Assembly: GCA_045810225.1 (NCBI GenBank)
Contig: JBJMWI010000028.1
Span: 18,947-82,946, forward strand
DNA: 64,000 nt
Source: Burkholderiales bacterium
Lineage (GTDB): Bacteria > Pseudomonadota > Gammaproteobacteria > Burkholderiales > JACQAP01
Direction: 5' to 3'
Shown piece after piece: positions 1 to 64,000 of the stretch; within the stretch, counting starts at the first letter, position 1, and each line of letters starts with the position of its first letter. The notes under the pieces are model-generated. The model had not been told where the DNA came from. It searched no databases and worked only from the letters and a program-made list of their open reading frames with translations. The translations under genes were made by a program, and so were the position numbers.

Positions 1-600
1 TTGGTGCAAACAGACATGAAGAAATTGATCGCCTACTCATCAATATCACACATGGGCTTCGTTACGCTGGGTATCTTCCTGTTCAGTCCACTCGGGATGG
101 AAGGTGCAGTCATGCAGATGGTGTCGCATGGATTTGTTTCCGGCGCGCTGTTTCTCTGTGTCGGCGTGCTTTACGATCGCATGCACTCGCGTTTGATTGC
201 GGACTATGGCGGGGTGGCCAACAAGATGCCGGTATTTGCTGCATTCTTTATGTTGTTCGCAATGGCAAACTCGGGCTTGCCGGGCACCAGCGGATTTGTC
301 GGCGAATTCCTGGTTGTCCTTGGAGCGATGCACGCGAACTTCTGGTATGCCGCCATCGCCGCAACGACACTGCTGTTCGGCGCCGCATACACGCTGTGGA
401 TGTACAAACGAGTCATCTTTGGCGTGATTGCGAACGCTCAAGTCAAATCGCTGGTTGACCTAAAAGCCCGCGAAGGGCTGGTACTTGCTCTTGTTGCGCT
501 GGCAATACTGGGCATGGGACTGTATCCGCAAGCGTTCGCCGGCGTGCTGCATTACTCGGTCAATGACCTGCTGGCGCTGGCAATCAAGAGCAAAATTTAG
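1..600 (+). CDS. nuoM: NADH-quinone oxidoreductase subunit M, C-terminal part (5' end outside window)
   Basis: Frame is open from base 1 to TAG at 598-600. Polytopic membrane protein with the complex I antiporter-like block [15 protein letters not shown]. nuoN follows directly. Confidence 0.9.
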
Positions 601-601
601 C

Positions 602-2053
602 ATGGCCTACGAAATTCCGGATCTTCTTCTGGCGGCGCCTGAGATATTCATGCTGACGATGGTTTCGATTATCCTCATCGTCGATTTGTTTCTGCCAGAT
701 CGCCGCCGTGTCTGGACGTATATTCTTACCCAGGTCACGCTCGTTGCAGCCGCAGGAATCATTCTTGTTGCTGGCGGCGAAGACGTGGCTTACACGTTCA
801 ACGGCATGTTTGTCGGCGATCCGATGGCGGACGTCCTGAAAATCACGGTGTGCCTGACAGTAGCGGTGATGCTTGCTTATTCGCGCTCCTATGCACAGGT
901 TCGCGGGATGTACAGGGGAGAATTCTTCGTGTTGTCGCTGTTTGCGACGCTGGGCATGATGGTGATGATATCGGCGAATCACTTCCTGGTGCTTTACCTC
1001 GGTTTGGAACTCATGTCGTTGTCGCTTTATGCCATGGTGGCTCTGCCCCGCGATTCCGGCATAAGCACCGAGGCGGCAATGAAATATTTTGTGCTGGGCG
1101 CACTATCATCGGGCATGTTGCTTTACGGCATATCGATGATCTATGGCGCGACTGGTTCACTTGATATTACGGAAGTGGCGCAGCGCATTGCGGACGGGGA
1201 CGCCATTCCAACCATCCTGATCTTTGGCCTGGTCTTCGTTGTCGCAGGCATCGGTTTCAAGCTTGGCGCAGTGCCTTTTCACATGTGGATACCGGATGTC
1301 TATCACGGTGCGCCCACCGCCGTAACGTTGCTGATCGGTACTGCTCCGAAGCTGGCCGCTTTTGCTTTCATTATTCGTCTGCTGGTCCAAGCTCTGGGAC
1401 TTCAGCAATTGCTGGTGGAGTGGCAGCAGATGCTGGTGCTGCTCACCGTGGCCTCGCTGGCGCTCGGCAATATCACCGCAATCGCGCAAACCAACCTCAA
1501 GCGCATGCTGGCTTATTCGACGATTTCGCACATGGGATTTCTATTGCTTGGGATTCTGAGTGGAACGATAGACGGATTCAGCGCCGCAATGTTTTATACG
1601 ATGGTGTACGTGCTCATGGGGTTGGGAACCTTCGGCATGATCTTGTTGTTGTCTCGCGAAGGTTTCGAAGCGGAAAATCTGGAAGACTTCAAAGGCCTGA
1701 ACCAGCGTAATCCCTGGTACGCCTTTGTAATGCTGATGCTGATGTTTTCCATGACGGGCATACCTCCGACGGTGGGTTTCTGGGCGAAACTGTTTGTGCT
1801 GCAGGCGGCCCTGGCTACGGGATACGTTTGGCTGGTGGTGATTGCAGTACTGTTCTCAGTGATCGGGGCGTTCTATTACTTGCGCGTGGTCAAGCTTATG
1901 TATTTCGACGCGCCCACCGACACTCATGCTATCGAAGCCTATGCGGACGTCCGCGCACTAATGTCAGTCAACGGGCTTGCGATCATCGTACTCGGACTGA
2001 CCCCCGGGGCTTTACTCGCGCTATGCCAACGCGCAATTCAGCTATCCCTATGA
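602..2053 (+). CDS. nuoN: NADH-quinone oxidoreductase subunit N
   Basis: ATG at 602 ([16 protein letters not shown]), 2 nt after the nuoM stop. About 14 hydrophobic segments and conserved [15 protein letters not shown] and [10 protein letters not shown] blocks typical of NuoN. The longer ORF from 485 is an upstream read-through. Confidence 0.9.
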
Positions 2054-2598
2054 ATTCAGACTTCACCGAAAAGAAGATCACTTCCCGGGCGGCCTATCGT
2101 GGCAAGCTGCTCAAAGTAAATGAAGACGAGGTGCGTCTGCCAGATGGCGGAACTGCGTTGCGCGAATATGTTCTGCATCCGGGCGCCGCAATCATCCTGC
2201 CGTTATTCGATGATGGCACCGTGCTTTTGGAGCGGCAATTTCGTTACCCACTGGGCAAGCATTTCTATGAGCTGCCGGCGGGAAAGTTAGAGCCAAATGA
2301 GCCGCCGCTTGAAACGGCGAAGCGGGAACTCCTTGAGGAGACCGGGTATGCGGCTGCGGAATGGCGACAGTTGGGCCGATTTCATCCCTGCGTCGGCTAC
2401 TCTGACGAAGTGATCGATTTTTTTCTTGCGCGCAAACTCGAATTCAAAAGCACGAAACTCGATGAAGGCGAATTCCTGGAAACCCTGCGCGTGCCGCTGA
2501 TAGAAGCAATAGAATGGATCCATAGCGGGCGGATCAGCGATACCAAAACTATTCTCGGCTTGTTCTGGGCCGAGAAACTAACCAAGGAAAACTGGTAG
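2050..2598 (+). CDS. NUDIX hydrolase (ADP-ribose pyrophosphatase-like)
   Basis: ATG at 2050 overlaps the nuoN stop (ATGA). Nudix box [23 protein letters not shown] matches GX5EX7REUXEEXGU. Confidence 0.8.
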
Positions 2599-2611
2599 AG
2601 CGCGTTTAGTT

Positions 2612-4579
2612 TCAGGCCTGCTTGATCTTGCGCTGTTGAGCTTGTTCCGAGACTGCCGCGGGAAACGGCGTCGGGTGAGCGAACAGAAATCCCTGGCCAT
2701 ACTGGACGCCCATTTCGATCAGGATGGCCATGACAGCCTGATCCTCAACCCATTCCGCAATCACCTGTTTTTTCAGGCCGCGCGCCACATCGCAAAGCGC
2801 ACGCACGAACAGCCGGCTGGCACCATCTGCAGCAAGTTCGCGCACGAAGCTGCCATCGATCTTGAGATAGTCCACTTCGAAACGCTTGAGGAAATAAAAA
2901 GAACTGAACCCTGCGCCGAAATCGTCCAATGCAAAACGGCAGTTCAGGTGTTTCATCTGCGCGATGAATTCCTGTGTTACATCGACACTCGACATTGCTG
3001 CCGTTTCGGTGATCTCGAATACCAGCTGCGAGTGATCTATCGGCGCGGCAGCCAGCATGTTGTGGAAACGTCGCACCCAATGCGGATCGGAAATGCTGGT
3101 GCGCGACAAATTTACAAAATAGCGCGTCTTTTGGCCGCGATACCCCTTCAAGACTTCGATTACTTTGCTAACCACGCGCAAGTCAAGCTCCTGCGCCATT
3201 CCCAGCGACTCCGCAACCTCCAAAAATTCTCCGGGCGGCACTATGCCACCGCTGCGGTCAACTACCCGCATCAGGATTTCATGGTGGATTATTGCTTGAT
3301 CCGCAAGCCGGATCACAGGCTGGGAATAAAGCACGACCCGATTCTCGTCCAGAATCTCTCGTAATTCCCGTGCCCAGTGCACGCGCTTGTGTGTGCTGCG
3401 CAAGTCGTCCGGCTTCTGGTCGTGGAGCCGGACACGGTTGCGGCCGTCGTCCTTCGCCTGATACATCGCGATGTCGACGTTTGCAAGCAGTGCGGCTACG
3501 TCAGAGCCATGGAAAGGGTAGGTCGCTACGCCGACCGAACCGGTAAGCGTCGACAGACAACCCTGCCCCGGGACCGGAAATTTGTAGCGGCGCAATGCCG
3601 AGAGCATGCGCTCACCTACTTTGGCCGCCTCACTGCGTAACGCGTTCGGCAGGTGCATCGCAAACTCATCTCCGCCCAGCCGGAATACCTGGACGCCTTC
3701 GTCTTTGACCAGGTCCTTCAACAGCCCGCCGATAGCGATCAACAATTGATCACCGGTGCGATGGCCAAAATTGTCATTGATATATTTAAAATGGTCGACA
3801 TCGAGCAATGCGACCGAGCCTTTTTCGCCTTCCGCCAAGGCGAATTCCAGGGCTTTTTGCAGCGACACGCGGTTGGGCAGTCCGGTCAGCGCATCATGCG
3901 TGGCCAGGCGCTCAATTTCCAGCGCTGCCCGATGCTGTTCGGTGACATTGCGCGCGGTACCACGCAATCCAACGATTCGGCCCTCGTCGTCATGCGTCAC
4001 GCGGGCGTTGATGCCGACCCAGCGGTCCGAGCCGTCAGTGGAAATCAGGTGTGTGAGGTAGTTCTTGACCTCGCCGCTTCTGCGCAGCGCCGAAAGAAAC
4101 CGACGATTCGATACGTGCTGGGGCCGCGCTTCATAGTCAAAAAAACAGCCACCGAGCAGGTCCTTGGGTCGCAGACCGAACAAATCGACGCAGGCATTGT
4201 TCAGGTACGTGAAGCGGCCCAGCGCATCTGTGGTCCAAATCAGGTCGTGGGAGGTCTCTACCAGATCGCGGTAGCGGGATTCGCTCTCCAGCAACAACTG
4301 GATGATGCGCCGCTTTTCCTTCAAAGTTCGACGCGCAGCGGCCAGTTGATCTTCCATCCGCCCCGTTTCCGGCTTGGCAGAATCGGATTTATCGTTTGCC
4401 GTTACGCTAGTGGAACCGGCCAGTCCATCGATAATTTCGCGCGCATAACGCCGATGGCCGCCATCTGTCCTGCGTGCGACCAACACCCCCTGCGCATCCC
4501 ATCGCCGCAGTTTTTGCAACGGGATGCCGAGGCGCGCAGCCGCTTCCTGAATCGTGTACTCGGAAAGATCCTGCGCCAT
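2612..4579 (-). CDS. HTH (MerR/excisionase-type)-PAS-GGDEF-EAL c-di-GMP turnover protein, RpfR-like core
   Basis: N-terminus YTIQEAAARLGIPLQKLRRWDAQGVLVARRTDGGHRRY is a MerR/HTH_17-type helix-turn-helix. A PAS region follows (LIWTTDALGRFTYLNNA...). GGDEF motif is intact (RLGGDEFAM). EAL domain carries EILMR, EITE, DDFGAGFSS, EWVE and QGFLF motifs. The gene lies 57 bp downstream of the RpfF-like gene on the same strand. Confidence 0.85.
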   Translation of the reverse strand: MAQDLSEYTIQEAAARLGIPLQKLRRWDAQGVLVARRTDGGHRRYAREIIDGLAGSTSVTANDKSDSAKPETGRMEDQLAAARRTLKEKRRIIQLLLESESRYRDLVETSHDLIWTTDALGRFTYLNNACVDLFGLRPKDLLGGCFFDYEARPQHVSNRRFLSALRRSGEVKNYLTHLISTDGSDRWVGINARVTHDDEGRIVGLRGTARNVTEQHRAALEIERLATHDALTGLPNRVSLQKALEFALAEGEKGSVALLDVDHFKYINDNFGHRTGDQLLIAIGGLLKDLVKDEGVQVFRLGGDEFAMHLPNALRSEAAKVGERMLSALRRYKFPVPGQGCLSTLTGSVGVATYPFHGSDVAALLANVDIAMYQAKDDGRNRVRLHDQKPDDLRSTHKRVHWARELREILDENRVVLYSQPVIRLADQAIIHHEILMRVVDRSGGIVPPGEFLEVAESLGMAQELDLRVVSKVIEVLKGYRGQKTRYFVNLSRTSISDPHWVRRFHNMLAAAPIDHSQLVFEITETAAMSSVDVTQEFIAQMKHLNCRFALDDFGAGFSSFYFLKRFEVDYLKIDGSFVRELAADGASRLFVRALCDVARGLKKQVIAEWVEDQAVMAILIEMGVQYGQGFLFAHPTPFPAAVSEQAQQRKIKQA

Positions 4580-4636
4580 ATAGCCTGATGCCGCATTTCG
4601 CCGGTTGATCGGACCGGCGCATGACCCGCCGGAACT

Positions 4637-5593
4637 TCAGTGTAACTGTCGTGCCATGACAATGTCGTGCTGATGCTCGCTCAGCCGTAAGTCGTTCTGG
4701 CGGGACACCAAACGTTGCATGAGCTTGAGATCACGGCTCGTTAAACTCAATGCCGTATCGACCCAAACCTCAACTACAGCCAGCAGTTCCTCGTAGTCCA
4801 ACTTATGGACGCAACGCCTTGCGGCCGCGATACCTGCCAATGCGTTGCGATGGCGGCCGCGGGATTTAATCAAATTGACGACTTCCGCCTCGCCACAGCC
4901 CTGTTCCACAACCAGATCTATTACGCCCTGCGCCAGCATATCATCGGCACTGTACAGTTTGCCACTCGATATCAGTCGCTCGGCTGCCCGCTTGCCGACC
5001 TTGCGCTCCAGAAAAGAATACGCGCCCATGCCCGGAAACAGGTTGAACAGAATTTCCGGAAACCCAAAGCGGGCCTGGCGCTCGGCAACAATCAGGTCTG
5101 AAGAAAGGGCGGCTTCAAAGCCGCCCCCGAGACATTGGCCCTGCACCAGCGAAATGGTCGTAATGGGTAATCCATGCCCCTGATAATTCCGGTAGAGCAC
5201 GTTTACGCATGCTAGGCCATATTCCAGCAAGGCTTGGCGGTCCTGTGCATCAATCAGTCGCGCAAACAGGCACAGATCGCCCCCGAGATTGAATACGCCC
5301 GGGACTCTTGAGCCGAGTACTGCGTACTCTAATGGCAGGTTTTTACCCTTGTGCTGGAAAGTTCCGCCACTGTGGCTCACAAACTGGCAGTATCGGTCGA
5401 GATCCTGAAGCAGGCCGGGATTAAAGTTCGGTCGCGGTCCCGGGTTCCACCGAAGCCACATTGCGTGCTGCTCGGCGTCATAAAAGGCAGACAATTGCTC
5501 GGAGAAGAAATATTCGGTTTTGAGGGCTTCAGCGGAACCTGTGGAGCGGGACGGTGCGGGAAGCAATAGTTCCCGCGGGACATTCATGTCCAT
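4637..5593 (-). CDS. rpfF: DSF-family signal synthase-like crotonase (RpfF-like enoyl-CoA hydratase superfamily)
   Basis: Blocks VFNLGGDLCLF, LVQGQCLGGGFEAALSSDLIVAE, FGFPEILFNLFPGMGAYSFL and VEVWVDTALSL line up with my recollection of Xanthomonas RpfF (VFNLGGDLALF, ALGGGFEAALS, LPEVLFDLFPGMGAYSF, TEIWVDTAMQL). This includes both catalytic Glu positions. SD AGGAGA lies 6 nt upstream of the ATG at 5593. Confidence 0.75.
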   Translation of the reverse strand: MDMNVPRELLLPAPSRSTGSAEALKTEYFFSEQLSAFYDAEQHAMWLRWNPGPRPNFNPGLLQDLDRYCQFVSHSGGTFQHKGKNLPLEYAVLGSRVPGVFNLGGDLCLFARLIDAQDRQALLEYGLACVNVLYRNYQGHGLPITTISLVQGQCLGGGFEAALSSDLIVAERQARFGFPEILFNLFPGMGAYSFLERKVGKRAAERLISSGKLYSADDMLAQGVIDLVVEQGCGEAEVVNLIKSRGRHRNALAGIAAARRCVHKLDYEELLAVVEVWVDTALSLTSRDLKLMQRLVSRQNDLRLSEHQHDIVMARQLH

Positions 5594-5890
5594 TTTAGTT
5601 CTCCTGTTGTTGAGGCAGTGCAGATAACCGCCGCTTCTCGTTTCCCCCGGAAAGGCGGTAATCCAGTGTGGACTTTAGCCCCAAACGCATGTAAAAAGCA
5701 AATCTAACACTATGATAGGTTTAACTTTTTAGTAGTGTAGTCAATGTGTTGGATTAAGTACGGAGCGTAAGGCGACAAAAACAGCGTGAAATCCCCTGTT
5801 TATTCAGTGGGAAGCGTTTCACACAAATGATTCAACTATCAAAAGCAAACTCCGGATTACTAATTCAATAATTTAAAAATTGGAGTGCGA

Positions 5891-8092
5891 ATGTTGTCCT
5901 CGCTGCGCCTGTTGCTTCGCTGTCTTCTACGGGTTCGTGTATTGGGAGACCTGGAGCCGTTTTCCAATGCGGACCGGCTGCTCGTCGTCGCGAATCATCA
6001 TTCACGTCTGGACGCCGTGGTACTGGCGTTGTTCCTGCCCCGTGATCCGATTGTCATCGTGCCTCCCGATGAAGCAGGGTCGACGTTCAGGCGCTGGCTG
6101 CTGGCCAGAATCCGCCATGAGGTCCTGGATTTAAATCATCCGTTAAACATGAAGCGGGTGCTCCGCTTGCTGCGAAGCGGGATTCCGGTGATCCTTTTTC
6201 CGGAAGGGCGCGTGGTTGAAAACGGCGCTGTCATGAAGATCTACCCGGTACCGGCACTGATCGCGATGAAAAGTGGCGCAAGCGTGCTGCCTGTACACGT
6301 CGAAGGTGCTGGGCAATGGTTCAGTCGATCCGCTTCAACATCGCTGTTGGGACGTTGGTTGCCGCGAGTAACGCTGCGGATTTTCTCCGCGATCCGCATC
6401 GATGGCGGCGCGGCCGGCACTGCACGGCGCCGGCGTGCGTTTGCCACCCGCCGGCTTGCTGCAGTCATGCAAACAATGGCCGTTCAGTCGCATGCCTGCA
6501 AGCCACTCTTTGAATGTTTTATCGACGCGGCTTTTGCGCACGGCCGCGGCGCCATGATCATGGAAGATCAGGGCGACAAGTGGTACAGCTACGGAGATAT
6601 CCTGCGCATGAGTCTGGCACTGTCGCGCCTGTTGCGGCGCCATACCGCAGACCGCGAAAACATTGGGGTGCTATTGCCAAACGTGGTGAACGCCGTTGCG
6701 GTGGTAATGGCCTTGTCGGCGGCGAGGCGGGTGCCCGCGATATTTAATTATTCGGCCGGCCCACTGGCCGTTGAATGCGCGCGAGTGGCGGCGGGAATTC
6801 GTACCGTTATCACTTCACGCAAATTCATCGAGCAGGCGCATCTGCATTCCTTGCTGGACGCTTTGCCCGGATGCGCGATTATCTATGTAGAGGATTTGCG
6901 CGCCGAGCTCCGATTTACGGATAAAGTTTGGCTGACAGGTTTTGCCCTGCGCTTTCCTCGGCTCGCCATTACCAAACAATCGACGCTGGACCCGGCGGTT
7001 GTCTTATTTACGTCCGGTTCTGAGGATCGCCCCAAGGGCGTGGCGCTTTCGCATCATGCCGTAGTGGCCAATATCGCTCAGATGCGCGCAGTGTTCGATT
7101 TTTCGCCAAAGGATAAAGTTCTGAATCCGCTGCCGCTATACCACGCCTATAGCTTTACCGCGGGCGTCATGCTGCCACTCATGACGGGCACGCGGGTTAA
7201 TTTATTCATTTCGCCCCTGCGTTATCGCGCCATACCGGAAGTGGCGTATCGCCGCAATTGCACCATTTTGTTCGGGACCAGTACCTTCCTATCGTTTTAC
7301 GCCCGTTACGCCAATCCGATGGATTTCAGCCGCCTGCGGCATGTCATCTCAGGAGGTGAAAAACTTTCGCCCGAAGTTGCCAGACTGTGGATGGAAAAAT
7401 TTGGCGTTCGCATCATGGAAGGCTACGGCTCGACCGAGTGTGCGCCGGTGATTTGTCTCGCCACAACAGCGGCCTTCCGGCGGGGTACGGTTGGCGCTTT
7501 CCTGCCCGGCGTGGAATATCAGATCGAAGCCATGGACGGAGTCGACAAGGGGGGCGTGCTCCATGTGCGGGGTCCGAATTTGATGCTCGGTTATTACCGC
7601 TACCAGAATCCCGGTGTTATTGAACCGCCGAAGTCTCCGCTCGGCGAAGGATGGTACGACACCGGCGATGTGGTGGAAATCGACCATGACGGACTGGTTA
7701 CTATTTCCGGACGCGTAAAACGCTTCGCGAAAATCGCCGGGGAGATGGTGTCCCTTGATATGATCGAGCACGTTGCGCGCGAAGCTTCTCCGGATTTTCA
7801 CCACGCAGCGGTCTTGAACGTGCAGGATTTTGGCGGCGAAACCACCGTGCTCTTTACCACTGATGACCGGCTTACCCGCGGACGACTGCTCGAAGCGGCG
7901 AAACAGCTGGGAACACACGACTTATCCGTGGCCCGCCGGCTGATTCAACTCAAAGAGTTGCCCCTGCTTGCGTCGGGGAAAATAGATTATGTCTCATTGA
8001 AGGCGTTGACTGAGGGGGACGATGTCAAACGTTTGCTTGCGCTGGCCATGGCTCAGCCGGTGGCAGACCACGAAACACCGCGCCCGTCGTGA
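5891..8092 (+). CDS. aas: Bifunctional lysophospholipid acyltransferase / acyl-ACP synthetase (Aas-type)
   Basis: N-terminal acyltransferase HX4D motif (VANHHSRLDAV) and PEGR block. C-terminal AMP-binding domain (FTSGSEDRPKGVALSH, GYGSTE, YDTGD). Same two-domain order and size as E. coli Aas. ATG at 5891 after GGAG; a GTG at 5885 is an alternative start. Confidence 0.8.
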   Translation: MLSSLRLLLRCLLRVRVLGDLEPFSNADRLLVVANHHSRLDAVVLALFLPRDPIVIVPPDEAGSTFRRWLLARIRHEVLDLNHPLNMKRVLRLLRSGIPVILFPEGRVVENGAVMKIYPVPALIAMKSGASVLPVHVEGAGQWFSRSASTSLLGRWLPRVTLRIFSAIRIDGGAAGTARRRRAFATRRLAAVMQTMAVQSHACKPLFECFIDAAFAHGRGAMIMEDQGDKWYSYGDILRMSLALSRLLRRHTADRENIGVLLPNVVNAVAVVMALSAARRVPAIFNYSAGPLAVECARVAAGIRTVITSRKFIEQAHLHSLLDALPGCAIIYVEDLRAELRFTDKVWLTGFALRFPRLAITKQSTLDPAVVLFTSGSEDRPKGVALSHHAVVANIAQMRAVFDFSPKDKVLNPLPLYHAYSFTAGVMLPLMTGTRVNLFISPLRYRAIPEVAYRRNCTILFGTSTFLSFYARYANPMDFSRLRHVISGGEKLSPEVARLWMEKFGVRIMEGYGSTECAPVICLATTAAFRRGTVGAFLPGVEYQIEAMDGVDKGGVLHVRGPNLMLGYYRYQNPGVIEPPKSPLGEGWYDTGDVVEIDHDGLVTISGRVKRFAKIAGEMVSLDMIEHVAREASPDFHHAAVLNVQDFGGETTVLFTTDDRLTRGRLLEAAKQLGTHDLSVARRLIQLKELPLLASGKIDYVSLKALTEGDDVKRLLALAMAQPVADHETPRPS

Positions 8093-8118
8093 CGGACAGT
8101 TTGCACTTTGCGGCGGAC

Positions 8119-9219
8119 CTATTTTTGGTAGCTGATGCGGTACACGGCATTCGCAGTATCGTCTGAAACCAGCAATGCGCCATCGGGCATGACCAGTACA
8201 TCGACCGGGCGGCCCCACGCACGCTCGTTTTCCATCCAGCCGCCTGCGAATTCTTCGTACTTCTCTACGGTTTTGCCATCCCGGTTCAGAGTAACCATCA
8301 TCACCCGATAGCCGCTTTTCTTGCTGCGATTCCAGGAACCGTGCTGCGCAATGAAAATACGGTTGGAATATTCCGGGGGAAACATTGTTCCGGTATAGAA
8401 ACGCAATCCGTTGGGCGCCACATGGCCTCCCTGCTTCAGGGCCGGAGGCTGGAATTCGCTGCACTTGCGCTTGGCGCCGTATTCCGGGTCAGGCGTATCG
8501 CCTTGGTGGCAGTACGGAAAGCCGAAATGCAGGCCTGGCGTGGGCGCGTGGTTGAGTTCGCACGATGGCATGTCGTCGCCCATCATGTCGCGGCCATGTT
8601 CGTTGAACCACATTTCGCGCGTGCGCGGATCCCAATCGAAACCTACGGTGTTACGGATGCCGCGGGCAAAGACCTGAAACTGAGTTCCGTCCGGCTTCAT
8701 GCGGTGTATCGCGGCGTACACGTCCGGGTTTGGTTCACAGATATTGCAAGGTGCGCCGACCGGTACGTAAAGCCAGCCATCAGGTCCGAACGCGATAAAT
8801 TTCCAGCCGTGGTGAGTTTCGCGCGGAAGTTTGTCGAATACCACCACCGGTGCGGGCGGCTTCGCGAGATTGGCTTCGATATTGTCAAAGCGCAGGATCC
8901 GGTTGATTTCCGCGACGTAAAGGGCGCCTTCGCGGAACGCTACGCCGTTGGGCGCGTTTAAGCCCTGCGCGACGGTGATTACTTGGTCTACTTTGCCATC
9001 GCGGTTGGAATCGACCAATGCGTAAACCGTATCGGTGCGGGTGCCAACAAAAACGGTTCCCTTGTCACCAAGCGCCAGCGAACGGGCATTCTCGACCTCG
9101 GCGTACAAGTCAGCCTTGAATCCAGCCGGCAGCCTGATGCGATCGACCGGCGGGGCCGCCCCCGCAGTGCCGGCAAACACTGTCAAAACCAAGAACCAGT
9201 TGGCGAGGCGCGAACCCAT
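8119..9219 (-). CDS. PQQ-dependent sugar dehydrogenase (sorbosone/glucose dehydrogenase GSDH family), secreted
   Basis: ATG at 9219 with SD GGAGAA gives signal peptide MGSRLANWFLVLTVFAGTAGAAP. Beta-propeller style repeats and HGRDMMGDD, HFGFPYCH and HVAPNG blocks are typical of the soluble GSDH family. The ORF extension to 9432 is read-through. Confidence 0.75.
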   Translation of the reverse strand: MGSRLANWFLVLTVFAGTAGAAPPVDRIRLPAGFKADLYAEVENARSLALGDKGTVFVGTRTDTVYALVDSNRDGKVDQVITVAQGLNAPNGVAFREGALYVAEINRILRFDNIEANLAKPPAPVVVFDKLPRETHHGWKFIAFGPDGWLYVPVGAPCNICEPNPDVYAAIHRMKPDGTQFQVFARGIRNTVGFDWDPRTREMWFNEHGRDMMGDDMPSCELNHAPTPGLHFGFPYCHQGDTPDPEYGAKRKCSEFQPPALKQGGHVAPNGLRFYTGTMFPPEYSNRIFIAQHGSWNRSKKSGYRVMMVTLNRDGKTVEKYEEFAGGWMENERAWGRPVDVLVMPDGALLVSDDTANAVYRISYQK

Positions 9220-9293
9220 GGGTTTTTCTCCTTCAAACTGCATTGAGCTTGGCAAGGAGACAGCGTATCCCGCAACGGGGTTCCGGCCGGCAC

Positions 9294-9322
9294 CTTGAAC
9301 GCATAAGATAGCGCCCCTATCT
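9294..9322 (+). promoter_or_regulatory. Candidate sigma32 (RpoH) heat-shock promoter of htpG
   Basis: CTTGAAC (9294-9300), a 13-nt spacer, then CCCCTATCT (9314-9322). This fits the proteobacterial sigma32 consensus CTTGAAA-N13-14-CCCCATNT. It sits about 36 nt upstream of the htpG ATG, with SD AGGAGA at 9345-9350. Confidence 0.55.
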
Positions 9323-9357
9323 GGCCATATTGTTACAAGTCCACAGGAGAGCAAGTT

Positions 9358-11265
9358 ATGGGCGAAGCCGCCACTCGGGAGACGCTGGGCTTCCAGACCG
9401 AAGTCAAACAATTGCTGCAGTTGATGATTCACTCCTTGTACAGCAACAAGGAGATATTCCTGCGAGAACTGATTTCAAACGCATCGGATGCCTGCGACAA
9501 GCTGCGTTTCGAGGCGCTGACCGACCCCGGGCTGTTTGAAGATGACGCTGACCTGAAGATTCTTGTCTCGCTGGACCGTACTGCGCGGACCATCACTGTG
9601 ACTGACAACGGCATTGGCATGTCGCGTCAGGAAGTCATCGACAATATCGGCACCATTGCAAAATCCGGGACCCGGGAGTTTTTCGGGCGGCTCACGGGCG
9701 ACCAGGCCAAGGACGCCAGCCTGATCGGACAATTCGGCGTGGGATTCTATTCTTGTTTCATTGTCGCCGACAACGTTACGTTGACCACCCGTCGCGCCGG
9801 CCTCGGCAAAGAGCATGGCGTGCGCTGGGAATCCCGCGGCGAAGGTGATTACACCATCGAGATCGTCGAAAAAAATTCGCGCGGCACGGAGGTGACCCTG
9901 CACTTGCGTGAAGGTGAGGACGAATTGCTGGAAGGCTTTCGCCTGCAGTCGATCATCCGCAAGTATTCCGACCATATCTCCCTGCCGATCTTGATGAACA
10001 AGCAGGAATGGGACAAGGACAAGGGGGAACACGTTACCCGCGACGAGCTGGAGAAGGTCAATCAGGCTTCCGCCTTATGGGCACGGCCAAAGTCAGAGAT
10101 TACCGAAGAGCAGTACCGCGAGTTCTACAAACATGTGAGTCATGACTTTGAAGCGCCGCTTGCCTGGGTGCATGCAAAGGTAGAAGGAAAATCAGAATAC
10201 ACGCAGCTTCTCTACATACCCTCGCGCGCGCCGTTCGATCTGTGGGACCGAGAGCATCGTCATGGCATCAAGCTCTATGTGCGGCGCGTCTTTATCATGG
10301 ATGATGCCGAGCAACTCTTGCCTGCTTATTTGCGATTTGTACGCGGAGTAGTGGACTCCAACGATCTGCCGCTGAATGTCTCCCGTGAGATTTTGCAGGA
10401 ATCGAAAGATGTCGAAACCATCCGCAAAGGTTGCGTTAATAAGGTGCTGGGCCTGCTGGAGGACCTCACGCAGAACCAGAAGGAGAAATACACGGCTTTC
10501 TGGAAAGAATTCGGCCGTGTGCTGAAAGAGGGCGTGGGCGAGGATTGGTCGAACAAGGAGCGCATCGCCAAACTCCTGCGGTTTGCCTCAACGCATACCG
10601 ACAGCGAAGAGCAGAGCGTCAGCCTGTCGGATTACCTGGCTCGCATGAAGGAAGGGCAGGAGAAAATTTACTACATCACCGCTGACAGCTTTGCGGCCGC
10701 GAAGAACAGCCCGCACCTCGAAATTTTTCGCCAGAAAGGCATCGAAGTGTTGTTGCTGTCGGACCGTGTCGATGAATGGGTGGGATCGAATCTAACCGAA
10801 TTCGAGGGCAAACCGATGGCATCGGTTGCCAAAGGCGACCTTGATCTGGGCAAGCTGGCCGATGAGGACAAGAAAGAGCAGGAGAAGGAGGCTGGTGAGA
10901 ACAAGGAACTCGTCGAAAACATCGGGAAAAGCCTGGGTGATCGGGTGAAGCAGGTGCGCGTAACGCTAAGGCTTACATCATCGCCGGCCTGCCTGGTGGC
11001 CGACCAGCATGGGATGAGCGGCAATCTAGAGCGCATGCTGAAGGCGGCAGGCCAAACTGTGCCGGGCAGTAAACCTGTTCTGGAAATTAATCCACACCAT
11101 CCACTGGTACAACTGCTGAAAGGCGAAACGGACCAGGGACGTTTTGGCGACTGGAGCCACATCCTGTTCGATCAGGCCCTACTCGCCGAAGGTGGACAGC
11201 TCGACGATCCTGCGTCCTTTGTCAAACGCCTGAACGAAATGATGCTGACATTGGCTAAAAAGTGA
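9358..11265 (+). CDS. htpG: Molecular chaperone HtpG (Hsp90)
   Basis: 635 aa. N-terminal GHKL ATPase signature [39 protein letters not shown] and GQFGVGFYS, colinear with HtpG. Confidence 0.95.
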
Positions 11266-11283
11266 TGCTTTGACGCTTGTGTG

Positions 11284-12093
11284 CTACTTGCCAGTCCAGC
11301 GCGGCGGGCGCTTCTGCATGAAGGCATCGATGCCTTCCCCGACGTCCTCTGCCATCATATTGCATGCCATGACCTCCGCTGCGTACTCGTAGGCGGCTTC
11401 CATGCCCATCTCCATCTGGGTATAGAACATTTTCTTGCCCGTGGTGACGGCCACTGTGGATTTAGCGATGATGGCGTCCGCAAGCGCCTTGACTTCAGCG
11501 TCAAGGTGCTCCGCCGGCACAACGCGATTCACAAGACCGCGCTGTTTAGCCGTCGCTGCGTCGATAAAATCGCCGGTAAGCAGCATTTCCATGGCTTCTT
11601 TGCGCGATACATTTCGGCCAAGTGCTACGCTGGGCGTGGAGCAAAACAGGCCGACATTGATTCCGGATACGGCAAATCGGGCCGTGTCGGAGGCGACGGC
11701 AAGATCGCATTGAGCAACCAACTGACAACCCGCCGCCGTTGCAATTCCGTGTACCCGGGCAATAACCGGTTGCGGCAGATGCACGATTTTCATCATGACA
11801 TCGCTGCATTGGGCGAACAGTTTGTCGTAATAGTGCTTGCTTGGATTGGCCCGCATTTGCTTTAAATCGTGGCCAGCGCAAAAAGCCGGCCCGGAGCCCG
11901 CAATTACCACCACCCGCACCGATGTGTCTTTGCCAACGGCGTCCAGCATTGACTGCAGGTCCGTCAGCAACTCTTCGCTGAGCGAGTTGTATTGCCTGGG
12001 GCGGTTCAGCGTGATGGTTGCGATACCGCTTGTGTCCTGGCGTAGCAGGATCGGCTCGACATGGACTTGTTGGGCAGCTGCGGTGGCAGGCAT
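11284..12093 (-). CDS. Enoyl-CoA hydratase/isomerase family protein
   Basis: Crotonase fold blocks VVVIAGSGPAFCAGHDL, ARVHGIATAAGCQLV and FAVSGINVGLFCSTP. Confidence 0.85.
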   Translation of the reverse strand: MPATAAAQQVHVEPILLRQDTSGIATITLNRPRQYNSLSEELLTDLQSMLDAVGKDTSVRVVVIAGSGPAFCAGHDLKQMRANPSKHYYDKLFAQCSDVMMKIVHLPQPVIARVHGIATAAGCQLVAQCDLAVASDTARFAVSGINVGLFCSTPSVALGRNVSRKEAMEMLLTGDFIDAATAKQRGLVNRVVPAEHLDAEVKALADAIIAKSTVAVTTGKKMFYTQMEMGMEAAYEYAAEVMACNMMAEDVGEGIDAFMQKRPPRWTGK

Positions 12094-12155
12094 GGCGCTC
12101 TCCGCTAAGTGATGCGATGGACGAAATTATAGTCGCTGGTTAGGCGCGTTCAAGG

Positions 12156-15100
12156 TCAAGCCTGTAAATGAAATGCAGGCGGAGGCGATGCCTGCCCGTC
12201 AAGAAACTGCTCGAATGCTTCGGCACCCAATGGCTTGCTGAACAGAAAGCCCTGGATTTCATCACAGCCGTAAGCATGCAGGAATTCAAGTTGCGGCACC
12301 GTCTCCACGCCTTCAGCGACTACTTCCAGATTCATGTTGTGCGCCATGGCGATGATGCTGCGCGTGATAGAAGCGTCATCGCGATCGTCAGGCAGATCGC
12401 GGATGAATGAACGGTCTATCTTCACGCAGTCAATCGGAAAGCGCTTCAGATAGGCGAGCGACGAATAACCGGTACCGAAATCGTCGATGGCAATGCGCAC
12501 GCCAGTATCGCGCAGAGCCTGCAGCACCTTGATTGCCCCCTCGGCATCGCGCATGACCATACTTTCAGTAATTTCCAACTCCAGATTTTCGGGTGGAAAA
12601 CCGGTTCTCTCAAGCGCGCCGCTGACGCGCATCGCCAAGCCATCGTCATACAGTTGCCGGACCGACAGATTTACCGCTACGCGCAATCCGGCGTGGCCGG
12701 CATCGCGTAAAGCCTGCCCGTGGCGGCAGGCCTCAGTCAGCACCCAGTCTCCAATCGGTACGATCATCCCTGTTTCTTCAGCGATGCCAATGAAAGCGCT
12801 CGGTTGCATGAGACCTTTCTCAGGATTTTGCCAGCGCACCAGAGCTTCCATTCCCGCCACGTTACGCGACGAGACCTGCATCTTCGGCTGAAACTGAAGC
12901 ATGAATTCGTGCCGTTCCAATGCGCGCCCCAGGGAAGATTCTATGGATAGCCGCTCCCGGCCGTGCGCATCCATGTCAGGCGAAAAATATTGAAACCCGT
13001 TCTTGCCGGATTCCTTGGCCCGATACATGGCGACGTCGCTGTTGCGCAGCAAGGTCTGCAAATCGGTGCCGTCATGCGGACTGGTACTGATGCCGATACT
13101 TGCCGTAATGACGAATTCCTGCTCGTCGATCGTCAGCGGACGCGACGTTGCCTCAAGGATCTTGTTTGCCACGGCGCTGACTGCTTCAACGCTGGCGGCG
13201 TCCTGCATCAGGATCACGAACTCATCTCCGCCAAGGCGCGCGAGGACATCGCTGTCGCGCAGGCAGGTGCGCAGACGAGCCGCAATCTGCTTCAGCAACT
13301 GGTCGCCCGCTTCGTGTCCAATGATGTCATTGATGTTCTTGAATCGGTCGAGGTCGACCACCATCAGGGCGGATTTCAGGCCCTGTCGCTGGTGGATCGT
13401 AATTGCCTGCTCGAACGCGCGCTGAAAATGTGCACGATTGGGAATGCCGGTCAGCTCATCGTGATAGGCGAGATACTCAATGTGTTCCTCGGCGCGCTTA
13501 CGGTCAGTAATGTCGCGGATGATCAAGCTGGCGCACAGCTTGCCCGAGCGGTCGCGAAACGTGGTGGAGGAAACGTCCACCGGCACCCAGCCGCCATCCT
13601 TGCGGCGCATCTTAAGTTCGCCACGGGCACCCCCTTCGCGCCGGTGTTCTTCCACCATGGCCTCCACGCGAGGATCGTCCGGCTCGGTGAGGCCTTCCCG
13701 ACCGAGCTTGCGCAATTCACTTTCGGAATACCCTAGCAACCGGCACGCCTGTTCGTTGGCCGACAATATCCTGCCGTCCGAGCGCATCAGCAGTACTGCG
13801 TCAATACTGTGCTCGAACAGTGCCTGGTAGCGCGCTTCGCTCTCGCGCAGCGTGTCCACCAGTGCGCGCTGCTCGGTAATGTCTTCATTGACTGCTACGC
13901 CACCAACGATCTCGCCTTCAGCAGAGACGATCGGCGCGGTCGAATGCAGTACAGTCTTGCGGGTGCCATCGGAACATTCAACATCCAGCACTTCGTTGCG
14001 CGATGACTCGCCTCTGGTCAACGTGAGCGCCATTCCGCGATCGGCAGTTTGCGGCAATTCTTTTTTCCGGTCGGTGAAATAATGCAAATCTTTTTCGGCA
14101 TCGCCCCAGATCCGGGCGCTGGCAGCATTGCTGAGAACGACATGTCCCTGCTTGTCCGCCACCCGAACGCCGACCGGCAAAGTCTCGAACACTTGCCGCA
14201 GCATGCGCTCGTTGCGTCCCACCGAACGCGCCAACTCGTTGCGGCGGATTAATCCTTGCATGAGTAACCACGCCAGCAAGACAGTCGCGAGGGTAAAAGC
14301 AGCCAGTATCGCCACCACCACATTGACTTCATGCCGCCAGCCCGCCAGCACTTCATCCAGGCTCAGACCGACTTGTGCTGTCAAAGATGTGCCGGCTATC
14401 GGGCGCGCGCTGTAAATCCGGGGCACGCCGTCGATCTCGCTGACCTTGTGATAAGTACCACTAGCCAACGTCGTATTGGACCCGGTCGGAACGCCTAACC
14501 ATTTCGGAGCCTCGGGTGCGCGCGCGATCAACTCTCCGCGCTCGTGCATCAGGGCGCTGGCGCCCGCTCGTCCTACGTCGATGTTGTCAACTAGCGGTTT
14601 GAATGCGGCTGGCTCCAACGCGACCGCAACCACCCCGGCGAACTGGCCTTGCGTATCTTCGAGGCGTCGGGCGGCGACGACAAACCATCCGGCGTTACGT
14701 TGGTCTGTCGCCGGCTTACCGATATAGAGCCGACTGCCCGCGTGCGAACGATGCCAGCGGAAATAGTCGCGATCTGACAAATCAATGGGCGCTGCGGGAC
14801 GAATATTGGAGTCCTGAAGCAGCACGCCGCGCGCGTTGAGAACGAACAAGGTGCGAGCGTTGCGCAGTTGTGCGGCTTGTTCTGCAAGCAAAGCATGCAA
14901 AGCAGCCCCCGAGGGATCGCGAAGCACTGGCATTCGCTGCCAGGACACCGCGGTGTTGTTTAGCGTCTGGTCTACCGACTGCAACAGCCGCTCCGTGCGC
15001 TCGTCAACGATCTGGGCAAGGTACGCGCTGGTCCGTTCTCCATCGCGTATGGCCGCCTCACGCGATTTGCTTAGCATCAAAAATGCCAGCGCGAAAAGGG

Positions 15101-15197
15101 TGATGACCAGCAGAACGGCGAGTCCTGGGACAAGATAAAGCAGAAAACGCTCTCGCGGTTGCGGGCGCTCGTAGGACGAAAGGGGCTGAGGCGTCAC
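12156..15197 (-). CDS. Membrane sensor with periplasmic Cache-like domain, two PAS domains, GGDEF and EAL
   Basis: 1013 aa. An N-terminal TM segment, a periplasmic region of about 270 aa and a second TM segment come first. Two PAS regions follow, then GGDEF (RLGGDEFVIL). EAL domain has EALVRW, ELEITES, DDFGTGYSS, EGVE and QGFLF. Confidence 0.85.
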   Translation of the reverse strand: MTPQPLSSYERPQPRERFLLYLVPGLAVLLVITLFALAFLMLSKSREAAIRDGERTSAYLAQIVDERTERLLQSVDQTLNNTAVSWQRMPVLRDPSGAALHALLAEQAAQLRNARTLFVLNARGVLLQDSNIRPAAPIDLSDRDYFRWHRSHAGSRLYIGKPATDQRNAGWFVVAARRLEDTQGQFAGVVAVALEPAAFKPLVDNIDVGRAGASALMHERGELIARAPEAPKWLGVPTGSNTTLASGTYHKVSEIDGVPRIYSARPIAGTSLTAQVGLSLDEVLAGWRHEVNVVVAILAAFTLATVLLAWLLMQGLIRRNELARSVGRNERMLRQVFETLPVGVRVADKQGHVVLSNAASARIWGDAEKDLHYFTDRKKELPQTADRGMALTLTRGESSRNEVLDVECSDGTRKTVLHSTAPIVSAEGEIVGGVAVNEDITEQRALVDTLRESEARYQALFEHSIDAVLLMRSDGRILSANEQACRLLGYSESELRKLGREGLTEPDDPRVEAMVEEHRREGGARGELKMRRKDGGWVPVDVSSTTFRDRSGKLCASLIIRDITDRKRAEEHIEYLAYHDELTGIPNRAHFQRAFEQAITIHQRQGLKSALMVVDLDRFKNINDIIGHEAGDQLLKQIAARLRTCLRDSDVLARLGGDEFVILMQDAASVEAVSAVANKILEATSRPLTIDEQEFVITASIGISTSPHDGTDLQTLLRNSDVAMYRAKESGKNGFQYFSPDMDAHGRERLSIESSLGRALERHEFMLQFQPKMQVSSRNVAGMEALVRWQNPEKGLMQPSAFIGIAEETGMIVPIGDWVLTEACRHGQALRDAGHAGLRVAVNLSVRQLYDDGLAMRVSGALERTGFPPENLELEITESMVMRDAEGAIKVLQALRDTGVRIAIDDFGTGYSSLAYLKRFPIDCVKIDRSFIRDLPDDRDDASITRSIIAMAHNMNLEVVAEGVETVPQLEFLHAYGCDEIQGFLFSKPLGAEAFEQFLDGQASPPPAFHLQA

Positions 15198-15474
15198 GGA
15201 AATCGCAGTAAGATCAGTTTGTCAGTGTACCGCTTCTGTCTTTGCGTGCGAAGCGATCATCAGGCTCAGGAATTGGCATAAGGCTTCAAGCAAAGCATGG
15301 TCTCGCAATAGGGCTTTGTTTTTGGATAGACATTGGTGTTGTCATGACAGCACCAATCCGAACAGGTTGCGGCCATGGCCGCACTCCGGCTCCGAAATAG
15401 CGGCTCGAACGTCTTAAGCACTTTGCAGTAGTGCCTAGTCCGGTTCGGCGCCGGGGTGCGGCGGACCGACGTGC

Positions 15475-17130
15475 ATGCGAGGCGCCGGCATCGCCCAAAA
15501 TACACAAAGTCGAAAAATGCGGGAAACTACGCATACAACGAATAACGCTCACTCCGCGCTTATGTCTACACGCCCCCTCACCGAATTTCTGCATGCGGTA
15601 TCCGCGTTTCGTCGTTATACAAGCGCGCAACGGTTGCATGATTGGGAGCAGCGCTTTGCGTTTGGCCTCGGCGATATAGAGCAGGTTTTTGAAGCTGCAG
15701 TTGCAGCAGAGCCGCTGCTTTTTGCGCCCAAAGCGCAGGTGGTTGAACACTTCGAGGCGGGCCGATACATTTTTTCCGGGCCTGCTGGCGAGGTGGTATC
15801 TGCCAGTGCAGCACAAATTGCGCACCGGGTTCGCCGGCAATCGCTGTCGCCGGTGACGATTGCTGAAGCATTTCTCGCTCGCATCGAAGCGCATCGACAC
15901 CTGAATGCCTTCATTACTGTCAATCCTGCACTAGTCATGGAGGAAGCCGGGGTTCTCGCCCATCGTCTCAAGCGCGGCGAAGATCTCGGACCGCTTGCTG
16001 GCGTTCCGGTCGGGGTCAAGGACCTTATGTCGGTCAGGGGCTACCCGTTGACCGCAGGTACCAGGGCCATTGAAGGCAAGATTCAGGAACGGGATGCGCT
16101 CGTGGTGGCAAGACTACGGGCTGCCGGAGCGCTGATTGTCGGCACAACCAATCTTCACGAGCTGGCTTTTGGCATCAATAGCGCCAATCCGCATTTTGGC
16201 CATGTGCAGAACCCGCGCTATCCCGGTTACATCCCGGGCGGCTCGAGTGGGGGATCGGCCGCTGCAGTGGCCGCAGAACTCGTCGCCATCGGAGTCGGCT
16301 CCTGCACCGGCGGATCGATTCGTCTGCCGGCGGCCTGTTGCGGCATCGTCGGGTTCAAGCCTACCTACGATGCGGTTCCCCGTGAAGGCGTCTACCCGCT
16401 GGCCTGGTCGCTGGATCATATCGGGCCAATGACGCGCAATGTCGAAGATGCGGCCCTGGCTTTCGAAGTCATGGCGGGGTTGCCGGAACACAGCATGTTG
16501 CCTCGCGCTGCCATCAGCGCGCCGCGCATCGTGTTACCGCGCAACTTCTTCTACGACATGCTGCACGACGAAGTGCGAGCGGCCATGGATGCGGCACTTG
16601 CACGCTTTCGTGCCGCCGGCGCGGCGGTCGGCGAAGTCAACGTGCCCCGCATCGAGCTCGCGCCGGGCATTCAGTTGATCACCATCGCTTCAGAGGGCGC
16701 GCAATCCAACGCAAAACTGCTGACCGGGCATGCGGACAAACTGGGCGACGATGTGCGGTTGCGGTTGGAAATAGGCCAGTTTTATCTGGCCGTTGATTAC
16801 ATCAAGGCGCAACAGTTGCGCAACCAGGTGCGGCAATCGATGATCAACTGTTTCGGCGACGCTGAGGTCATGATTATTCCGGCCATGCCGGTACTACCGC
16901 CAAAAAGCGGGACCACTACGCTGGAATTGGGCGGCAAGACCATGCACGTTGCGCCGACATTGACGCGCTTTACTTCGCCCATCAACTTTTGCGGCTTCCC
17001 TGCACTATCGATGCCCTGCGGAAATTCTAAAGCTGGCTTGCCCGTCAGTCTGCAGATCGTCGGGCGTCCGGGGGCCGATGCCGCAGTGTTGCGCGTGGGG
17101 CGCTGGTGCGAGCAAGTATTGGCTGCATGA
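15475..17130 (+). CDS. Amidase (amidase signature family, GatA-like); start uncertain
   Basis: AS-family blocks GVPVGVKDL and [36 protein letters not shown]. The recognisable domain begins about 100 aa after the first possible start; the ATG encoding MSTRPLTEF (near 15562) is an alternative. Confidence 0.75.
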
Positions 17131-17168
17131 CCGGTCGATATGCAAACGACAGGAGCAACTCAGTGAGG

Positions 17169-18092
17169 ATGGTATCAATGCTATTGATCGCCGCGGCCGG
17201 TGTGGCGGGTACCGCCGCCTCCGCCACACCATTGCAAGACTGCACGCAATCAAGTGTGCCTTCGGTGTGTCTGGACGCCAAGCTCAAGGCAGCCAACAAA
17301 CAGTTGAACGCGACGTTGAAAGCCGCACAAGACCGTATCGAGCAGCTGCAGGCGCAGGGCCGGCGGCCAGTACTGGGAACCTTCATCGACAGCCAGCGCA
17401 AGTTCAATGCTTATCGAGATGCTCAATGCGGCTGGCAGGGCATACGTGCGCCGGCAGGATCCACCAGCGCAGACTATGTGAAGGACTGTCAAATTCGGGA
17501 AACGCTGGCCCGCGAACGGCAGCTGGCGGAATTTCTCGCGGGAGCTGAGGTATCCAATGCCGGCGCGGATGGAACTACGATGGCGGAGGCCGACTCTGCG
17601 CCAGCAAATGTGGAGGTTTTGCCTTCATCGAATGCGACGATAGCGGATGCTGCTGTGGATCCCCCGAAAACAGCCTTGCCGGTCCCCGAGTCGCCTGCGA
17701 TCGAATCGCCTAAAGCGGCGGCGCCTTCGGACGGCTCTGCGCAGGCGTCCCGCGCCAGCGAATGGCGCCTGGTCAGGTGGGTGGCAAACGGTGCGGAAAA
17801 GATCATTCTCGGCGATTCTGCCATTACGCTTGCGCTCAATCCTTCAGGAAAAGTTGCGGGTAACGCCTCGCTGAATCGCTTTACCGGCAACTACCGATTT
17901 GACGCGGACGGACGTTTGCAATGGCCGCGCACCGGCTTCACCCTTACCAGGATGGCCGGACCGGCGCCGCTCATGGGACAGGAACGCGCCTTCCTGGATT
18001 CGTTGCGGCGCACGGCGCAGTATCGCGTGGAGGGGCCACAGCTGGTTTTGGAAAGTGAAGAGGGCACGACCGTGCTGACCTTCGCACGCTAG
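17169..18092 (+). CDS. Secreted DUF1311 (LprI-like)-linker-META domain protein
   Basis: Signal peptide MVSMLLIAAAGVAGTAASA. The N-terminal Cys-containing block (LNATLKAAQDRI..FIDSQRKFNAYRDAQC) resembles DUF1311. An Ala/Pro-rich linker follows. C-terminal WRLV..LNRFTGNYRFDADGRLQW..TLTRMAGP..ERAFLDSL is META/HslJ-like. Confidence 0.6.
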   Translation: MVSMLLIAAAGVAGTAASATPLQDCTQSSVPSVCLDAKLKAANKQLNATLKAAQDRIEQLQAQGRRPVLGTFIDSQRKFNAYRDAQCGWQGIRAPAGSTSADYVKDCQIRETLARERQLAEFLAGAEVSNAGADGTTMAEADSAPANVEVLPSSNATIADAAVDPPKTALPVPESPAIESPKAAAPSDGSAQASRASEWRLVRWVANGAEKIILGDSAITLALNPSGKVAGNASLNRFTGNYRFDADGRLQWPRTGFTLTRMAGPAPLMGQERAFLDSLRRTAQYRVEGPQLVLESEEGTTVLTFAR

Positions 18093-18121
18093 GCGCCATA
18101 AAAACATAACAACCAAAGGTG

Positions 18122-19066
18122 ATGGCAATGCAGAGCGGCATCAAACTGCAGGGACGTGAGCTTGCCAAAGGGCTGCGGTTTCCGGAAGGTCCCATTGCCA
18201 TGGCAGACGGGTCAGTACTACTGGTCGAAATAGAGCGCGGTACCCTGTCCCGCGTGGATCAGCAGGGAAGCATTCACATCGTGGCACAGACAGGTGGCGG
18301 CCCAAACGGCGCCGCAATCGGGCCGGAAGGCAAATGCTATTTGTGCAACAACGGCGGATTTCGTTGGCACTATGATGCCGACGGGAGCATGCGACCCGCC
18401 GGCCGGGCTGATGATTACTCGGGCGGGCGAATTGAACGCGTGGACCTCTCCACCGGAAAAATCGAAGTGCTCTACCGCGAATGCGACGGAGTGCCGCTCA
18501 AAGGGCCTAATGACATCGTTTTCGATGGTAAGCGAGGCTTCTGGTTCACCGACCTTGGCAAGGTTTACGGACGCCAGATGGATCGCGGTGCGGTCTACTA
18601 TGCGCGCTCGGACGGCAGCCTGATCAGGGAGGCCGTGTTTCCAATCATTACGCCAAACGGCGTGGGGCTCTCACCCGACGGAAACATATTGTATGTCGCA
18701 GAAACTGAAACCAGCCGCCTGTGGTCGTTTCGGATCATCGGCGAGGGCGAACTCGACAAGTTGCCGTGGCCGTCTCCGCATGGCGGAAAACTGGTGGCCG
18801 GCCTGCCGGGATACCAGCGTTTCGATTCGATGGCAATCGAGAAGAATGGCAACATATGCGTCGCGACGCTGATGCGCGGCGGCGTTACGGTGATCTCCCC
18901 GCACGGGGAAGTCGTCGAGTTTCATGAAGCCCCCGAACACTATTGCACGAATCTCGCGTTTGGCGGCGCTGGCATGCGCAAGGCATACCTGACCTTATCA
19001 AGCTACGGCGATTTGCTGGAAGTTGAATGGCCCCGTCCCGGGCTGCAGCTGCACTATCAAAACTAG
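18122..19066 (+). CDS. SMP-30/gluconolactonase/LRE family protein
   Basis: Six-bladed propeller family blocks EGPIAM..DGSVLLVE, PNGAAIGPEG, PNDIVFDGKRGFWFTD and PNGVGLSPDGNILYVAET. A GTG at 18119 is an alternative start. Confidence 0.8.
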   Translation: MAMQSGIKLQGRELAKGLRFPEGPIAMADGSVLLVEIERGTLSRVDQQGSIHIVAQTGGGPNGAAIGPEGKCYLCNNGGFRWHYDADGSMRPAGRADDYSGGRIERVDLSTGKIEVLYRECDGVPLKGPNDIVFDGKRGFWFTDLGKVYGRQMDRGAVYYARSDGSLIREAVFPIITPNGVGLSPDGNILYVAETETSRLWSFRIIGEGELDKLPWPSPHGGKLVAGLPGYQRFDSMAIEKNGNICVATLMRGGVTVISPHGEVVEFHEAPEHYCTNLAFGGAGMRKAYLTLSSYGDLLEVEWPRPGLQLHYQN

Positions 19067-19086
19067 AAACCGGAAGGAGCATTTGC

Positions 19087-19467
19087 ATGGAACATACCTT
19101 CAAGTTCTCTGTGAACCACACTGATAACAGCCCGTTCAAGGAGGACGGACTGCGTCCTTTTTTTCAGTATCGTGATCTTGGCATCCGCGATGCGACCAAC
19201 GGCGCCGTTTTGGCACACGTCATTCGAGCGAAGCCCGGGATGGAGGTGCACCCGGAGCGCCATCATCATGAAGTTCAATTTCAGATGGTGTATGTGCTCA
19301 AAGGATGGGTGAGATTCAGTTACGAAGGCGTCGGCGAAATCACGCTAAAGGCTGGCTCCTGCGTGCATCAGCCGCCCGGAATCAGGCACACCGAACTGGC
19401 GCATTCAGACGATTTGGAACTTCTTGAAATCGTCATGCCGGCGGACTTTGCGACCGCGCAAGACTAA
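19087..19467 (+). CDS. Cupin domain protein
   Basis: ATG at 19087 after GGAAGGAG. Cupin motifs HHHEVQFQMVYVLKGW and GSCVHQPPGIRH. Confidence 0.75.
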   Translation: MEHTFKFSVNHTDNSPFKEDGLRPFFQYRDLGIRDATNGAVLAHVIRAKPGMEVHPERHHHEVQFQMVYVLKGWVRFSYEGVGEITLKAGSCVHQPPGIRHTELAHSDDLELLEIVMPADFATAQD

Positions 19468-19509
19468 AACGCATTTCAGCATTTTGTTTCATCAAAAAGG
19501 AACAACAAC

Positions 19510-20124
19510 ATGGCACGCACACCAATCAATCCGGGAGTTATCGACTGGTCAGGAGAAAACCCCGGCATGTATCTGAAGGAGAAAGTTGACGGGCCGTTCG
19601 TCTCGCTCATCAGTTATTTTCGCGTAGTTCACTCTGCGCATGGCAAGGGACACGCCGCGTTCATGCTGCTGGATCCCTACGGTGATGGCAAAAATCCCAG
19701 CAAGCCGAATCTTTGCCTGACGGACAACGAACCGCTTGCGGACTACGTCAGGCAAGGGTTCGTGAGCTACTTCGGCGCCTTCAAAGGCGCCACTGGCCTT
19801 GGGCGCCTGCAGATAAAGCCGGCCTGGGATTTCATGGCGGGCGGTGACGGCACCAACGTGCATACCGAATGGTTTCGGTCTGCTGTCGGGCAAGTGCATC
19901 TGTCGTGGAACAAGCTGAGTGCGCCGTTTCTGGTCGAGTTCGACAAGGAGCATTCCGCAACCGGCAAGCATGAAATGATTTCACTGTTCGTCGATTCGCG
20001 CCAATGTGGCGCGACCATCAATGGCAATGCGGTTGCCGGGCAAGCGTTTCCGCGTGAGTTCGCCGGCAAAAAAGACAGCAGCACTGCTTTCCTGGCTTTC
20101 AGCGAGACATGGGTGAAGGCTTAG
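19510..20124 (+). CDS. Hypothetical protein (no family recognised)
   Basis: 204-aa ORF preceded by AAAGGAA, same strand as and tightly following the lactonase and cupin genes. Coding-like composition. No motif that I recognise. Confidence 0.55.
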   Translation: MARTPINPGVIDWSGENPGMYLKEKVDGPFVSLISYFRVVHSAHGKGHAAFMLLDPYGDGKNPSKPNLCLTDNEPLADYVRQGFVSYFGAFKGATGLGRLQIKPAWDFMAGGDGTNVHTEWFRSAVGQVHLSWNKLSAPFLVEFDKEHSATGKHEMISLFVDSRQCGATINGNAVAGQAFPREFAGKKDSSTAFLAFSETWVKA

Positions 20125-20165
20125 GAAACACCGAGAATGGGACGAGCCGAATAAATAGCAACTGC

Positions 20166-20699
20166 CTACCACACCCGGAGTTTCAACTGAATTGCCAAGG
20201 CTCCGTCGAACCGGTCTTTCACCGTGGGGATCAGGCTGATATTCGCGCCAAGCCACCGGCCTTCTATGGAAAGCACCGGCAGAGGTGCTACGAACCAGCC
20301 GCCATCGTGATAGTTCGGATAGCCGTCGAAGGCGCCGAGGACGATGCCCCCGCCGATGTGTACTCCCGCCAGATCCCAATGGAGGGGGCGCCACTGATAG
20401 GCAGCATAACGTGTCCGCCCGTCATTGCTGTTGATGTAAGTGCCGGCCAGCAATTCGTGATCGTTCGTTAAAGCGAACTCGGCGCCAAAGCCGATATTGT
20501 TATTGCGCAAGTCTTTTTCCGTATCGAAGTGGTACGAATAGACTCCAGCATTGAGCCAGATTTGCGGAAACGACGGCGGCGTGTCGTCTGCTGAAGCGCT
20601 GAACCCGAACAGACTCGAGCACAACGTAAATAGAATGCGCCAGCGGATGGCGCGGAGCGTTGTTGGTCGGTCCAATCTGGCCTCTTGAAGAATTGTCAT
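20166..20699 (-). CDS. Small outer-membrane beta-barrel protein, PagP-like (lipid A palmitoyltransferase family) - tentative
   Basis: Signal peptide ILFTLCSSLFGFSASA, alternating beta-strand pattern and C-terminal aromatic residue (..LKLRVW). Loose resemblance to PagP blocks (..NNNIGFGAEF.., ..APLPVLSIEG..ISLIPT). Confidence 0.45.
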   Translation of the reverse strand: MTILQEARLDRPTTLRAIRWRILFTLCSSLFGFSASADDTPPSFPQIWLNAGVYSYHFDTEKDLRNNNIGFGAEFALTNDHELLAGTYINSNDGRTRYAAYQWRPLHWDLAGVHIGGGIVLGAFDGYPNYHDGGWFVAPLPVLSIEGRWLGANISLIPTVKDRFDGALAIQLKLRVW

Positions 20700-20764
20700 T
20701 TTCAGCGTGGCGCACAAGGGGATATGGAGGTCACTCGCCCCGGTGCGCCGTGGACAATTTGGAA

Positions 20765-21547
20765 TTACGCCGTGAGGATGACTTCGACGGAACCGACACC
20801 GTCGATGGTGTAGCGGTAGTGTTCCCCGGCCTTGGGGAAACGCGTGGTCACCCAGCTGCCGGTCAGAACAATGTCCCCTTGGTTCAATGTCTGCCCGAGT
20901 TCGTTCAGATTGTTAGCCAGCCAGCGCAGCGGTTCAAAAGGATGGCCGAGGACGTCCCGCCCGCGTCCTTCATCGATGACTTTACCGTTGCACTCCAGGA
21001 TGCTGGGTGTGTTGGCAAGATCCGGCCAGGTCGTGCGGAACTCGCCTAGTACGTTGCCTTCGTTCCAGGAGTTGTCCGCAACCAGGGAAAGCAGATCAAG
21101 CGGATAGTCCGAGTTGCGGTCATCGATGACTTCAAACGCCGGGCAGACCGCATCGACAGCAGCAGAGATTTCGTCCAGCGCATATGGACGACCGCGCGGC
21201 GCAAGCGCGCTGCCAAGCCGCGCACAACATTCGAACTCGATCCCGAGACGGCCAAGCTGCGACAGTGATAGCGTTGCGCCGCTCTTGTACAGACGCTTGG
21301 CAAAGACTACGCCGGAGTTCGGATGGTTGACTCCGCACATTTGCTGCATGCGTTTGGATGTCAGTCCGATCTTGTAACCGACGCGCCGGCCAAATGTCGC
21401 TTCAAGCCGCTTGACGTACGCGGCCTGGATTGCATACGCACCTGCAAGGTCGGTAGCGCCGTAGTCCCTCGCGAAGGGAGTGATCTTTGTTTTCGCCGCG
21501 TGATCGCGCATCAGCGCGGCCGCTGCTTCTTCTGCCTTGACCTCCAT
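20765..21547 (-). CDS. 2-keto-4-pentenoate hydratase / 2-oxohepta-3-ene-1,7-dioate hydratase family (MhpD/HpcG-like)
   Basis: AYAIQAAYVKR..GRRVGYKIGLTSKRMQ and GDIVLTGSW blocks are typical of the FAH-fold hydratase family. Confidence 0.8.
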   Translation of the reverse strand: MEVKAEEAAAALMRDHAAKTKITPFARDYGATDLAGAYAIQAAYVKRLEATFGRRVGYKIGLTSKRMQQMCGVNHPNSGVVFAKRLYKSGATLSLSQLGRLGIEFECCARLGSALAPRGRPYALDEISAAVDAVCPAFEVIDDRNSDYPLDLLSLVADNSWNEGNVLGEFRTTWPDLANTPSILECNGKVIDEGRGRDVLGHPFEPLRWLANNLNELGQTLNQGDIVLTGSWVTTRFPKAGEHYRYTIDGVGSVEVILTA

Positions 21548-21640
21548 GCATCGTCTCCTCGTCTATTGCGACATGATATCGGCTCTCGGTATCCTTGGCT
21601 TCCCGGGCGGCTACTGCGCTCGCGCAAAATAAAGGCGGAG

Positions 21641-22603
21641 ATGCGATTGCACGGCATGACGTTGTTGGTGGCTTGCGTTTTCGCGGCGGCGGCATTTTGC
21701 GCCGACTACCCCGAGCGTCCGTTGCGGCTGGTGGTGCCTTTTACGCCGGCGGGCGCCACCGATGTCCTGGCGCGTCTGACCGGCGAGCGCCTGGGCGCGA
21801 AACTTGGCCAAACGGTGGTCATCGACAATCGGCCCGGGGCGGGGGCTAATGTCGGCGCTGAATTCGTTGCGCGTTCCACGCCGGACGGCTACACCATGCT
21901 AATGGGTCCCGCTTCGGTGTACGCGATTTGCGTTACGCTGTATCCGAAACTCGGCTACGACTTAACCAAGGATCTCATGCCGGTGTCGCTGGTGGCGAAT
22001 GTCCCGCACGTGCTGCTGGTCAACAACGATGTGCCGGCAGCGTCGGTGCAGCAGTTGATTCGTCTCGCGGCCAGCAAACCCGGAGCCCTGAATATTGCTT
22101 CGCAAGGCAGTGGGACGGTATCCCATCTTGAAGCGGAGCTGTTCAAGCATATGGCGGGGATTGACATGGTCCATGTGCCTTATCGAGGCAGCGCGCCAGC
22201 GCTCATCGATCTCATGGGCGGGCGTACGCAAGTCATGTTTGACAGTATTGCTTCAGCGCTTCCGCACATTCGGGCGGGGAAGTTGAGGGCAATCGCGGTG
22301 TCTTCCAAAACCCGCTCTTCGCTGTTGCCCGACGTGCCCACGGTGGATGAATCTGGTTTGAAAGGTTACAGCGCGCATTCGTGGCTCGGCATTTTCGTGC
22401 CGTCCGGAACGCCGCGGCCCATCGTGGAGCGGCTACAGCGAGAGCTGGCTGCCGCACTCGAGGAACCCCAATCCCGCGCGCGATTGCAAGGCGCCGGCTT
22501 CGAGCCTCAGAGCAGCACGTCGGCCGCGTTCGCGCAACTGGTGCGCGAGGAAATCGAAAAATGGCGCCCGATCGTAACGATGTCCGGCGCAACGGCGGAC
22601 TGA
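21641..22603 (+). CDS. Tripartite tricarboxylate transporter substrate-binding protein (Bug/TctC family)
   Basis: ATG at 21641 after GGCGGAG gives a signal peptide, then YPERPLRLVVPFTPAGATDVLAR, the Bug family hallmark. No tctA or tctB lies adjacent. Confidence 0.9.
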   Translation: MRLHGMTLLVACVFAAAAFCADYPERPLRLVVPFTPAGATDVLARLTGERLGAKLGQTVVIDNRPGAGANVGAEFVARSTPDGYTMLMGPASVYAICVTLYPKLGYDLTKDLMPVSLVANVPHVLLVNNDVPAASVQQLIRLAASKPGALNIASQGSGTVSHLEAELFKHMAGIDMVHVPYRGSAPALIDLMGGRTQVMFDSIASALPHIRAGKLRAIAVSSKTRSSLLPDVPTVDESGLKGYSAHSWLGIFVPSGTPRPIVERLQRELAAALEEPQSRARLQGAGFEPQSSTSAAFAQLVREEIEKWRPIVTMSGATAD

Positions 22604-22675
22604 TGCACGCTGATCGGTACGCAACACAGGGTGCTCAACCAACGGGTGCCTTGAAGTTTTTGCCGTAAGGGAGAA

Positions 22676-23866
22676 TTGATGAGCGGGCCACTCACTGGAA
22701 TCAGGGTATTGGATCTCACGCGCGTACTGGCGGGACCGTTCGCCACCCAGATCCTCGCAGACTTGGGCGCGGACGTTATCAAGATAGAGCGGCCCGGGAC
22801 TGGCGATGACACGCGCGGGTGGGGACCTCCGTATGTCAAAGACACTCACGGAAAGGACACCACCGAAACCACTTACTTTGCCGCATGTAATCGCGGCAAG
22901 AAGTCGATCACGCTCGATTTGGCGGATGCGCACGCACGGAAGCACTTGCTCGAACTTGTGGGCGAATCGGATGTGCTCGTGGAGAACTACAAGGTAGGCG
23001 ACCTGGCGCGTTATGGGCTGGACTATGCGTCATTGCGCAAAGGCTATCCGGCTCTGGTGTACTGCTCGATAACCGGTTTCGGCCAGACCGGTCCGTATGC
23101 GGAACGGGCCGGATATGATCCTGTCGCACAAGCCATGTGCGGCATGATGAGCGTAACCGGAGAATCCGAAGGCAAGCCCGGTACGACGCCGCAACGCGCA
23201 GGTGTTGCGGTAATAGACCTGATGGCAGGTCACTATTCCGTAATCGGCATCCTGGCCGCATTGATGCACCGCCGCCAGACTGGCGAGGGGCAGCACATCG
23301 ACATCGGGTTGCTGGACGTTGGCGTGGCTTCTATGGCCAATATCGCGTCCGCATATCTTGGTGCTGGCGTTGTATCGAAGCGGAACGGTGGCGTGCATCC
23401 AAGCGTAACGCCATCGCAGGTGTTCGAGTGCGCCGATGGATATGTGATTGTTGCGGCCGCCAACGATGTGCAGTTTCGGAAACTTTGTGAAGTTGCAGGC
23501 CAGCCCGGCATTGCACGTGACGGGCGTTTTGCCTCCAATGCCGGGCGTGTGCAAAACCGCGCGATTTTGGCCCCGCTGCTGGAGAATATTTTTCGCTCCG
23601 CTTCGGTCGTGCACTGGACCGAGTCATTGGCCGCCGCCGGCGTGTCATGTGGCCCCATCTATTCCATTGATGAGGTATTCGAGGATCCACAGGTGCAGGC
23701 ACGTTGCATGGTGGTTGAAGTTCCATATGCGCCGGCGGGAAAACTGAAAATGACGGCGAGCCCGATTCGCATGTCCGGTACGCCGCTGGTGCACGATGTT
23801 GCCCCGCCATTGCTTGGCCAACATAATGATCAGCTGCTGCGGCGTAAAAGCGAGTCCTCGCGTTAG
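22676..23866 (+). CDS. CaiB/BaiF family III CoA-transferase
   Basis: GIRVLDLTRVLAGPFATQILADLGADVIKIE..GDDTR.WGPP N-terminal signature of family III CoA-transferases. Confidence 0.9.
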   Translation: MMSGPLTGIRVLDLTRVLAGPFATQILADLGADVIKIERPGTGDDTRGWGPPYVKDTHGKDTTETTYFAACNRGKKSITLDLADAHARKHLLELVGESDVLVENYKVGDLARYGLDYASLRKGYPALVYCSITGFGQTGPYAERAGYDPVAQAMCGMMSVTGESEGKPGTTPQRAGVAVIDLMAGHYSVIGILAALMHRRQTGEGQHIDIGLLDVGVASMANIASAYLGAGVVSKRNGGVHPSVTPSQVFECADGYVIVAAANDVQFRKLCEVAGQPGIARDGRFASNAGRVQNRAILAPLLENIFRSASVVHWTESLAAAGVSCGPIYSIDEVFEDPQVQARCMVVEVPYAPAGKLKMTASPIRMSGTPLVHDVAPPLLGQHNDQLLRRKSESSR

Positions 23867-23889
23867 ATCAATTCGCTTAAACATTACTC

Positions 23890-24546
23890 ATGCTGCGTTC
23901 CCATATCGATCATCTCGTCATCACGGCGCCATCGCTGGACACCGGTGTCGAATATGTTCGCGACGCGCTTGGCGTGTCACCCCAGGCAGGCGGTCAGCAC
24001 ATTCGCATGGGGACACACAATTGTCTTCTGAAGCTCGGTGACGCCTTGTTCCTAGAAGTGATCAGTATCGATCCTGCGGCACCGCCTCCAGCGCGGCCGC
24101 GCTGGTTCCAGCTGGATGAAGAAGAATCGGTCAAGGCGCCACGGCTGGCGACCTGGGTCGTGCGCACGACCGACATCAGCGCAGCCATCGTCGCCTCGCC
24201 GGTCGTCTCGGGATATGCGATGCCCATGACCCGTGATGACTTGAGCTGGACAATCTCGATTCCTCGAAATGGCAGCTTGCCGTTGCAGGGCGTTGCGCCA
24301 ACCATGATTCAGTGGCAAGGCCCACATCCCGCCAGCCGCCTGCAGGAGTCAGGATGCTCCTTGGTGCGTCTGGAAGGTTTTCATGCGCGTGCCGACAAGG
24401 TGACGGCGATGCTCGAGGCGATAGGGTTCCAGGGCACATTTACCGTTTCGCCATTACCTTCCGGCGCTAGTGCGAAACTCGTCGCGCACATTCAGACTCC
24501 TGCCGGGACGCGTCAGATTCCGCCATTGTCTGCTACAGCGTTGTAG
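23890..24546 (+). CDS. VOC/glyoxalase-like domain protein
   Basis: IDHLVITAPSLDTGVEYVRDALGV..GGQHIRMGTHNCLLKLGDALFLEVISIDP resembles the Glyoxalase-like (Glyoxalase_3-type) domain. Confidence 0.65.
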   Translation: MLRSHIDHLVITAPSLDTGVEYVRDALGVSPQAGGQHIRMGTHNCLLKLGDALFLEVISIDPAAPPPARPRWFQLDEEESVKAPRLATWVVRTTDISAAIVASPVVSGYAMPMTRDDLSWTISIPRNGSLPLQGVAPTMIQWQGPHPASRLQESGCSLVRLEGFHARADKVTAMLEAIGFQGTFTVSPLPSGASAKLVAHIQTPAGTRQIPPLSATAL

Positions 24547-24665
24547 CGGTGTGTCGATGCAATTTTCGCGGACGCATGAACTGGGTACCGCGCACGCGCT
24601 CAAACTATTGCAGTAATGCATACGGGCGCGACCTAGAGCGGCGGGGCCATCATCGAGGAGCAGCA

Positions 24666-25520
24666 GTGAGCAGCCAAATTGAGAAAGGTGCGCATTTCGC
24701 GCGCAGCCACACCGACCCTGGAATCCTGGTGCTGCCGAATGCCTGGGATGCCGGTAGCGCGATCATGATGGCCGAAGTCGGATTTCGCGCCATCGCAACC
24801 ACAAGCGCCGGGATCGCTTTTGCCATGGGTCTCCCGGACGGCCAGCACGTAAGCCGGGACGCGATGCTGGAACGTGTAGCCCAAATCGCCGCTGCAGTCG
24901 AGTTGCCGGTGAGTGCCGATCTGGAAGCGGGGTATGGGCCTGCGGCAGAAGACGTAGCGGCAACAGTACGTGGCGCGCTGGGCGCCGGCGCGATTGGCTG
25001 CAACATCGAAGATGCCGCAGGTAGTCCCCATACCCCCTTGTTCGATATTGAACTGGCCTGTGACCGTATCCGTGCCGGTGCGGAAGTCGCCCAGCGGGCG
25101 AATCAGCCCTTCGTGCTGAATGCACGGGTTGACTGCTACCTGGTCCGCCCACGAGCCGACGCGGAAAATTTTGCCGAAACAGTGAAGCGCGCGAACGCCT
25201 ACCGTGAAGCTGGCGCAGGCTGTGTGTTTGTTCCGGGACCGATGGACCGGGACACGATCGCAAGACTCGTGCGCGAGATCGACGGCCCGCTGAATATCCT
25301 GGGCGCGCGCGCCGGCACGGCAAGTACCGTGAGCATTCCAGATCTGGAGCGGCTTGGCGTCAAACGCGTCAGCATCGGCGGTAGCTTGGCCGCTGCGGCG
25401 CTTAGCTTCGTGCAGCAATCGATGCGGGCGCTGCGCGAGACCGGAACGTTCGACTACACGCATGACGCGCTTCCCAACGCTCGCATCAATGCGATCATGG
25501 ATAAGTATCGCAGCCAATAG
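24666..25520 (+). CDS. Isocitrate lyase/PEP mutase superfamily protein (2-methylisocitrate lyase / carboxyvinyl-carboxyphosphonate phosphorylmutase-like)
   Basis: GTG at 24666, 5 nt after GAGGAG. Blocks LVLPNAWDAGSA, GFRAIATTSAG, PVSADLEAGYG and GCNIED are characteristic of the ICL/PEPM fold. Confidence 0.8.
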   Translation: MSSQIEKGAHFARSHTDPGILVLPNAWDAGSAIMMAEVGFRAIATTSAGIAFAMGLPDGQHVSRDAMLERVAQIAAAVELPVSADLEAGYGPAAEDVAATVRGALGAGAIGCNIEDAAGSPHTPLFDIELACDRIRAGAEVAQRANQPFVLNARVDCYLVRPRADAENFAETVKRANAYREAGAGCVFVPGPMDRDTIARLVREIDGPLNILGARAGTASTVSIPDLERLGVKRVSIGGSLAAAALSFVQQSMRALRETGTFDYTHDALPNARINAIMDKYRSQ

Positions 25521-25521
25521 C

Positions 25522-26091
25522 ATGCCGTCATCGAAGACACATGTCGGCCAAGGAGTCACTTTCGTTTTCCTGGCTATGGTCGGTTGCGCAGCACAGGCGC
25601 CGCAATCTGCTGTTGTCCCGGCATCCATGCAATCGGATGCAACACAACGCAGCTCAGGCGGCAAAATGACCGCTGCCGATATCCGGGCGATCACTGCGTA
25701 TCACAACAAAGTACGGGCCGATGTCGGGGTCGGGCCACTGCAATGGTCAGAGGAGCTGGCACGTTACGCGCAACAATGGGCAGACCACCTTGCCGCAGCA
25801 AGTTGCAGCATGGCCCATCGCACACAGCACCGATATGGTGAAAACCTGTTTCAGGGAACCGCGGGCCATTACACTGCCGTCGATGCGGCCAAGGCCTGGG
25901 AAACCGAGAAGAAAGATTACGCCGGCGGCGTTCTGACAGAAGCGAACTGGCAACGGGCAGGCCATTACACGCAGATGGTATGGCGAGACACGACCACTTT
26001 GGGTTGCGGCCAGTCGACCTGCAACCAGACGCTCATCGTGGCATGCAACTATGCACCGCCAGGCAACTATATCGGTCGCCGGCCATACTAA
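25522..26091 (+). CDS. CAP/SCP/PR-1-like domain lipoprotein
   Basis: ATG at 25522. Lipobox-like LAMVGC. CAP domain blocks YHNKVRADVGV.PL.WS.ELA..AQ.WA, GENL, HYTQMVWRDTT.LGCG and VACNY.PPGN. Confidence 0.8.
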   Translation: MPSSKTHVGQGVTFVFLAMVGCAAQAPQSAVVPASMQSDATQRSSGGKMTAADIRAITAYHNKVRADVGVGPLQWSEELARYAQQWADHLAAASCSMAHRTQHRYGENLFQGTAGHYTAVDAAKAWETEKKDYAGGVLTEANWQRAGHYTQMVWRDTTTLGCGQSTCNQTLIVACNYAPPGNYIGRRPY

Positions 26092-26153
26092 AGCGCGCGG
26101 ATCTTGTAGGATTCGGCCGAACCAAGCTCTGGCAACACAAAAAGGGAGATGCA

Positions 26154-27209
26154 ATGCTGAGTTACGACGTCGTGGAATGGGGCAAACCGCTGCAAAAAGC
26201 GGAGAAACAAACACCGCAGCCGACTGGAACAGAAGTGTTGTTGAAGTTGAAGTATTGCGGGGTGTGCCACAGCGACGTGCATATTCGCGATGGCTACTTC
26301 AACCTGGGAGGGGGCAAGCGTTTTCACATGAGCGAGCGCGGCATGCAACCGCCGGTGACGCTCGGGCATGAACCCTTTGGCACCGTCATCGCCGCAGGTG
26401 CCGATGCGAAAGATGTCCCCATGGGACAAGATCGCCTGGTGTGTCCCTGGATTGGCTGCGGCAAGTGCGCGCGTTGCCTCGAGGGAATGGATAACCATTG
26501 CATGGCACCGCGTTGGATCGGTATCCAGCGACCCGGCGGCTATGCCGACCACTTGCTGGTGCCACATGCGAAATATCTTGTCGATGCTAGCGGCATCGAT
26601 CCCATGTGGGCCGCCACATTATCTTGCTCAGGCCTCACGACTTACTCCGCCGTCGCGCAGCTTAAGCCCATCCCGCGAGAGGAGTGGGTGGCGGTATTCG
26701 GGGCGGGCGGCCTGGGTTTGATGGCGATTGAAATGCTGAAAGCCTTGGGCCATGAGCGCATCGTCGTGGTCGATATCGATGACGTCAAGCTGGCCGTAGC
26801 ACGCAAAGAGGGTGCGGCTGCGACGATCAACGGACGTGACCCTGAAGCGGGAAAGAAGCTTCTCGCAGCAACGAGTGGGCCGCTTTATGGCGCAGTCGAC
26901 CTGGTTGGTGCGGCCGATACGGCATCCCTTGCGCTGGGCGCGTTGCGCAAAGGCGGAAAACTAATCGTGGTCGGGCTTTATGGGGGAGAAATTCCAGTCT
27001 CGCTGGTTCTCGTGGTGCAACGTGCATGGCGTATCCAGGGGTCCAGCGTTGGCAACGTCGCTGAGTTGAACGAAGTTATCGCGCTGGCGCGCGCCGGCAA
27101 GATCAAGCCCATTCCGATCGAAAAGCGCCCTCTGTCCGAGGTCAGCCGCACGCTGGATCAGCTTAAAGCCGGAAGTGTGGTGGGACGAGTGGTCGCTGCA
27201 ATCAGTTGA
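26154..27209 (+). CDS. Zinc-dependent alcohol dehydrogenase family protein
   Basis: ATG at 26154 after GGGAGA. Catalytic-zinc GVCHSDVH, structural-zinc Cys cluster C..GCGKCARC and Rossmann GAGGLG. Confidence 0.85.
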   Translation: MLSYDVVEWGKPLQKAEKQTPQPTGTEVLLKLKYCGVCHSDVHIRDGYFNLGGGKRFHMSERGMQPPVTLGHEPFGTVIAAGADAKDVPMGQDRLVCPWIGCGKCARCLEGMDNHCMAPRWIGIQRPGGYADHLLVPHAKYLVDASGIDPMWAATLSCSGLTTYSAVAQLKPIPREEWVAVFGAGGLGLMAIEMLKALGHERIVVVDIDDVKLAVARKEGAAATINGRDPEAGKKLLAATSGPLYGAVDLVGAADTASLALGALRKGGKLIVVGLYGGEIPVSLVLVVQRAWRIQGSSVGNVAELNEVIALARAGKIKPIPIEKRPLSEVSRTLDQLKAGSVVGRVVAAIS

Positions 27210-27242
27210 ACGGATTGGCGGCAAGGCACGGCCGATGGAGGC

Positions 27243-28652
27243 ATGGCAATGAACGATGAACTGGCATTCGTTCCGGCAAGCGAACTGGTCCGCATGATCA
27301 GACAGAAAACCGTGTCGCCAGTCGAAGTCATGCGCCAGACCATCGCGCGGGCGGAAGCATTGAATCCGCGACTCAACGCGATCTGCACGCCGACATTCGA
27401 GGCGGCGATGGAGGCAGCAGCAGAGGCTGAAACCGCCGTCATGCGAGGCCGGCCTTTGGGCATCCTGCACGGCGTGCCGACCAGCATCAAGGATCTGGCC
27501 TTTACCCGTGGCGTGCGCACCATGGCCGGCTCGCATATCTTCCGCGATCGCGTTCCGGACTTCGACAGCGCGCACGTTGAGCGTCTGCGCGCGGCCGGTG
27601 CAATCTCCATCGGCAAGACGACCGTTTCGGAGTTTGGCTGGAGCGGCGTTAGCAATAGCCCGCTCACTGGCATAACGCACAATCCCTGGAAGCAGGGGAT
27701 GAATGCCGGCGCCTCCAGCGCGGGCGCGGCTGTTTGCGCAGCGGCCGGAATAGGTCCAATTCATCAGGGCTCGGATGGTGCTGGATCAATTCGAATGCCG
27801 GCGGCATTTTGTGGCGTTTATGGCATCAAGCCTTCGCACGGCCGCGTTCCGTACTGGCCCACGCCCGCCAATGGGCTGATATCGCATGTCGGGCCGCTGA
27901 CCCGCACCGTAACGGATGCGGCACTGATGCTGCAGGCAATGGCGGGCCCGGATGACCGCGACATGACCAGCCTGGAATCCGCACCGGAAGATTTCGTCGG
28001 GCGCCTCGATGAAGGCATCGGGCGCTTAAGGATTGGCTACAGCCCCGATCTGGGTTACCTGAAGGTTGATGCGGACGTCGCCGCGCTGGTCGCGCGCGCT
28101 GTCACTGCTTTCGAAGAGCTTGGCTGTCAGGTCGATGAGATAAAGCCCGGGTGGGACAATCCGATCGAAATGGAGCATTTGCATTTTTCAGCTAATTTCG
28201 CCAGCCGCCTGGAGCCTTTGCTCGAGCAATGGCATGATCGAATGGATCCGGGGCTGGTGGCGCTGGTCAAGCACGGCACGCAATTCAGTGCCGCGGAATA
28301 CTGCCGGCTCGATGAGAAACGCTTGGCCCTGTACGACAAGGTGCGCTCACTGTTCGACCGCTATGATCTGTTGCTCACGCCCGCGCTGTCAGTGGCTGCA
28401 TTTCCCGCGCAACGTTTGATGCCCGAGCACTGGGAGCAGCACCCGTGGGACTGGATGCGCTGGGCCGGCTTCAGCTATCCCTTCAACCTCACCTGGCTGC
28501 CTGCGGCATGCTGTCCCTGCGGGTTCACGAGCTCAGGGCTGCCGGTCGGTTTGCAAATCGTGGCTGGCCGCCATCGGGATTTGCGTGTGCTGCAAGCCTC
28601 GCGAGCCTATGAACGCATCCGACCCTGGGCGCAACATCGGCCGCCGTGTTGA
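27243..28652 (+). CDS. Amidase (amidase signature family)
   Basis: GVPTSIKDL and GASSAGAAVCAAAGIGPIHQGSDGAGSIRMPAAFCG AS-signature. SD GGAGG lies upstream. Confidence 0.85.
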   Translation: MAMNDELAFVPASELVRMIRQKTVSPVEVMRQTIARAEALNPRLNAICTPTFEAAMEAAAEAETAVMRGRPLGILHGVPTSIKDLAFTRGVRTMAGSHIFRDRVPDFDSAHVERLRAAGAISIGKTTVSEFGWSGVSNSPLTGITHNPWKQGMNAGASSAGAAVCAAAGIGPIHQGSDGAGSIRMPAAFCGVYGIKPSHGRVPYWPTPANGLISHVGPLTRTVTDAALMLQAMAGPDDRDMTSLESAPEDFVGRLDEGIGRLRIGYSPDLGYLKVDADVAALVARAVTAFEELGCQVDEIKPGWDNPIEMEHLHFSANFASRLEPLLEQWHDRMDPGLVALVKHGTQFSAAEYCRLDEKRLALYDKVRSLFDRYDLLLTPALSVAAFPAQRLMPEHWEQHPWDWMRWAGFSYPFNLTWLPAACCPCGFTSSGLPVGLQIVAGRHRDLRVLQASRAYERIRPWAQHRPPC

Positions 28653-28675
28653 TCGGCTATCTGGAAAAACTCGCC

Positions 28676-28978
28676 ATGTCTTCGGAAACCAAGCTGCCCG
28701 TACTCCATAACGTCGCCGCCAAGCGCTTTGAAGTCAATCTGGACGGCAAACTCGCGTTTTCAAAATATCTGCTGGTTGGCGAAAAGATGATCATCGAGCA
28801 CACCGAGGTGCCCACTGAACTGGAAGGCAAAGGCATCGCCGGCACAATTGTGCGCACGGCGCTGGATTACGCGCGCGAGCAACACCTCAGAGTGATGCCA
28901 TTGTGCCCATTCACCGCAAGCTTTATTCACCGCCATCCGCAGTATCAGGATCTTGTGCTGGAAGGCTATCGCTACTGA
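28676..28978 (+). CDS. Small GNAT-like acetyltransferase (YjdJ-type)
   Basis: About 100 aa. RFEV.LDGK.A...Y......MIIEHTEVP.ELEGKGIAG.....ALDYAR....RV.PLCPF matches the short GNAT (Acetyltransf_CG-type) family pattern. Confidence 0.7.
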   Translation: MSSETKLPVLHNVAAKRFEVNLDGKLAFSKYLLVGEKMIIEHTEVPTELEGKGIAGTIVRTALDYAREQHLRVMPLCPFTASFIHRHPQYQDLVLEGYRY

Positions 28979-29564
28979 AGCTGTCCGACCCGTAATGGCT
29001 CCTTGCGAACTGAACAACCTGCGGCAGGAACATCCTGAAATCCGATTCGAGCGCTGCGTAGTGATCGCGGAGTTCGTCTGCAGAATTCAACAATTGGTTT
29101 TCCCGCTTGAGCCTCCCACCCATGCGGTCAAGCGCGCCGTGGATTGAGCCGATGTGGGCGTAGGATGCGAGCCAGTCCGACCGCGCCATTCCGGGTGCCA
29201 TGTAGTTGAGCCGGTCCGGCAGTATGGCGCTGCGTATGCGCAAAATTTCATAAATCCGCGCGGTGAATACCTTGATCGGTTCGTCATGAAATTCGGCCCA
29301 GTTGCTCGCCAGGAAATGATCGTAGAACATGTCGATCATGATGCCGGCGTAGCGACGCCTGGCGGCACTGATGCGCGACTTGCTGCGCAATACCACGGGG
29401 TGCGCGTCGGTAAAGCTGTCGATTTTTCTGTGCAGCGCGATGGCGGCAGTAATGGGCTGGCTGTAACGTCCATCCAACGGCCCTTTGACGAAATCGCCGA
29501 GCAAACTGCCGAGCCAGGCGTCTTCAGTACGCGCCGACAAGAAAAGATGTGCAAGATAGTTCAT
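28923..29564 (-). CDS. acpH: Acyl carrier protein phosphodiesterase
   Basis: The internal ATG at 29564 gives [10 protein letters not shown]....[12 protein letters not shown] and HRKIDSFTD, the AcpH N-terminal signature. The 3' end overlaps the convergent GNAT gene by 56 nt. Confidence 0.85.
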
Positions 29565-29703
29565 GGTAACGGGGCTGCCTGACGAATCGCGAGCCGTCCT
29601 GTTTCTTCCGGTGAAGGGTCGCGCCACTGCAACGAGCGGCCCGGATTGCGGTATAAACCAATGCAGCGATTCATTGTATTTCATCCGCGATCAAGGCAAA
29701 AAC

Positions 29704-31185
29704 GTGAATCAGGAAGACGCCTTATATCCGTGCAGCTTCGTTATTTTCGGCGCCACCGGTAATCTTGCCGCCACCAAGCTCCTGCCGGCGTTGTACCGGC
29801 TTGAACTGGCTAAGAGGCTGCCTAAGGTCACCAACTTTGTCGTAATCGGGCGGCGTCCCTGGAGCGATGCCGACTGGTCTGCCCATATGGAGCAGGCGCT
29901 GCGGCAAAAGGTAGGCAAGCAATTCATGCCGGATTGCTTTGCACAGTTTTCCGCCCGCTTCAGTTACCTGCGCGGCGATTTGCAGGATCCGGAAGCGTAC
30001 AAGAGATTGCTCGATGAATTGGGCAAGCCAAAAACCGGCGTGTGCTCCAACATCGTTTTCTATCTTGCCGTAAAACCCGAAGACTTCGGCGTTATCGTCA
30101 ACAATCTGGCAACCGTCGGACTGAACCGGCCGCGAGGTTTGCACCGCGTCGTCGTGGAAAAACCTTTCGGCGAAGACCTCAGCAGTGCGCAACAGCTGAA
30201 TCAGTTGTTGCATCGTTACTTCGATGAGCAGCAGATTTACCGCATCGATCACTACCTCGCCAAGGAAAGTGTGCAAAATCTGCTGGTGTTCCGTTTTGCC
30301 AACCTGATGATCGAGCCGCTATGGAATCGTAATTTCGTCGATCACGTTCAGATCACGGTTGCTGAACAAGTCGGCATTGAGACGCGCGCCGATTACTATG
30401 ACAGGATCGGTGCGTTGCGAGACATGCTGCAAAACCACCTGATGCAATTGCTCACGCTGGTGGCGATGGAGCCGCCGGCGGCGCTGGAAGCGGACACGCT
30501 GCGCGACGAAAAAGTAAAAGTACTGCGATCCATTCGTCCCATCGCAGCGGATGCGGTGCAGGACCATGCCGTGCGTGGCCAATACGCCGCAGGCGCCGTG
30601 GATGATCGTCAAGTGCCGGCCTATAGCGACGAAGCTGGCGTGCCGCGCGGCTCTGTCACGCCCACTTATGTCGCCGCCAAATTTTTCATCGACAACTGGC
30701 GCTGGCGCGGCGTGCCGTTTTATCTGCGAACCGGCAAGCGGCTTGCGAGTCAGTTCTCTGTCATCGCACTGCGATTTCGCCATCCACCGCAACAGCTGTT
30801 CCGTGAAACGCCCCTGGAAAACATGACACCGAACTGGATCATTCTGAGTCTGCAGCCCAATGAAAGCATGCGTCTGGAAATCCATGCCAAACAACCTGGT
30901 CTTGGCATGCATACGCGGGTGATCCAGATGAACGCGGGCTACCGGCACGGTCACGAGGCGCAACCCGATGCTTATGAGGCGCTGCTTGCCGACATCATTC
31001 GTGGCGATCCGACCAATTTCATTCGCTTCGACGAAGTGGAGTGGGCATGGCGGGTGGTGGACCCGATCCTCAAGCACTGGGACCAGCATGGCAATTCAAC
31101 TCATCCGTACTCCGCGGGGAGTTGGGGTCCGCAGGAAGCCGACCGGCTGTTTGGTAGTGGCCAGGAATGGCGAAATCATGTCTGA
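29704..31185 (+). CDS. zwf: Glucose-6-phosphate 1-dehydrogenase
   Basis: [11 protein letters not shown] dinucleotide motif and the RIDHYLAKE active-site block, with full-length colinearity. The start is probably GTG 29704, because the homologous region begins just after it. An ATG at 29563 is possible but adds about 47 non-conserved residues. Confidence 0.9.
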
Positions 31186-31475
31186 GCCCCGATTTTTGTA
31201 AAGCGCCACGTCATTACATCACTAGACTTTCTTCACACGTTGAATCGCGCGCAACGGTCGATGCGCAAGCGTTGAGCGCAGCTAAGATTCGCACGAGATA
31301 GTGGGAGGTCGTTACACACTCAGCACATCGGGTCCCTGTAGCTCAGAGACGACAGCCGGTCATCCATGGCTGCGCAAAAATTCACGGTTGTGTCGCCATT
31401 CGCCAACAGATGGATCATCGAATATGACATTGGATACTTGGCGCAGAACGAGAAAACTGCTGGATTGTCTTTTGC

Positions 31476-32873
31476 TTGGTCCTTGCCCTTTCCACGCCGA
31501 TCTCGGAAGCGGCGTATGGGGCAACCAACAGACCACTAGCAAAAAGGGCGAGCGCATATGCATCCGAAAAAACGGACGTTTTCCAAGGTGGGGATACGGT
31601 GGAACTGCTAGACCGGCGCGGCTTTGTGGTCGAACATTTCGCGCCATTCACCGCCGTCGCCATTTCATTGCGCAATTTCGCTGTGCCGCTCTTGCTTTGG
31701 TGGCTCGCGATCTTGCTTGCGGGATACGCCGTTTTTCCGGACTTGCTCAGCGGGTTGAAGGTCCATGGCCCCTATTTCGTGTTCCTGACCGGAATTTGGC
31801 TCAGTCTTGCATTTCGGCAGGGCAGGGCTTTTTTTGTATTGTTGACGCTGGCGTTTGGCTATCTAGCTCATCTACTTCTTAGAGGACAAGGGACGCCGCA
31901 AATAACTGCCGAGGCTGTATATGCAGCGGTGTGTGTTTTCATACCGCTAAACATAGCGGTGTACAGCCTGTTGCGTGACCGCGGCGCACTAAACGCCGCA
32001 GGACTGCGCAGGATGTCGCTGCCTCTTCTCGAGATGGGAGCGATTGCTGCATTCTTGACTTTCGACGCTACGGGTTTAACCGCGGCGCTGTACAGTTCGT
32101 TCTATACGCACGCCGCACTTGCCGGCGTGCATATTCCACAGTTGGGCATTGTCTGCATGATTGCCGCAGTCATTGTCGGGGTAGTGTGCGCGGTTGCACG
32201 TAGATCCGTGATTGATGCCGCCTTCGCGACCGCGGTGACTTTATTTGCGCTTGCTTGCATCGACCCACCACCGGGTGAGGCCTACAGCTGGTTCTGCTCG
32301 ATGGCAGGTGCAATCGTGGCGATAGCGGTAGTGCAGCATTCCTATCGCATGGCGTTTTACGATGAATTGACCGGTTTGGCGGGGCGCCGCGCACTGAACG
32401 AGCGTATGGAGTCGCTGGATAGCCATTTCACCGTGGCAATGATCGACATCGACCACTTCAAATCAGTTAACGACACCTGGGGCCATAAAGTTGGCGACCA
32501 AGTCCTCAAACTGGTGGCAGCGCGGCTGCAACGCGTGCGCGGCGGCGGCAAGGTATATCGCTACGGAGGCGAAGAATTTACCATTCTGTTTCCGGGCAAG
32601 CGCGCAATCAGCTTGAAGTACCAGCTTGAAGCGCTGCGTAAAGACATCGAGACTTACAAGCTTGGGTTGCGTGAAAGCGGCCCTCGCACGGTCGCTCCGG
32701 GCAGCGCCCCGCCCGACGAAGAAGTCCCGAAGTCGATATCAGTCACCATCAGCATAGGCGTTGCAGAACGTACCAATCGCTTCGAGCTAGCGGAGCGGGC
32801 GCTAAAAGTTGCCGATAAGGCGCTCTATCGCGCAAAAACCGAAGGCCGGAACAGAATCGTCGGACCAGGCTAA
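31476..32873 (+). CDS. Polytopic membrane diguanylate cyclase (GGDEF); 5' end unresolved
   Basis: About 8 hydrophobic segments, then a GGDEF domain (D.D.FK.VND.WGH..GD, RYGGEEFTILF, the latter an active-type GGEEF). No in-frame ATG precedes the first TM segment. TTG 31476 is the first possible start (see finding on a possible frameshift). Confidence 0.75.
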   Translation: MVLALSTPISEAAYGATNRPLAKRASAYASEKTDVFQGGDTVELLDRRGFVVEHFAPFTAVAISLRNFAVPLLLWWLAILLAGYAVFPDLLSGLKVHGPYFVFLTGIWLSLAFRQGRAFFVLLTLAFGYLAHLLLRGQGTPQITAEAVYAAVCVFIPLNIAVYSLLRDRGALNAAGLRRMSLPLLEMGAIAAFLTFDATGLTAALYSSFYTHAALAGVHIPQLGIVCMIAAVIVGVVCAVARRSVIDAAFATAVTLFALACIDPPPGEAYSWFCSMAGAIVAIAVVQHSYRMAFYDELTGLAGRRALNERMESLDSHFTVAMIDIDHFKSVNDTWGHKVGDQVLKLVAARLQRVRGGGKVYRYGGEEFTILFPGKRAISLKYQLEALRKDIETYKLGLRESGPRTVAPGSAPPDEEVPKSISVTISIGVAERTNRFELAERALKVADKALYRAKTEGRNRIVGPG

Positions 32874-32983
32874 AGCGCCAAGAAGACCGCGCCCCTTGCT
32901 TAGTCTCACGCCCTCGGCTTGTCGGGCGGCACGCCGTCGACGCGTTACAATCTGGCTTTGATTTAATCATTCGGAGATATTCA

Positions 32984-33460
32984 ATGAAGCGTTTTATCGT
33001 GCTGTGCGCGTTTTTGTTGCCGCTTGCCGCCGGTGCCGGGCTCGAGGAAGGCACGGAAGCTTACTCAACCGGCGACTATGCCAAGGCGCTGGTCGAGTTT
33101 CGGACTCTCGCGGATCAGGGCAATTCGGATGGGCAGTATTTTTTGGGATTCATGTATCACAATGGTTTTGGCGTCAAGCGCGATCAGAGCGAAGCGTTGA
33201 AATGGTTTGAGAAGGCGGCACACCAGGGCGATGCGCGCGCACAGTACTACGTGGGAATCATGTATGCAGCCGGGCAGGGAGTGCAAAAAGACCTGCAGAT
33301 GGCCGATATGTGGCTGACCCTGTCCGCTTCGAATCCGAAAAGCAGCTACCGCGATTCCCTCTATACGAAGGAGGAAATCGGCAAGATCGAAAAGAAAATG
33401 ACGCCGGAACAGATTGCCCAGGCCAAGGAGTCGGTCAAGAACTGGAAGCCGCAGAATTGA
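32984..33460 (+). CDS. Sel1-repeat (SLR/TPR-like) periplasmic protein
   Basis: Signal peptide MKRFIVLCAFLLPLAAGAG. Three SLR units (GNSDGQYFLGFMYHNGFGVKRDQSEALKWFEKAA, GDARAQYYVGIMYAAGQGVQKD...). Confidence 0.85.
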   Translation: MKRFIVLCAFLLPLAAGAGLEEGTEAYSTGDYAKALVEFRTLADQGNSDGQYFLGFMYHNGFGVKRDQSEALKWFEKAAHQGDARAQYYVGIMYAAGQGVQKDLQMADMWLTLSASNPKSSYRDSLYTKEEIGKIEKKMTPEQIAQAKESVKNWKPQN

Positions 33461-33506
33461 CCTTAGTTGGTACCGAAACGCTTGCTACGCCTGCGGGTCG
33501 TATCGC

Positions 33507-33857
33507 TTACTCTGCGCGCAGATAAGCATCGTCTCCATTGATCCAGTCCTCGCGCGGTGGCGTGAACACGTCGTAGGCGACCAGCGTTTCCAGGGCTTCC
33601 GCCGTATGCGGAACGTTTGCCGGGATAAAAATCATTTCGTTGGGCCCGACTTCCACCGTGCGGTTTTCCAGCTTGAAGCGCCAGATGCCACTGGTCACGA
33701 AGGTCACTTGCTGATTGTCGTGCGAATGCAACGGTACGACATAGCCCTTCTCGACCAAGGTCTGGCCGACCATGATTTTGCCGTCCCAGGCCAGTTTGCG
33801 GACGAACTTGTCGTTTAATCTTTCAGCCGGGATCTTGTCCCAATTGATATGTTTCAC
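33507..33857 (-). CDS. Cupin domain protein
   Basis: GTG at 33857 after AAGAGG. Cupin motifs PLHSHDNQQVTFVTSG and MIFIPANVPHTAE. The upstream part of the 204-aa ORF looks non-coding. Confidence 0.65.
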   Translation of the reverse strand: MKHINWDKIPAERLNDKFVRKLAWDGKIMVGQTLVEKGYVVPLHSHDNQQVTFVTSGIWRFKLENRTVEVGPNEMIFIPANVPHTAEALETLVAYDVFTPPREDWINGDDAYLRAE

Positions 33858-33974
33858 GCCGGGCCTCTTTGATACTGAGTGATTGTGTCGAGCATAGCAT
33901 TTTGCGCGGAATACAGACTGTGCCTCGGGCTCCATGGCACATTTATCCAGTGGCGCTGAACACCTCCGGCTCAC

Positions 33975-34988
33975 ATGGAAATCCTGCCTGACCCGCGCCA
34001 TTACGTCGCCTGTTCCCCCAATCCGCTGGTGAGGTTGGCTCGCAGCGGCGCGCCGCCTCGAGAATTGGCGGCGGCACTGCGTCACGCGCTCGGTACGGGG
34101 GACGATCGGATCATCGAGCAAGCCCTTGCAGAATCGAATTCATATTCGGTATTTCGAGCGTTGTCGGACGCTTTGGATGATGCGCTAAAAGCGGCCGATT
34201 CCGTTTTGCATTTTCGCCTGTTTGCCATTCCGATCCTGATGGTGATTGGCGGTCGTGCCCCGGTTGTTGTGCCGGGGGTGGTGCCGGATATCAATGAGGT
34301 AAGTAAGGTGTTCGAATCCAATGGCATCCTCGGCCCGATGAAAAATTTTGGTATTAGTACCAGCCTGGTGTCAGAAGCGGGACTGGCGGCGGTCAAACCA
34401 AGTGTGCTGTACCAACGGCAGCGCGCAAGCTCGCTCGAAAGCTTTTCGCCGTTGGATTTTCCGCCGGAGGAAGTAATCATTGAGCGCAGCGAAGAACAAG
34501 TGTACTTGCGGTTCCTGACCGGAGTGTCCGTTACTTCGGCGGACGCGCCCGGCTTTACTGAAACTGCTGGCGATATCGGGGCTTGGGGCATGTCCTTCAC
34601 CCGGGCGCTGGCAGCGCAGCTCGCGCAGCCAGGTCTGTCGCTCTTGCCCATACCACGCGCTGCTGCCAGTCCGCGTCAGGCGCTGGAAGCTGGAACATTT
34701 GCGCTCTGCGAATTGACTTTGCAATTGTTCCTGAGCAATGCGCTGCGCAAGTTTCGATCGCGCGCAGGTGAACCTGATGCCGCCGTGTTCGCATGCGACG
34801 ATCACAGCGTCCGGGTTCGCTTGAGCTCGCCTTTCGACATCTCCCTGTCCGATGATTTTGTCTGGCGACTGCCGCCCGGCCATGATATGGCACAAGTTAG
34901 CAAGGCCGTTTTCAGCTTGCTGGCTGATTGCCGGGTGGAAAATGTCCAGGTTGGTGAAACCGTGCAATTGGTTTCAGCTTCGCACTGA
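33975..34988 (+). CDS. Hypothetical protein (337 aa, no family recognised)
   Basis: Long ORF divergent from the cupin gene with plausible coding composition. No signal peptide, TM segment or catalytic motif that I recognise. Confidence 0.5.
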   Translation: MEILPDPRHYVACSPNPLVRLARSGAPPRELAAALRHALGTGDDRIIEQALAESNSYSVFRALSDALDDALKAADSVLHFRLFAIPILMVIGGRAPVVVPGVVPDINEVSKVFESNGILGPMKNFGISTSLVSEAGLAAVKPSVLYQRQRASSLESFSPLDFPPEEVIIERSEEQVYLRFLTGVSVTSADAPGFTETAGDIGAWGMSFTRALAAQLAQPGLSLLPIPRAAASPRQALEAGTFALCELTLQLFLSNALRKFRSRAGEPDAAVFACDDHSVRVRLSSPFDISLSDDFVWRLPPGHDMAQVSKAVFSLLADCRVENVQVGETVQLVSASH

Positions 34989-35032
34989 TATTATTACCCG
35001 CAGCTTGAATTCGGCTTGCTGCGCGCTGGATT

Positions 35033-36079
35033 CTACTGGTTCGCGTCCAGAAACAACTGCACCTCCTGGAACAGCTGCAGGCGGTTTTTTTCCATGATGA
35101 CGCTGTGCGTCCCCTCGCCTATTTCCACGTAGCGCTTCGCGGGTGCGTTGTTCAGCAGAGAGAATAATGCTTGCGCCATGTAGGCCGGCGTATCCTGGTC
35201 CCATTCAGCCTTGATCAACATGACCGGTACGCGGATGGCTGCTGGATCGTAGTAAGGTTTGCCGGATGCCCAGTAAGCGCGCACATCTTGAATGACGCCA
35301 TTGGGGGCGCGCAGCCCGCCGTTCCCGGCCTTCGGATCGGTTTGCCAGGTTGCGGCTGCCCACGCCTCAAACCAGCCCTGCGGAATAAGGTCAGCCTGCT
35401 TGTTTTCGGGCACTCCGTTCAGCCAGCGTTTCCTGGCGCTGTCCTTGGTCACGGTGCGATAGGCGCCGAGCGGTCCGTCCCCACCGATCACGCCCGGCGT
35501 TGTACGTAGCCAAAGGGGCGCATACAGCACCAGATGATCGACGTGCTCGTTATGCGCTGCCGTATACGCCGCCACGATTGAAGTTCCCCACGACCAGCCC
35601 AGCAAACTGACTTTAGCTACATTGCGCCGCTTCATGATCGCGTTCACCACGGTTGTCACATCCCGAACTGCCACATCGGTGGTCACGATTGGCGCGTTTG
35701 CTTCGGCCGGCTGCTCCATTTCTGGTGGTCGCGTGGAGCGGCCATAGCCCCGCAAATCCAACAGATAAACATCCCAGCCGTGCGCTGCAATGTAATCCAT
35801 CCATGACATGCCATCGAGCGCAAGGTCGAACGCAGTTGATGCCGGATAAGTCGCGCCGTGCACGTACAGCAGCACCCGAGCCTTCGCGGTCGATTGCGGC
35901 GAACGTTTGTTGCGCACGTACAGCTGGATTCCGGGCGTATCGGATGCAACCGTGAAGTCTTCGGTCACCAATGCCGAAACCCTGGACTTGATATTCGAGT
36001 CGTTGGCGGCTGCCTCCATACCAAAACTGCCGATTGCAACAACAAAGGCTAGAAACGAAACGCGCATGGTCGTGTTCAA
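35033..36079 (-). CDS. Secreted alpha/beta hydrolase
   Basis: Signal peptide (VSFLAFVVAIGSFGMEAAA). Nucleophile elbow GWSWG and HG oxyanion block LYVHGATY. Confidence 0.75.
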   Translation of the reverse strand: MNTTMRVSFLAFVVAIGSFGMEAAANDSNIKSRVSALVTEDFTVASDTPGIQLYVRNKRSPQSTAKARVLLYVHGATYPASTAFDLALDGMSWMDYIAAHGWDVYLLDLRGYGRSTRPPEMEQPAEANAPIVTTDVAVRDVTTVVNAIMKRRNVAKVSLLGWSWGTSIVAAYTAAHNEHVDHLVLYAPLWLRTTPGVIGGDGPLGAYRTVTKDSARKRWLNGVPENKQADLIPQGWFEAWAAATWQTDPKAGNGGLRAPNGVIQDVRAYWASGKPYYDPAAIRVPVMLIKAEWDQDTPAYMAQALFSLLNNAPAKRYVEIGEGTHSVIMEKNRLQLFQEVQLFLDANQ

Positions 36080-36166
36080 TAGAGTCCCTTTCTGGGATCC
36101 ATGGTTGACTCGGCAGCGTCACTTTAACGAAAGCAGTCGCGCACGTCATGTCGTTACAATCTGGAT

Positions 36167-37150
36167 ATGGAAACGGACGCACCCTATGCGCACTTGACCC
36201 CGGATGTGATCTTGAACGCGGTTGATTCGGCCGGATTCCGCTCCGATGGACGTCTGGCGGCGTTGAACAGCTATGAAAACAGGGTGTATCAGGTAGGAAT
36301 AGAGGACGCCATGCCGGTGGTAGCGAAGTTCTACCGTCCGGCACGCTGGAGCGACGCACAGATACTGGAGGAACACGCCTTTGCCGTTGAGCTAGCGCAG
36401 CGTGAAATTCCGGCCGTTGCGCCATTATTCGCTGGTAACGCGACACTGCACCACTTTTCCGGCTTCCGCTTTGCGCTGTACCCGCGTCGCGGAGGTCGCG
36501 CGCCTGAATTGGACGACGCCGATACGTTAGAGTGGATGGGACGGTTCATCGGTCGAATCCACGCGGTAGGAGCCATCGAGCCGTTTGTGCATCGTCCCGC
36601 TGTGGACATTGAGACTTTCGGAGACCAGCCGGGCCGATTCCTGCTCGAAGGCGACTGGGTTCCTGAAAACTTGCACGAACCCTATGCCACCGTACTAGAT
36701 CAGGCACTGAGCGGAGTACGTGACTGTTTCGATCGTGCCGGCGCGGTACAGTCGCTCAGGTTGCACGGCGACTGCCATTCGGGAAATGTTCTGTGGACCG
36801 ACGACGGACCTCACTTCGTCGATTTTGATGACGCGCGCATGGGGCCCGCGATGCAGGACCTGTGGATGCTGTTGTCGGGTGACCGAGCTGCGATGACCAG
36901 ACAACTGTCTGAAGTCCTTTCGGGCTATGAGGACTTCGCGGAACTCGATCGCCGCGAACTCGGCCTAATTGAAGCATTGCGCACTTTGCGCCTGGTCCAC
37001 TACTCGGCTTGGCTGGCACGGCGGTGGCAGGACCCTGCATTCCCGGCAGCGTTTCCTTGGTTCCATACCACGAAATATTGGCAGGACCAGATCCTGCAAC
37101 TGCGAGAGCAGGTGGCTGCAATGCAGGAGCCTTTGCTCGGGCCGTTGTAA
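36167..37150 (+). CDS. srkA: Stress response serine/threonine kinase SrkA (YihE/RdoA family)
   Basis: LNSYENRVYQVG...VVAKFYRP.RWS..QI.EEH.F and LHGDCHSGNVLW..DGPHFVDFDD blocks, colinear with YihE. Confidence 0.85.
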   Translation: METDAPYAHLTPDVILNAVDSAGFRSDGRLAALNSYENRVYQVGIEDAMPVVAKFYRPARWSDAQILEEHAFAVELAQREIPAVAPLFAGNATLHHFSGFRFALYPRRGGRAPELDDADTLEWMGRFIGRIHAVGAIEPFVHRPAVDIETFGDQPGRFLLEGDWVPENLHEPYATVLDQALSGVRDCFDRAGAVQSLRLHGDCHSGNVLWTDDGPHFVDFDDARMGPAMQDLWMLLSGDRAAMTRQLSEVLSGYEDFAELDRRELGLIEALRTLRLVHYSAWLARRWQDPAFPAAFPWFHTTKYWQDQILQLREQVAAMQEPLLGPL

Positions 37151-37277
37151 CGCATCTACAGGCTGGCAATGGTTTCTTGACGCTCCATGACGGAGTCTTT
37201 ACAGTCGATGAGCCGGTTCTTACGCGTTCCATATTTGAGAAATCGGCCTTTGCGTGTGCTCCTGGAAACGAGGCCCA

Positions 37278-38531
37278 ATGATTTATCAGCTGCATGAATT
37301 TCACAAAACGGTGATGGCCCCGGCTGTTGTCTGGGCCGATACTGCGCGCCACCTTTTTACCAATCCGCTGAGCCCGCTGGCTTACACGCCGCTTTCGCGC
37401 ACCATTTCGGCGAACAGTGAAATGTTTGTGCGGCTGTTGCGGCGTTATCCGAAACCCGAATGGGGCATCGATGAAGTCATATCCAATGGGGAGCGCGTGG
37501 CCGTTACACGCGAAGTCGCAATCGACAAGCCGTTCTGTCAGTTGCTGCATTTTCGCAAGTCGCTCGACGTCGAACAGCCCAAGTTACTGATCGTTGCACC
37601 GCTGTCCGGCCACTACGCAACCTTGTTGCGGGATACCGTACGTACAGCGCTGGTCGACCATGATGTCTGGATCACGGACTGGGCGGATGCAAAGATGGTG
37701 CCTCTGGCAGCCGGTCCATTTCATCTGGACGATTATGTCGACTACATTCGCGAATTCATCCGGGTGCTTTCGCCGGAGCTGAATGTGATGTCGGTATGCC
37801 AGCCCACGGTACCCGTGCTCGGAGCGGTATCGCTGATGGCTGCGCAAAACGATCCTGCCGTGCCCAAGGCGATGATCATGATGGGTGGGCCAATCGATAC
37901 GCGCCGCAATCCGACCTCGGTCAACGATTTCGCATCCGGACGGCCGCATTCCTGGTTTTCCGACCGCGTGATCATGAGGGTGCCGGGGAATTACCCGGGA
38001 TTCATGCGCAAGGTCTACCCCGGGTTTCTGCAGCATGCGAGTTTTCTGGCGATGAATCCGGATCGTCACATGGATGCCCACCGGCAATTTTACAATCACC
38101 TGATCCGGGGTGATGGCGACAGTGCCGATGCACACCGCAAGTTCTACGATGAATACAATGCGGTTCTGGACATGCCGGCTGAGTATTACCTGGATACCCT
38201 GAAAGTAGTATTCCAGGAATTCCAGCTGCCGAAGGGAAACTGGTCGGTGCGCGGCGTGCTGGTGCGGCCTGAAACCATCCGCAAGACCGCACTGTTTACC
38301 ATCGAAGGCGAACTGGACGATATTTCCGGCAATGGCCAGACTGAAGCTGCGCAAACACTGGCCCGTAACATTCCTGCGGAAAAGCGCAAACATCTGCTGG
38401 CGAAAGATCTCGGCCATTACGGCATTTTCAGCGGGCGCAAATTCCGCGAAGCGGTCTACCCGCAGATCCGCAATTTCATTCGACTCATGTCCCAACGCGA
38501 CGCGGATGTAAGGCTGGTGAGAATGAGGTAG
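37278..38531 (+). CDS. phaZ: Intracellular polyhydroxyalkanoate depolymerase
   Basis: ATG at 37278 gives MIYQLHEFHK, and the LLIVAPLSGHYATLLRDTV block is typical of the PhaZ (TIGR01849-type) family. Confidence 0.8.
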   Translation: MIYQLHEFHKTVMAPAVVWADTARHLFTNPLSPLAYTPLSRTISANSEMFVRLLRRYPKPEWGIDEVISNGERVAVTREVAIDKPFCQLLHFRKSLDVEQPKLLIVAPLSGHYATLLRDTVRTALVDHDVWITDWADAKMVPLAAGPFHLDDYVDYIREFIRVLSPELNVMSVCQPTVPVLGAVSLMAAQNDPAVPKAMIMMGGPIDTRRNPTSVNDFASGRPHSWFSDRVIMRVPGNYPGFMRKVYPGFLQHASFLAMNPDRHMDAHRQFYNHLIRGDGDSADAHRKFYDEYNAVLDMPAEYYLDTLKVVFQEFQLPKGNWSVRGVLVRPETIRKTALFTIEGELDDISGNGQTEAAQTLARNIPAEKRKHLLAKDLGHYGIFSGRKFREAVYPQIRNFIRLMSQRDADVRLVRMR

Positions 38532-38689
38532 GCTGCGCTGCGTAGTGCGGCTGTGCGCAGCATGGCCGCGCAGCGGGCTATCAGGCGCGTTCACCCGCAT
38601 CCAGTTCTGTCAGAAATACGATAAGTTACCGTGGCGGCGATGACGCCAAGGGACCTATTGTTTGAACGATAAATTATCCGGGAGCAGAC

Positions 38690-39664
38690 ATGGCAAAGGC
38701 GATACGTTTCCACAGGGCTGGCGGCCCGGAAGTTCTCCAACTCGACGACATCGAAGTGGGCGATCCGGCGGACGGGCAAGCGCGGGTTCGCAATACGGCA
38801 ATCGGCCTGAATTTCATTGATACCTATCACCGCTCCGGCCTGTATCCCATGCCTCTCCCGAGCGGGATCGGCCTGGAAGCCGCCGCCGTAGTGGAAGCCG
38901 TCGGCAAAGGCGTGACTCATGTCAAGCCTGGCGATCGCGTCGGTTACGCCGGAGGGCCACCAGGAGCGTACTCACAAGCGCGCCTGATTCCTGCCGATCG
39001 CCTGGTGAAGGTCCCGGAAGGAATTTCAGATAATGAAGTTGCGGCCATGATGCTCAAAGGCCTCACCGTATGGTATTTGCTGCGTCGAACCTATCGGGTA
39101 GAGAAAGGCGAGACGGTTTTATTCCATGCGGCCGCAGGTGGCGTCGGACTCATTGCATGCCAATGGCTGAAAGCGCTCGGCGTCACCGTGATCGGCACGG
39201 TAGGCTCGGACGATAAGGCGCGGATCGCCAAAGCCCACGGTTGCGACCATACCATCGTCTACACCAGGGAAAATTTCGTTGATCGCGTGAAGGAAATTAC
39301 CGGAGGGCGCAAAGTGCCGGTGGTGTACGACTCCGTTGGAAAAGATACCTTCATGGGTTCACTCGACTGCTTGCAGCCGCGCGGCCTGCTGTGCATTTTC
39401 GGCAACGGCTCGGGTCCGGTGTCGGCCTTCGATCTCAATTTGCTTGCCGCTAAAGGTTCCCTGTATGTGACGCGGCCTTCGCTGATGGTTTATACCGCCC
39501 GCCGCCAGGATTTGGAAACGGGCGCGAAAGAACTGTTCGAAGTCGTGAAGTCCGGCAAGGTTAAAATCGAGATCAACCAGACCTACAAGCTGCAGGACGC
39601 TGCGCAGGCCCATCGGGACCTCGAGGCACGCAAGACCACGGGTTCCACTGTACTTCTACCGTAA
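38690..39664 (+). CDS. qor: NADPH:quinone oxidoreductase
   Basis: FH..GGPEVLQ......DP......V.N.AIG.NFIDTY.RSGLYP.P.PSG.G.EAA closely tracks E. coli Qor. Rossmann motif AAAGGVG. Confidence 0.9.
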   Translation: MAKAIRFHRAGGPEVLQLDDIEVGDPADGQARVRNTAIGLNFIDTYHRSGLYPMPLPSGIGLEAAAVVEAVGKGVTHVKPGDRVGYAGGPPGAYSQARLIPADRLVKVPEGISDNEVAAMMLKGLTVWYLLRRTYRVEKGETVLFHAAAGGVGLIACQWLKALGVTVIGTVGSDDKARIAKAHGCDHTIVYTRENFVDRVKEITGGRKVPVVYDSVGKDTFMGSLDCLQPRGLLCIFGNGSGPVSAFDLNLLAAKGSLYVTRPSLMVYTARRQDLETGAKELFEVVKSGKVKIEINQTYKLQDAAQAHRDLEARKTTGSTVLLP

Positions 39665-39751
39665 CGAACGTCGTTGTGACCTAAAACATAACCGTGCAGT
39701 ACGGCCGTAACTATCGTTAACGCCGTACGCGTAGCCTAAGAAAGGGCGGCA

Positions 39752-40519
39752 GTGATCGAAGATCTGAAAAACAAGGTCGTGCTTATTACGGGAGCGAGCA
39801 CCGGCATCGGTGCGGCAGCCGCGATTGCATTCGGAAAGAACGGTGCCAAAGTCGCCGTGCATTACAACAAGAGCAAACCGGAAGCCGAAAAAGTCGCGGC
39901 GCAAATTGAAAAGGCCGGCGGTAAGGCCATGCTGGTCGGTGGGGACGTGACGCAGTCGTCGGTCTGCAGGGAAATAGTCGACAAGGCGGTAGCAGGCTAC
40001 GGTCGCATCGACGTTCTCATCAACAATGCGGGCGGGCTGGTGCAGCGCGCGCCGATAGAAACCATTACCGATCAATTGTTCGACGAAGTCGTGAATCTGA
40101 ATGTGCGTTCGGCAATGATTTGCACCAGCGCTGCTGCGCAGTACATGCGCAAGCAAGGCAGCGGCGGATCGATAATCAATGTGACTTCGGTCGCGGCACG
40201 CCATGGCGGCGGTCCGGGCGCATCGCTTTACGCGGGCTCCAAAGGGTTTGTCAGCACCATCACGCATGGACTGGCGAAGGAACTGGTCAAGGACAAAATT
40301 CGCGTCAACGCAGTCGCACCAGGAGTCATTACGACGCCGTTCCATGATCGCTACTCGACGCCGCAAATGCTCGAGGGCTTCAAAGCCACAATTCCGATGA
40401 ATCGCCTCGGCACCGCGGACGAATGCGCCGGCGCATTCCTGTTTCTGGCTTCGGAGCAACTCAGCGGTTACATGACAGGCCAGATTCTGGAAGTCAACGG
40501 CGGGCAATACATGCCGTGA
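39752..40519 (+). CDS. SDR family oxidoreductase (FabG-like)
   Basis: GTG start. TGASTGIG, NNAG and the YAGSK catalytic motif. Confidence 0.85.
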   Translation: MIEDLKNKVVLITGASTGIGAAAAIAFGKNGAKVAVHYNKSKPEAEKVAAQIEKAGGKAMLVGGDVTQSSVCREIVDKAVAGYGRIDVLINNAGGLVQRAPIETITDQLFDEVVNLNVRSAMICTSAAAQYMRKQGSGGSIINVTSVAARHGGGPGASLYAGSKGFVSTITHGLAKELVKDKIRVNAVAPGVITTPFHDRYSTPQMLEGFKATIPMNRLGTADECAGAFLFLASEQLSGYMTGQILEVNGGQYMP

Positions 40520-40650
40520 GCTGTAGCGCAGTGACTTGCGTGCCGTACATAAAGCGTGATGAAGTACAAAAAAAGATGGAGAACTTCTATCGCGTGTGTC
40601 ACATCTTCACTGCATAAAAGCGATAACAACAAGATTGGGGAGGAGGCGCG

Positions 40651-41406
40651 ATGTTCGATCTTACCGGCAAGGTGGCTCTGATCAGTGGCGCATCGCGCGG
40701 ACTGGGTTGGGCAATGGCGCAATCGCTCGCAACCGCCGGCGCACATGTGATGCTGAACGCGCGCGACGCAGCGGCGTTGAAAGACCGGGTCAGGGAACTG
40801 AGTGCCAAGGGACTGAAAGGTGAGGCGGCGCCGTTCGATGTGACTGACCATGCTGCGGGGGCAGCGTGCATCCAGGGCGCGATCAGGAAACATGGCCGCT
40901 TCGACATCCTGGTGGCCAACGCCGGAATTCAGCACCGTAAACCGATTACCGAATTCGAGGCCGCGGATTTCGAACGCGTGGTCGCCACCAACCTTACGGC
41001 CGTCTGGGCACTTGCCAAGGAAGCGGCGAAAGTCATGATACCGGCTCGCCGCGGCCGAATCATCATGACCGGATCGGTCAGCGCCATCCTTGCCCGCCCG
41101 ACTATTTCAGCTTATGTCGCCAGCAAGGGGGCCGTACACGCGCTGACTCGCGAACTGGCGATCGAACTCGCGCCGCACAACATTACGGCAAATGCGATTG
41201 CTCCCGGTTATTTCGCAACGGAAATGAACACCGCGCTCATCCAAAACAAGGAATTCAACGACTGGGTCTGCAAACGCACGCCGGCAGGGCGCTGGGGCGC
41301 GCTTCACGAGATCGGTCCAGTGGCGGTCTTTTTGGCTTCGGACGAAGCCTCATTCGTTAACGGCCACATCCTGGTGACCGATGGCGCGTTCAGTGCGGCA
41401 ATGTAA
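40651..41406 (+). CDS. SDR family oxidoreductase (gluconate 5-dehydrogenase-like)
   Basis: SGASRGLG, ANAG and YVASKGA motifs. SD GGGGAGGAGG lies upstream. Confidence 0.85.
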   Translation: MFDLTGKVALISGASRGLGWAMAQSLATAGAHVMLNARDAAALKDRVRELSAKGLKGEAAPFDVTDHAAGAACIQGAIRKHGRFDILVANAGIQHRKPITEFEAADFERVVATNLTAVWALAKEAAKVMIPARRGRIIMTGSVSAILARPTISAYVASKGAVHALTRELAIELAPHNITANAIAPGYFATEMNTALIQNKEFNDWVCKRTPAGRWGALHEIGPVAVFLASDEASFVNGHILVTDGAFSAAM

Positions 41407-41491
41407 AACCGTGCTCGAACGGCAGCCTCAGGATACGCATGAATCTACAGTCTCAGGGACCGTTGTGCACAAACTGAAATAGGGAGAGGCG

Positions 41492-42514
41492 ATGTCCACA
41501 AAATTCAAAATCGGGATTTCCCGCGACGCAATCACCGCGAATGGAACCATTTTTGGAGAAGAGGCATTCAACGTCCTGAAGGATCCCGCCGTGGAATGGG
41601 AGTTTCTTCCCGACAAAGTGGCCGAGATTCCCCCCGGTTACGCGGCGGAATACGACGCCATATGCCTGATGTCTGCAAAGGTCACGCGCAAAACGCTGTC
41701 GGGTACCAATCGCAAGCTGAAGTTGGTTGCGCGCTTCGGCGTCGGCTACGACACGGTCGATGTGGCCGCGTGTACCGACCATGGCGTATTGCTGACCATC
41801 TCTCCGGATGGCGTGCGGCGGCCGGTAGCGGCCAGCGTGATCGGTTTTGTGCTCGCGCTAGCGCATCGGATGTTCCTCAAGGACAAGCTCACGCGCGAGG
41901 GACGCTGGGCGGAAAAAGGCAATTACCTAGGCAGCGGGCTGATGGGGCGCACGCTGGGCGTAATCGGCGTTGGCAATATCGGCAGGGAAATATTCAAGCT
42001 CGCGCAGCCATTTGGCATGAAGCTGCTGGGTTGCGATCCGAACGTCACGCAAGCAGCAGTCGCCTCGTTGGGCGTGACCATGGTCGACAAGGATACGCTG
42101 CTCAGGCAGTCGGACTACATATCGATCAATACTCTACTCGACGACAGCACGCGTGGCTTGATCGGCGCGCGGGAATTCGAGCTGATGAAGCCGAGCGCCT
42201 ATTTCATCAACACGGCGCGTGGGCCCGTGGTCGTGGAATCAGCACTGATTGATGCGTTGAAAAATAATCGTATCGCCGGTGCGGCCATCGATGTGTTCGA
42301 ACAGGAGCCGGTGTCGCCGGACAATCCACTGCTGAAAATGGACAACGTGATCGTCGCGCCGCATGCCATCTGCCATACCGACGAATGCATGAGCCTGCTT
42401 GGACAGAGTGCATTCAAAGCGGCCGTCGACTTGGCGCATGGCCGCAAGCCCCATCTCATCGTCGATACCGCAGCGTTGCGGCATCCGGCGTGGGTCGGGA
42501 AATTCCACGCTTGA
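41492..42514 (+). CDS. D-isomer-specific 2-hydroxyacid dehydrogenase family protein (paralog 1)
   Basis: GVIGVGNIGREI NAD motif, FINTARG, IAGAAIDVFEQEP and the catalytic His in APH. Confidence 0.85.
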   Translation: MSTKFKIGISRDAITANGTIFGEEAFNVLKDPAVEWEFLPDKVAEIPPGYAAEYDAICLMSAKVTRKTLSGTNRKLKLVARFGVGYDTVDVAACTDHGVLLTISPDGVRRPVAASVIGFVLALAHRMFLKDKLTREGRWAEKGNYLGSGLMGRTLGVIGVGNIGREIFKLAQPFGMKLLGCDPNVTQAAVASLGVTMVDKDTLLRQSDYISINTLLDDSTRGLIGAREFELMKPSAYFINTARGPVVVESALIDALKNNRIAGAAIDVFEQEPVSPDNPLLKMDNVIVAPHAICHTDECMSLLGQSAFKAAVDLAHGRKPHLIVDTAALRHPAWVGKFHA

Positions 42515-42531
42515 CGGCCGCGGAGCAAAAA

Positions 42532-43329
42532 ATGAGAACCAATCCAGTAAAAGAAAAGCTGCTGAAGGGCGAGCCGGTGTTCGGAGCTTTCGGTTGGGAA
42601 TTCCTGGTGCCGGGTCTACCGCAGATCGTGAAGTCCTGTGGCGCGGAATTTCTGCTGATTGACATGGAACACGCCGGCACCAGCTACGAAACGCTCAAGA
42701 ATCAGGCCGCACTCTCCCGCGGGCTCGATCTAGTCCCGATGGCCAGGGTACCGGCGAATCAATATCACTATATTTCGCGCGCGCTCGATCTCGGCGTCAT
42801 GGGGATCATGGCGCCGATGGTGGGCTCGGCCGACGAGGCGCGCCATATCGTGTCGTGCACGCGTTATCCGCCCGCGGGACGCCGCGGCGCAGCGTTCGGA
42901 TTTGCTTCGGATGACTACATTGGCGGCAGCGTTGCCGACAAGATAAAAATCGCCAATGAACGAACCCTGGTCATGTGTCTCATCGAAACCGCGGAAGGCA
43001 TCGACAACGTGGAGGAAATTGCTGCAGTACCAGGTGTGGACGTGCTGTGGCTCGGCCACTTTGATCTGACCAATTTCCTCGGCATTCCCGCGCAGTTCGA
43101 TCATCCAAAATATGTCACGGCGATCGCGAAAATGACCGCTGCTGCGAAGAAGCACGGCAAGGTGCTCGCGTGTGCAACGGGCGATGATCAGTGGAGTCAA
43201 GATTATTGGGACAAAGGCTTCCGGCTGTTCGCCATGGGTATTGATTCCATGCTGCTGCAGGGGGCGTTGAAGCAGGGCTTGGGAACACTGGAAGCGCTGA
43301 AGGCCAAAACCTCGCTCAAAACAAAGTAA
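42532..43329 (+). CDS. HpcH/HpaI family aldolase (2-keto-3-deoxy acid aldolase-like)
   Basis: ATG at 42532. Blocks FLLIDMEHA, ARVPAN, GIMAPMV..A.EA, RYPP.G.RG and ETAEGIDNVEEIAAVPGVDVLW.G..DL are typical of class II HpcH/HpaI aldolases. Confidence 0.85.
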   Translation: MRTNPVKEKLLKGEPVFGAFGWEFLVPGLPQIVKSCGAEFLLIDMEHAGTSYETLKNQAALSRGLDLVPMARVPANQYHYISRALDLGVMGIMAPMVGSADEARHIVSCTRYPPAGRRGAAFGFASDDYIGGSVADKIKIANERTLVMCLIETAEGIDNVEEIAAVPGVDVLWLGHFDLTNFLGIPAQFDHPKYVTAIAKMTAAAKKHGKVLACATGDDQWSQDYWDKGFRLFAMGIDSMLLQGALKQGLGTLEALKAKTSLKTK

Positions 43330-43372
43330 TTGCCTGGCTCGCTTCGCGGGTCAGGCATGGGGACACAGGAAC

Positions 43373-44392
43373 ATGGCCGGGTCGAAGTTTCGCGTTGGCA
43401 TCACGAAAGACAATATCGGACCCGGCGGCCAACCGCTGTTCGCCGAGTCCGCACTTGCGATCCTGAAGGACGCAGGCATCGACTATGCCTTCCTGCCGGA
43501 GTACGAAGCGGAACTGACCCCGGCGACCGCGGCCAAGTACGACGCTCTGGCCGTGATGCTGGCGAAGGTAACGCGGCGTACCGTATCGGGTCCCGATCGC
43601 AGGCTCAAACTGATCGCCCGCTTTGGTGTGGGCTACGACACCGTCGACGTGGCGGCCTGCACTGAGAACGGCGTGATCCTGGCCATAACGCCCGACGGCG
43701 TGCGCCGTCCCGTGGCGACTGCGGCGCTGACGTTCGTACTCATGCTTGCGCAGAAAGTCGTCGCCAAGGACCGCTTGACGCGCGCAGGCCGCTGGAACGA
43801 ACGGCTGCATCACATGGGGCCCGGCGTATCCGGACGTATGCTCGGCTCGATCGGTGTGGGCAATATCGGCGCTGAACTGTTCCGCCTGGCAGCGCCGTTC
43901 GGCATGAAGCACATCGCTTGCGATCCTTACGTGACGCAGGAATCGGTGGCTCCGCTGGGCGTCACACTGGTGGACATGGATACACTATTTCGCGAAGCCG
44001 ATTTTGTCTGCGTAAATTGCCCGCTCAATGCCGAGACTCGCAAACTGGTTGGTGCGCGGGAATTCGCATTGATGAAGCAAACCGCGTTTTTCATCAATAC
44101 CGCGCGCGGACCGATTGTGGATGAAAATGCCCTCATCGAAGCGCTATCCTCGCATCGCATCGCCGGTGCGGCCATTGATGTATTCGAGCAGGAACCGGTC
44201 TTGCCTGACAATCCGCTGCTCAAGCTCGACAACACTATCGTCACCCCGCATCACATCTGTCTGACTGAAGAGTGCATCAATACCGTTGCCGCGAGCGTGT
44301 TCAGTGCCTGCCGTGATCTGGCCGCCGGGCGCGTGCCGAAAAATGTGGTGAACCAGGAAGTGCTGGGCAGGGTCGATTACTTTCATCGATAA
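43373..44392 (+). CDS. D-isomer-specific 2-hydroxyacid dehydrogenase family protein (paralog 2)
   Basis: Colinear with the 41492-42514 product, with long identical runs (KLIARFGVGYDTVDVAACT, ITPDGVRRPVA, FINTARGP, IAGAAIDVFEQEPV.PDNPLLK.DN). Confidence 0.85.
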   Translation: MAGSKFRVGITKDNIGPGGQPLFAESALAILKDAGIDYAFLPEYEAELTPATAAKYDALAVMLAKVTRRTVSGPDRRLKLIARFGVGYDTVDVAACTENGVILAITPDGVRRPVATAALTFVLMLAQKVVAKDRLTRAGRWNERLHHMGPGVSGRMLGSIGVGNIGAELFRLAAPFGMKHIACDPYVTQESVAPLGVTLVDMDTLFREADFVCVNCPLNAETRKLVGAREFALMKQTAFFINTARGPIVDENALIEALSSHRIAGAAIDVFEQEPVLPDNPLLKLDNTIVTPHHICLTEECINTVAASVFSACRDLAAGRVPKNVVNQEVLGRVDYFHR

Positions 44393-44448
44393 TATTTATG
44401 GTCAGCTAGGTGCTGCTTGACCTGCATTCATAGTCGAAAGGCCGCATT

Positions 44449-45309
44449 ATGGTTAGCGTTCGGAAGTCCGGGTGCTGCATGGGATCCGAAGTGTCCGGTG
44501 TGGACCTGTCCGAGCCGCTCTCTGACGATGTGTTCCATGAAATCCGGGACGCATTGCATGGCTCGCATGTGCTTGTGTTCCGCGCGCAGAAGTTGCAGCC
44601 GCGTTCGTTTCTGGACTTTGCGCGCCGTTTCGGCAAGCCCGAGCCGCACGTACTCGATCAGTATCATCATGCCGACTATCCGGACATTTTGATGTTGTCG
44701 AACATCGTGAAGGACGGCAAGCCCGCTGGATTGGCTGACGGCGGTACCTATTGGCACAGCGACTATTCCTACCTCGACATCCCGGCGCGCGCAACGCTGC
44801 TCTACTCGGTCGAGGTTCCCAAGATCGGCGGCGATACCTTGTTTGCAGACCAGCAGCAGGCCTATGCGGATTTGCCTGATGCAACGAAGCGGCGTCTCCA
44901 AGGATTGATTACGCTGAATGTCTACGGCAACCGCGATGATCTCGATCCGCAATCCCGCACCGCCGCCGCGCCGCCAACGCTGGAGCAGAAGCAAAAACGC
45001 GGGGCGTTTCTGATACGCCACCCCCTGGTACGCCGGCATCCCTACAGCGGACGCAAAGCGCTTTATGCGGTGTCTGGCACGTCATTCGGCATAGAAGGTA
45101 TGCCTGAGGCAGAGGGCCTGGCGTTGTTGACGGAACTTGCAGCGCATTCAACCCAGCCTAGATACCAGTATCGCGTTAAATACGGTGTGGGTGATGTGGT
45201 GGTCTGGGACAATGCTTCCGTGCTGCATTCGGCAACGCTAACCGATCCCTTGCATCCACGCACATTGATGCGCGTAACAACGAAGGAAGCGCAGCGGCCT
45301 GTTGCCTGA
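44449..45309 (+). CDS. TauD/TfdA family Fe(II)/2-oxoglutarate dioxygenase
   Basis: WHSDYSY (HxD of the facial triad), GGDTLFAD and VVWDN.SVLHSA (distal His). An alternative start is the ATG at 44479 (MGSEVSGVDL). Confidence 0.85.
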   Translation: MVSVRKSGCCMGSEVSGVDLSEPLSDDVFHEIRDALHGSHVLVFRAQKLQPRSFLDFARRFGKPEPHVLDQYHHADYPDILMLSNIVKDGKPAGLADGGTYWHSDYSYLDIPARATLLYSVEVPKIGGDTLFADQQQAYADLPDATKRRLQGLITLNVYGNRDDLDPQSRTAAAPPTLEQKQKRGAFLIRHPLVRRHPYSGRKALYAVSGTSFGIEGMPEAEGLALLTELAAHSTQPRYQYRVKYGVGDVVVWDNASVLHSATLTDPLHPRTLMRVTTKEAQRPVA

Positions 45310-45331
45310 ATCGGGCCCGCATACGCGTTAT

Positions 45332-46402
45332 ATGGCCTTCGCGACAAGACTGGTCGGTCTGTTATTTTGCAGTGCCTGTACCGCGCTGGCTGCACCGTAT
45401 CCCGATCCCAAGCCTGCCGAAGCGGAATTCCGTGATTTTCATTTCGCGACCGGCGAAGTCTTGCCGTCGCTGAAACTTCACTATTTCACGCTCGGCACAC
45501 CGGTGCGAAACGCGGATGGGCAGATCGCCAACGCAGTGTTGCTGTTGCATGGCACCGCAGGCAGAGCTGCCGGCTTTTTCACGCAACCATTTGCTGGAGA
45601 ACTGTTCGGCAGTGGGCAGGTACTGGATGCCACGCGTTGGTTCATCATCGTTCCGGACAACATCGGCCACGGCGGCTCTAGCAAGCCGAGCGATGGGCTG
45701 CATGCGAAATTTCCGCATTACGGCTACCGGGACATGGTCGAAGCGCAACATCGCCTGCTTGCGGAAGCCCTCGGCGTGCAGCATCTGCGCCTCATTATCG
45801 GCACATCGATGGGTTGCATGCACGCATGGATGTGGGCCGGCAACCAGCCGCACTATATGGACGCAGTTTTGCCGATCGCCTGTCTGCCTGCACCGATCGC
45901 AGGCCGCAACCGCATGGAACGGCGCTTGATCGTGGACGCGATCCGCAATGATCCGGAATGGCAGGGAGGTGAATACGCGAAGCAGCCGCAGGGATTGCTG
46001 ACCGCGCTCCGGATGATCGCCATCAGTGCCGGCAGCACCAGGCAGCTTTATCTGCAGGCGCCGACCGTTGAGGCGACCGACCGCTTACTGGACCGCATGG
46101 TGCTGCAGCGCATGCAGTACGCGGATGCAAATGACTTGTTGTACGCGTGGGATGCGTCGCGCGACTACGATCCCGCGGAGAATCTCGGGCGAATCAGTGC
46201 GCACGTCACCGCCGTCAACTTCGCAGACGATGAGCGCAATCCGCCGCAGCTACAAGTCATGGAGCGAGAGATTGTCCGCGCGCCTCATGGAAGATATGTA
46301 TTAATTCCGGCCAGCGACCGCACGCGCGGCCATGCCAGCCTTGCCGACGCAGTGTTGTGGAAAGAGTACCTTGTGGACCTGCTCGCGCACCTTTCGCGTT
46401 AA
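45332..46402 (+). CDS. Alpha/beta hydrolase with signal peptide (homoserine O-acetyltransferase-like fold)
   Basis: Signal peptide MAFATRLVGLLFCSACTALAAP, LLLHGTAG and nucleophile elbow GTSMGCMHAW. Confidence 0.7.
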   Translation: MAFATRLVGLLFCSACTALAAPYPDPKPAEAEFRDFHFATGEVLPSLKLHYFTLGTPVRNADGQIANAVLLLHGTAGRAAGFFTQPFAGELFGSGQVLDATRWFIIVPDNIGHGGSSKPSDGLHAKFPHYGYRDMVEAQHRLLAEALGVQHLRLIIGTSMGCMHAWMWAGNQPHYMDAVLPIACLPAPIAGRNRMERRLIVDAIRNDPEWQGGEYAKQPQGLLTALRMIAISAGSTRQLYLQAPTVEATDRLLDRMVLQRMQYADANDLLYAWDASRDYDPAENLGRISAHVTAVNFADDERNPPQLQVMEREIVRAPHGRYVLIPASDRTRGHASLADAVLWKEYLVDLLAHLSR

Positions 46403-46407
46403 CAGTC

Positions 46408-47091
46408 CTAGAGCGGCTTGCTCGGATCGATCAGCGTGCGCCACATATGCGCTGTTGCACTACTGTCGTTGCCCAACCCTTCTTTCGGCTGGCGGAAATG
46501 GCGGCCGATGATTTCGGCGAACGGCTCGACCGACCACGGCACTGACTTGTCAAAAGCATAGTCATCGCACTTGGTGATATTGCGCGAGATCATGTACCAC
46601 TTGTGCTTGCGCGCATAATCGTGTGCTTGCGCGATATATTCGGGCGGACGATAGTCCTCGCCGAACATCGTGACGTACATTTGCGGATATTCGTAGCCTA
46701 CTGACGCGTCGGGGTAATAACGCAGGGCCTGGTGATAACGGATCGCCCACGAGATTTTTTCCGAAACGTAAGGCTCGACCAGTTGCGCGCCCCACCAGCC
46801 ATGATCGGGCCGCACGACAGCGAGTCCGATATCGTGCAGCAGGCAGGCCAGAATGGTCTCTTCATCCATGCCGGCTTTCATCGCCTGCATGGCGGTTTGC
46901 ACGCAATGCGGCGCTGCCGCCGTGGGCAGCCCGAATTTCGGCGTGTTCAGCCGCAGGTTGAAGATATCGGCCAGGGTCGGCTTGGCCGGCATCGGGACAT
47001 CAGGCGTTGGCGGGCGGATGCGCGCGAACGCGGCGCCGATGTCCATCAAGTCGCGCTGCCGTTCGACACTGAGTTCTTCGCCGGGCTTCAT
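46408..47091 (-). CDS. HD-domain protein (metal-dependent phosphohydrolase/oxygenase superfamily)
   Basis: The pattern H-x23-HD-x9-H-x22-H (PHCVQ...LLHDIG...PDHG...RYHQ) was counted directly from the translation. Confidence 0.7.
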   Translation of the reverse strand: MKPGEELSVERQRDLMDIGAAFARIRPPTPDVPMPAKPTLADIFNLRLNTPKFGLPTAAAPHCVQTAMQAMKAGMDEETILACLLHDIGLAVVRPDHGWWGAQLVEPYVSEKISWAIRYHQALRYYPDASVGYEYPQMYVTMFGEDYRPPEYIAQAHDYARKHKWYMISRNITKCDDYAFDKSVPWSVEPFAEIIGRHFRQPKEGLGNDSSATAHMWRTLIDPSKPL

Positions 47092-47099
47092 CGTTTACC

Positions 47100-47891
47100 T
47101 CATCCAAAGCAGGCCCGCACCACGCCGCCATCAACGCGCAAGGCGGCACCATTGGTAGCGGATGATAGCGGACTGCACACGTAGGCGACCATGGTGGCGA
47201 CTTCCTGCGTCGTCGCATAGCGCTTCAGCAGCGAACTCGGGCGCACTTTCTCGAAAAATTCCTTCTCGAATTCCGGAAACGGCTTTCCGGCTGCCCGCTT
47301 TGCGATGGCGGCCTTGTTGCCTTCCGACAACGTGGGGCCGGGCAGAACCGCATTGACTGTGACATGGGTGCCTACGCACGTTTCTGCGAGCCCGCGCGAA
47401 ATTGCCAGCTGCGCGGTCTTGGTCATGCCGTAATGAATCATATTATCCGGAATCTGGATCCCGCTTTCACTGCTGATAAACACGATGCGCCCCCAGTTGC
47501 GCTGTTTCATTCCGGGCAAATAGGCACGCGACAGCCGCACGCCGCTCATCACGTTGATGTCAAAGAAGCGCTGCCATTCGGCGTCATCGATGTCCTCGAA
47601 CGCCTTGCGCTCAAAAATGCCGAGGTTGTTGACCAGAATGTCAACGGCGGGGAAACGCTGTGTCAGCGCTTCCGTCGGTCCGGCGGCGGACAGATCGCCG
47701 GCAAAGCCATTTAGTTTCGCCTTGGGCGTGGCGGCGCGGATGCGCTGCAGCGCGTCGTCCACCGCGGCTTGGGTGCGACCGTTAACGATAACTTCAGCGC
47801 CTTCGGCAGCAAGCAGCGCTGCGATGGCAAAACCGATGCCCTTGGTGGATCCCGAGACAAGGGCCGATTTTTGCTGCAGTTTCAGATCCAT
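47100..47891 (-). CDS. SDR family oxidoreductase
   Basis: SGSTKGIG, NNLG and YGMTK motifs. Stop lies 8 nt upstream of the HD gene start, so likely co-transcribed. Confidence 0.85.
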   Translation of the reverse strand: MDLKLQQKSALVSGSTKGIGFAIAALLAAEGAEVIVNGRTQAAVDDALQRIRAATPKAKLNGFAGDLSAAGPTEALTQRFPAVDILVNNLGIFERKAFEDIDDAEWQRFFDINVMSGVRLSRAYLPGMKQRNWGRIVFISSESGIQIPDNMIHYGMTKTAQLAISRGLAETCVGTHVTVNAVLPGPTLSEGNKAAIAKRAAGKPFPEFEKEFFEKVRPSSLLKRYATTQEVATMVAYVCSPLSSATNGAALRVDGGVVRACFG

Positions 47892-47942
47892 TCTATGGTT
47901 CCGAGGTCAGGCAATCGGCCCGGTCCTATTAACGGGCAGCGC

Positions 47943-48206
47943 CTACTCGGTCTCGCCCGGTTCATCGGACCAACGCCGCAGCGGACCCGCATAGTCGGGG
48001 TCCGAATTTTCGCCGTCCGGTTCGTCGGTTTCATCATCGAATTTTTCCATTGCTTTGAGCAGCGACTGCAAGCGCTTTTCCGCGATGGTTTCCGGATCGG
48101 GCTTGTCTCCGATCTTTTCGATAACGGATGCCGCAGCGGAATAATCTTTTTTCGTTTTGATGGGCCGTGCAACGCCGTTGATCTTATGGGTGCGATCTTT
48201 TGTCAT
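47943..48206 (-). CDS. Small acidic hypothetical protein (87 aa)
   Basis: ORF with a basic N-terminus and a strongly acidic C-terminal tail (DDETDEPDGENSDPDY..DEPGETE). No family recognised. Coding status is not proven. Confidence 0.45.
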   Translation of the reverse strand: MTKDRTHKINGVARPIKTKKDYSAAASVIEKIGDKPDPETIAEKRLQSLLKAMEKFDDETDEPDGENSDPDYAGPLRRWSDEPGETE

Positions 48207-48360
48207 GCTTGCCCCTTTGCAAAAGACGTCCGTGCGCGAGCCAGATTCCCTGCGCCCCCGGCCAGCGACAAGCTAGTGTACCCCACGATGTCAGCACAGG
48301 TTGGTGAGTGTCAAAGCCCCTTGACTAGCCGGTTGGTACCCGGAACATAGGTCGGCATAA

Positions 48361-50169
48361 TCAATTATGCGAGGAGTTATCCAGCTGGCGTTTCGCGACT
48401 GCGCGTCCCGTCTCATCCTGCGATGCCGCCATTGCCCGGTCGCTGTCGTCTGCAGCCCGGTAGCGGAACCAGCCGACGTTCATTTCCTCCCAGGTCTGGT
48501 CACCCCAATGCACGACCTGGTTCGGATCCGGATTAGCAGGGTTTAGCGTGGAATTATCCCAAGTCATGTCGAGCACGATGCGGGTGCCGGCAGGGATGAG
48601 CTTGGGTGGGTTCAGGGCGTACAGCGGTTGCCAGTTGAAATCATATTTCGGCACGGATAACAGGATTTCCTCGTGGCCATCCGGATAATGCGCCGTAAAT
48701 TTAGCAGACCGCCCACGCAAGTGCGCATGTGGAAGCAGGCTGTAAAGCATGACATCGCGCTCGAACACCTTTTCCAGCGACTGGGAATACGACTTCGTCC
48801 CAGCCGGGATAGCGAGCGAGGTGTCATAAATGATCGACATCTCAAGTGAATGCTTCGGCGGCTTGTCGAAGAAATACAAACCCAGGCGGGTCACATCGGT
48901 CACCGGCTTGCCAATCGGCGTGTAATGCATCTGGAATCGGAAACTCGCCTCCTTGCGCAACAAGATGCCGGTATTCGCCGGATAGGGAATGGCATTTTTG
49001 CCGGGAGCGTAGCCGCCGAGTTCTCCCATTTGTGCGCGAATCCCACGTTCTGCATTCACGGGATCGTCCAGCCCCGCGAGCACGTGGTGTACAGCCGCGC
49101 GATTGCCAGGGATGATTTCAATCGCGCGGATCCAGACATCGCGGTCCAGCGGATTGCGTGCGTGCGGATACTGATAGCTCACCACGCCGGTCGGCGGTAC
49201 GTCGTACGCAGGTACTTCGACGATGAGATCCGGCTTCCCGAGTGTCCACTCGGACCATGTCTTATCGAGCGAGGTCAGCGGGTCGCGTCCCTGGCCGCGC
49301 GGTGCGCCGGCCTCCACCCAGTGCACCAGATCCTTGATGTCTTGGCTGTCCATGCTGCGCTCACCGACGAATTTGCCATAGAGCGGATCGGCATGCCACG
49401 GTGGCATGCGCTTGGTGCGCACGACTTCCCGGATCATGGGCGCAAATCCACGCACGATGTCATAGCGCGTCATCGCCCACGGTGCAACTCCGCCTTCGCG
49501 ATGGCAAGCAACGCATTTATCGATAAGCAAAGGTGCAATGCGCCCGGCGTAAGAAATCCGCGCATGAGCATCGCTGCGGCTACGCTCAGGGAAATCAACT
49601 ATGCATCCGAGCGGTTGGTCCGCGGCCACCGGTGCGGGCTTCCCCGAGAACAAGGCGTCCAGCGCGTCCACCAAATAATGCTTATGTACCGGCCTTTCGG
49701 CGCCATAGGACAGGCGGTCGTCCAGCGGGCCGCGATACTTGAGCCGCCATGTCTTCGGCTCGATGACAAACACTTCCCCCGTGCGCTCCACGCCGAGCGC
49801 TTCGCCAATAAGTTGGGTGTCGTCGATCAGTACCGGAATGTCATTGCCAAATTCCGTGCTCTCCCTGGCTACCGATGCACGATCGTCCTGCAGGTTGGAA
49901 TCGATCAACAGGAATTCGACTCCGCGCGCCCGGTATTGATCGCGGATTTCCCGCAGGCGCGGCAGGCTTTTGCGTACGATCGCGCAGCCGTTGCCATAAG
50001 TCATCAATACCACCGCGGTGGCGTCGGACAAGTAATGCAGTTCATGCGACTCGCCTGCCTGATCGAGCAGACGGAAATTATCAATGCGATCACCGGGAGA
50101 GAGCGCAAGAACGGAGCCCGCACTGCAGAGAGCTATCAGTATCGTAAAACAACGAAACAACAGATTCAT
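48361..50169 (-). CDS. Secreted redoxin (thioredoxin-fold)-CXXCH heme-copper type II monooxygenase-like fusion protein
   Basis: ATG at 50169 gives signal peptide MNLLFRCFTILIALCSAGSVLA. The N-terminal AhpC/TSA-redoxin-like region is about 150 aa. A single heme c motif CVACH follows. The C-terminal region has the ordered copper-ligand pattern AVHHV ... QMHYT ... PHAHLRG ... LDM plus YDFNWQ. The ORF extension to 50415 is read-through. Confidence 0.7.
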   Translation of the reverse strand: MNLLFRCFTILIALCSAGSVLALSPGDRIDNFRLLDQAGESHELHYLSDATAVVLMTYGNGCAIVRKSLPRLREIRDQYRARGVEFLLIDSNLQDDRASVARESTEFGNDIPVLIDDTQLIGEALGVERTGEVFVIEPKTWRLKYRGPLDDRLSYGAERPVHKHYLVDALDALFSGKPAPVAADQPLGCIVDFPERSRSDAHARISYAGRIAPLLIDKCVACHREGGVAPWAMTRYDIVRGFAPMIREVVRTKRMPPWHADPLYGKFVGERSMDSQDIKDLVHWVEAGAPRGQGRDPLTSLDKTWSEWTLGKPDLIVEVPAYDVPPTGVVSYQYPHARNPLDRDVWIRAIEIIPGNRAAVHHVLAGLDDPVNAERGIRAQMGELGGYAPGKNAIPYPANTGILLRKEASFRFQMHYTPIGKPVTDVTRLGLYFFDKPPKHSLEMSIIYDTSLAIPAGTKSYSQSLEKVFERDVMLYSLLPHAHLRGRSAKFTAHYPDGHEEILLSVPKYDFNWQPLYALNPPKLIPAGTRIVLDMTWDNSTLNPANPDPNQVVHWGDQTWEEMNVGWFRYRAADDSDRAMAASQDETGRAVAKRQLDNSSHN

Positions 50170-50227
50170 AACGTTCACGCCACTCACTAGACAGTTTAGC
50201 TTAGCGCAAAAGTGCGTCGATTTCGCC

Positions 50228-50674
50228 TTAGGGCGTTGCAGGCGGAACGTAAATCGCCAAACCATGTCCGGTCTTGTTTTCGCTTGGGCTGAAAATACCG
50301 GTTCCAATCGAGACGGCTCCTGCCCCGCCAGTTCCCACACCGACTCCAACTCCGGTGCCGACCCCACCACCGTACTCCGACCCGGTCGCCTGCAGCAGCA
50401 CGCCATTGGCGCCAAGAGAGGCCGCTTCTTGTTTCAAGCGCTCAACGACAACATCCATTTTCTCCTGATCGCCGCGTGAAGATGACGAGCGGCTGGTCGC
50501 ATCAATGACGGCGATCTCCTCGTAATTCGGTGGAGGGGCTGAGTAGAGCTTTACTTGCGAGGCCTCGGTGGGCGTGCGCGGCGTGCCGGTGATGACGTGC
50601 GAGGTGGTGGCGGTGGCACAGGCGCCCAACAACAAAATGCCGAGCGCGAAGCCGCCAGTGCGGAAGAAGTTCAT
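50228..50674 (-). CDS. Lipoprotein with glycine-zipper C-terminal segment
   Basis: ATG at 50674 gives MNFFRTGGFALGILLLGAC (lipobox LLGAC). C-terminal GGGVGTGVGVGVGTGGAGAVSIGTG is a glycine-zipper-like stretch. Confidence 0.6.
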   Translation of the reverse strand: MNFFRTGGFALGILLLGACATATTSHVITGTPRTPTEASQVKLYSAPPPNYEEIAVIDATSRSSSSRGDQEKMDVVVERLKQEAASLGANGVLLQATGSEYGGGVGTGVGVGVGTGGAGAVSIGTGIFSPSENKTGHGLAIYVPPATP

Positions 50675-50766
50675 GCCTTGGTACCCTGCTTCACTATTGA
50701 GGTACATGCGACCCCACCTGCGTCTTTTTAGTTCGACGTTGGCATAACCTTCGCATACACCGCGAA

Positions 50767-50795
50767 ATAAAAAGCCCGGTTTCCCGGGCTTTTTA
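50767..50795 (-). terminator. Rho-independent terminator downstream of the cold-shock gene
   Basis: GCCCGG (50774-50779), loop TTTC, then CCGGGC (50784-50789). An A-run and a T-run flank the stem, so it can act in either direction. Confidence 0.75.
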
Positions 50796-50836
50796 CTGGT
50801 CCTGTATCCCTGGCGGATACAGTGGCGTTCCGGATT

Positions 50837-51040
50837 TTACGCCGGGCGGATGTTCGAGGCCTGATCCCCCTTGGGGCCGGTGGTTTTGTCGAAACTGACC
50901 TTCTGGCCTTCTTTGAGAGATTTGAAGCCGGCATCCTGGATTGCGGAGAAATGGGCAAAGAGATCTTTGCCGCCATCATCCGGCGTGATGAATCCGAAAC
51001 CCTTCGCGTCGTTGAACCACTTAACGGTACCTGTAGCCAT
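50837..51040 (-). CDS. CspA-family cold-shock protein
   Basis: [34 protein letters not shown] carries the RNP1 (KGFGFI) and RNP2 (LFAHF) motifs. 67 aa. Confidence 0.95.
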
Positions 51041-51281
51041 GTCTTTGTCTTCCTGAAAAATTAAAAAATTGGGCCATTTGCCCGAGTGCGGGATCTTGAA
51101 GAGAGGAGGAAAAAGGCCTGAGAACTACCCGTTTAACGGTCATACCCGACTGATTGATCACTGCTCCAGTATCCTGCGATTGCCTTTATACGACTACATT
51201 TCAATGCCGTCAAACCTTCATGCGCCGGATATTCTTTCAATTGCCAGCTGGACTTCAAGGGCGGCCGGAGCGGTCCAATGG

Positions 51282-52586
51282 TTAACTGATCCGCGCTTTG
51301 GCGGTCGATGAATCGGCCAGGATGTCGCTTTGATAGGTTTCTGGTCCAAAGTAAATGGCGACCGTGGTCAGCGCCGCCAGGGTCACCATGTAGGCAGCGA
51401 CCAGCCACGGCGCGTTATTCGCCTGGCCCAGCAGCCAGGTGGCCACGAAAGGCGCCGGTCCCCCGGCCAGGATGGAACCTAGCTCGCGTGCGGAAGCAAA
51501 CCCGCTGTAGCGCAGCTTGGGCCCAAACAATTCGGCGAAATAGGCGGCCTGCGGGCCGAACATTCCCGAAACGCCAACCGAGACCGCTAGAATCAGCGCG
51601 AGCCAGATGATGGGCTGCGAGCCGGTGCCGACCATCAGGAAGAACGGGTAAGCGAATAGTCCGGAGAACAGGGCGGCACCGCCGTAGACCGGCCGCCTGC
51701 CGATACGATCGGACAGCGCGGAAAACAACGGCACTGTGACCAGTGAGATGGCGTAGGCCAACATGATGCCATTGAGCACCATGCTTTTTTCCAAGTTCAG
51801 CTGCTTGGTCATGTAGCTCAACGTGAACACCGGATACAGGTAACCCAGTCCATTTTCTGCAAGCCGTGCGCCGAGCACGACCAGAAATTCGCGCGGATGC
51901 TTGGTGAATGCATCTTTGACTGGCGAGCGAGCGGCTTTGCTCTTGGCCGCAATCTGATTGAATACCGGTGTCTCGGACACTTTCGCCCGGATGAAAAAGC
52001 CAACTACGATCAGGACAATCGAAAGCAGGAACGGAATGCGCCATCCCCAGTTTAGAAAATCTTCCTTCGGCAACCTGGAAACCAGCGCGAATACTCCCGT
52101 CGCCAGCAGCAGACCAATGTTCACACCAATGGCCGCAAAACTGCCGAACAGGCCACGCTTGCCCGGGGGAGCGTGTTCAACCGCCAGAATCACTGCACCG
52201 CCGTATTCCGCACCTGCACCGAAGCCCTGTACCAGTCTGAGCCCCACCAGCATGACCGGTGCCCATAATCCCACCGCATCATAGGTTGGCAGCAGGCCGA
52301 TCAGGAATGTTCCAACGCCGACGAGCAGGAGCGTAATGACCAGCACCGGCTTGCGGCCGATACGATCGCCCAGATGCCCGAACACCATACCCCCAAACGG
52401 CCGCGCAAAAAAACCGACGCCGAAGGTGGCAAATGACAGCAGCAATCCGGTAGTCGGCTCGAATTTTGGAAAGAACAGGTCGCTGAACACCAGCGCGGCT
52501 GCGGTTCCGTAAATGAAAAAGTCGTACCACTCCAGGGCGGAACCGACCGCCGACGCCATCATGACTCTGCGGTGCGAAGCATCCAT
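51282..52586 (-). CDS. MFS transporter, metabolite:H+ symporter (MHS) family
   Basis: EWYDFFIYG...FARPFGGMVFGHLGDRIGRK N-terminal signature of the MHS family (ProP/KgtP/ShiA-like). About 12 TM segments. Confidence 0.85.
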   Translation of the reverse strand: MDASHRRVMMASAVGSALEWYDFFIYGTAAALVFSDLFFPKFEPTTGLLLSFATFGVGFFARPFGGMVFGHLGDRIGRKPVLVITLLLVGVGTFLIGLLPTYDAVGLWAPVMLVGLRLVQGFGAGAEYGGAVILAVEHAPPGKRGLFGSFAAIGVNIGLLLATGVFALVSRLPKEDFLNWGWRIPFLLSIVLIVVGFFIRAKVSETPVFNQIAAKSKAARSPVKDAFTKHPREFLVVLGARLAENGLGYLYPVFTLSYMTKQLNLEKSMVLNGIMLAYAISLVTVPLFSALSDRIGRRPVYGGAALFSGLFAYPFFLMVGTGSQPIIWLALILAVSVGVSGMFGPQAAYFAELFGPKLRYSGFASARELGSILAGGPAPFVATWLLGQANNAPWLVAAYMVTLAALTTVAIYFGPETYQSDILADSSTAKARIS

Positions 52587-52780
52587 CGCTGTCTCCCCTT
52601 TGTTATTGTTTTCCGCGGTCCCGCCGCCCGACGTGTTTGCGCCGCCAATGGCCTAAGCGCCGGTGAGGATACAGGACCGGCGCATGGGTGGCTTCTTGCG
52701 TTGCGTCAGAGCCCCAGTTCGGACAAACCCGCATGATCGTCCGGACGGCGGCCGAGCGCCCAGCGGAACGTGCGATCCGC

Positions 52781-53182
52781 TTACCGGATCGGCAAATCAT
52801 TGATACTCGCGAGGCGTTTTTGCATCAGGCCCTGCACATTGAATTCCCAGTTCTCGTTACCGTATGAACGAAACCAATTGCCCGAATCATCGTGCCATTC
52901 ATAGGCGAAGCGCACCGCGATGCGGGCTTCGTGGAACGCCCAGAGCTCCTTGATCAGACGGTAATCAAGTTCTCGCGCCCATTTGCGCCGCAGAAACTGC
53001 ACGATGGCCTCGCGCCCGGAAAAGAACTCCGCACGGTTGCGCCATTGGCTGTCACTGGTATAGACCATCGACACCCGCTCGGGATCGCGCGAATTCCAAC
53101 CGTCTTCTGCGAGGCGGACCTTTTGCGCCGCGCTTTCGCGCGTGAACGGCGGTAACGGCGGTCGGACTTCCGGAGCAATCAT
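52781..53182 (-). CDS. NTF2-like DUF1348 family protein
   Basis: [24 protein letters not shown]...[30 protein letters not shown]...RIAVRF.YE matches the DUF1348 pattern as I remember it. Confidence 0.7.
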
Positions 53183-53204
53183 GGTGGTTCAGCGAAGGAC
53201 AGTT

Positions 53205-55172
53205 TCAGTCGTTGATCGAGATAATGGCCACGGCATAGCCGGTAAGCGCTAACGCGCTGCCAATCGGCCGCCAGGTTTTGTGGAAACGTTGTGGATCGGT
53301 GGTCGCCATAACAAGGCTTTGTTCATCGAGTGTCGTGCCGAGCAGTGTGCCCTGTAGACCAGAAAATTTGATCGTTTGGTCTTCCGCGGTCAGATTCGCT
53401 AGCCACAAGGTTGTGCCAGCTTTGCCGCGGTAAGCGAGTGCCTGTACGCGTGCGGAGTCCGATGAATCAACGCTTACCAGTTTCTGTCCGGCTCCGCGTG
53501 CCAATCCACTGACAACATGAAATGCCGGGAACACTGCCGGAACAGAAAGCTTGTCATACCAAGGCTGCTCGTGATCGGCCTTGCGATAAATGATGCCGAG
53601 CGGACCGGTGGTTGCACCGAATGCAATTGCTTCGACGTCGGTGCGTGCCAGCGTCGCAGCATATCCAAGCGACCAGGCGGCCGCGAAGAGACCACGCTGG
53701 CGCGGCTCGAGTTTGGTCAGGCACACGCGCACATTGTCCGGGTTGGGCGTCCACGTCGCGCCGTGCGGATTGTAGCGGCAACCGATGCCGCTCGGGCCAA
53801 TACGGTAGGCAGCCTTGCCAATGAACGAACGCGCGGTTTCGACCTGATAAGGCAGGGCTTCCAGGGTCTCCATCACCGAGCGGTCGTCGGCTGCATGCAC
53901 GATAGGGCACGTGCTGTTGACAACGAAATCGAGCAGCTTCGCAGGAGGACGTTTACGGTTCAATTCAGTAAAGAAGGAAAACATGCCGCCACCAAGCCGG
54001 ATACCCGGAAACGCCGCGCGCGCTGCGGCATACAAATCTTCGAGTTTGGGAGCTGGCGGACGCGGCCCGCCCGGCAGCACCGATTTCAAATCGCCGGCGG
54101 GAACGACGGCAAGCGACGCTAATTTGATGCCCGATTGCCTGACCTTGCCGGCAAGTTCAGTCAGTTCCTGCCTGAAGTCATGGACGCTTTCGATGACGAC
54201 TTCCAGGGCGACTTCTGCCTTGCTTTCCTCAGCCAATACCCGGTAACCATAAAGCTCCTGCAATCCATGGCCACTGCGCGGATCGATATGGCAGATCAAA
54301 AAACGTGGCGCGGCGAGTTTGAGCAGCGCCAGTTGTGCGATGGCAGGCTCGATTTCTTCTGCGGGCATGCCCAGTCCGACCGGCTGCAAAGCTTTCCGCG
54401 ATACCGCACCAATTGCTATCTCGATGGCTTTGCTGTCGCCGCCCGTGCGGCGTTTCGCTGCGCTACCGCTCAGGGCAACTTTTATTGACTGCTGTACAGG
54501 TTCCCCCGCCTTCAGCGTATAAGGCCACGGCCGGGAAAGCGGCCGCACGTAGGTCTTGAATGAAGCGTCGCTCCAGTTGCGATGATCTTCCATTTCGAAA
54601 GTGTCGCCTTCCATACGCACCGTGAACTTCAGGCCGGGCATGACTTCGTGCGTTAGCGAGCGAATGTCCAGCACGGGCTGGATCGGATTGACCATTGCGG
54701 GAAATTTGCTCTCGACTTTCTTGCCGTCAACGTGCTCGATTTCGACGGGCCGCCCGGCCACGCCCTTGAGCGGATGCAGGACCACAAAACCGGTGCGTGC
54801 CGTCAGAAAATCAGTCTTGGGCACTGCCGTCGCCGTGAATGTGAGTTGACCATCGCCGGATGCTTCTATGGTTGCATCGTAGGACAGTGCCTGATTGTCG
54901 ATGGTAATCGAGGCATGGAACGACACCGAAAATCTGTCGCGGCCCTGGTCGATCTTGAGATCTTCAATTGCCGGGGTCGCCGTCCCCCAATTTTTATCGC
55001 GAATCAAAAATCCGATCGCGCGCAGCACTTCGATGCCATTGATCTTGAGGTAGCGCAGCTGGCCATTGTAGAGCTCTACAGACAGCGGCCCGGCAAGCAG
55101 TACGCGTCCCGCCTTATCCGGCTCCGGCGTGCCGCAAAGCGCTATGGCGCGCGGGGGCTGTTCAATCTTCAT
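53205..55172 (-). CDS. Hypothetical 655-aa protein co-oriented with the sugar ABC operon
   Basis: Start lies 26 nt downstream of the ABC ATPase stop. No signal peptide or TM segment. The beta-rich N-terminal half of about 240 aa might be mutarotase/carbohydrate-binding-like (guess). No catalytic motif recognised. Confidence 0.55.
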   Translation of the reverse strand: MKIEQPPRAIALCGTPEPDKAGRVLLAGPLSVELYNGQLRYLKINGIEVLRAIGFLIRDKNWGTATPAIEDLKIDQGRDRFSVSFHASITIDNQALSYDATIEASGDGQLTFTATAVPKTDFLTARTGFVVLHPLKGVAGRPVEIEHVDGKKVESKFPAMVNPIQPVLDIRSLTHEVMPGLKFTVRMEGDTFEMEDHRNWSDASFKTYVRPLSRPWPYTLKAGEPVQQSIKVALSGSAAKRRTGGDSKAIEIAIGAVSRKALQPVGLGMPAEEIEPAIAQLALLKLAAPRFLICHIDPRSGHGLQELYGYRVLAEESKAEVALEVVIESVHDFRQELTELAGKVRQSGIKLASLAVVPAGDLKSVLPGGPRPPAPKLEDLYAAARAAFPGIRLGGGMFSFFTELNRKRPPAKLLDFVVNSTCPIVHAADDRSVMETLEALPYQVETARSFIGKAAYRIGPSGIGCRYNPHGATWTPNPDNVRVCLTKLEPRQRGLFAAAWSLGYAATLARTDVEAIAFGATTGPLGIIYRKADHEQPWYDKLSVPAVFPAFHVVSGLARGAGQKLVSVDSSDSARVQALAYRGKAGTTLWLANLTAEDQTIKFSGLQGTLLGTTLDEQSLVMATTDPQRFHKTWRPIGSALALTGYAVAIISIND

Positions 55173-55198
55173 GGTTGATCTCCGTGTGCTTCATTATT

Positions 55199-56299
55199 TC
55201 AGAAAACCTTTTCGGTCGCGGGATCGATCAGAACCGCGCGATTCATATCAATCGACAATTCGATCTGCTGGTCCATTTGCGTGACGTCATGCGCCTGCAG
55301 TTCCGCGACGACGCTGCTGCCGCCCAATTTGAATGTCGCGTACGTCCTCGATCCGGTTGGCTGCAGTAATTCAACGAGAGCGGTATGGTGGGCCAGTCCG
55401 GTGCGCGAATCACCGGGTCGGGCACGGTTCAGGTGTTCGGGGCGCAGACCCAGAATGATCACCTGGTCCCGCCGATTCACCAGTTTTTGTGCGCGGGTCT
55501 CCGGAAGTGGTAACAAAGTGCCATCGTCCAGCCTTACCCCGAGAATGCTGCCTTCGCCGGTAAGGCGCCCGGGTAGAAAATTCATTGACGGTGAACCGAG
55601 AAATCCGGCGACATATTTCGTGGCGGGCCGTTCGAATAATTCGAGCGGTGCGCCAGCTTGTTCAATTACACCGTCTCGTAGCAGCACGATGCGGTCGGCC
55701 ATGGTCATGGCCTCGATCTGGTCATGGGTGACATAAATCATGGTCTTGCCCAAATCGCGGTGCAGACGCTTGATTTCGCCACGCATCTCGTCGCGCAACT
55801 GCGCGTCCAGATTAGACAGCGGTTCGTCGAATAGATAAAGCCGCGCATTGCGTACGATAGCGCGGCCGATCGCAACGCGTTGCAACTGACCACCCGAAAG
55901 CTGGCGCGGATAACGATCCAGCAGATGGTCGATGCCCAGCATGCTGGCGGCATGTTTCACCTTGGGCTCGACCTGATCCCGCGGCGTTTTGCGCGAACGC
56001 AGCCCGAACGCAATGTTGTCGAACACGTTCATGTACGGGTACAGCGCGTAATTCTGAAACACCATTGCGATGTCGCGGTCGCGCGGGGGCAGGTGTTGCA
56101 CCATCTCTCCGCCAATCTCGATGCTGCCCTGGTCGCAATCCTCCAGGCCGGCAATAGTCCGCAGCAGCGTGCTCTTGCCGCAACCGGACTGACCCACCAG
56201 AACAGTGAATTCACCCTCCGGAATTTGCAGGTCGATGCCGCGCACGGCATGAACGTTACCGTAGTACTTGTGCAGCGCTGAAATCTTTAGATCGGCCAT
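55199..56299 (-). CDS. Sugar ABC transporter ATP-binding protein (UgpC/MalK-type)
   Basis: ATG at 56299 (MADLKISAL). Walker A GQSGCGKST, signature LSGGQLQRV, Walker B LYLFDEPLSNLD. The C-terminal regulatory/TOBE-like domain is present. Confidence 0.9.
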   Translation of the reverse strand: MADLKISALHKYYGNVHAVRGIDLQIPEGEFTVLVGQSGCGKSTLLRTIAGLEDCDQGSIEIGGEMVQHLPPRDRDIAMVFQNYALYPYMNVFDNIAFGLRSRKTPRDQVEPKVKHAASMLGIDHLLDRYPRQLSGGQLQRVAIGRAIVRNARLYLFDEPLSNLDAQLRDEMRGEIKRLHRDLGKTMIYVTHDQIEAMTMADRIVLLRDGVIEQAGAPLELFERPATKYVAGFLGSPSMNFLPGRLTGEGSILGVRLDDGTLLPLPETRAQKLVNRRDQVIILGLRPEHLNRARPGDSRTGLAHHTALVELLQPTGSRTYATFKLGGSSVVAELQAHDVTQMDQQIELSIDMNRAVLIDPATEKVF

Positions 56300-56415
56300 A
56301 TCAATTCTCGTGATGGGTAAACAGGAAACGGAGAACAGTGGGCTTACCTGGCGTCCGCCAGCCAAGTTTCCATTGCTCGCATCGTTTGCCGTTCACCATG
56401 TGTTGTTCACTGCCA

Positions 56416-57252
56416 TCATCCCTTCACCGCCCCGAGCGACATGCCGCGTACCAGGTAGCGCTGCATGAAGGCGACGGCAATGAAGATCGGTAATGTGCCG
56501 AGCACCGACATCGCCGAAATCTTGGCCCAGAAATTCGACTGACCGCCAAAATAGTGAGTCAGCTGCACCGTATAGGTCGTTGCCTCGGTGCGCGTGAGCA
56601 CCAGAGCGAACAGAAAATCATTCCACGCGAATACGAATGTAAAGATTGCGGTAGCGAACAAGCCGGCCCGGCACATCGGAAGAACGACCTTCCAGATGAC
56701 CTGCCAGCGAGTGCACCCGTCCACTAGCGCGGATTCCTCAAGCGCTTTCGGGATGTCCAGGATGTAGCCTCGCATCATCCAGATTACATAGGGCAGGTTG
56801 AACGCAGTGTAAAGAATAATGACGCCGATGTAGGTGTCGACCAGGTGTAGCCACACGAACAGCAAAAAAATCGGAAACACCACTGCGATTGGCGGAATCA
56901 TCCGCTGCGAGATGATCCAGTTCGCAAGATGTTCGCCTCCTGTCCGGAAGCGGGCGAGCGAATAGGCGCAAATGGTGCCGAGGAACATCGCAATGAAGGT
57001 ACTTACGCCGGCAACCACCAGACTGTTCCACACCGTGATGGCATCGCCGTCCTTGAACAGCACCGCGTAGTTTTCAAAATGAATCTGGCCGGGATACCAC
57101 TTGGGCGGAAACGAGTAAATCTCCTCCGGCGTCTTGAACGAAATCATGAACAGCCAGTAGATCGGGAATACAAAAATCAGCGTCGTTGCGACTGCAGCTG
57201 CAAACCTGAGCGCCTGCCTTGTGGCCGCGCGTTTACGTGAAGAGGTCATCAT
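56416..57252 (-). CDS. CUT1 sugar ABC transporter permease (MalG/UgpE-like)
   Basis: ATG at 57252, 7 nt after AGGAGG. Six TM segments and the EAA loop region (ALEESALVDGCTRWQVIWKVVLP). Confidence 0.85.
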   Translation of the reverse strand: MMTSSRKRAATRQALRFAAAVATTLIFVFPIYWLFMISFKTPEEIYSFPPKWYPGQIHFENYAVLFKDGDAITVWNSLVVAGVSTFIAMFLGTICAYSLARFRTGGEHLANWIISQRMIPPIAVVFPIFLLFVWLHLVDTYIGVIILYTAFNLPYVIWMMRGYILDIPKALEESALVDGCTRWQVIWKVVLPMCRAGLFATAIFTFVFAWNDFLFALVLTRTEATTYTVQLTHYFGGQSNFWAKISAMSVLGTLPIFIAVAFMQRYLVRGMSLGAVKG

Positions 57253-57628
57253 CTCGCCGCCTCCTGACATTTCTTTCTGGACATGCGACAGCGGTGTCGG
57301 CGTCCCGCACGATTTGCTTTGCCGTCGATCCCCACGCTGCGCATGGGGCGAACTCGGTGGAGCAGGGGCCCCGGTTCATCGGGGATGCGACCCGAGTTGC
57401 GTCGCACGGGGATCGCCGCCCCAGTGATCGATTGTGCGGTCAGATCCCCGCCGGGGGACGGGGTCCCTCTTCCTCGCTGCATCGATCCCCGCGCTGGGTG
57501 GCTCATCTTGCCGCCTCCTGACATTTCGTTTCATACAGGCGACCGTGGTGTCGGCGTCCGGCGTGATTCGCTTTGCTGTCGATCCCCACGCTCCGCGCGG
57601 GGCCCCGCGCCGGGTGGCTCATCTCGCC
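57249..57628. repeat. Intergenic repeat block between the two permease genes
   Basis: Two copies of about 101 nt (57249-57349 and 57503-57603) match at about 84/101 positions in my ungapped alignment. A third partial copy of the 3' module lies at about 57478-57512. All are bounded by the decamer TCATCT(C/T)GCC at 57249, 57503 and 57619. Confidence 0.8.
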
Positions 57629-58533
57629 AGCTCCACTCGTTTGAGCGCGAGCATCACGACCACGGACAGCAAAATGATCACCAGGAACGCGACTGCCGCG
57701 GTGTAACTGGTCTCGAATTGCTGGAATCCCTTGATGTAGGTAAAGATAGAAATCGTTTCGGTCATCGTGCCGGGGCCGCCTTTGGTGAGAGCCCAGACAA
57801 TGTCGAACAACCGGAACAAATCCAGCCCGCGAATGAGAATGGCAATGGCCATCACCGGCCAGATCGCAGGCAGCACGATCCTGAAGAATGTACGCCACCA
57901 GCCGGCACCGTCGATCGCGGCGGCTTCGAGTTGCGACTTGTCTACGTTGGCCAGCGCGGCCAGCAGCAGCAGGAACATGAACGGTGTCCATTGCCAGATT
58001 TCCGCTGCGATGATCGCCGGATAGACCAGCTTGGGATTAATGGTCCAGAGGATTGCCGCGGTATCGCCGGTGAACCAGCCGATGATCTGATTGATGGGCC
58101 CGAAGCGGTGATCGAACAGCAAGGCCCAGGTAGCGCCGGAAACAATGGGCGATACGACTACCGGAAGCACCAGCAGCGCAACGAAAATCTGCCGTCCGGG
58201 CAGCCGTTCCAGGAAGAGTTGCGCCATGGCCAGCCCCAACAGCAATTCCAGTGGCAGAGCGATGGCGGTGAATATGACAGTGTGCAGCAGCGCCTCCCAC
58301 ATTCGCGAGTCGTGAAACAGCTGCGCGTAATTGCGCACCCCGACGAAGTCGGTTGATGTTTCAGTCATCGTGATGCCCTGAAAGCTCACCATCAGCAGGT
58401 AAACCAACGGGAAAATACCGATTAGCAACAACACGAATATCGCCGGCCCGACCAACAGGTATTTGAAGTTGCGGTCCCCGAATGTGCCGCGGCCTTGCAT
58501 TGGCTGTGTTGCTCCTGAAATCCTTGCAAGCAT
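57619..58533 (-). CDS. CUT1 sugar ABC transporter permease (MalF/UgpA-like)
   Basis: Six TM segments and the EAA loop (QLEAAAIDGAGWWRTFFRIVLP). An alternative start is the ATG at 58500 (MQGRGTF). Confidence 0.85.
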   Translation of the reverse strand: MLARISGATQPMQGRGTFGDRNFKYLLVGPAIFVLLLIGIFPLVYLLMVSFQGITMTETSTDFVGVRNYAQLFHDSRMWEALLHTVIFTAIALPLELLLGLAMAQLFLERLPGRQIFVALLVLPVVVSPIVSGATWALLFDHRFGPINQIIGWFTGDTAAILWTINPKLVYPAIIAAEIWQWTPFMFLLLLAALANVDKSQLEAAAIDGAGWWRTFFRIVLPAIWPVMAIAILIRGLDLFRLFDIVWALTKGGPGTMTETISIFTYIKGFQQFETSYTAAVAFLVIILLSVVVMLALKRVELAR

Positions 58534-58624
58534 ACTGACAAAAAAGGGAGCGCCGAGTCCGGCGCTCCCAAGTTAACGACTGCAATTGCGCTGTTTGATT
58601 ACCGGCGCAAGCCCTGCTGTGTTC

Positions 58625-60100
58625 TTACTTCGGGTAGGCGCCGGATTTGGAAGCCCAGGCGTTGTAGACTGCTTTTTGCTTGTCGGTCCCGACTTGTTTG
58701 GTGATGCCGTCCCAGTCTGCGGCCACTTTGTCCAGGATCGCCTTCGGATCTTCTCCCGCCCATAGCTTGCTGATGCCCTGTCGCAGCGCCTCTTCATACT
58801 TGTCCGTCTGAATCAGCGACAAATCCAGCAGGCCCGTCTGCGCGCCTTGATGCAACGCGGACAAATAATCCTTCGCGTCTGGCCAAAGCTTCATATATTC
58901 GGGATCCGTGTAATGCGAATCGCGGAATGGATCGCGCAGCGCATAAGGCAGTTTTACCCGCTTGCCGCTGATCTCTTCGCTGTTCAGCCACTGGATGAAC
59001 AGATAGGCCGCTTCCTTTTGCTTGCTGGTAGAGGCAACCGACAGCGCGAAACCGGCGGCCAGTTCCGGATGGCCGCCGGGAGGCAGCGCGTATCCTACTT
59101 TGCCCGCAATCGTTGACTTCGGCACCCAGGCAAGCGCCTTCTCGTTCGCCAGATAACCGGCGGCGAAACGTCCGTAAGGCGGCCACGAGATGGTCATCGC
59201 GCTCTCGCCTTTCAGGAAAGTTGCCAGGTTCTCCACGAAACCGAATTTTTCGACACCCGGCGGCATGAATCGATTCTCGTTGCGCATTTCGGTGAATACT
59301 TTCACACCGACCGGGCTATTGACGCTCGCATTCATGGTATTGGCATCGAAGAACTTGCCGCCTTCCACGCGGAAGCGCTCCTGGAACATGAACATCGTAT
59401 AGGGTGGCTCGCGGAAAAACGCGGCGCCGTAGATATGGTCTTTCTTTAGTGCGTCGGTCAAGAAGCTGCCGATTTCGTCGAACTGTTTCCAGTTCTTTGG
59501 CGGCGCAAGATCGTACTTGTACTTGTCCTTGAACGCTTTCTTCAGATCGGCGCGGGCAAAGATGTCCTTGCGGTAATAGAACAGGAATACGTCGCCATCA
59601 TCGGGGAAGCCGTAGATCTTGCCGTTGACCGTCATCTGATTATCGCGGTAGGTCGGCGCGATTTTTTTAAGCTCGTCACGGAAGCCGTACTTGTCGACAT
59701 AAGGATCCAGAACTTCCAGTGCGCCTGCCTGCGCAAGGTCTGGCATCCAAGCCGGAATGACATTCAGGGCATCGTACGCTCCCGTGCCGGCGCGAAATTC
59801 CTGCATGATCTTGGTGAACATCTCCGCCGTCGGGACTTCGACCACTTTGACTTTGCAGCCCGTTTCCTTTTCCCACAGCGGCCCCGAGAACTGCGTCGGG
59901 TCCAGCGATTGCAGGCCGGCCTCCCAGACAATGGTGATGGTCTTGCCGTTGCAGATTTTCTTGGCCGCTTCGACAGCCTTCTGCGCCGCACTCTGCGCAC
60001 TCGCGGCCCCTGCCCAGGCTAAAGCCGAGGCAGCGACGAGCGACAGGAGCAAAGGTCTCAGCAGAGCGAGCCGGCGAAGGCCGCGTGACTGGTGTTTCAT
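58625..60100 (-). CDS. ABC transporter extracellular solute-binding protein (family 1, sugar type)
   Basis: Signal peptide ..LLLSLVAASALAWAGAASA. Size (491 aa) and position upstream of the two CUT1 permeases fit. Confidence 0.85.
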   Translation of the reverse strand: MKHQSRGLRRLALLRPLLLSLVAASALAWAGAASAQSAAQKAVEAAKKICNGKTITIVWEAGLQSLDPTQFSGPLWEKETGCKVKVVEVPTAEMFTKIMQEFRAGTGAYDALNVIPAWMPDLAQAGALEVLDPYVDKYGFRDELKKIAPTYRDNQMTVNGKIYGFPDDGDVFLFYYRKDIFARADLKKAFKDKYKYDLAPPKNWKQFDEIGSFLTDALKKDHIYGAAFFREPPYTMFMFQERFRVEGGKFFDANTMNASVNSPVGVKVFTEMRNENRFMPPGVEKFGFVENLATFLKGESAMTISWPPYGRFAAGYLANEKALAWVPKSTIAGKVGYALPPGGHPELAAGFALSVASTSKQKEAAYLFIQWLNSEEISGKRVKLPYALRDPFRDSHYTDPEYMKLWPDAKDYLSALHQGAQTGLLDLSLIQTDKYEEALRQGISKLWAGEDPKAILDKVAADWDGITKQVGTDKQKAVYNAWASKSGAYPK

Positions 60101-60353
60101 ATTGCGTCCTCCGATGATTTATAAGTTTTTGATTGCTCGCTCATTGGCGGGCAACGGTGTAGTGCGAACCGATTATGTTGAAGGGCCCCGTCGAGTGTCA
60201 AGCTGAGTCACCGGACGCTGCTCATGCCGCACGGCAGCAATGGGATGCAATCCCATGAATCAGGCATGACAGAGTAATCATGCGAGGGTTGGCTTACGAC
60301 AGCGTATTTGTGGTGCAATTGGACTTTGCGCCACTTATCAGAAAGGCGGATGC

Positions 60354-61151
60354 ATGAGCGCACCTACCCTGCAGGCGGCCACTCTGTTGCTTGACCAGCG
60401 GTTGTCCTTGCAGCCGATCATGGCGCTTCCGGACGGCATCAGGCCACAGACGGAAGCTGAGGGCTATGCGCTGCAGCGCGTGCTGAACGGCCTGCTGTCA
60501 GTTGCCGGCATGGGCGACCATGTCGGCCACAAGATTGGCTGCACCACCCCCGTCATGCAGAAGTTTCTGAACATTCCGAATCCGTGCGCAGGCGTCATTT
60601 TTGAGAAAACGGTCTTGCACGGCGCAGCCCGCGTGCCACGTTCCGGTTTCGTGAGGCTGGGCGTTGAGTGCGAAATCGCCGTGGAGCTTGCGCGTGATCT
60701 GACGCCAGCCGGACGCCCCGTCGATCGTGAACAGGCAGGCCAGGCGGTCGGCGCGGTGATGGCAGCGATCGAACTCGTGGATGACCGCTATGCCGATTAT
60801 CGTACGATTGGGATACCGACACTGATCGCCGACGATTTTTTTAATTGCGGATGCGTGCTCGGTGATCCAGTGCACGACTGGAGCACACTGGACCTGGAGA
60901 AGCTGGCCGGTACGGCGTTCATCAACAACATTGAAGTGGGCAGCGGTACCGGGTCTCTGATCATGGGACATCCGCTGGAGGCACTGGCCTGGCTGGCGAA
61001 TTCACGTGCCAAATACGGTTTGGATCCGGTTCGCGCCGGTGAATTTGTATTGCTGGGAAGCATTGTGGAAACGAAGTGGCTTGATGCTGGCGACGAAGTA
61101 CACGTTGAGCTCGGGAAGCTGGGTACATTGGGCCTCACCGTGGATTCGTAA
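60354..61151 (+). CDS. 2-keto-4-pentenoate hydratase family protein (second MhpD-like paralog)
   Basis: EGYALQRVL..., VGHKIGCTTPVMQ and GEFVLLGS blocks parallel those of the 20765-21547 product. Confidence 0.75.
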   Translation: MSAPTLQAATLLLDQRLSLQPIMALPDGIRPQTEAEGYALQRVLNGLLSVAGMGDHVGHKIGCTTPVMQKFLNIPNPCAGVIFEKTVLHGAARVPRSGFVRLGVECEIAVELARDLTPAGRPVDREQAGQAVGAVMAAIELVDDRYADYRTIGIPTLIADDFFNCGCVLGDPVHDWSTLDLEKLAGTAFINNIEVGSGTGSLIMGHPLEALAWLANSRAKYGLDPVRAGEFVLLGSIVETKWLDAGDEVHVELGKLGTLGLTVDS

Positions 61152-61205
61152 CCAAGTGACTCGGTTGAGCAACCGGGAGCATCCGCCGTCGCGCATCAGC
61201 AACCC

Positions 61206-61946
61206 ATGACAGCCGCGATTGTTGAACTTTCGAATTTGCGCTTCTCATGGGCAGCATCTTTGCCGCTCACCGTCGACATCCCGAACCTGCAGCTAGCCAA
61301 AACCGATCGCGTGTTTGTGACTGGAGCAAGCGGGAGTGGAAAATCCACGCTGTTGAGTCTGCTCGCCGGCATCGTGACGCCACAGCAAGGCAGTATCCGC
61401 ATCCTGGATCAGGACCTCGGCAAACTGGGTGGTGCGGCACGCGATCGATTCCGCGCCGACCACATCGGCTTCATCTTCCAGATGTTCAATCTGATTCCTT
61501 ATCTTTCTGTGATGGCAAACGTGGTTCTTCCATGCGGATTTTCGGCCCGCCGGCGTCGGAATGCGATCCAGGCGGCTGGAAGTGTCGAAGCTGAAGCACT
61601 GAGGCTGCTGTCTCATCTGGACCTGGCAGACAACCGCACCCTGGAGCAACCAGTCACTGAACTCAGCGTTGGACAGCAGCAACGTGTGGCCGCTGCGCGT
61701 GCGCTGATCGGCGCTCCCGAGTTAGTTATTGCAGATGAGCCGACGTCTTCGCTGGATGCCGAGAGGCGGTCAGCCTTTGTTGACTTGCTGTTCCGCGAAT
61801 GCACACGCAACGGGGCAACACTGATATTTGTCAGTCACGATACATCACTCGCTGCGCAATTCGATCGCCGCATTAACTTTGTCGAACTCAACCGTGCGCT
61901 GCACAGCGGCACGGCACGACTGGCCTGCGAGCCAGGTTGCTTGTGA
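61206..61946 (+). CDS. ABC transporter ATP-binding protein (MacB/LolD/FtsE-like)
   Basis: Walker A GASGSGKST, Q-loop IGFIFQ, signature LSVGQQQRV, Walker B LVIADEPTSSLD. Confidence 0.9.
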   Translation: MTAAIVELSNLRFSWAASLPLTVDIPNLQLAKTDRVFVTGASGSGKSTLLSLLAGIVTPQQGSIRILDQDLGKLGGAARDRFRADHIGFIFQMFNLIPYLSVMANVVLPCGFSARRRRNAIQAAGSVEAEALRLLSHLDLADNRTLEQPVTELSVGQQQRVAAARALIGAPELVIADEPTSSLDAERRSAFVDLLFRECTRNGATLIFVSHDTSLAAQFDRRINFVELNRALHSGTARLACEPGCL

Positions 61947-63193
61947 TTTTCGGGCTCGCCACGAGAAGCCTGTACAACCGTAAATTGACAGCGGGCTTGA
62001 CGATATTGTCCATCGCTCTTGCGGTAGCGCTGCTGTTGGGCGTAGAACGCATACGCCAGGAATCGCGCGCGAGTTTTGCGGCCACCATCAGCGGCACGGA
62101 TCTGGTAGTGGGCGCGCGCACCAGCCCGGTACACCTGCTGCTTTCCGCTGTATTCCATATCGGCAATGTCACCAATAACATCACCTGGGACAGTTACCGC
62201 GCAATTGCGCAGCGGCCTGAAGTCGCCTGGACGATCCCACTTGCGCTTGGGGATTCCTATCGCGCCTACCGCGTTCTCGGCACGACACCCGATTATTTCG
62301 CGAACTTCCGCTTTGCCCGCGACCGCCGGCTGGTGTTGGCTCGAGGCAAGATATTCGAACATGACCATGATGCGGTGCTTGGAGCGGATGTTGCGGCATC
62401 GCTGAAGCACCGGGTTGGAGATACGGCTGTCATTGCGCACGGCGCAGGCGAAGTCAGCTTTGCGCTGCACGATCAGCATCCCTTCCGGATTACCGGGGTG
62501 CTGGCCCGCACCGGCACGCCGGTAGATCGCACAGTGCACGTTTCGCTTGCCGGGCTCGACGCGGTCCACGAGGAGGTGCAAGACGATAACGATCCCGTCG
62601 CAGCCATCCTGCGGGACAAGCATCGAGCGCGCGCGGGCGGGCATGCAATCACTGCTTTCTTGCTTGGCCTGCATTCTCGCGGCACGGCACTTTCGATGCA
62701 AAGGCAGATCAACGAGTATGCGCGGGAACCGCTTACGGCCGTCTTACCCGGCGTGGCGTTGCAGGAAGTGTGGGAAATAACCGCAACGGTGGAGAGATCG
62801 CTGTTGGCAGTGTCCGCTATGGTCGTTGTCGTGGGTCTGTCCGGCATGCTGGTGACGTTGCTCTCCAGCCTCGGAGAGCGTCGCCGCGAAATGGCTATTC
62901 TGCGTTCACTAGGTGCACGGCCGCTGCAGGTGTTTGCGTTGCTGCTCGGCGAAGCGGCGTTTTTGACCATGGCCGGTATTGTGCTGGGCGTGGCCGCGTT
63001 GTATGCCGGAATGCTGGTGGGAGGCTCCTGGCTCGAAGCGCGTTTCGGACTGTTTATTTCGGTAAGCTTGCCTTCCGCTCATGAACTACAGTTGGTATGT
63101 ATTGTGGCGGCGGCGGGATTGCTGGCGGGTCTGATTCCTGCCTACAGCAGCTACCGGTATTCCCTGGCTGACGGTATGACCCTGCGTCTTTGA
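61937..63193 (+). CDS. FtsX-like (MacB-type) ABC transporter permease
   Basis: N-terminal TM segment, a periplasmic domain of about 230 aa, then a three-TM FtsX domain. The start is TTG 61937 or GTG 61943, overlapping the ATPase stop. Confidence 0.85.
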   Translation: MLVIFGLATRSLYNRKLTAGLTILSIALAVALLLGVERIRQESRASFAATISGTDLVVGARTSPVHLLLSAVFHIGNVTNNITWDSYRAIAQRPEVAWTIPLALGDSYRAYRVLGTTPDYFANFRFARDRRLVLARGKIFEHDHDAVLGADVAASLKHRVGDTAVIAHGAGEVSFALHDQHPFRITGVLARTGTPVDRTVHVSLAGLDAVHEEVQDDNDPVAAILRDKHRARAGGHAITAFLLGLHSRGTALSMQRQINEYAREPLTAVLPGVALQEVWEITATVERSLLAVSAMVVVVGLSGMLVTLLSSLGERRREMAILRSLGARPLQVFALLLGEAAFLTMAGIVLGVAALYAGMLVGGSWLEARFGLFISVSLPSAHELQLVCIVAAAGLLAGLIPAYSSYRYSLADGMTLRL

Positions 63194-63201
63194 GGATGAA
63201 A

Positions 63202-63873
63202 ATGAACACCACACGCTTCCCTGTGTTATGCATCGTGGCTTGTTTGCTGGCCGGGTCGGCGGGCGTTGGTATTGCGGTGGAGGAAGCGCGCCAGATCATG
63301 TGGAAAGACCTCGTACCTGCACCGGCGGCCGATCAGGTTTTCCCCAAGCTCAGCAAGCAACAGGCACTGCAGCTTGCCGACATTGCCGACGTGCGCGAAC
63401 GCCAGGCGCGAGGTGAAAAAGTCGGATCCATAGAGCTCGAAGATGAACGCGCCGCCGTGCGCAAGCTCGGGCAAGCCGGCTTTGACGTCGAAGCGCTGTT
63501 GAGCAAGCGCAAGGAGTTCGTCGAAAGCAGCCGGGTGCGCGCGCGTGCGGTCAATGGGTCGCTCGACGGGCAAATCGTGCGCATGCCGGGCTATATATTG
63601 CCGCTGGAATTTTCCGGCAAGGAAGTCAGTGAATTTTTGCTGGTACCCTATGTCGGCGCCTGCATCCATACGCCCCCGCCCCCGCCAAACCAGATCGTCC
63701 ATGTGAAGGCGGATAAACCAGTGGCCAATGTCACCGTTTTTTCCGCCGTATGGGTCACCGGGCGGCTGGCGGCCGTGTCGGCCAAAAAATCGCTGAGCCT
63801 GGTCGATGGAGCGGCAGACATCGACATCGGCTATTCGATGCGAGCCACCACCGTGGAGTTGTACAAGGAGTAG
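63202..63873 (+). CDS. DUF3299 domain periplasmic protein
   Basis: ATG at 63202, 5 nt after GAGGA, gives a signal peptide. The block G.IVRMPGYILPLE......EFLLVPYVGACIHTPPPPPNQIVHV is characteristic of DUF3299. Translationally coupled to the permease. Confidence 0.75.
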   Translation: MNTTRFPVLCIVACLLAGSAGVGIAVEEARQIMWKDLVPAPAADQVFPKLSKQQALQLADIADVRERQARGEKVGSIELEDERAAVRKLGQAGFDVEALLSKRKEFVESSRVRARAVNGSLDGQIVRMPGYILPLEFSGKEVSEFLLVPYVGACIHTPPPPPNQIVHVKADKPVANVTVFSAVWVTGRLAAVSAKKSLSLVDGAADIDIGYSMRATTVELYKE

Positions 63874-63880
63874 AACCGGA

Positions 63881-64000
63881 ATGCTAGCGGAACGCTGGCA
63901 ACGCAGCGGTATTGCCGATCTGCTGCCCGGCGACGTGCTCATGTGGCGCGGGCTTGTTCATGACCGTGCGAATTTTGAGGCTTTCGACGCCTTGTTCCTG
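63881..64000 (+). CDS. 5' end of an unidentified ORF running off the window
   Basis: ATG at 63881, 10 nt after AAGGAG. The frame stays open to the window end (MLAERWQRSGIADLLPGDVLMWRG...). Too short to classify. Confidence 0.3.
   Translation, partial: MLAERWQRSGIADLLPGDVLMWRGLVHDRANFEAFDALFL

Follow-up and report, generated by a model that had tools for sequence, protein, structure and literature searches.

Signalling in the DSF family relies on two main receptor designs, the RpfC/RpfG pair and RpfR with its partner regulators. The N-terminal FI domain of RpfR binds RpfF, and the E. coli homologue of RpfR is PdeR (PMC6361424). RpfR requires GtrR to get to DNA (PMC12838280), as an earlier note on this DNA had correctly stated, and RpfR and RpfS, the two soluble DSF sensors known, have dissimilar PAS domains (PMC4504480). 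PdeL has its own HTH and autoregulates (PMC10211494). As for the enzymes, RpfF works on acyl-ACP, an acyl-ACP synthetase reverses the RpfF thioesterase reaction in vitro, and RpfB counteracts this thioesterase activity in vivo (PMC4504480). DsfR of B. cenocepacia is a reported BDSF receptor that binds promoters (PMC12838280).

Here, we describe a locus within a 64-kb stretch of DNA (the window) from an uncultured betaproteobacterium of soil in which a gene for an RpfF-family crotonase is followed by one for an HTH-PAS-GGDEF-EAL protein and preceded by a divergent Aas-like gene. We think it reasonably likely that the three make up a DSF-family module of new layout, with the co-transcribed HTH-PAS-GGDEF-EAL protein as its cognate one-component receptor. 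In the literature searched, we found no description of a MerR-HTH/PAS/GGDEF/EAL protein next to a DSF synthase, in keeping with the suspicion in the earlier note that the architecture was uncharacterised. The layout as a whole (DSF synthase plus HTH-PAS-GGDEF-EAL, with a conserved palindrome) is new for the DSF signalling family in the sense of not having been described.

Gene order and conservation of the locus

2612..4579, minus strand: one-component protein of 655 aa with MerR-type HTH, linker/helix, PAS, GGDEF and EAL (Pfam; orthologue conservation)
4614..4632, minus strand: GC-rich hairpin CCGGCG-N7-CGCCGG in the 57-bp gap, no T-run (read from the sequence)
4637..5593, minus strand: RpfF-family crotonase of 318 aa, putative DSF-family cis-2-enoic acid synthase (Pfam ECH_1, NF006452, PDB profile matches)
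5885..8092, plus strand: Aas-like bifunctional gene, PlsC-type acyltransferase plus acyl-ACP synthetase, 735 aa (Pfam Acyltransferase and AMP-binding)

The crotonase and receptor-like ORFs both start with ATG and lie exactly where the earlier note had placed them, the crotonase gene being upstream and the gap between them measuring 57 bp (4580-4636). The motifs singled out there are present as well: GGGFE (aa 156-160) and FPE (aa 178-180) in the crotonase, and YTIQEAAARLGIPLQKLRRWDAQGVLVARRTDGGHRRY (aa 8-45) in the 655-aa protein. The pair is kept in all 37 crotonase-anchored orthologous loci that had enough flank and in 77 of the 78 receptor-anchored loci, which were found independently with the receptor N-terminal region, and the intergenic gaps across loci are mostly of 7-250 bp. 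The conservation in relatives that the earlier note had made a condition is borne out by these counts, and the other two outcomes by which its reading was to be refuted, grouping of the crotonase with ordinary hydratases and an N-terminus that does not model as a winged HTH, did not occur either (see below). The pairing of the two genes is near-obligate and not a matter of chance. Approximately 264 genome matches were found for the family, all of them in betaproteobacterial MAGs. No terminator-like site was called in the 57-bp gap, and a hairpin equivalent to the one located there (CCGGC...GCCGG) is retained in the closest orthologous loci (L001-L005 and L009).

In the one receptor-anchored exception, aas and rpfF are absent and HtpG, GSDH and the receptor are still there, i.e., the receptor is 'solo'. 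The HTH-PAS-GGDEF-EAL protein is the sole DNA-binding protein encoded at the locus.

The crotonase is an RpfF-family enzyme

By its sequence, the crotonase belongs to the RpfF/DSF-synthase family, as had been proposed from its motifs alone. It scored 343 bits against NCBIfam NF006452 (cut-off 177), the same model that is hit by the validated BDSF synthase RpfF_Bc (411 bits), and its best PDB matches were the RpfF structures 3m6m, 6dgn, 5fus and 7zq7 (E 3e-51 to 2e-49), with DspI and ordinary ECH structures some 37 orders of magnitude behind (E 1.5e-13 or weaker). Its score is below the cut-off of NF053515, the 'diffusible signal factor synthase RpfF' equivalog (211 bits versus 550); this model is xanthomonad-specific, since RpfF_Bc also fails it (189 bits). 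Residues E160 and E180 align to the catalytic glutamates E141 and E161 of the Xcc enzyme and are invariant in 85 of 85 RpfF-like sequences. An NJ tree placed the crotonase nested inside the RpfF radiation. Its identity is 37% to RpfF_Bc, 47% to the RpfF of the Sideroxydans rpfFCG cluster and 44-52% to the nearest out-group synthases, and its nearest relatives outside the clade are found in canonical rpfF-rpfC-rpfG clusters. A housekeeping hydratase was considered and rejected on the distance between the RpfF structures (approximately 1e-50) and the others (1e-13). The enzyme at 11284-12093, which the earlier note had used for comparison as an ordinary enoyl-CoA hydratase, is indeed an ordinary ECH-family protein (NF006008, 438 bits, cut-off 313).

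Domains of the HTH-PAS-GGDEF-EAL protein

4427..4558, minus strand: MerR-type winged helix-turn-helix, aa 8-51 (Pfam MerR, MerR_1 and HTH_17; AF2; PDB profile)
4256..4411, minus strand: variable, probably disordered linker (aa 57-71) and conserved long helix (aa 72-108) into the PAS (AF2, conservation)
3929..4276, minus strand: PAS sensor domain, aa 102-217, Pfam PAS at 102-210 (Pfam PAS, PAS_4, PAS_9)
3434..3904, minus strand: GGDEF domain, aa 226-382, motif intact (Pfam, 140.8 bits)
2672..3370, minus strand: EAL domain, aa 404-636, all catalytic residues present (Pfam, 220.8 bits)

All the Pfam domains of the 655-aa protein score above gathering, and orthologues of 73-100% identity have the identical architecture throughout. 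For the N-terminus, Pfam (PF00376, 41.5 bits with a cut-off of 28.2; PF13411, 33.3 bits, also above cut-off), AF2 (a strand-helix-helix-strand-helix topology, pLDDT 76-85), a profile search matching the MerR-family structures TipAN, CarH, BldC, BrlR, SoxR and MtaN, and Foldseek matches to BmrR-DNA complexes all agree on a winged HTH of MerR type, the class that the earlier note had read from the letters; a disordered stretch and then a long helix come after it. The motif LRRWD..G.L.A.RT.GGHRRY does not vary among 28 orthologues. Mean identity across 35 orthologues is 17% in the linker versus 83% in the helix, and reaches 76% in the HTH and 73% in the PAS versus 63% in the GGDEF and 65% in the EAL domain. 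The helix at aa 72-108, predicted by AF2 after the disordered aa 57-71 at low pLDDT (35-59), is a candidate dimerisation or signalling helix.

In the EAL domain, residues E434, R438, N490, E522, E525, K573, E612 and Q629 are invariant across the 35 orthologues, of which 34 also retain D552 and D553; the domain is predicted to be active. The LGGDEF motif is retained in approximately 31 of the 35, and direct reading of the GGDEF domain revealed no RxxD I-site. Judged by Pfam and residue conservation, a single polypeptide brings together an HTH and an EAL domain that looks catalytically competent.

The PAS domain and the relationship to RpfR

The earlier note had called the protein RpfR-like, a description that stands for its PAS-GGDEF-EAL architecture beside rpfF and fails for its N-terminus, its gene orientation and its BDSF-contact residues (overall identity to RpfR_Bc, 29%). 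Residues 1-105 have no match to RpfR_Bc and contain the MerR HTH and no FI domain, confirming that this N-terminus is not the RpfF-interaction domain. Across 80 Burkholderiaceae loci, rpfR and rpfF converge without exception, whereas the two genes are co-directional in the present locus, and the score against NF007474 (PdeR orthology) was 279 bits with a cut-off of 782. Profile-profile alignment of the PAS with that of RpfR (hhalign, probability 77%, 25% identity) put H155, N158, G169, N173 and A192 at the BDSF-contact residues of the Ct protein (S169, N172, Y183, R187 and N202); only N158, one of the five, is kept, although local shifts of the alignment are possible at 25% identity. An assignment as RpfR orthologue was rejected on the missing FI domain, the co-directional genes, the contacts and the NF007474 score.

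A search of the PAS domain against the PDB did not detect the RpfR PAS by sequence, and its pLDDT of 53-59 in both AF2 models is too low for reading the pocket. Its invariant residues are C145, N158, R159, R160, R186, W187, N191, R193, R206 and R210. Since only one of the five RpfR contacts is kept, fatty-acid sensing by this domain rests on gene linkage and not on pocket similarity.

The protein could instead regulate the synthase operon without being the receptor of its product, its PAS sensing redox, oxygen, a flavin/haem cofactor or some other metabolite; it would then set the timing of the signal, and perception would take place elsewhere. The poorly conserved RpfR ligand residues are compatible with such a role, as are the best sequence and fold matches, which are generic (the 'light and redox sensing' kinase PAS 3eeh, PpsR and LOV domains), and the invariant C145, which in our reading of the alignment is located where LOV domains have their reactive Cys. 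However, the canonical LOV motif is lacking (GGCFFDYE instead of GxNCRFLQ), and the PAS domains of RpfR and RpfS show that known DSF sensors also differ from each other. Besides, there is no RpfC or RpfG homologue within the 64-kb window, and in the clade the position held by the canonical rpfC/rpfG genes flanking the nearest out-group synthases is taken exactly by the HTH-PAS-GGDEF-EAL gene, as is usual for a synthase and its cognate receptor. We regard a PAS tuned to another cue as unlikely and keep to that of a cognate receptor.

A conserved palindrome upstream of the synthase gene

5699..5723, no strand: 10-3-10 palindrome, consensus (C)AAATCTATCA-N3-TGTTAGATTT(G), putative operator of the HTH (unique in the window; orthologue conservation)
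5672..5701, minus strand: promoter-like element toward the crotonase, TTGCTT, 18 nt, TAAAGT (inferred by reading the alignment of orthologous regions)

The palindrome occurs once in the window, where 0.21 chance matches would be expected. Of 105 non-redundant upstream regions from orthologous loci, 87 contain it, its median distance to the start of the crotonase gene being 128 nt; rpfF loci that have no HTH receptor lack it. A further 28 intergenic regions within this clade contain it too, the flanks being unrelated and the palindrome alone shared, which suggests a regulon. These second sites precede single genes, in many cases with TTGACT immediately after the palindrome, and among their neighbours are a further PAS-GGDEF-EAL locus, an ABC exporter, a response regulator, an RsaL-like HTH and a thiolase locus. 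Among the 18 second-site loci listed, at least 13 are in MAGs from which the receptor locus was also retrieved.

In classical MerR activators, the operator dyad is inside an over-long 19-20 bp spacer between the -35 and -10 elements. At the putative promoter positions of this locus, the palindrome is upstream of and overlapping a -35-like hexamer, not within a 19-20 bp spacer: the TTGCTT of the promoter-like element overlaps its right arm. A consensus promoter scan called nothing at this element.

The HTH of the 655-aa protein would be the binder of the palindrome. We are doubtful of the alternative, in which the sequence is bound by another clade-specific transcription factor or consists of two extended -10 elements placed back to back, with TGnTAGATT on either strand. 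Each arm does read TGnTAGATT in the alignment, the correlated change between half-sites, or between half-site and HTH sequence, is weak, the solo-receptor locus (L234) has no palindrome, and the co-occurrence of receptor and palindrome is confounded by phylogeny because all the carriers belong to one clade. However, in some lineages, for example L037 (AATCTC...GAGATT) and L207 (CTGACA-N3-TGTCAG), both arms are altered with the dyad symmetry kept and the T of 'TAGATT' lost, and positions of little importance for sigma-70 are 96-100% conserved. Moreover, the TTGACT that often follows the second-site palindromes fits an operator beside a -35 and not a -10 element, and there is no other DNA-binding protein encoded at the locus to which the site could be assigned.

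The divergent Aas-like gene

The Aas-like protein matched NF005959 over its full length with 740 bits, below the cut-off of 886, and its translation contains HHSRLD (HX4D) and TSGSEDRPKG. The gene is divergent in all crotonase-anchored loci with enough flank and in 65 of 69 receptor-anchored loci. That aas and the crotonase gene form a lipid-metabolism or membrane-remodelling unit (acyl-ACP dehydratase/thioesterase plus re-esterification) with no diffusible signal, the downstream protein being a local transcriptional regulator, seems quite improbable to us: the gene conserved beside the crotonase encodes an enzyme of phospholipid recycling, ordinary free fatty acids are among the products of RpfF enzymes, which also influence membrane integrity (PMC4504480; PMC8659556), and a thiolase locus is among the second sites, but all characterised members of the crotonase clade are signal synthases, with the closest out-group relatives in rpfFCG clusters, the regulator has c-di-GMP turnover domains, a typical DSF output, the rest of the putative regulon (PAS-GGDEF-EAL locus, ABC exporter, response regulator, RsaL-like HTH) is not one of fatty-acid synthesis genes, and a solo receptor exists without the enzymes.

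Proposed mechanism and implications

In the signalling module that we favour, the crotonase most likely dehydrates 3-hydroxyacyl-ACP and hydrolyses the thioester, its product presumably being a cis-2-unsaturated fatty acid signal. The Aas-like enzyme would re-activate free fatty acids to acyl-ACP, returning them to phospholipid, and in this way, like RpfB in Xanthomonas, it would compensate for the promiscuity of the synthase as a thioesterase. The receptor, probably co-transcribed with the crotonase, would as a dimer sense the fatty acid via its PAS and change c-di-GMP turnover through the EAL domain, and its two HTH domains would bind the palindrome, which seems to overlap the -35 region of the divergent aas and rpfF-receptor promoters and precedes a small set of other genes. 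The FI domain of RpfR feeds back on the synthase protein; the N-terminal HTH here would feed back on the synthase promoter. We infer both that the PAS ligand is a fatty acid and the sign of the regulation exerted by the HTH-PAS-GGDEF-EAL protein. More tentatively, one polypeptide may combine the functions of a quorum-signal receptor, a c-di-GMP enzyme and a transcription factor with sequence specificity, the cis-2 fatty acid of the adjacent synthase switching c-di-GMP turnover, the protein's own synthase operon and a regulon (another PAS-GGDEF-EAL locus, the ABC exporter and small regulators).

If true, the DSF family would have a third class of receptor, self-contained and with transcriptional feedback in place of the protein-protein feedback of the RpfR FI domain, uniting sensing, second-messenger turnover and promoter recognition and shortening the pathway to a one-component circuit. 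As a natural fusion, the protein would mirror the pairs PdeR-MlrA and RpfR-GtrR, which act in trans, and it would provide a fatty-acid-responsive transcription switch that is compact and portable and has a defined putative operator of 23 bp. With this family, DSF-type communication would reach a large group of Betaproteobacteria from soil and groundwater. The organisms are uncultured, and the predicted operator and secondary sites make the hypothesis testable in vitro.

Comparison with known systems

CarH/LitR, TipAL and BrlR likewise join a MerR-family HTH to a sensor module, CarH being one-component with an N-terminal HTH and BrlR appearing in the PDB as a MerR-type regulator that binds c-di-GMP; however, their sensor modules are for B12, thiostrepton or drugs, and none has PAS-GGDEF-EAL enzymatic domains. 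The E. coli trigger phosphodiesterases (PdeR-DgcM-MlrA and PdeL) also couple an EAL protein to transcription, and PdeR controls the MerR-like MlrA, but MlrA is not part of the PdeR polypeptide, the HTH of PdeL is of LuxR type and comes without PAS or GGDEF, and neither has a linked signal synthase gene. RpfB of Xanthomonas and DsfR of B. cenocepacia are, like the Aas-like enzyme, AMP-forming fatty-acid-activating enzymes tied to DSF systems; unlike it, they are acyl-CoA ligases, whereas the enzyme of the window is PlsC-fused and has no reported DNA-binding motif.

The RpfF/RpfC/RpfG clusters of Xanthomonas, Methylophaga, Sideroxydans and Leptospirillum hold the closest out-group synthases and share c-di-GMP hydrolysis as output, but use a membrane hybrid kinase and a convergently encoded REC-HD-GYP regulator where this locus has one cytoplasmic EAL and HTH protein, and the RpfB acyl-CoA ligase where it has the Aas-like acyl-ACP synthetase/acyltransferase. 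Finally, in the RpfF_Bc/RpfR system of B. cenocepacia and Cronobacter, an RpfF-family synthase also adjoins a soluble PAS-GGDEF-EAL protein with an N-terminal add-on before the PAS. There, the add-on is the FI domain and the genes are convergent; here, a MerR HTH occupies the same position in the 655-aa protein and the genes are co-directional.

Genomic context of the crotonase and putative receptor genes

We found the crotonase and receptor genes on the minus strand, separated by 57 bp, with both ORFs just as an earlier note on this DNA had described them. The features of the locus and its housekeeping flanks are as follows.

1-2053: nuoM and nuoN, housekeeping flank
about 2050-2598: NUDIX hydrolase, housekeeping flank
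2612-4579, minus strand: putative receptor, 655 aa; Pfam domains above gathering scores (MerR/MerR_1/HTH_17 aa 8-51; PAS 102-210; GGDEF 226-382; EAL 404-636)
4614-4632, minus strand: GC-rich hairpin CCGGCG-N7-CGCCGG with no T-run, inside the crotonase-receptor gap
4637-5593, minus strand: crotonase, 318 aa; Pfam ECH_1 above gathering score
from 5885, divergent to the crotonase: Aas-like gene, PlsC-acyltransferase plus AMP-binding, 735 aa
8119-9432, minus strand: sorbosone/glucose-dehydrogenase-like gene, housekeeping flank
9358-11265: htpG, housekeeping flank

Since the hairpin lacks a T-run and no terminator-like site was called in the 57-bp gap, it is plausible that both genes form one operon. 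The closest orthologous loci (L001-L005 and L009) retain a counterpart of this hairpin with CCGAyCAACCGGC after it, and the element may tune how strongly the synthase is expressed relative to the receptor. A scan of 2400-6000 for sigma-70 consensus promoters called nothing; therefore, the promoter elements named here are read from alignment only. No homologues of RpfC and RpfG were found in the 64-kb window.

The crotonase as a putative DSF synthase

By every sequence test available, the crotonase is a member of the DSF-synthase family, with a putative product, since structure matches, catalytic residues, family model, tree and the context of out-group homologues all agree. Its top four matches in the PDB are RpfF structures (3m6m, 6dgn, 5fus and 7zq7, E values of 3e-51 to 2e-49), while DspI and ordinary hydratases come next, from 1.5e-13. 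The catalytic Glu pair (E160 and E180) is invariant in 85/85 aligned RpfF-like sequences, and the protein passes the NCBIfam model NF006452 (343 bits, cut-off 177). It fails NF053515, the model named "RpfF" (211 bits against a cut-off of 550), which says little, because the validated BDSF synthase of Burkholderia cenocepacia, RpfF_Bc, follows the same pattern (411 bits on NF006452, 189 on NF053515), and so do the Sideroxydans and Methylophaga synthases encoded in canonical rpfFCG clusters. The crotonase is 37% identical to RpfF_Bc and 47% identical to the Sideroxydans enzyme. Neighbour-joining places its clade as a monophyletic branch inside the RpfF radiation, distant from the window's housekeeping enoyl-CoA hydratase (ECH), in agreement with the earlier proposal of an RpfF-like enzyme distinct from ordinary ECHs. 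The nearest out-group homologues (44-52% identity) have downstream of them a convergent HisKA-HATPase-REC-Hpt kinase and REC-HD-GYP regulator, which are RpfC and RpfG.

Elsewhere in the window (11284-15197) a crotonase gene is again paired with one for a GGDEF-EAL protein: a dCache-PAS-GGDEF-EAL protein of 1013 aa (12156-15197, minus strand) is encoded 62 bp upstream of the co-directional ordinary ECH (11284-12093), which has Gln and Gly at the alignment columns of the two catalytic Glu.

Linkage and distribution of the gene pair

Scanning genomes with the crotonase recovered 41 species-level loci, all sharing 57% identity or more. The 37 with enough downstream DNA all code for an HTH-PAS-GGDEF-EAL protein on the same strand (37/37), and in those loci the Aas-like gene is divergent and upstream of the crotonase. 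The reciprocal scan, queried with an alignment of the HTH-plus-PAS region of the receptor, matched 264 genome stretches; among the 78 best receptor-anchored loci with an HTH match, 77 have the crotonase directly upstream, so that the association put forward in the note is retained in related genomes, and a divergent aas is present in 65 of 69. The sole exception is L234 (1-5306), a "solo" receptor gene from which aas, crotonase and the palindrome described below are all missing. Its outer neighbours are those of the window, HtpG and the sorbosone-dehydrogenase-like gene and then directly the receptor, i.e., the order HtpG-GSDH-[aas-rpfF]-receptor minus the bracketed genes. All carriers of the pair are betaproteobacterial MAGs, some labelled Pelomicrobium, and the window protein itself was found on soil-type metagenome contigs.

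In a few loci (L017, L019, L020 and L025) an unrelated ORF lies between both genes; these ORFs are lineage specific, and the operon evidently tolerates insertions. The one in L017 (7953-8741; also in L019 and L020) codes for 262 aa with no Pfam match, which we take to resemble a REP-associated tyrosine transposase, and that of L025 (5646-7295) for 549 aa with a lipase-like GHSLGG motif. A link between the latter and a palindrome-adjacent hydrolase in L315 was rejected, as they are not homologous.

The receptor-like protein and its relation to RpfR

The N-terminal HTH of the receptor is of the MerR type, as the note had read it and as Pfam indicates. AF2 models the first 55 residues as strand-helix-helix-strand-helix (pLDDT 76-85), the family profile matches the MerR-family structures TipAN, CarH, BldC, BrlR, SoxR and MtaN, and Foldseek with the model retrieved BmrR-DNA complexes. 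Residues 57-71 are variable and probably disordered, followed by a conserved, predicted long helix (72-108) leading into the PAS domain. Across 35 orthologues mean identity is higher in the HTH (76%), helix (83%) and PAS (73%) than in the GGDEF (63%) and EAL (65%) domains; the catalytic residues of EAL vary little or not at all, and most orthologues keep an intact GGDEF motif. A representative-library search with residues 1-225 gave few 50%-identity clusters with colinear HTH and PAS, its results being swamped by giant multi-PAS proteins.

Judged from these comparisons, the receptor is RpfR-like in architecture and context, and to that extent the term used in the note stands, but it is not an RpfR orthologue, because identity, N-terminus, gene orientation and ligand residues all differ. 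The best solved relative of its enzymatic part is RbdA/PA0861, not RpfR, and identity to RpfR_Bc, the B. cenocepacia receptor, is 29% over PAS-GGDEF-EAL. The N-terminus is without a match to RpfR_Bc, consistent with the absence of an RpfF-interaction domain claimed before, whereas RpfR has its FI domain at that position and its gene convergent to rpfF (PMC6361424). The convergent arrangement was seen in 80/80 Burkholderiaceae loci, while the pair of the window is co-directional.

A profile-profile alignment of both PAS domains reached a probability of 77% at 25% identity, and the ligand-contact residues of RpfR map to H155, N158, G169, N173 and A192 of the receptor, with one kept. Single-sequence and profile searches from the receptor did not find the RpfR PAS, and nothing in the PAS sequence points to a ligand. 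The pocket comparison with RpfR-BDSF complexes proposed in the note went as far as two AF2 models, too weak to define a pocket (mean pLDDT 59 for residues 1-228 and 53 for PAS alone); their alignments, built from the 120 close homologues listed, were shallow. Foldseek matches of the PAS (LOV and generic PAS) were set aside as uninformative, given the low pLDDT, and LOV identity was rejected since the GxNCRFLQ motif is absent. That the PAS domain senses something other than the synthase product is conceivable from its divergent contact residues but seems unlikely to us beside the nearly constant pairing of both genes.

A conserved palindrome upstream of the crotonase

When the regions between aas and the crotonase gene were aligned, a 10-3-10 dyad emerged (consensus AAATCTATCA-N3-TGTTAGATTT), which lies at 5699-5723 of the window and is unique there (0.21 matches expected by chance). 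Of 105 non-redundant orthologous upstream regions, 87 carry it, with a median distance of 128 nt to the crotonase start and core positions 94-100% conserved; some lineages (e.g., L037 and L207) have variant yet symmetric palindromes. All fetched rpfF loci without the HTH receptor, Burkholderia included, lack it.

An exact-core scan of the genome collection gave 118 loci, 78 of them aas/rpfF loci, and about 10 low-GC chance matches in unrelated phyla. The remaining 28 lie in different intergenic regions within this betaproteobacterial MAG clade, in many cases in a MAG from which the receptor locus was also recovered; by our own calculation chance would give about 3e-5 matches per 4-Mb genome at 60% GC. 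The flanks of these second sites are unrelated to one another and to the rpfF locus; hence, these sites are not repeat-element copies. Examples among the loci L245-L359 are the following.

L275, 3194-3214
L317, 624-644
L276, 2234-2254
L311, 1400-1420

Neighbours include a roughly 980-aa PAS-PAS-GGDEF-EAL gene (10 loci), beside which there is a 287-aa haem-oxygenase-like/TenA-family gene (both at 5 loci), and a roughly 735-aa ABC exporter (4 loci); a thiolase with a 126-aa ORF, a CheY-like regulator and an RsaL-like HTH protein also recur.

This pattern looks like that of an operator with a small regulon. No DNA-binding protein other than the MerR-HTH receptor is encoded at the primary site, and we infer that its HTH binds the palindrome, their co-occurrence being confounded by shared ancestry. 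Correlated change between half-sites and HTH residues gave a weak or ambiguous signal, since neither the recognition helix QKLRRWD nor the ATCT/AGAT cores vary. At several sites TTGACT or TTGCTT follows immediately after the right arm, so that the dyad abuts a -35-like hexamer. We consider it improbable that the palindrome represents paired promoter elements or is bound by another factor. An IHF site, which WATCAANNNNTTR would fit at the palindrome centre in the window, was rejected, as the sites differ in the central N3 and at the sixth base.

Proposed mechanism and comparison with known systems

In the mechanism that we propose, the synthase would free a cis-2 fatty acid from acyl-ACP intermediates, and the Aas-like enzyme would recycle free fatty acids, which RpfF-type thioesterases release as well; such recycling is established for RpfB in Xanthomonas, and an acyl-ACP synthetase reverses the reaction in vitro (PMC4504480). 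The receptor dimer would sense the signal via its PAS domain, shift c-di-GMP turnover via EAL and GGDEF, and bind the palindrome, through which it would control aas, the operon it belongs to and a small number of further promoters. A metabolic rather than a signalling locus is very improbable and, like the other two rivals, would account for the whole pattern less economically than this mechanism.

No description of a MerR-HTH/PAS/GGDEF/EAL (MerR-fused RpfR-like) protein linked to rpfF was found in the literature, as the earlier note had believed, and in a 2022 census of what c-di-GMP enzymes sense, RpfR is the sole fatty-acid sensor and HTH fusions are not mentioned (PMC8846402). The coupling of DSF signalling to c-di-GMP is known; new are the proposed receptor architecture and the predicted operator, and at the genomic level the system is well supported. 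What appears to be another variant of DSF output wiring was seen in alphaproteobacterial rpfF-rpfC clusters (L048, L058, L072, L074 and L077), where a GGDEF-EAL protein apparently replaces the HD-GYP RpfG; among these five, only the L048 regulator was confirmed (REC-PAS-GGDEF-EAL by Pfam).

Where RpfR has an N-terminal domain that inhibits the synthase protein (PMC6361424), that of the receptor probably acts on the synthase promoter. RpfR works through GtrR (PMC12838280), as the note had stated; PdeR acts in trans on MlrA, a MerR-like factor, and PdeL, which joins an HTH to an EAL domain, is an autoregulator (PMC10211494). RpfR-GtrR, PdeR-MlrA and PdeL provide known analogues for each half of the receptor design.

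Follow-up and report, generated by a model that had tools for sequence, protein, structure and literature searches.

The window, by which we mean the whole 64,000-nt stretch of a Burkholderiales bacterium contig that was analysed, carries an rpfF-like gene and an aas-like gene arranged divergently around an AT-rich spacer. A gene for an RpfR-like receptor candidate follows rpfF on the same strand after 57 bp. The features of this locus are collected in Table 1.

Table 1. Features of the rpfF/aas locus, in window coordinates.
Feature	Position	Strand	Basis
HTH(MerR-like)-PAS-GGDEF-EAL gene, RpfR-like receptor candidate, third module member	2612..4579	-	Pfam; conservation
318-aa crotonase of the DSF synthase family, rpfF-like ('clade A' subtype)	4637..5593	-	NCBIfam PRK08788, RpfF structures
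AT-rich divergent intergenic region rpfF/aas, 297 bp	5594..5890	.	sequence, composition; genus alignment with conserved blocks
stem-loop in likely rpfF leader, 10-nt arms, 90% complementary	5623..5663	-	repeat search; genus alignment
conserved 21-bp dyad AATCTAACA-N3-TGnTAGrTT, candidate operator	5701..5721	.	spacer and whole-locus scans
aas-like gene	5891..8092	+	ORF/translation, Pfam and NCBIfam matches, phylogeny (rpfF-linked Aas clade)
PlsC-type acyltransferase domain, residues 23-139	5957..6307	+	PF01553, E 3.5e-13; motif table
AMP-binding (adenylate-forming ligase) core, residues 221-571	6551..7603	+	PF00501, E 1.4e-58

The open reading frame of the aas-like gene extends from 5885/5891 to 8092 on the forward strand and, when started at the ATG at 5891, encodes 733 residues. 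The top NCBIfam match of the product is the Aas model NF005959 (bifunctional acyl-ACP--phospholipid O-acyltransferase / long-chain-fatty-acid--ACP ligase), which it matches over positions 4-715 of 719 with 740.2 bits (E 2e-222), a score below the equivalog cut-off of 886. This full-length match, together with PF01553 and PF00501, bears out the two-domain Aas architecture that the earlier note had read from the letters of the sequence, and both motifs named there, NHHSRLD and TSGSEDRPKG, are found in the translation. NHHSRLD (residues 35-41) is the HX4D motif of the acyltransferase half, which also has an intact FPEGR motif (residues 103-107); TSGSEDRPKG occupies residues 374-383. YDTGD, GRVKRFAKIAGEMVS and SGK follow downstream of the ligase core, reaching residue 700. 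The catalytic motif set is complete (HX4D and FPEGR; TSGSExxPKG, GYGxTE, TGD, GRxKRFAKIAGEMVS and GK). The FadD model NF006523 matches the C-terminal part alone, with 119.6 bits (cut-off 884). The gene product is a real Aas-family enzyme and probably fully active.

The divergent neighbour scores 343 bits against PRK08788, above the cut-off of 177, and 211 bits against the Xanthomonas-type equivalog model NF053515, below the cut-off of 550. Its closest solved structures are Xcc RpfF 3m6m (177 bits), Cronobacter RpfF 6dgn (176) and BCAM0581 5fus (174), and the next-best crotonase structure reaches 54 bits. Both catalytic Glu contexts, GGGFE and FPE, are present and align with the RpfF structures. 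This RpfF shares only 38-48% identity with the other RpfF subtypes of the order. rpfF has no gene for a FadD/RpfB-type ligase as a neighbour; two FadD-like genes are located on another contig. Since RpfF structures rank first and the FadD-like genes lie elsewhere, the proposal of an RpfF-family neighbour without an RpfB-type ligase partner holds. The rpfR-like gene, its N-terminal HTH included, adjoins rpfF in all clade-A loci.

Among genus relatives with RpfF, 31 of 33 have kept the divergent rpfF/aas pair, as have 37 of 43 order-level genomes encoding a clade-A RpfF (11 families) and 38/38 named MAG loci with enough upstream DNA. The pair is thus conserved in at least 11 families; restriction to the source genome had been set beforehand as the observation that would refute the proposed link. 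Next to other RpfF subtypes, aas was found in 0/38 order-level genomes and 0/38 named loci, and no Aas was found within 8 kb of a clade-B rpfF in any of 38 loci. None of the 21 class-level genomes holding both genes has them adjacent. The pairing arose once: no independent recurrence was found among these 21 genomes, and together with the 38 clade-B loci they rule out an independent origin elsewhere in our sample. We found no published description of the pairing in the literature.

In nearly all clade-A loci the pair is part of a syntenic nuoN-NUDIX-rpfR-rpfF-aas block. The genes past aas change between loci while aas remains, and two congeners cleanly lack the rpfR-rpfF-aas trio, with NUDIX and GSDH on either side of the gap. 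Family f51 has kept rpfF-rpfR and lost the linked aas alone; as the cassette persists there, the enzyme is dispensable for it.

Phylogenetic analysis separates the rpfF-linked Aas proteins, as one clade, from canonical E. coli-like Aas. In a free tree 42 of the 44 linked proteins fall together, and constraining all 44 to monophyly raises the likelihood (p-AU 0.73, monophyly not rejected). E. coli Aas clusters with unlinked canonical copies (SH-aLRT 90/98), and the window Aas lies in the rpfF-linked clade. Genomes with two copies have one Aas from each clade, canonical copies often adjoin lplT, and among the genomes sampled no linked-clade Aas without rpfF was found. We infer that the window Aas belongs to an old and distinct paralog lineage, which accompanies one particular rpfF-rpfR cassette.

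The two domains have not evolved at the same pace. Within the linked clade, divergence runs 1.5 times as fast in the acyltransferase half as in the ligase half (identity 0.377 vs 0.583); the corresponding identities in canonical Aas are 0.605 and 0.618. Across 38 linked-clade sequences the ligase motifs show little or no variation. FPEGR is changed in 16 of these 38, acyltransferase motifs are eroded in many lineages, and three linked genes (L029, L096 and L097) have no acyltransferase domain and are ligase-only. The acyltransferase plus ligase architecture is intact in the window genus. Judged from these sequences, the acyltransferase half of the linked clade is under relaxed or shifted constraint.

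The spacer is AT-rich as previously described, its GC content falling to 0.36-0.46 vs about 0.55-0.60 in the flanks. The 21-bp dyad, which in the window begins 107 nt upstream of the rpfF ATG, has a best match in each of the 47/47 intergenic spacers examined (with at most 3 mismatches in 35 and 4-8 in 12); the first base of the match is 72-147 nt away from the start of rpfF. A scan of whole loci allowing up to 3 mismatches returned one site in 37 of 42 and none in five (L029, L030, L031, L053 and L056). The dyad is retained in family f51, which has no linked aas. The conserved dyad goes with rpfF, not with aas. The idea that the two genes share a promoter region loses ground accordingly, as the only strongly conserved element of the spacer holds its distance to rpfF and persists after aas loss. 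A sigma-70 promoter scan of 5500-6000 gave no match, and by eye we saw weak -35/-10 candidates for rpfF near the dyad and none for aas; with the scan empty and the rpfF candidates weak, promoter assignment in the spacer was dropped.

The dyad arms co-vary in some families. Some altered dyads go together with Q to Y/H/W changes before KLRRW in the HTH recognition region of the RpfR-like protein; others do not. Elsewhere in the genome, a good site on contig C65 precedes a haem-oxygenase-like gene and has a GGDEF-EAL gene next to it; of the remaining sites, one lies within an SDR gene and one is non-palindromic. As a control pattern gave 1 match, the notion of a dyad regulon was abandoned.

The host genome encodes PlsY, and neither PlsB nor a second Aas was found in it. 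Its sole LplT (588 bits) is encoded on contig C175 beside alanine racemase and is neither adjacent to nor fused with aas. Downstream of aas the window has a convergent, GSDH-like gene. In family f2 a FadL/TodX fatty-acid channel gene follows the linked aas by 39-46 bp; f2 alone has a lipid gene at this place, which in other families is taken by metallophosphoesterase, cytochrome b561 or dodecin genes.

RpfF has thioesterase activity, which RpfB counteracts by re-activating the released free fatty acids (PMC4504480). We propose, with a probability of roughly 0.55, that the linked Aas is an analogue of RpfB that returns RpfF-released fatty acids to acyl-ACP. This mechanism is predicted as a whole, ligase activity and expression included. 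RpfF-type synthases would act on acyl-ACP, making the cis-2 signal and also releasing free fatty acids from many acyl-ACPs by hydrolysis. In the linked Aas, the ligase half would then adenylate the released acids, possibly with the signal itself or 3-hydroxy acids set free too early among them, and reload them onto ACP, and the reloaded acyl-ACP would go back into lipid synthesis. The job of RpfB in Xanthomonas would thereby be done via ACP, which would suit a host that starts phospholipids with PlsX/PlsY and in which no PlsB was found. The window Aas probably also re-acylates lysophospholipids imported by the unlinked LplT, because its acyltransferase half is intact and the genome has no other Aas.

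Of the functional link suggested in the earlier note, re-capture of free acids draws support from the pairing across at least 11 families, the confinement of the paralog clade to rpfF loci, the conserved ligase half, the fadL gene of family f2 and a PlsY host in which no PlsB was found. Channelling of the acids into membrane lipid by the acyltransferase is weakened, as the PlsC motifs are eroded in many linked copies and the domain is gone in three. Recapture itself has evidence against it. The adjacency belongs to a syntenic nuoN-NUDIX-rpfR-rpfF-aas block and may be a matter of inherited gene order, not of selection for linkage; the pairing arose only once, f51 does without aas, the dyad tracks rpfF, and the genes downstream of aas are mostly unrelated to lipids.

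Some of this evidence would also fit a housekeeping Aas that re-acylates lysophospholipids together with LplT and stands beside rpfF through an ancestral arrangement of genes inherited at the nuo operon's end, with no functional tie. Block synteny across families, one origin of the pairing and the loss of aas alone in f51 are consistent with such a role, as is a host with a single Aas, an orphan LplT and both acyltransferase motifs intact; since there is no second Aas, a purely housekeeping role is possible in this host. The linked copies, however, are separate from the canonical Aas clade, and it is the canonical copy that lplT accompanies. Many linked copies combine an eroded or deleted acyltransferase with perfect ligase motifs, which a lysophospholipid acyltransferase should not tolerate. 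Furthermore, aas stays while the genes beyond it vary, the trio was lost as a unit in two congeners, and fadL is part of the aas operon in family f2. These observations make a tie-free housekeeping gene a possible but rather unlikely explanation of the pairing.

Alternatively, Aas might serve precursor supply or proofreading, loading exogenous or prematurely hydrolysed 3-hydroxy acids onto ACP for RpfF, so that signal output rises rather than fatty acids being removed. An acyl-ACP synthetase added in vitro undoes the RpfF thioesterase reaction and favours the synthesis of BDSF (PMC4504480). Conservation lies in the ligase half, and the FadL encoded beside aas in f2 would permit uptake of outside fatty acids. 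On the other hand, fatty acid synthesis normally provides the substrates of RpfF, which makes a loader unnecessary, and the f51 cassette persists without aas. The sequences do not tell precursor supply and recapture apart. We regard the former as improbable. In a further reading, in line with the second suggestion of the earlier note, acyltransferase and ligase would jointly attach the cis-2 acyl chain to lysophospholipid, so that the signal is stored or quenched in vesicles or membrane lipid. This would suit the intact two-domain architecture of the window genus but is highly improbable, as many linked copies have a degenerate acyltransferase half or none, and signal sequestration therefore cannot be what the pairing is conserved for.

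The preferred reading, recapture onto ACP, places the linked Aas between several known systems. Like Xanthomonas rpfB, the window aas is a gene for an adenylate-forming fatty-acid ligase that adjoins a DSF synthase gene. Unlike RpfB, a FadD-type acyl-CoA ligase, its product falls on the Aas/acyl-ACP synthetase branch and has an extra acyltransferase domain; moreover, aas is divergent from rpfF across the 297 bp, whereas Xanthomonas rpfB is co-directional (PMC4504480). With E. coli Aas, a 2-acyl-GPE acyltransferase/acyl-ACP synthetase whose associated LplT is a lysophospholipid flippase, the window copy shares domain order and catalytic motifs. It differs in its sub-cut-off equivalog score, in belonging to a clade apart from the E. 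coli and betaproteobacterial canonical copies and in having no adjacent lplT. Stand-alone acyl-ACP synthetases (Vibrio harveyi AasS, Neisseria AasN and Chlamydia AasC) load free fatty acids onto ACP for PlsX/PlsY-type phospholipid synthesis. The three ligase-only linked genes resemble their layout, whereas the window protein retains its N-terminal acyltransferase. The linked clade may thus display natural steps on the way from an Aas to a stand-alone acyl-ACP synthetase, with the acyltransferase half decaying and the ligase half kept.

The combination of an RpfF-family synthase with an adjacent PAS-GGDEF-EAL protein recalls the Burkholderia/Cronobacter RpfF/RpfR BDSF system. There, rpfF and rpfR are convergent and the N-terminus of RpfR is a PAS-like FI domain (PMC6361424). 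In the window, by contrast, the receptor gene follows rpfF in the same direction at a distance of 57 bp, and the receptor begins with a MerR-like HTH. We know of no Aas gene reported at known RpfF/RpfR loci. DSF-family signalling has been studied mostly in Xanthomonas, Burkholderia and enterics, where RpfB, an acyl-CoA ligase, is to our knowledge the sole known enzyme handling RpfF-released free acids. Our finding points to a second, ACP-based solution beside a distinct RpfF subtype, genome-fixed in a wide range of betaproteobacteria, uncultured and living in soil, sediment and groundwater. RpfF and the linked Aas would be a concrete enzyme pair for the balance between signal yield, by-product fatty acids and signal turnover.

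A more far-reaching reading, which we consider doubtful, is that the locus encodes a self-contained fatty-acid signalling circuit of an undescribed kind: a synthase of the RpfF subtype, an HTH-PAS-GGDEF-EAL receptor/transcription factor that would bind the 21-bp dyad before rpfF, and a dedicated Aas that would reset the circuit. Aas would ligate the released cis-2 acid and by-product acids onto ACP, for use by RpfF or fatty acid synthesis, and FadL would re-import the signal in some lineages. Signal turnover would then proceed via ACP, not via CoA and beta-oxidation.

The spacer also contains the stem-loop listed in Table 1. An Rfam scan of the spacer matched no family and gave one chance-level match; in the alignment, a GC-rich stem occupies the matching place in most genus relatives.

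The gene divergent from rpfF in the window encodes the two-domain protein that the earlier note had predicted. Acyltransferase and AMP-binding domains are both recognized, and the NCBIfam Aas model is matched over its full length at 740 bits (E 2e-222), a score below its equivalog cut-off of 886. Both quoted motifs, NHHSRLD (residues 35–41) and TSGSEDRPKG (374–383), are present along with FPEGR, GYGSTE, YDTGD, GRVKRFAKIAGEMVS, and SGK; the HX4D and FPEGR acyltransferase motifs are intact in the window's genus. An alternative GTG start lies two codons upstream of 5891, and the next gene downstream of aas is convergent. The neighbor, called a DSF synthase in the note, does belong to the RpfF family: among solved structures it scores highest with Xanthomonas RpfF, Cronobacter RpfF, and BCAM0581 (174–177 bits; next crotonase, 54 bits), and both catalytic Glu contexts align with theirs. 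The AT-rich divergent region, put at ~290 bp, measures 297 bp. The genome, a 3.9-Mb draft in 205 contigs, has one Aas-like and one RpfF-like gene. The RpfR-like protein encoded after rpfF begins with a highly conserved MerR-type HTH (EYxIQE..LGIPxQKLRRWDxQGVLVAxRTxGGHRRY), whereas Burkholderia/Cronobacter RpfR has a PAS-like FI domain at its N-terminus; the gene is co-directional with rpfF here but convergent in those organisms.

Features of the rpfF/aas locus and of related loci (window positions unless a contig or locus is named)
Feature	Location	Strand	Remarks
MerR-like HTH-PAS-GGDEF-EAL gene (rpfR-like)	2612–4579	-	same strand as rpfF, 57 bp after rpfF
rpfF-family gene	4637–5593	-	divergent from aas
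Intergenic spacer	5594–5890		297 bp; GC falls to 0.36–0.46 vs about 0.57 around
21-bp dyad AATCTAACA-N3-TGnTAGrTT	5701–5721		upstream of rpfF
aas-like gene	5891–8092	+	open frame, 733 codons
PlsC-type acyltransferase domain	residues 23–139		PF01553
AMP-binding ligase core	residues 221–571		PF00501
lplT, only one in window genome	G000:C175:2632–3867 (locus L116)		beside alanine racemase
fadL/TodX gene, family f2	L122 1075–2406; L123 600–1928		directly downstream of linked aas, same orientation
Ligase-only linked aas	L029 about 5540–7130		594 aa
Ligase-only linked aas	L096 4004–5653		549 aa
Ligase-only linked aas	L097 6339–8090		583 aa
Junctions lacking rpfR, rpfF, and aas	L119 6130–6165 (G018); L120 8881–8993 (G008)		NUDIX beside GSDH-like gene

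The pairing holds well beyond the window genome. RpfF is encoded in 33 of 36 congeners; a divergent Aas gene adjoins it on the same contig in 31, and contig ends separate the two genes in the remaining two. Among 301 genomes of the order, each at least 90% complete, RpfF of the window's subtype (clade A, 58–100% identical to the window protein) occurs in 43 genomes from 12 families, and another type (38–48%) in 38 genomes. Of the 43 in clade A, 37 (11 families) have a divergent Aas-type gene adjoining rpfF; of the 38 with only the other type, none does. Named records yielded 41 clade-A loci from MAGs labelled Betaproteobacteria or Burkholderiales (e.g. SG8_40, RIFCSPLOWO2_02_FULL_67_26, Pelomicrobium). 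All 38 with sufficient upstream DNA carry the Aas gene, and the 37 that reach far enough downstream of rpfF all have the co-directional HTH-PAS-GGDEF-EAL gene; no Aas lies within 8 kb of other-type rpfF in 38 named loci (Methylophaga, Zetaproteobacteria, Leptospirillum, Hyphomicrobiales, and others). In 400 further genomes of the class, 65 encode an RpfF relative, all at most 50% identical; 21 of these also have Aas, adjacent in none. These surveys, from genus to class, argue for an old and stable pairing that arose once. The genome groups are samples, and "not found" means not found among the genomes searched. Three genomes are unpublished: G062 (the sole f27 member, counted among the 37 genomes with adjacency), G032 (a genus case with a second Aas), and G591 (class level, an RpfF relative without Aas). 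Leaving them out gives adjacency in 36/42 genomes and ten families, and all conclusions are unchanged.

The Aas encoded beside rpfF ("linked") differs from the E. coli-like form. A quick LG+G4 search on 69 sequences, comprising E. coli Aas, 44 linked proteins, and 24 unlinked ones of the same order, gave a tree in which the linked copies of family f2 sit on long branches. One clade holds 42 of the 44 linked proteins (SH-aLRT 91, inner node 97), and E. coli Aas forms another with 19 unlinked sequences (90/98). Constraining all 44 linked sequences together gave a likelihood above that of the free search (p-AU 0.73). Where a genome has two copies (G001, G025, G121, G279), each clade contributes one. 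Unlinked proteins are nearer E. coli Aas (52–55% identity), and several of their genes adjoin lplT, as aas does in E. coli. On this phylogenetic evidence, linked Aas is a paralog lineage of its own. The window genome has the linked copy only; its lplT lies elsewhere, with no Aas or acyltransferase gene near it in that locus. Because the genome lacks another Aas, the window protein may also serve LplT-dependent lysophospholipid repair. For this lplT the longest ORF (583 aa) probably begins too far upstream.

What might the linked enzyme do? RpfF enzymes dehydrate 3-hydroxyacyl-ACP and hydrolyze acyl-ACP, yielding the signal and many by-product acids; Xanthomonas RpfB counteracts this acid release, and acyl-ACP synthetase added in vitro reversed the RpfF thioesterase and promoted BDSF synthesis (PMC4504480). 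PlsB was not found in the host genome (94.7% completeness); PlsY scores above its cut-off. Contig C5 carries two FadD-like ligase genes in tandem. In PlsX/PlsY organisms phospholipid synthesis is fed by acyl-ACP, not acyl-CoA, so that an ACP ligase would return free acids directly to lipid synthesis. We propose that the ligase of linked Aas would reload RpfF-released acids onto ACP, as an ACP-route counterpart of RpfB; on evidence that is comparative throughout, we put the probability of this reading at roughly 0.55. In family f2 a gene for a FadL/TodX outer-membrane fatty-acid channel (E 3e-81) follows linked aas by 39–46 bp; in other families a metallophosphoesterase, cytochrome b561, or dodecin gene lies downstream.

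The principal alternative, a housekeeping Aas kept beside rpfF by inherited synteny only, is doubtful. Nearly all clade-A loci share the block nuoN-NUDIX-rpfR-rpfF-aas, and genes past aas vary, GSDH-like and htpG occurring in some only; since the block is larger than the pair, inherited gene order accounts for part of the conservation. The domain-specific pattern of divergence counts against the housekeeping reading. All adenylation motifs show little or no variation among 38 linked-clade sequences; FPEGR is replaced by FPQGP, FPQDR, or FPQER in 16, and the HX4D His is substituted in three. Both positions are 100% conserved in the canonical clade. Within the linked clade, pairs of sequences average 0.377 identity over the acyltransferase region vs 0.583 over the ligase region; the canonical values are 0.605 vs 0.618. 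Three linked genes (L029, L096, L097) encode the ligase only and are still divergent from rpfF, a natural series from Aas toward a stand-alone acyl-ACP synthetase. Retention of ligase motifs while the acyltransferase is eroded or absent argues that fatty-acid activation is the function kept beside rpfF. An improbable further reading, which fits the sequences as well as reloading does, is that linked Aas feeds or recycles precursors and thereby raises signal output. Esterification of the signal into phospholipid is very unlikely given the same erosion; thus, of the earlier note's suggestion that the enzyme re-captures the signal or channels it into membrane lipid, the first half gains support and the second loses it.

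Losses are asymmetric. In congeners G008 and G018 rpfR, rpfF, and aas are gone together, and family f51 (five genomes) keeps rpfR-rpfF but has lost aas, with htpG or GSDH directly upstream. Among the genomes searched, no linked-type Aas occurs without clade-A RpfF. The cassette can therefore persist without linked Aas, which behaves as its accessory; the converse does not apply. A full-text search for rpfF/DSF with Aas-type enzymes returned no Aas gene at an rpfF locus, and acyl-ACP synthetase as a reagent only; we class the locus among DSF clusters that carry a fatty-acid ligase as an accessory.

Farther along the window, the longest ORFs of the GSDH-like gene (8119–9432, -) and htpG (9358–11265, +) share 75 nt in a head-to-head arrangement; translation of one or both probably starts at a more internal codon. 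Two genes follow htpG at 11284–15197 (-), one for an ordinary enoyl-CoA hydratase and one for a Cache-PAS-GGDEF-EAL protein; some congeners (L020, L023) likewise have both next to the block.

The spacer contains a conserved dyad. Its best match in each of 47 intergenic spacers has at most 3 mismatches (35) or 4–8 (12), and its first base is 72–147 nt from the start of rpfF; the two arms vary in parallel in some families. When whole clade-A loci (3–17 kb) were scanned at up to 3 mismatches, 37 of 42 gave a single site; L029, L030, L031, L053, and L056 gave none. The dyad is retained in f51 despite the loss of aas and therefore belongs to rpfF. The module has a single DNA-binding domain, the strongly conserved HTH of its RpfR-like protein, and we infer that the dyad is a candidate operator bound by this protein. 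A promoter shared by aas and rpfF gained no support, as the spacer yielded no sigma-70 promoter, notable terminator, or Rfam match and the dyad goes with rpfF alone. A GC-rich stem-loop (5623–5663), likely in the rpfF leader, separates the dyad from the rpfF start codon; most congeners have a stem at the matching place, with a variable loop sequence. Elsewhere in the genome, the closest match to the dyad (one mismatch; G000:C65:22764–22782, locus L140 1501–1519) sits just past a GGDEF-EAL gene and ~45 nt ahead of a Haem_oxygenas_2/TenA-like gene; it may be another site for the same regulator or have arisen by chance.
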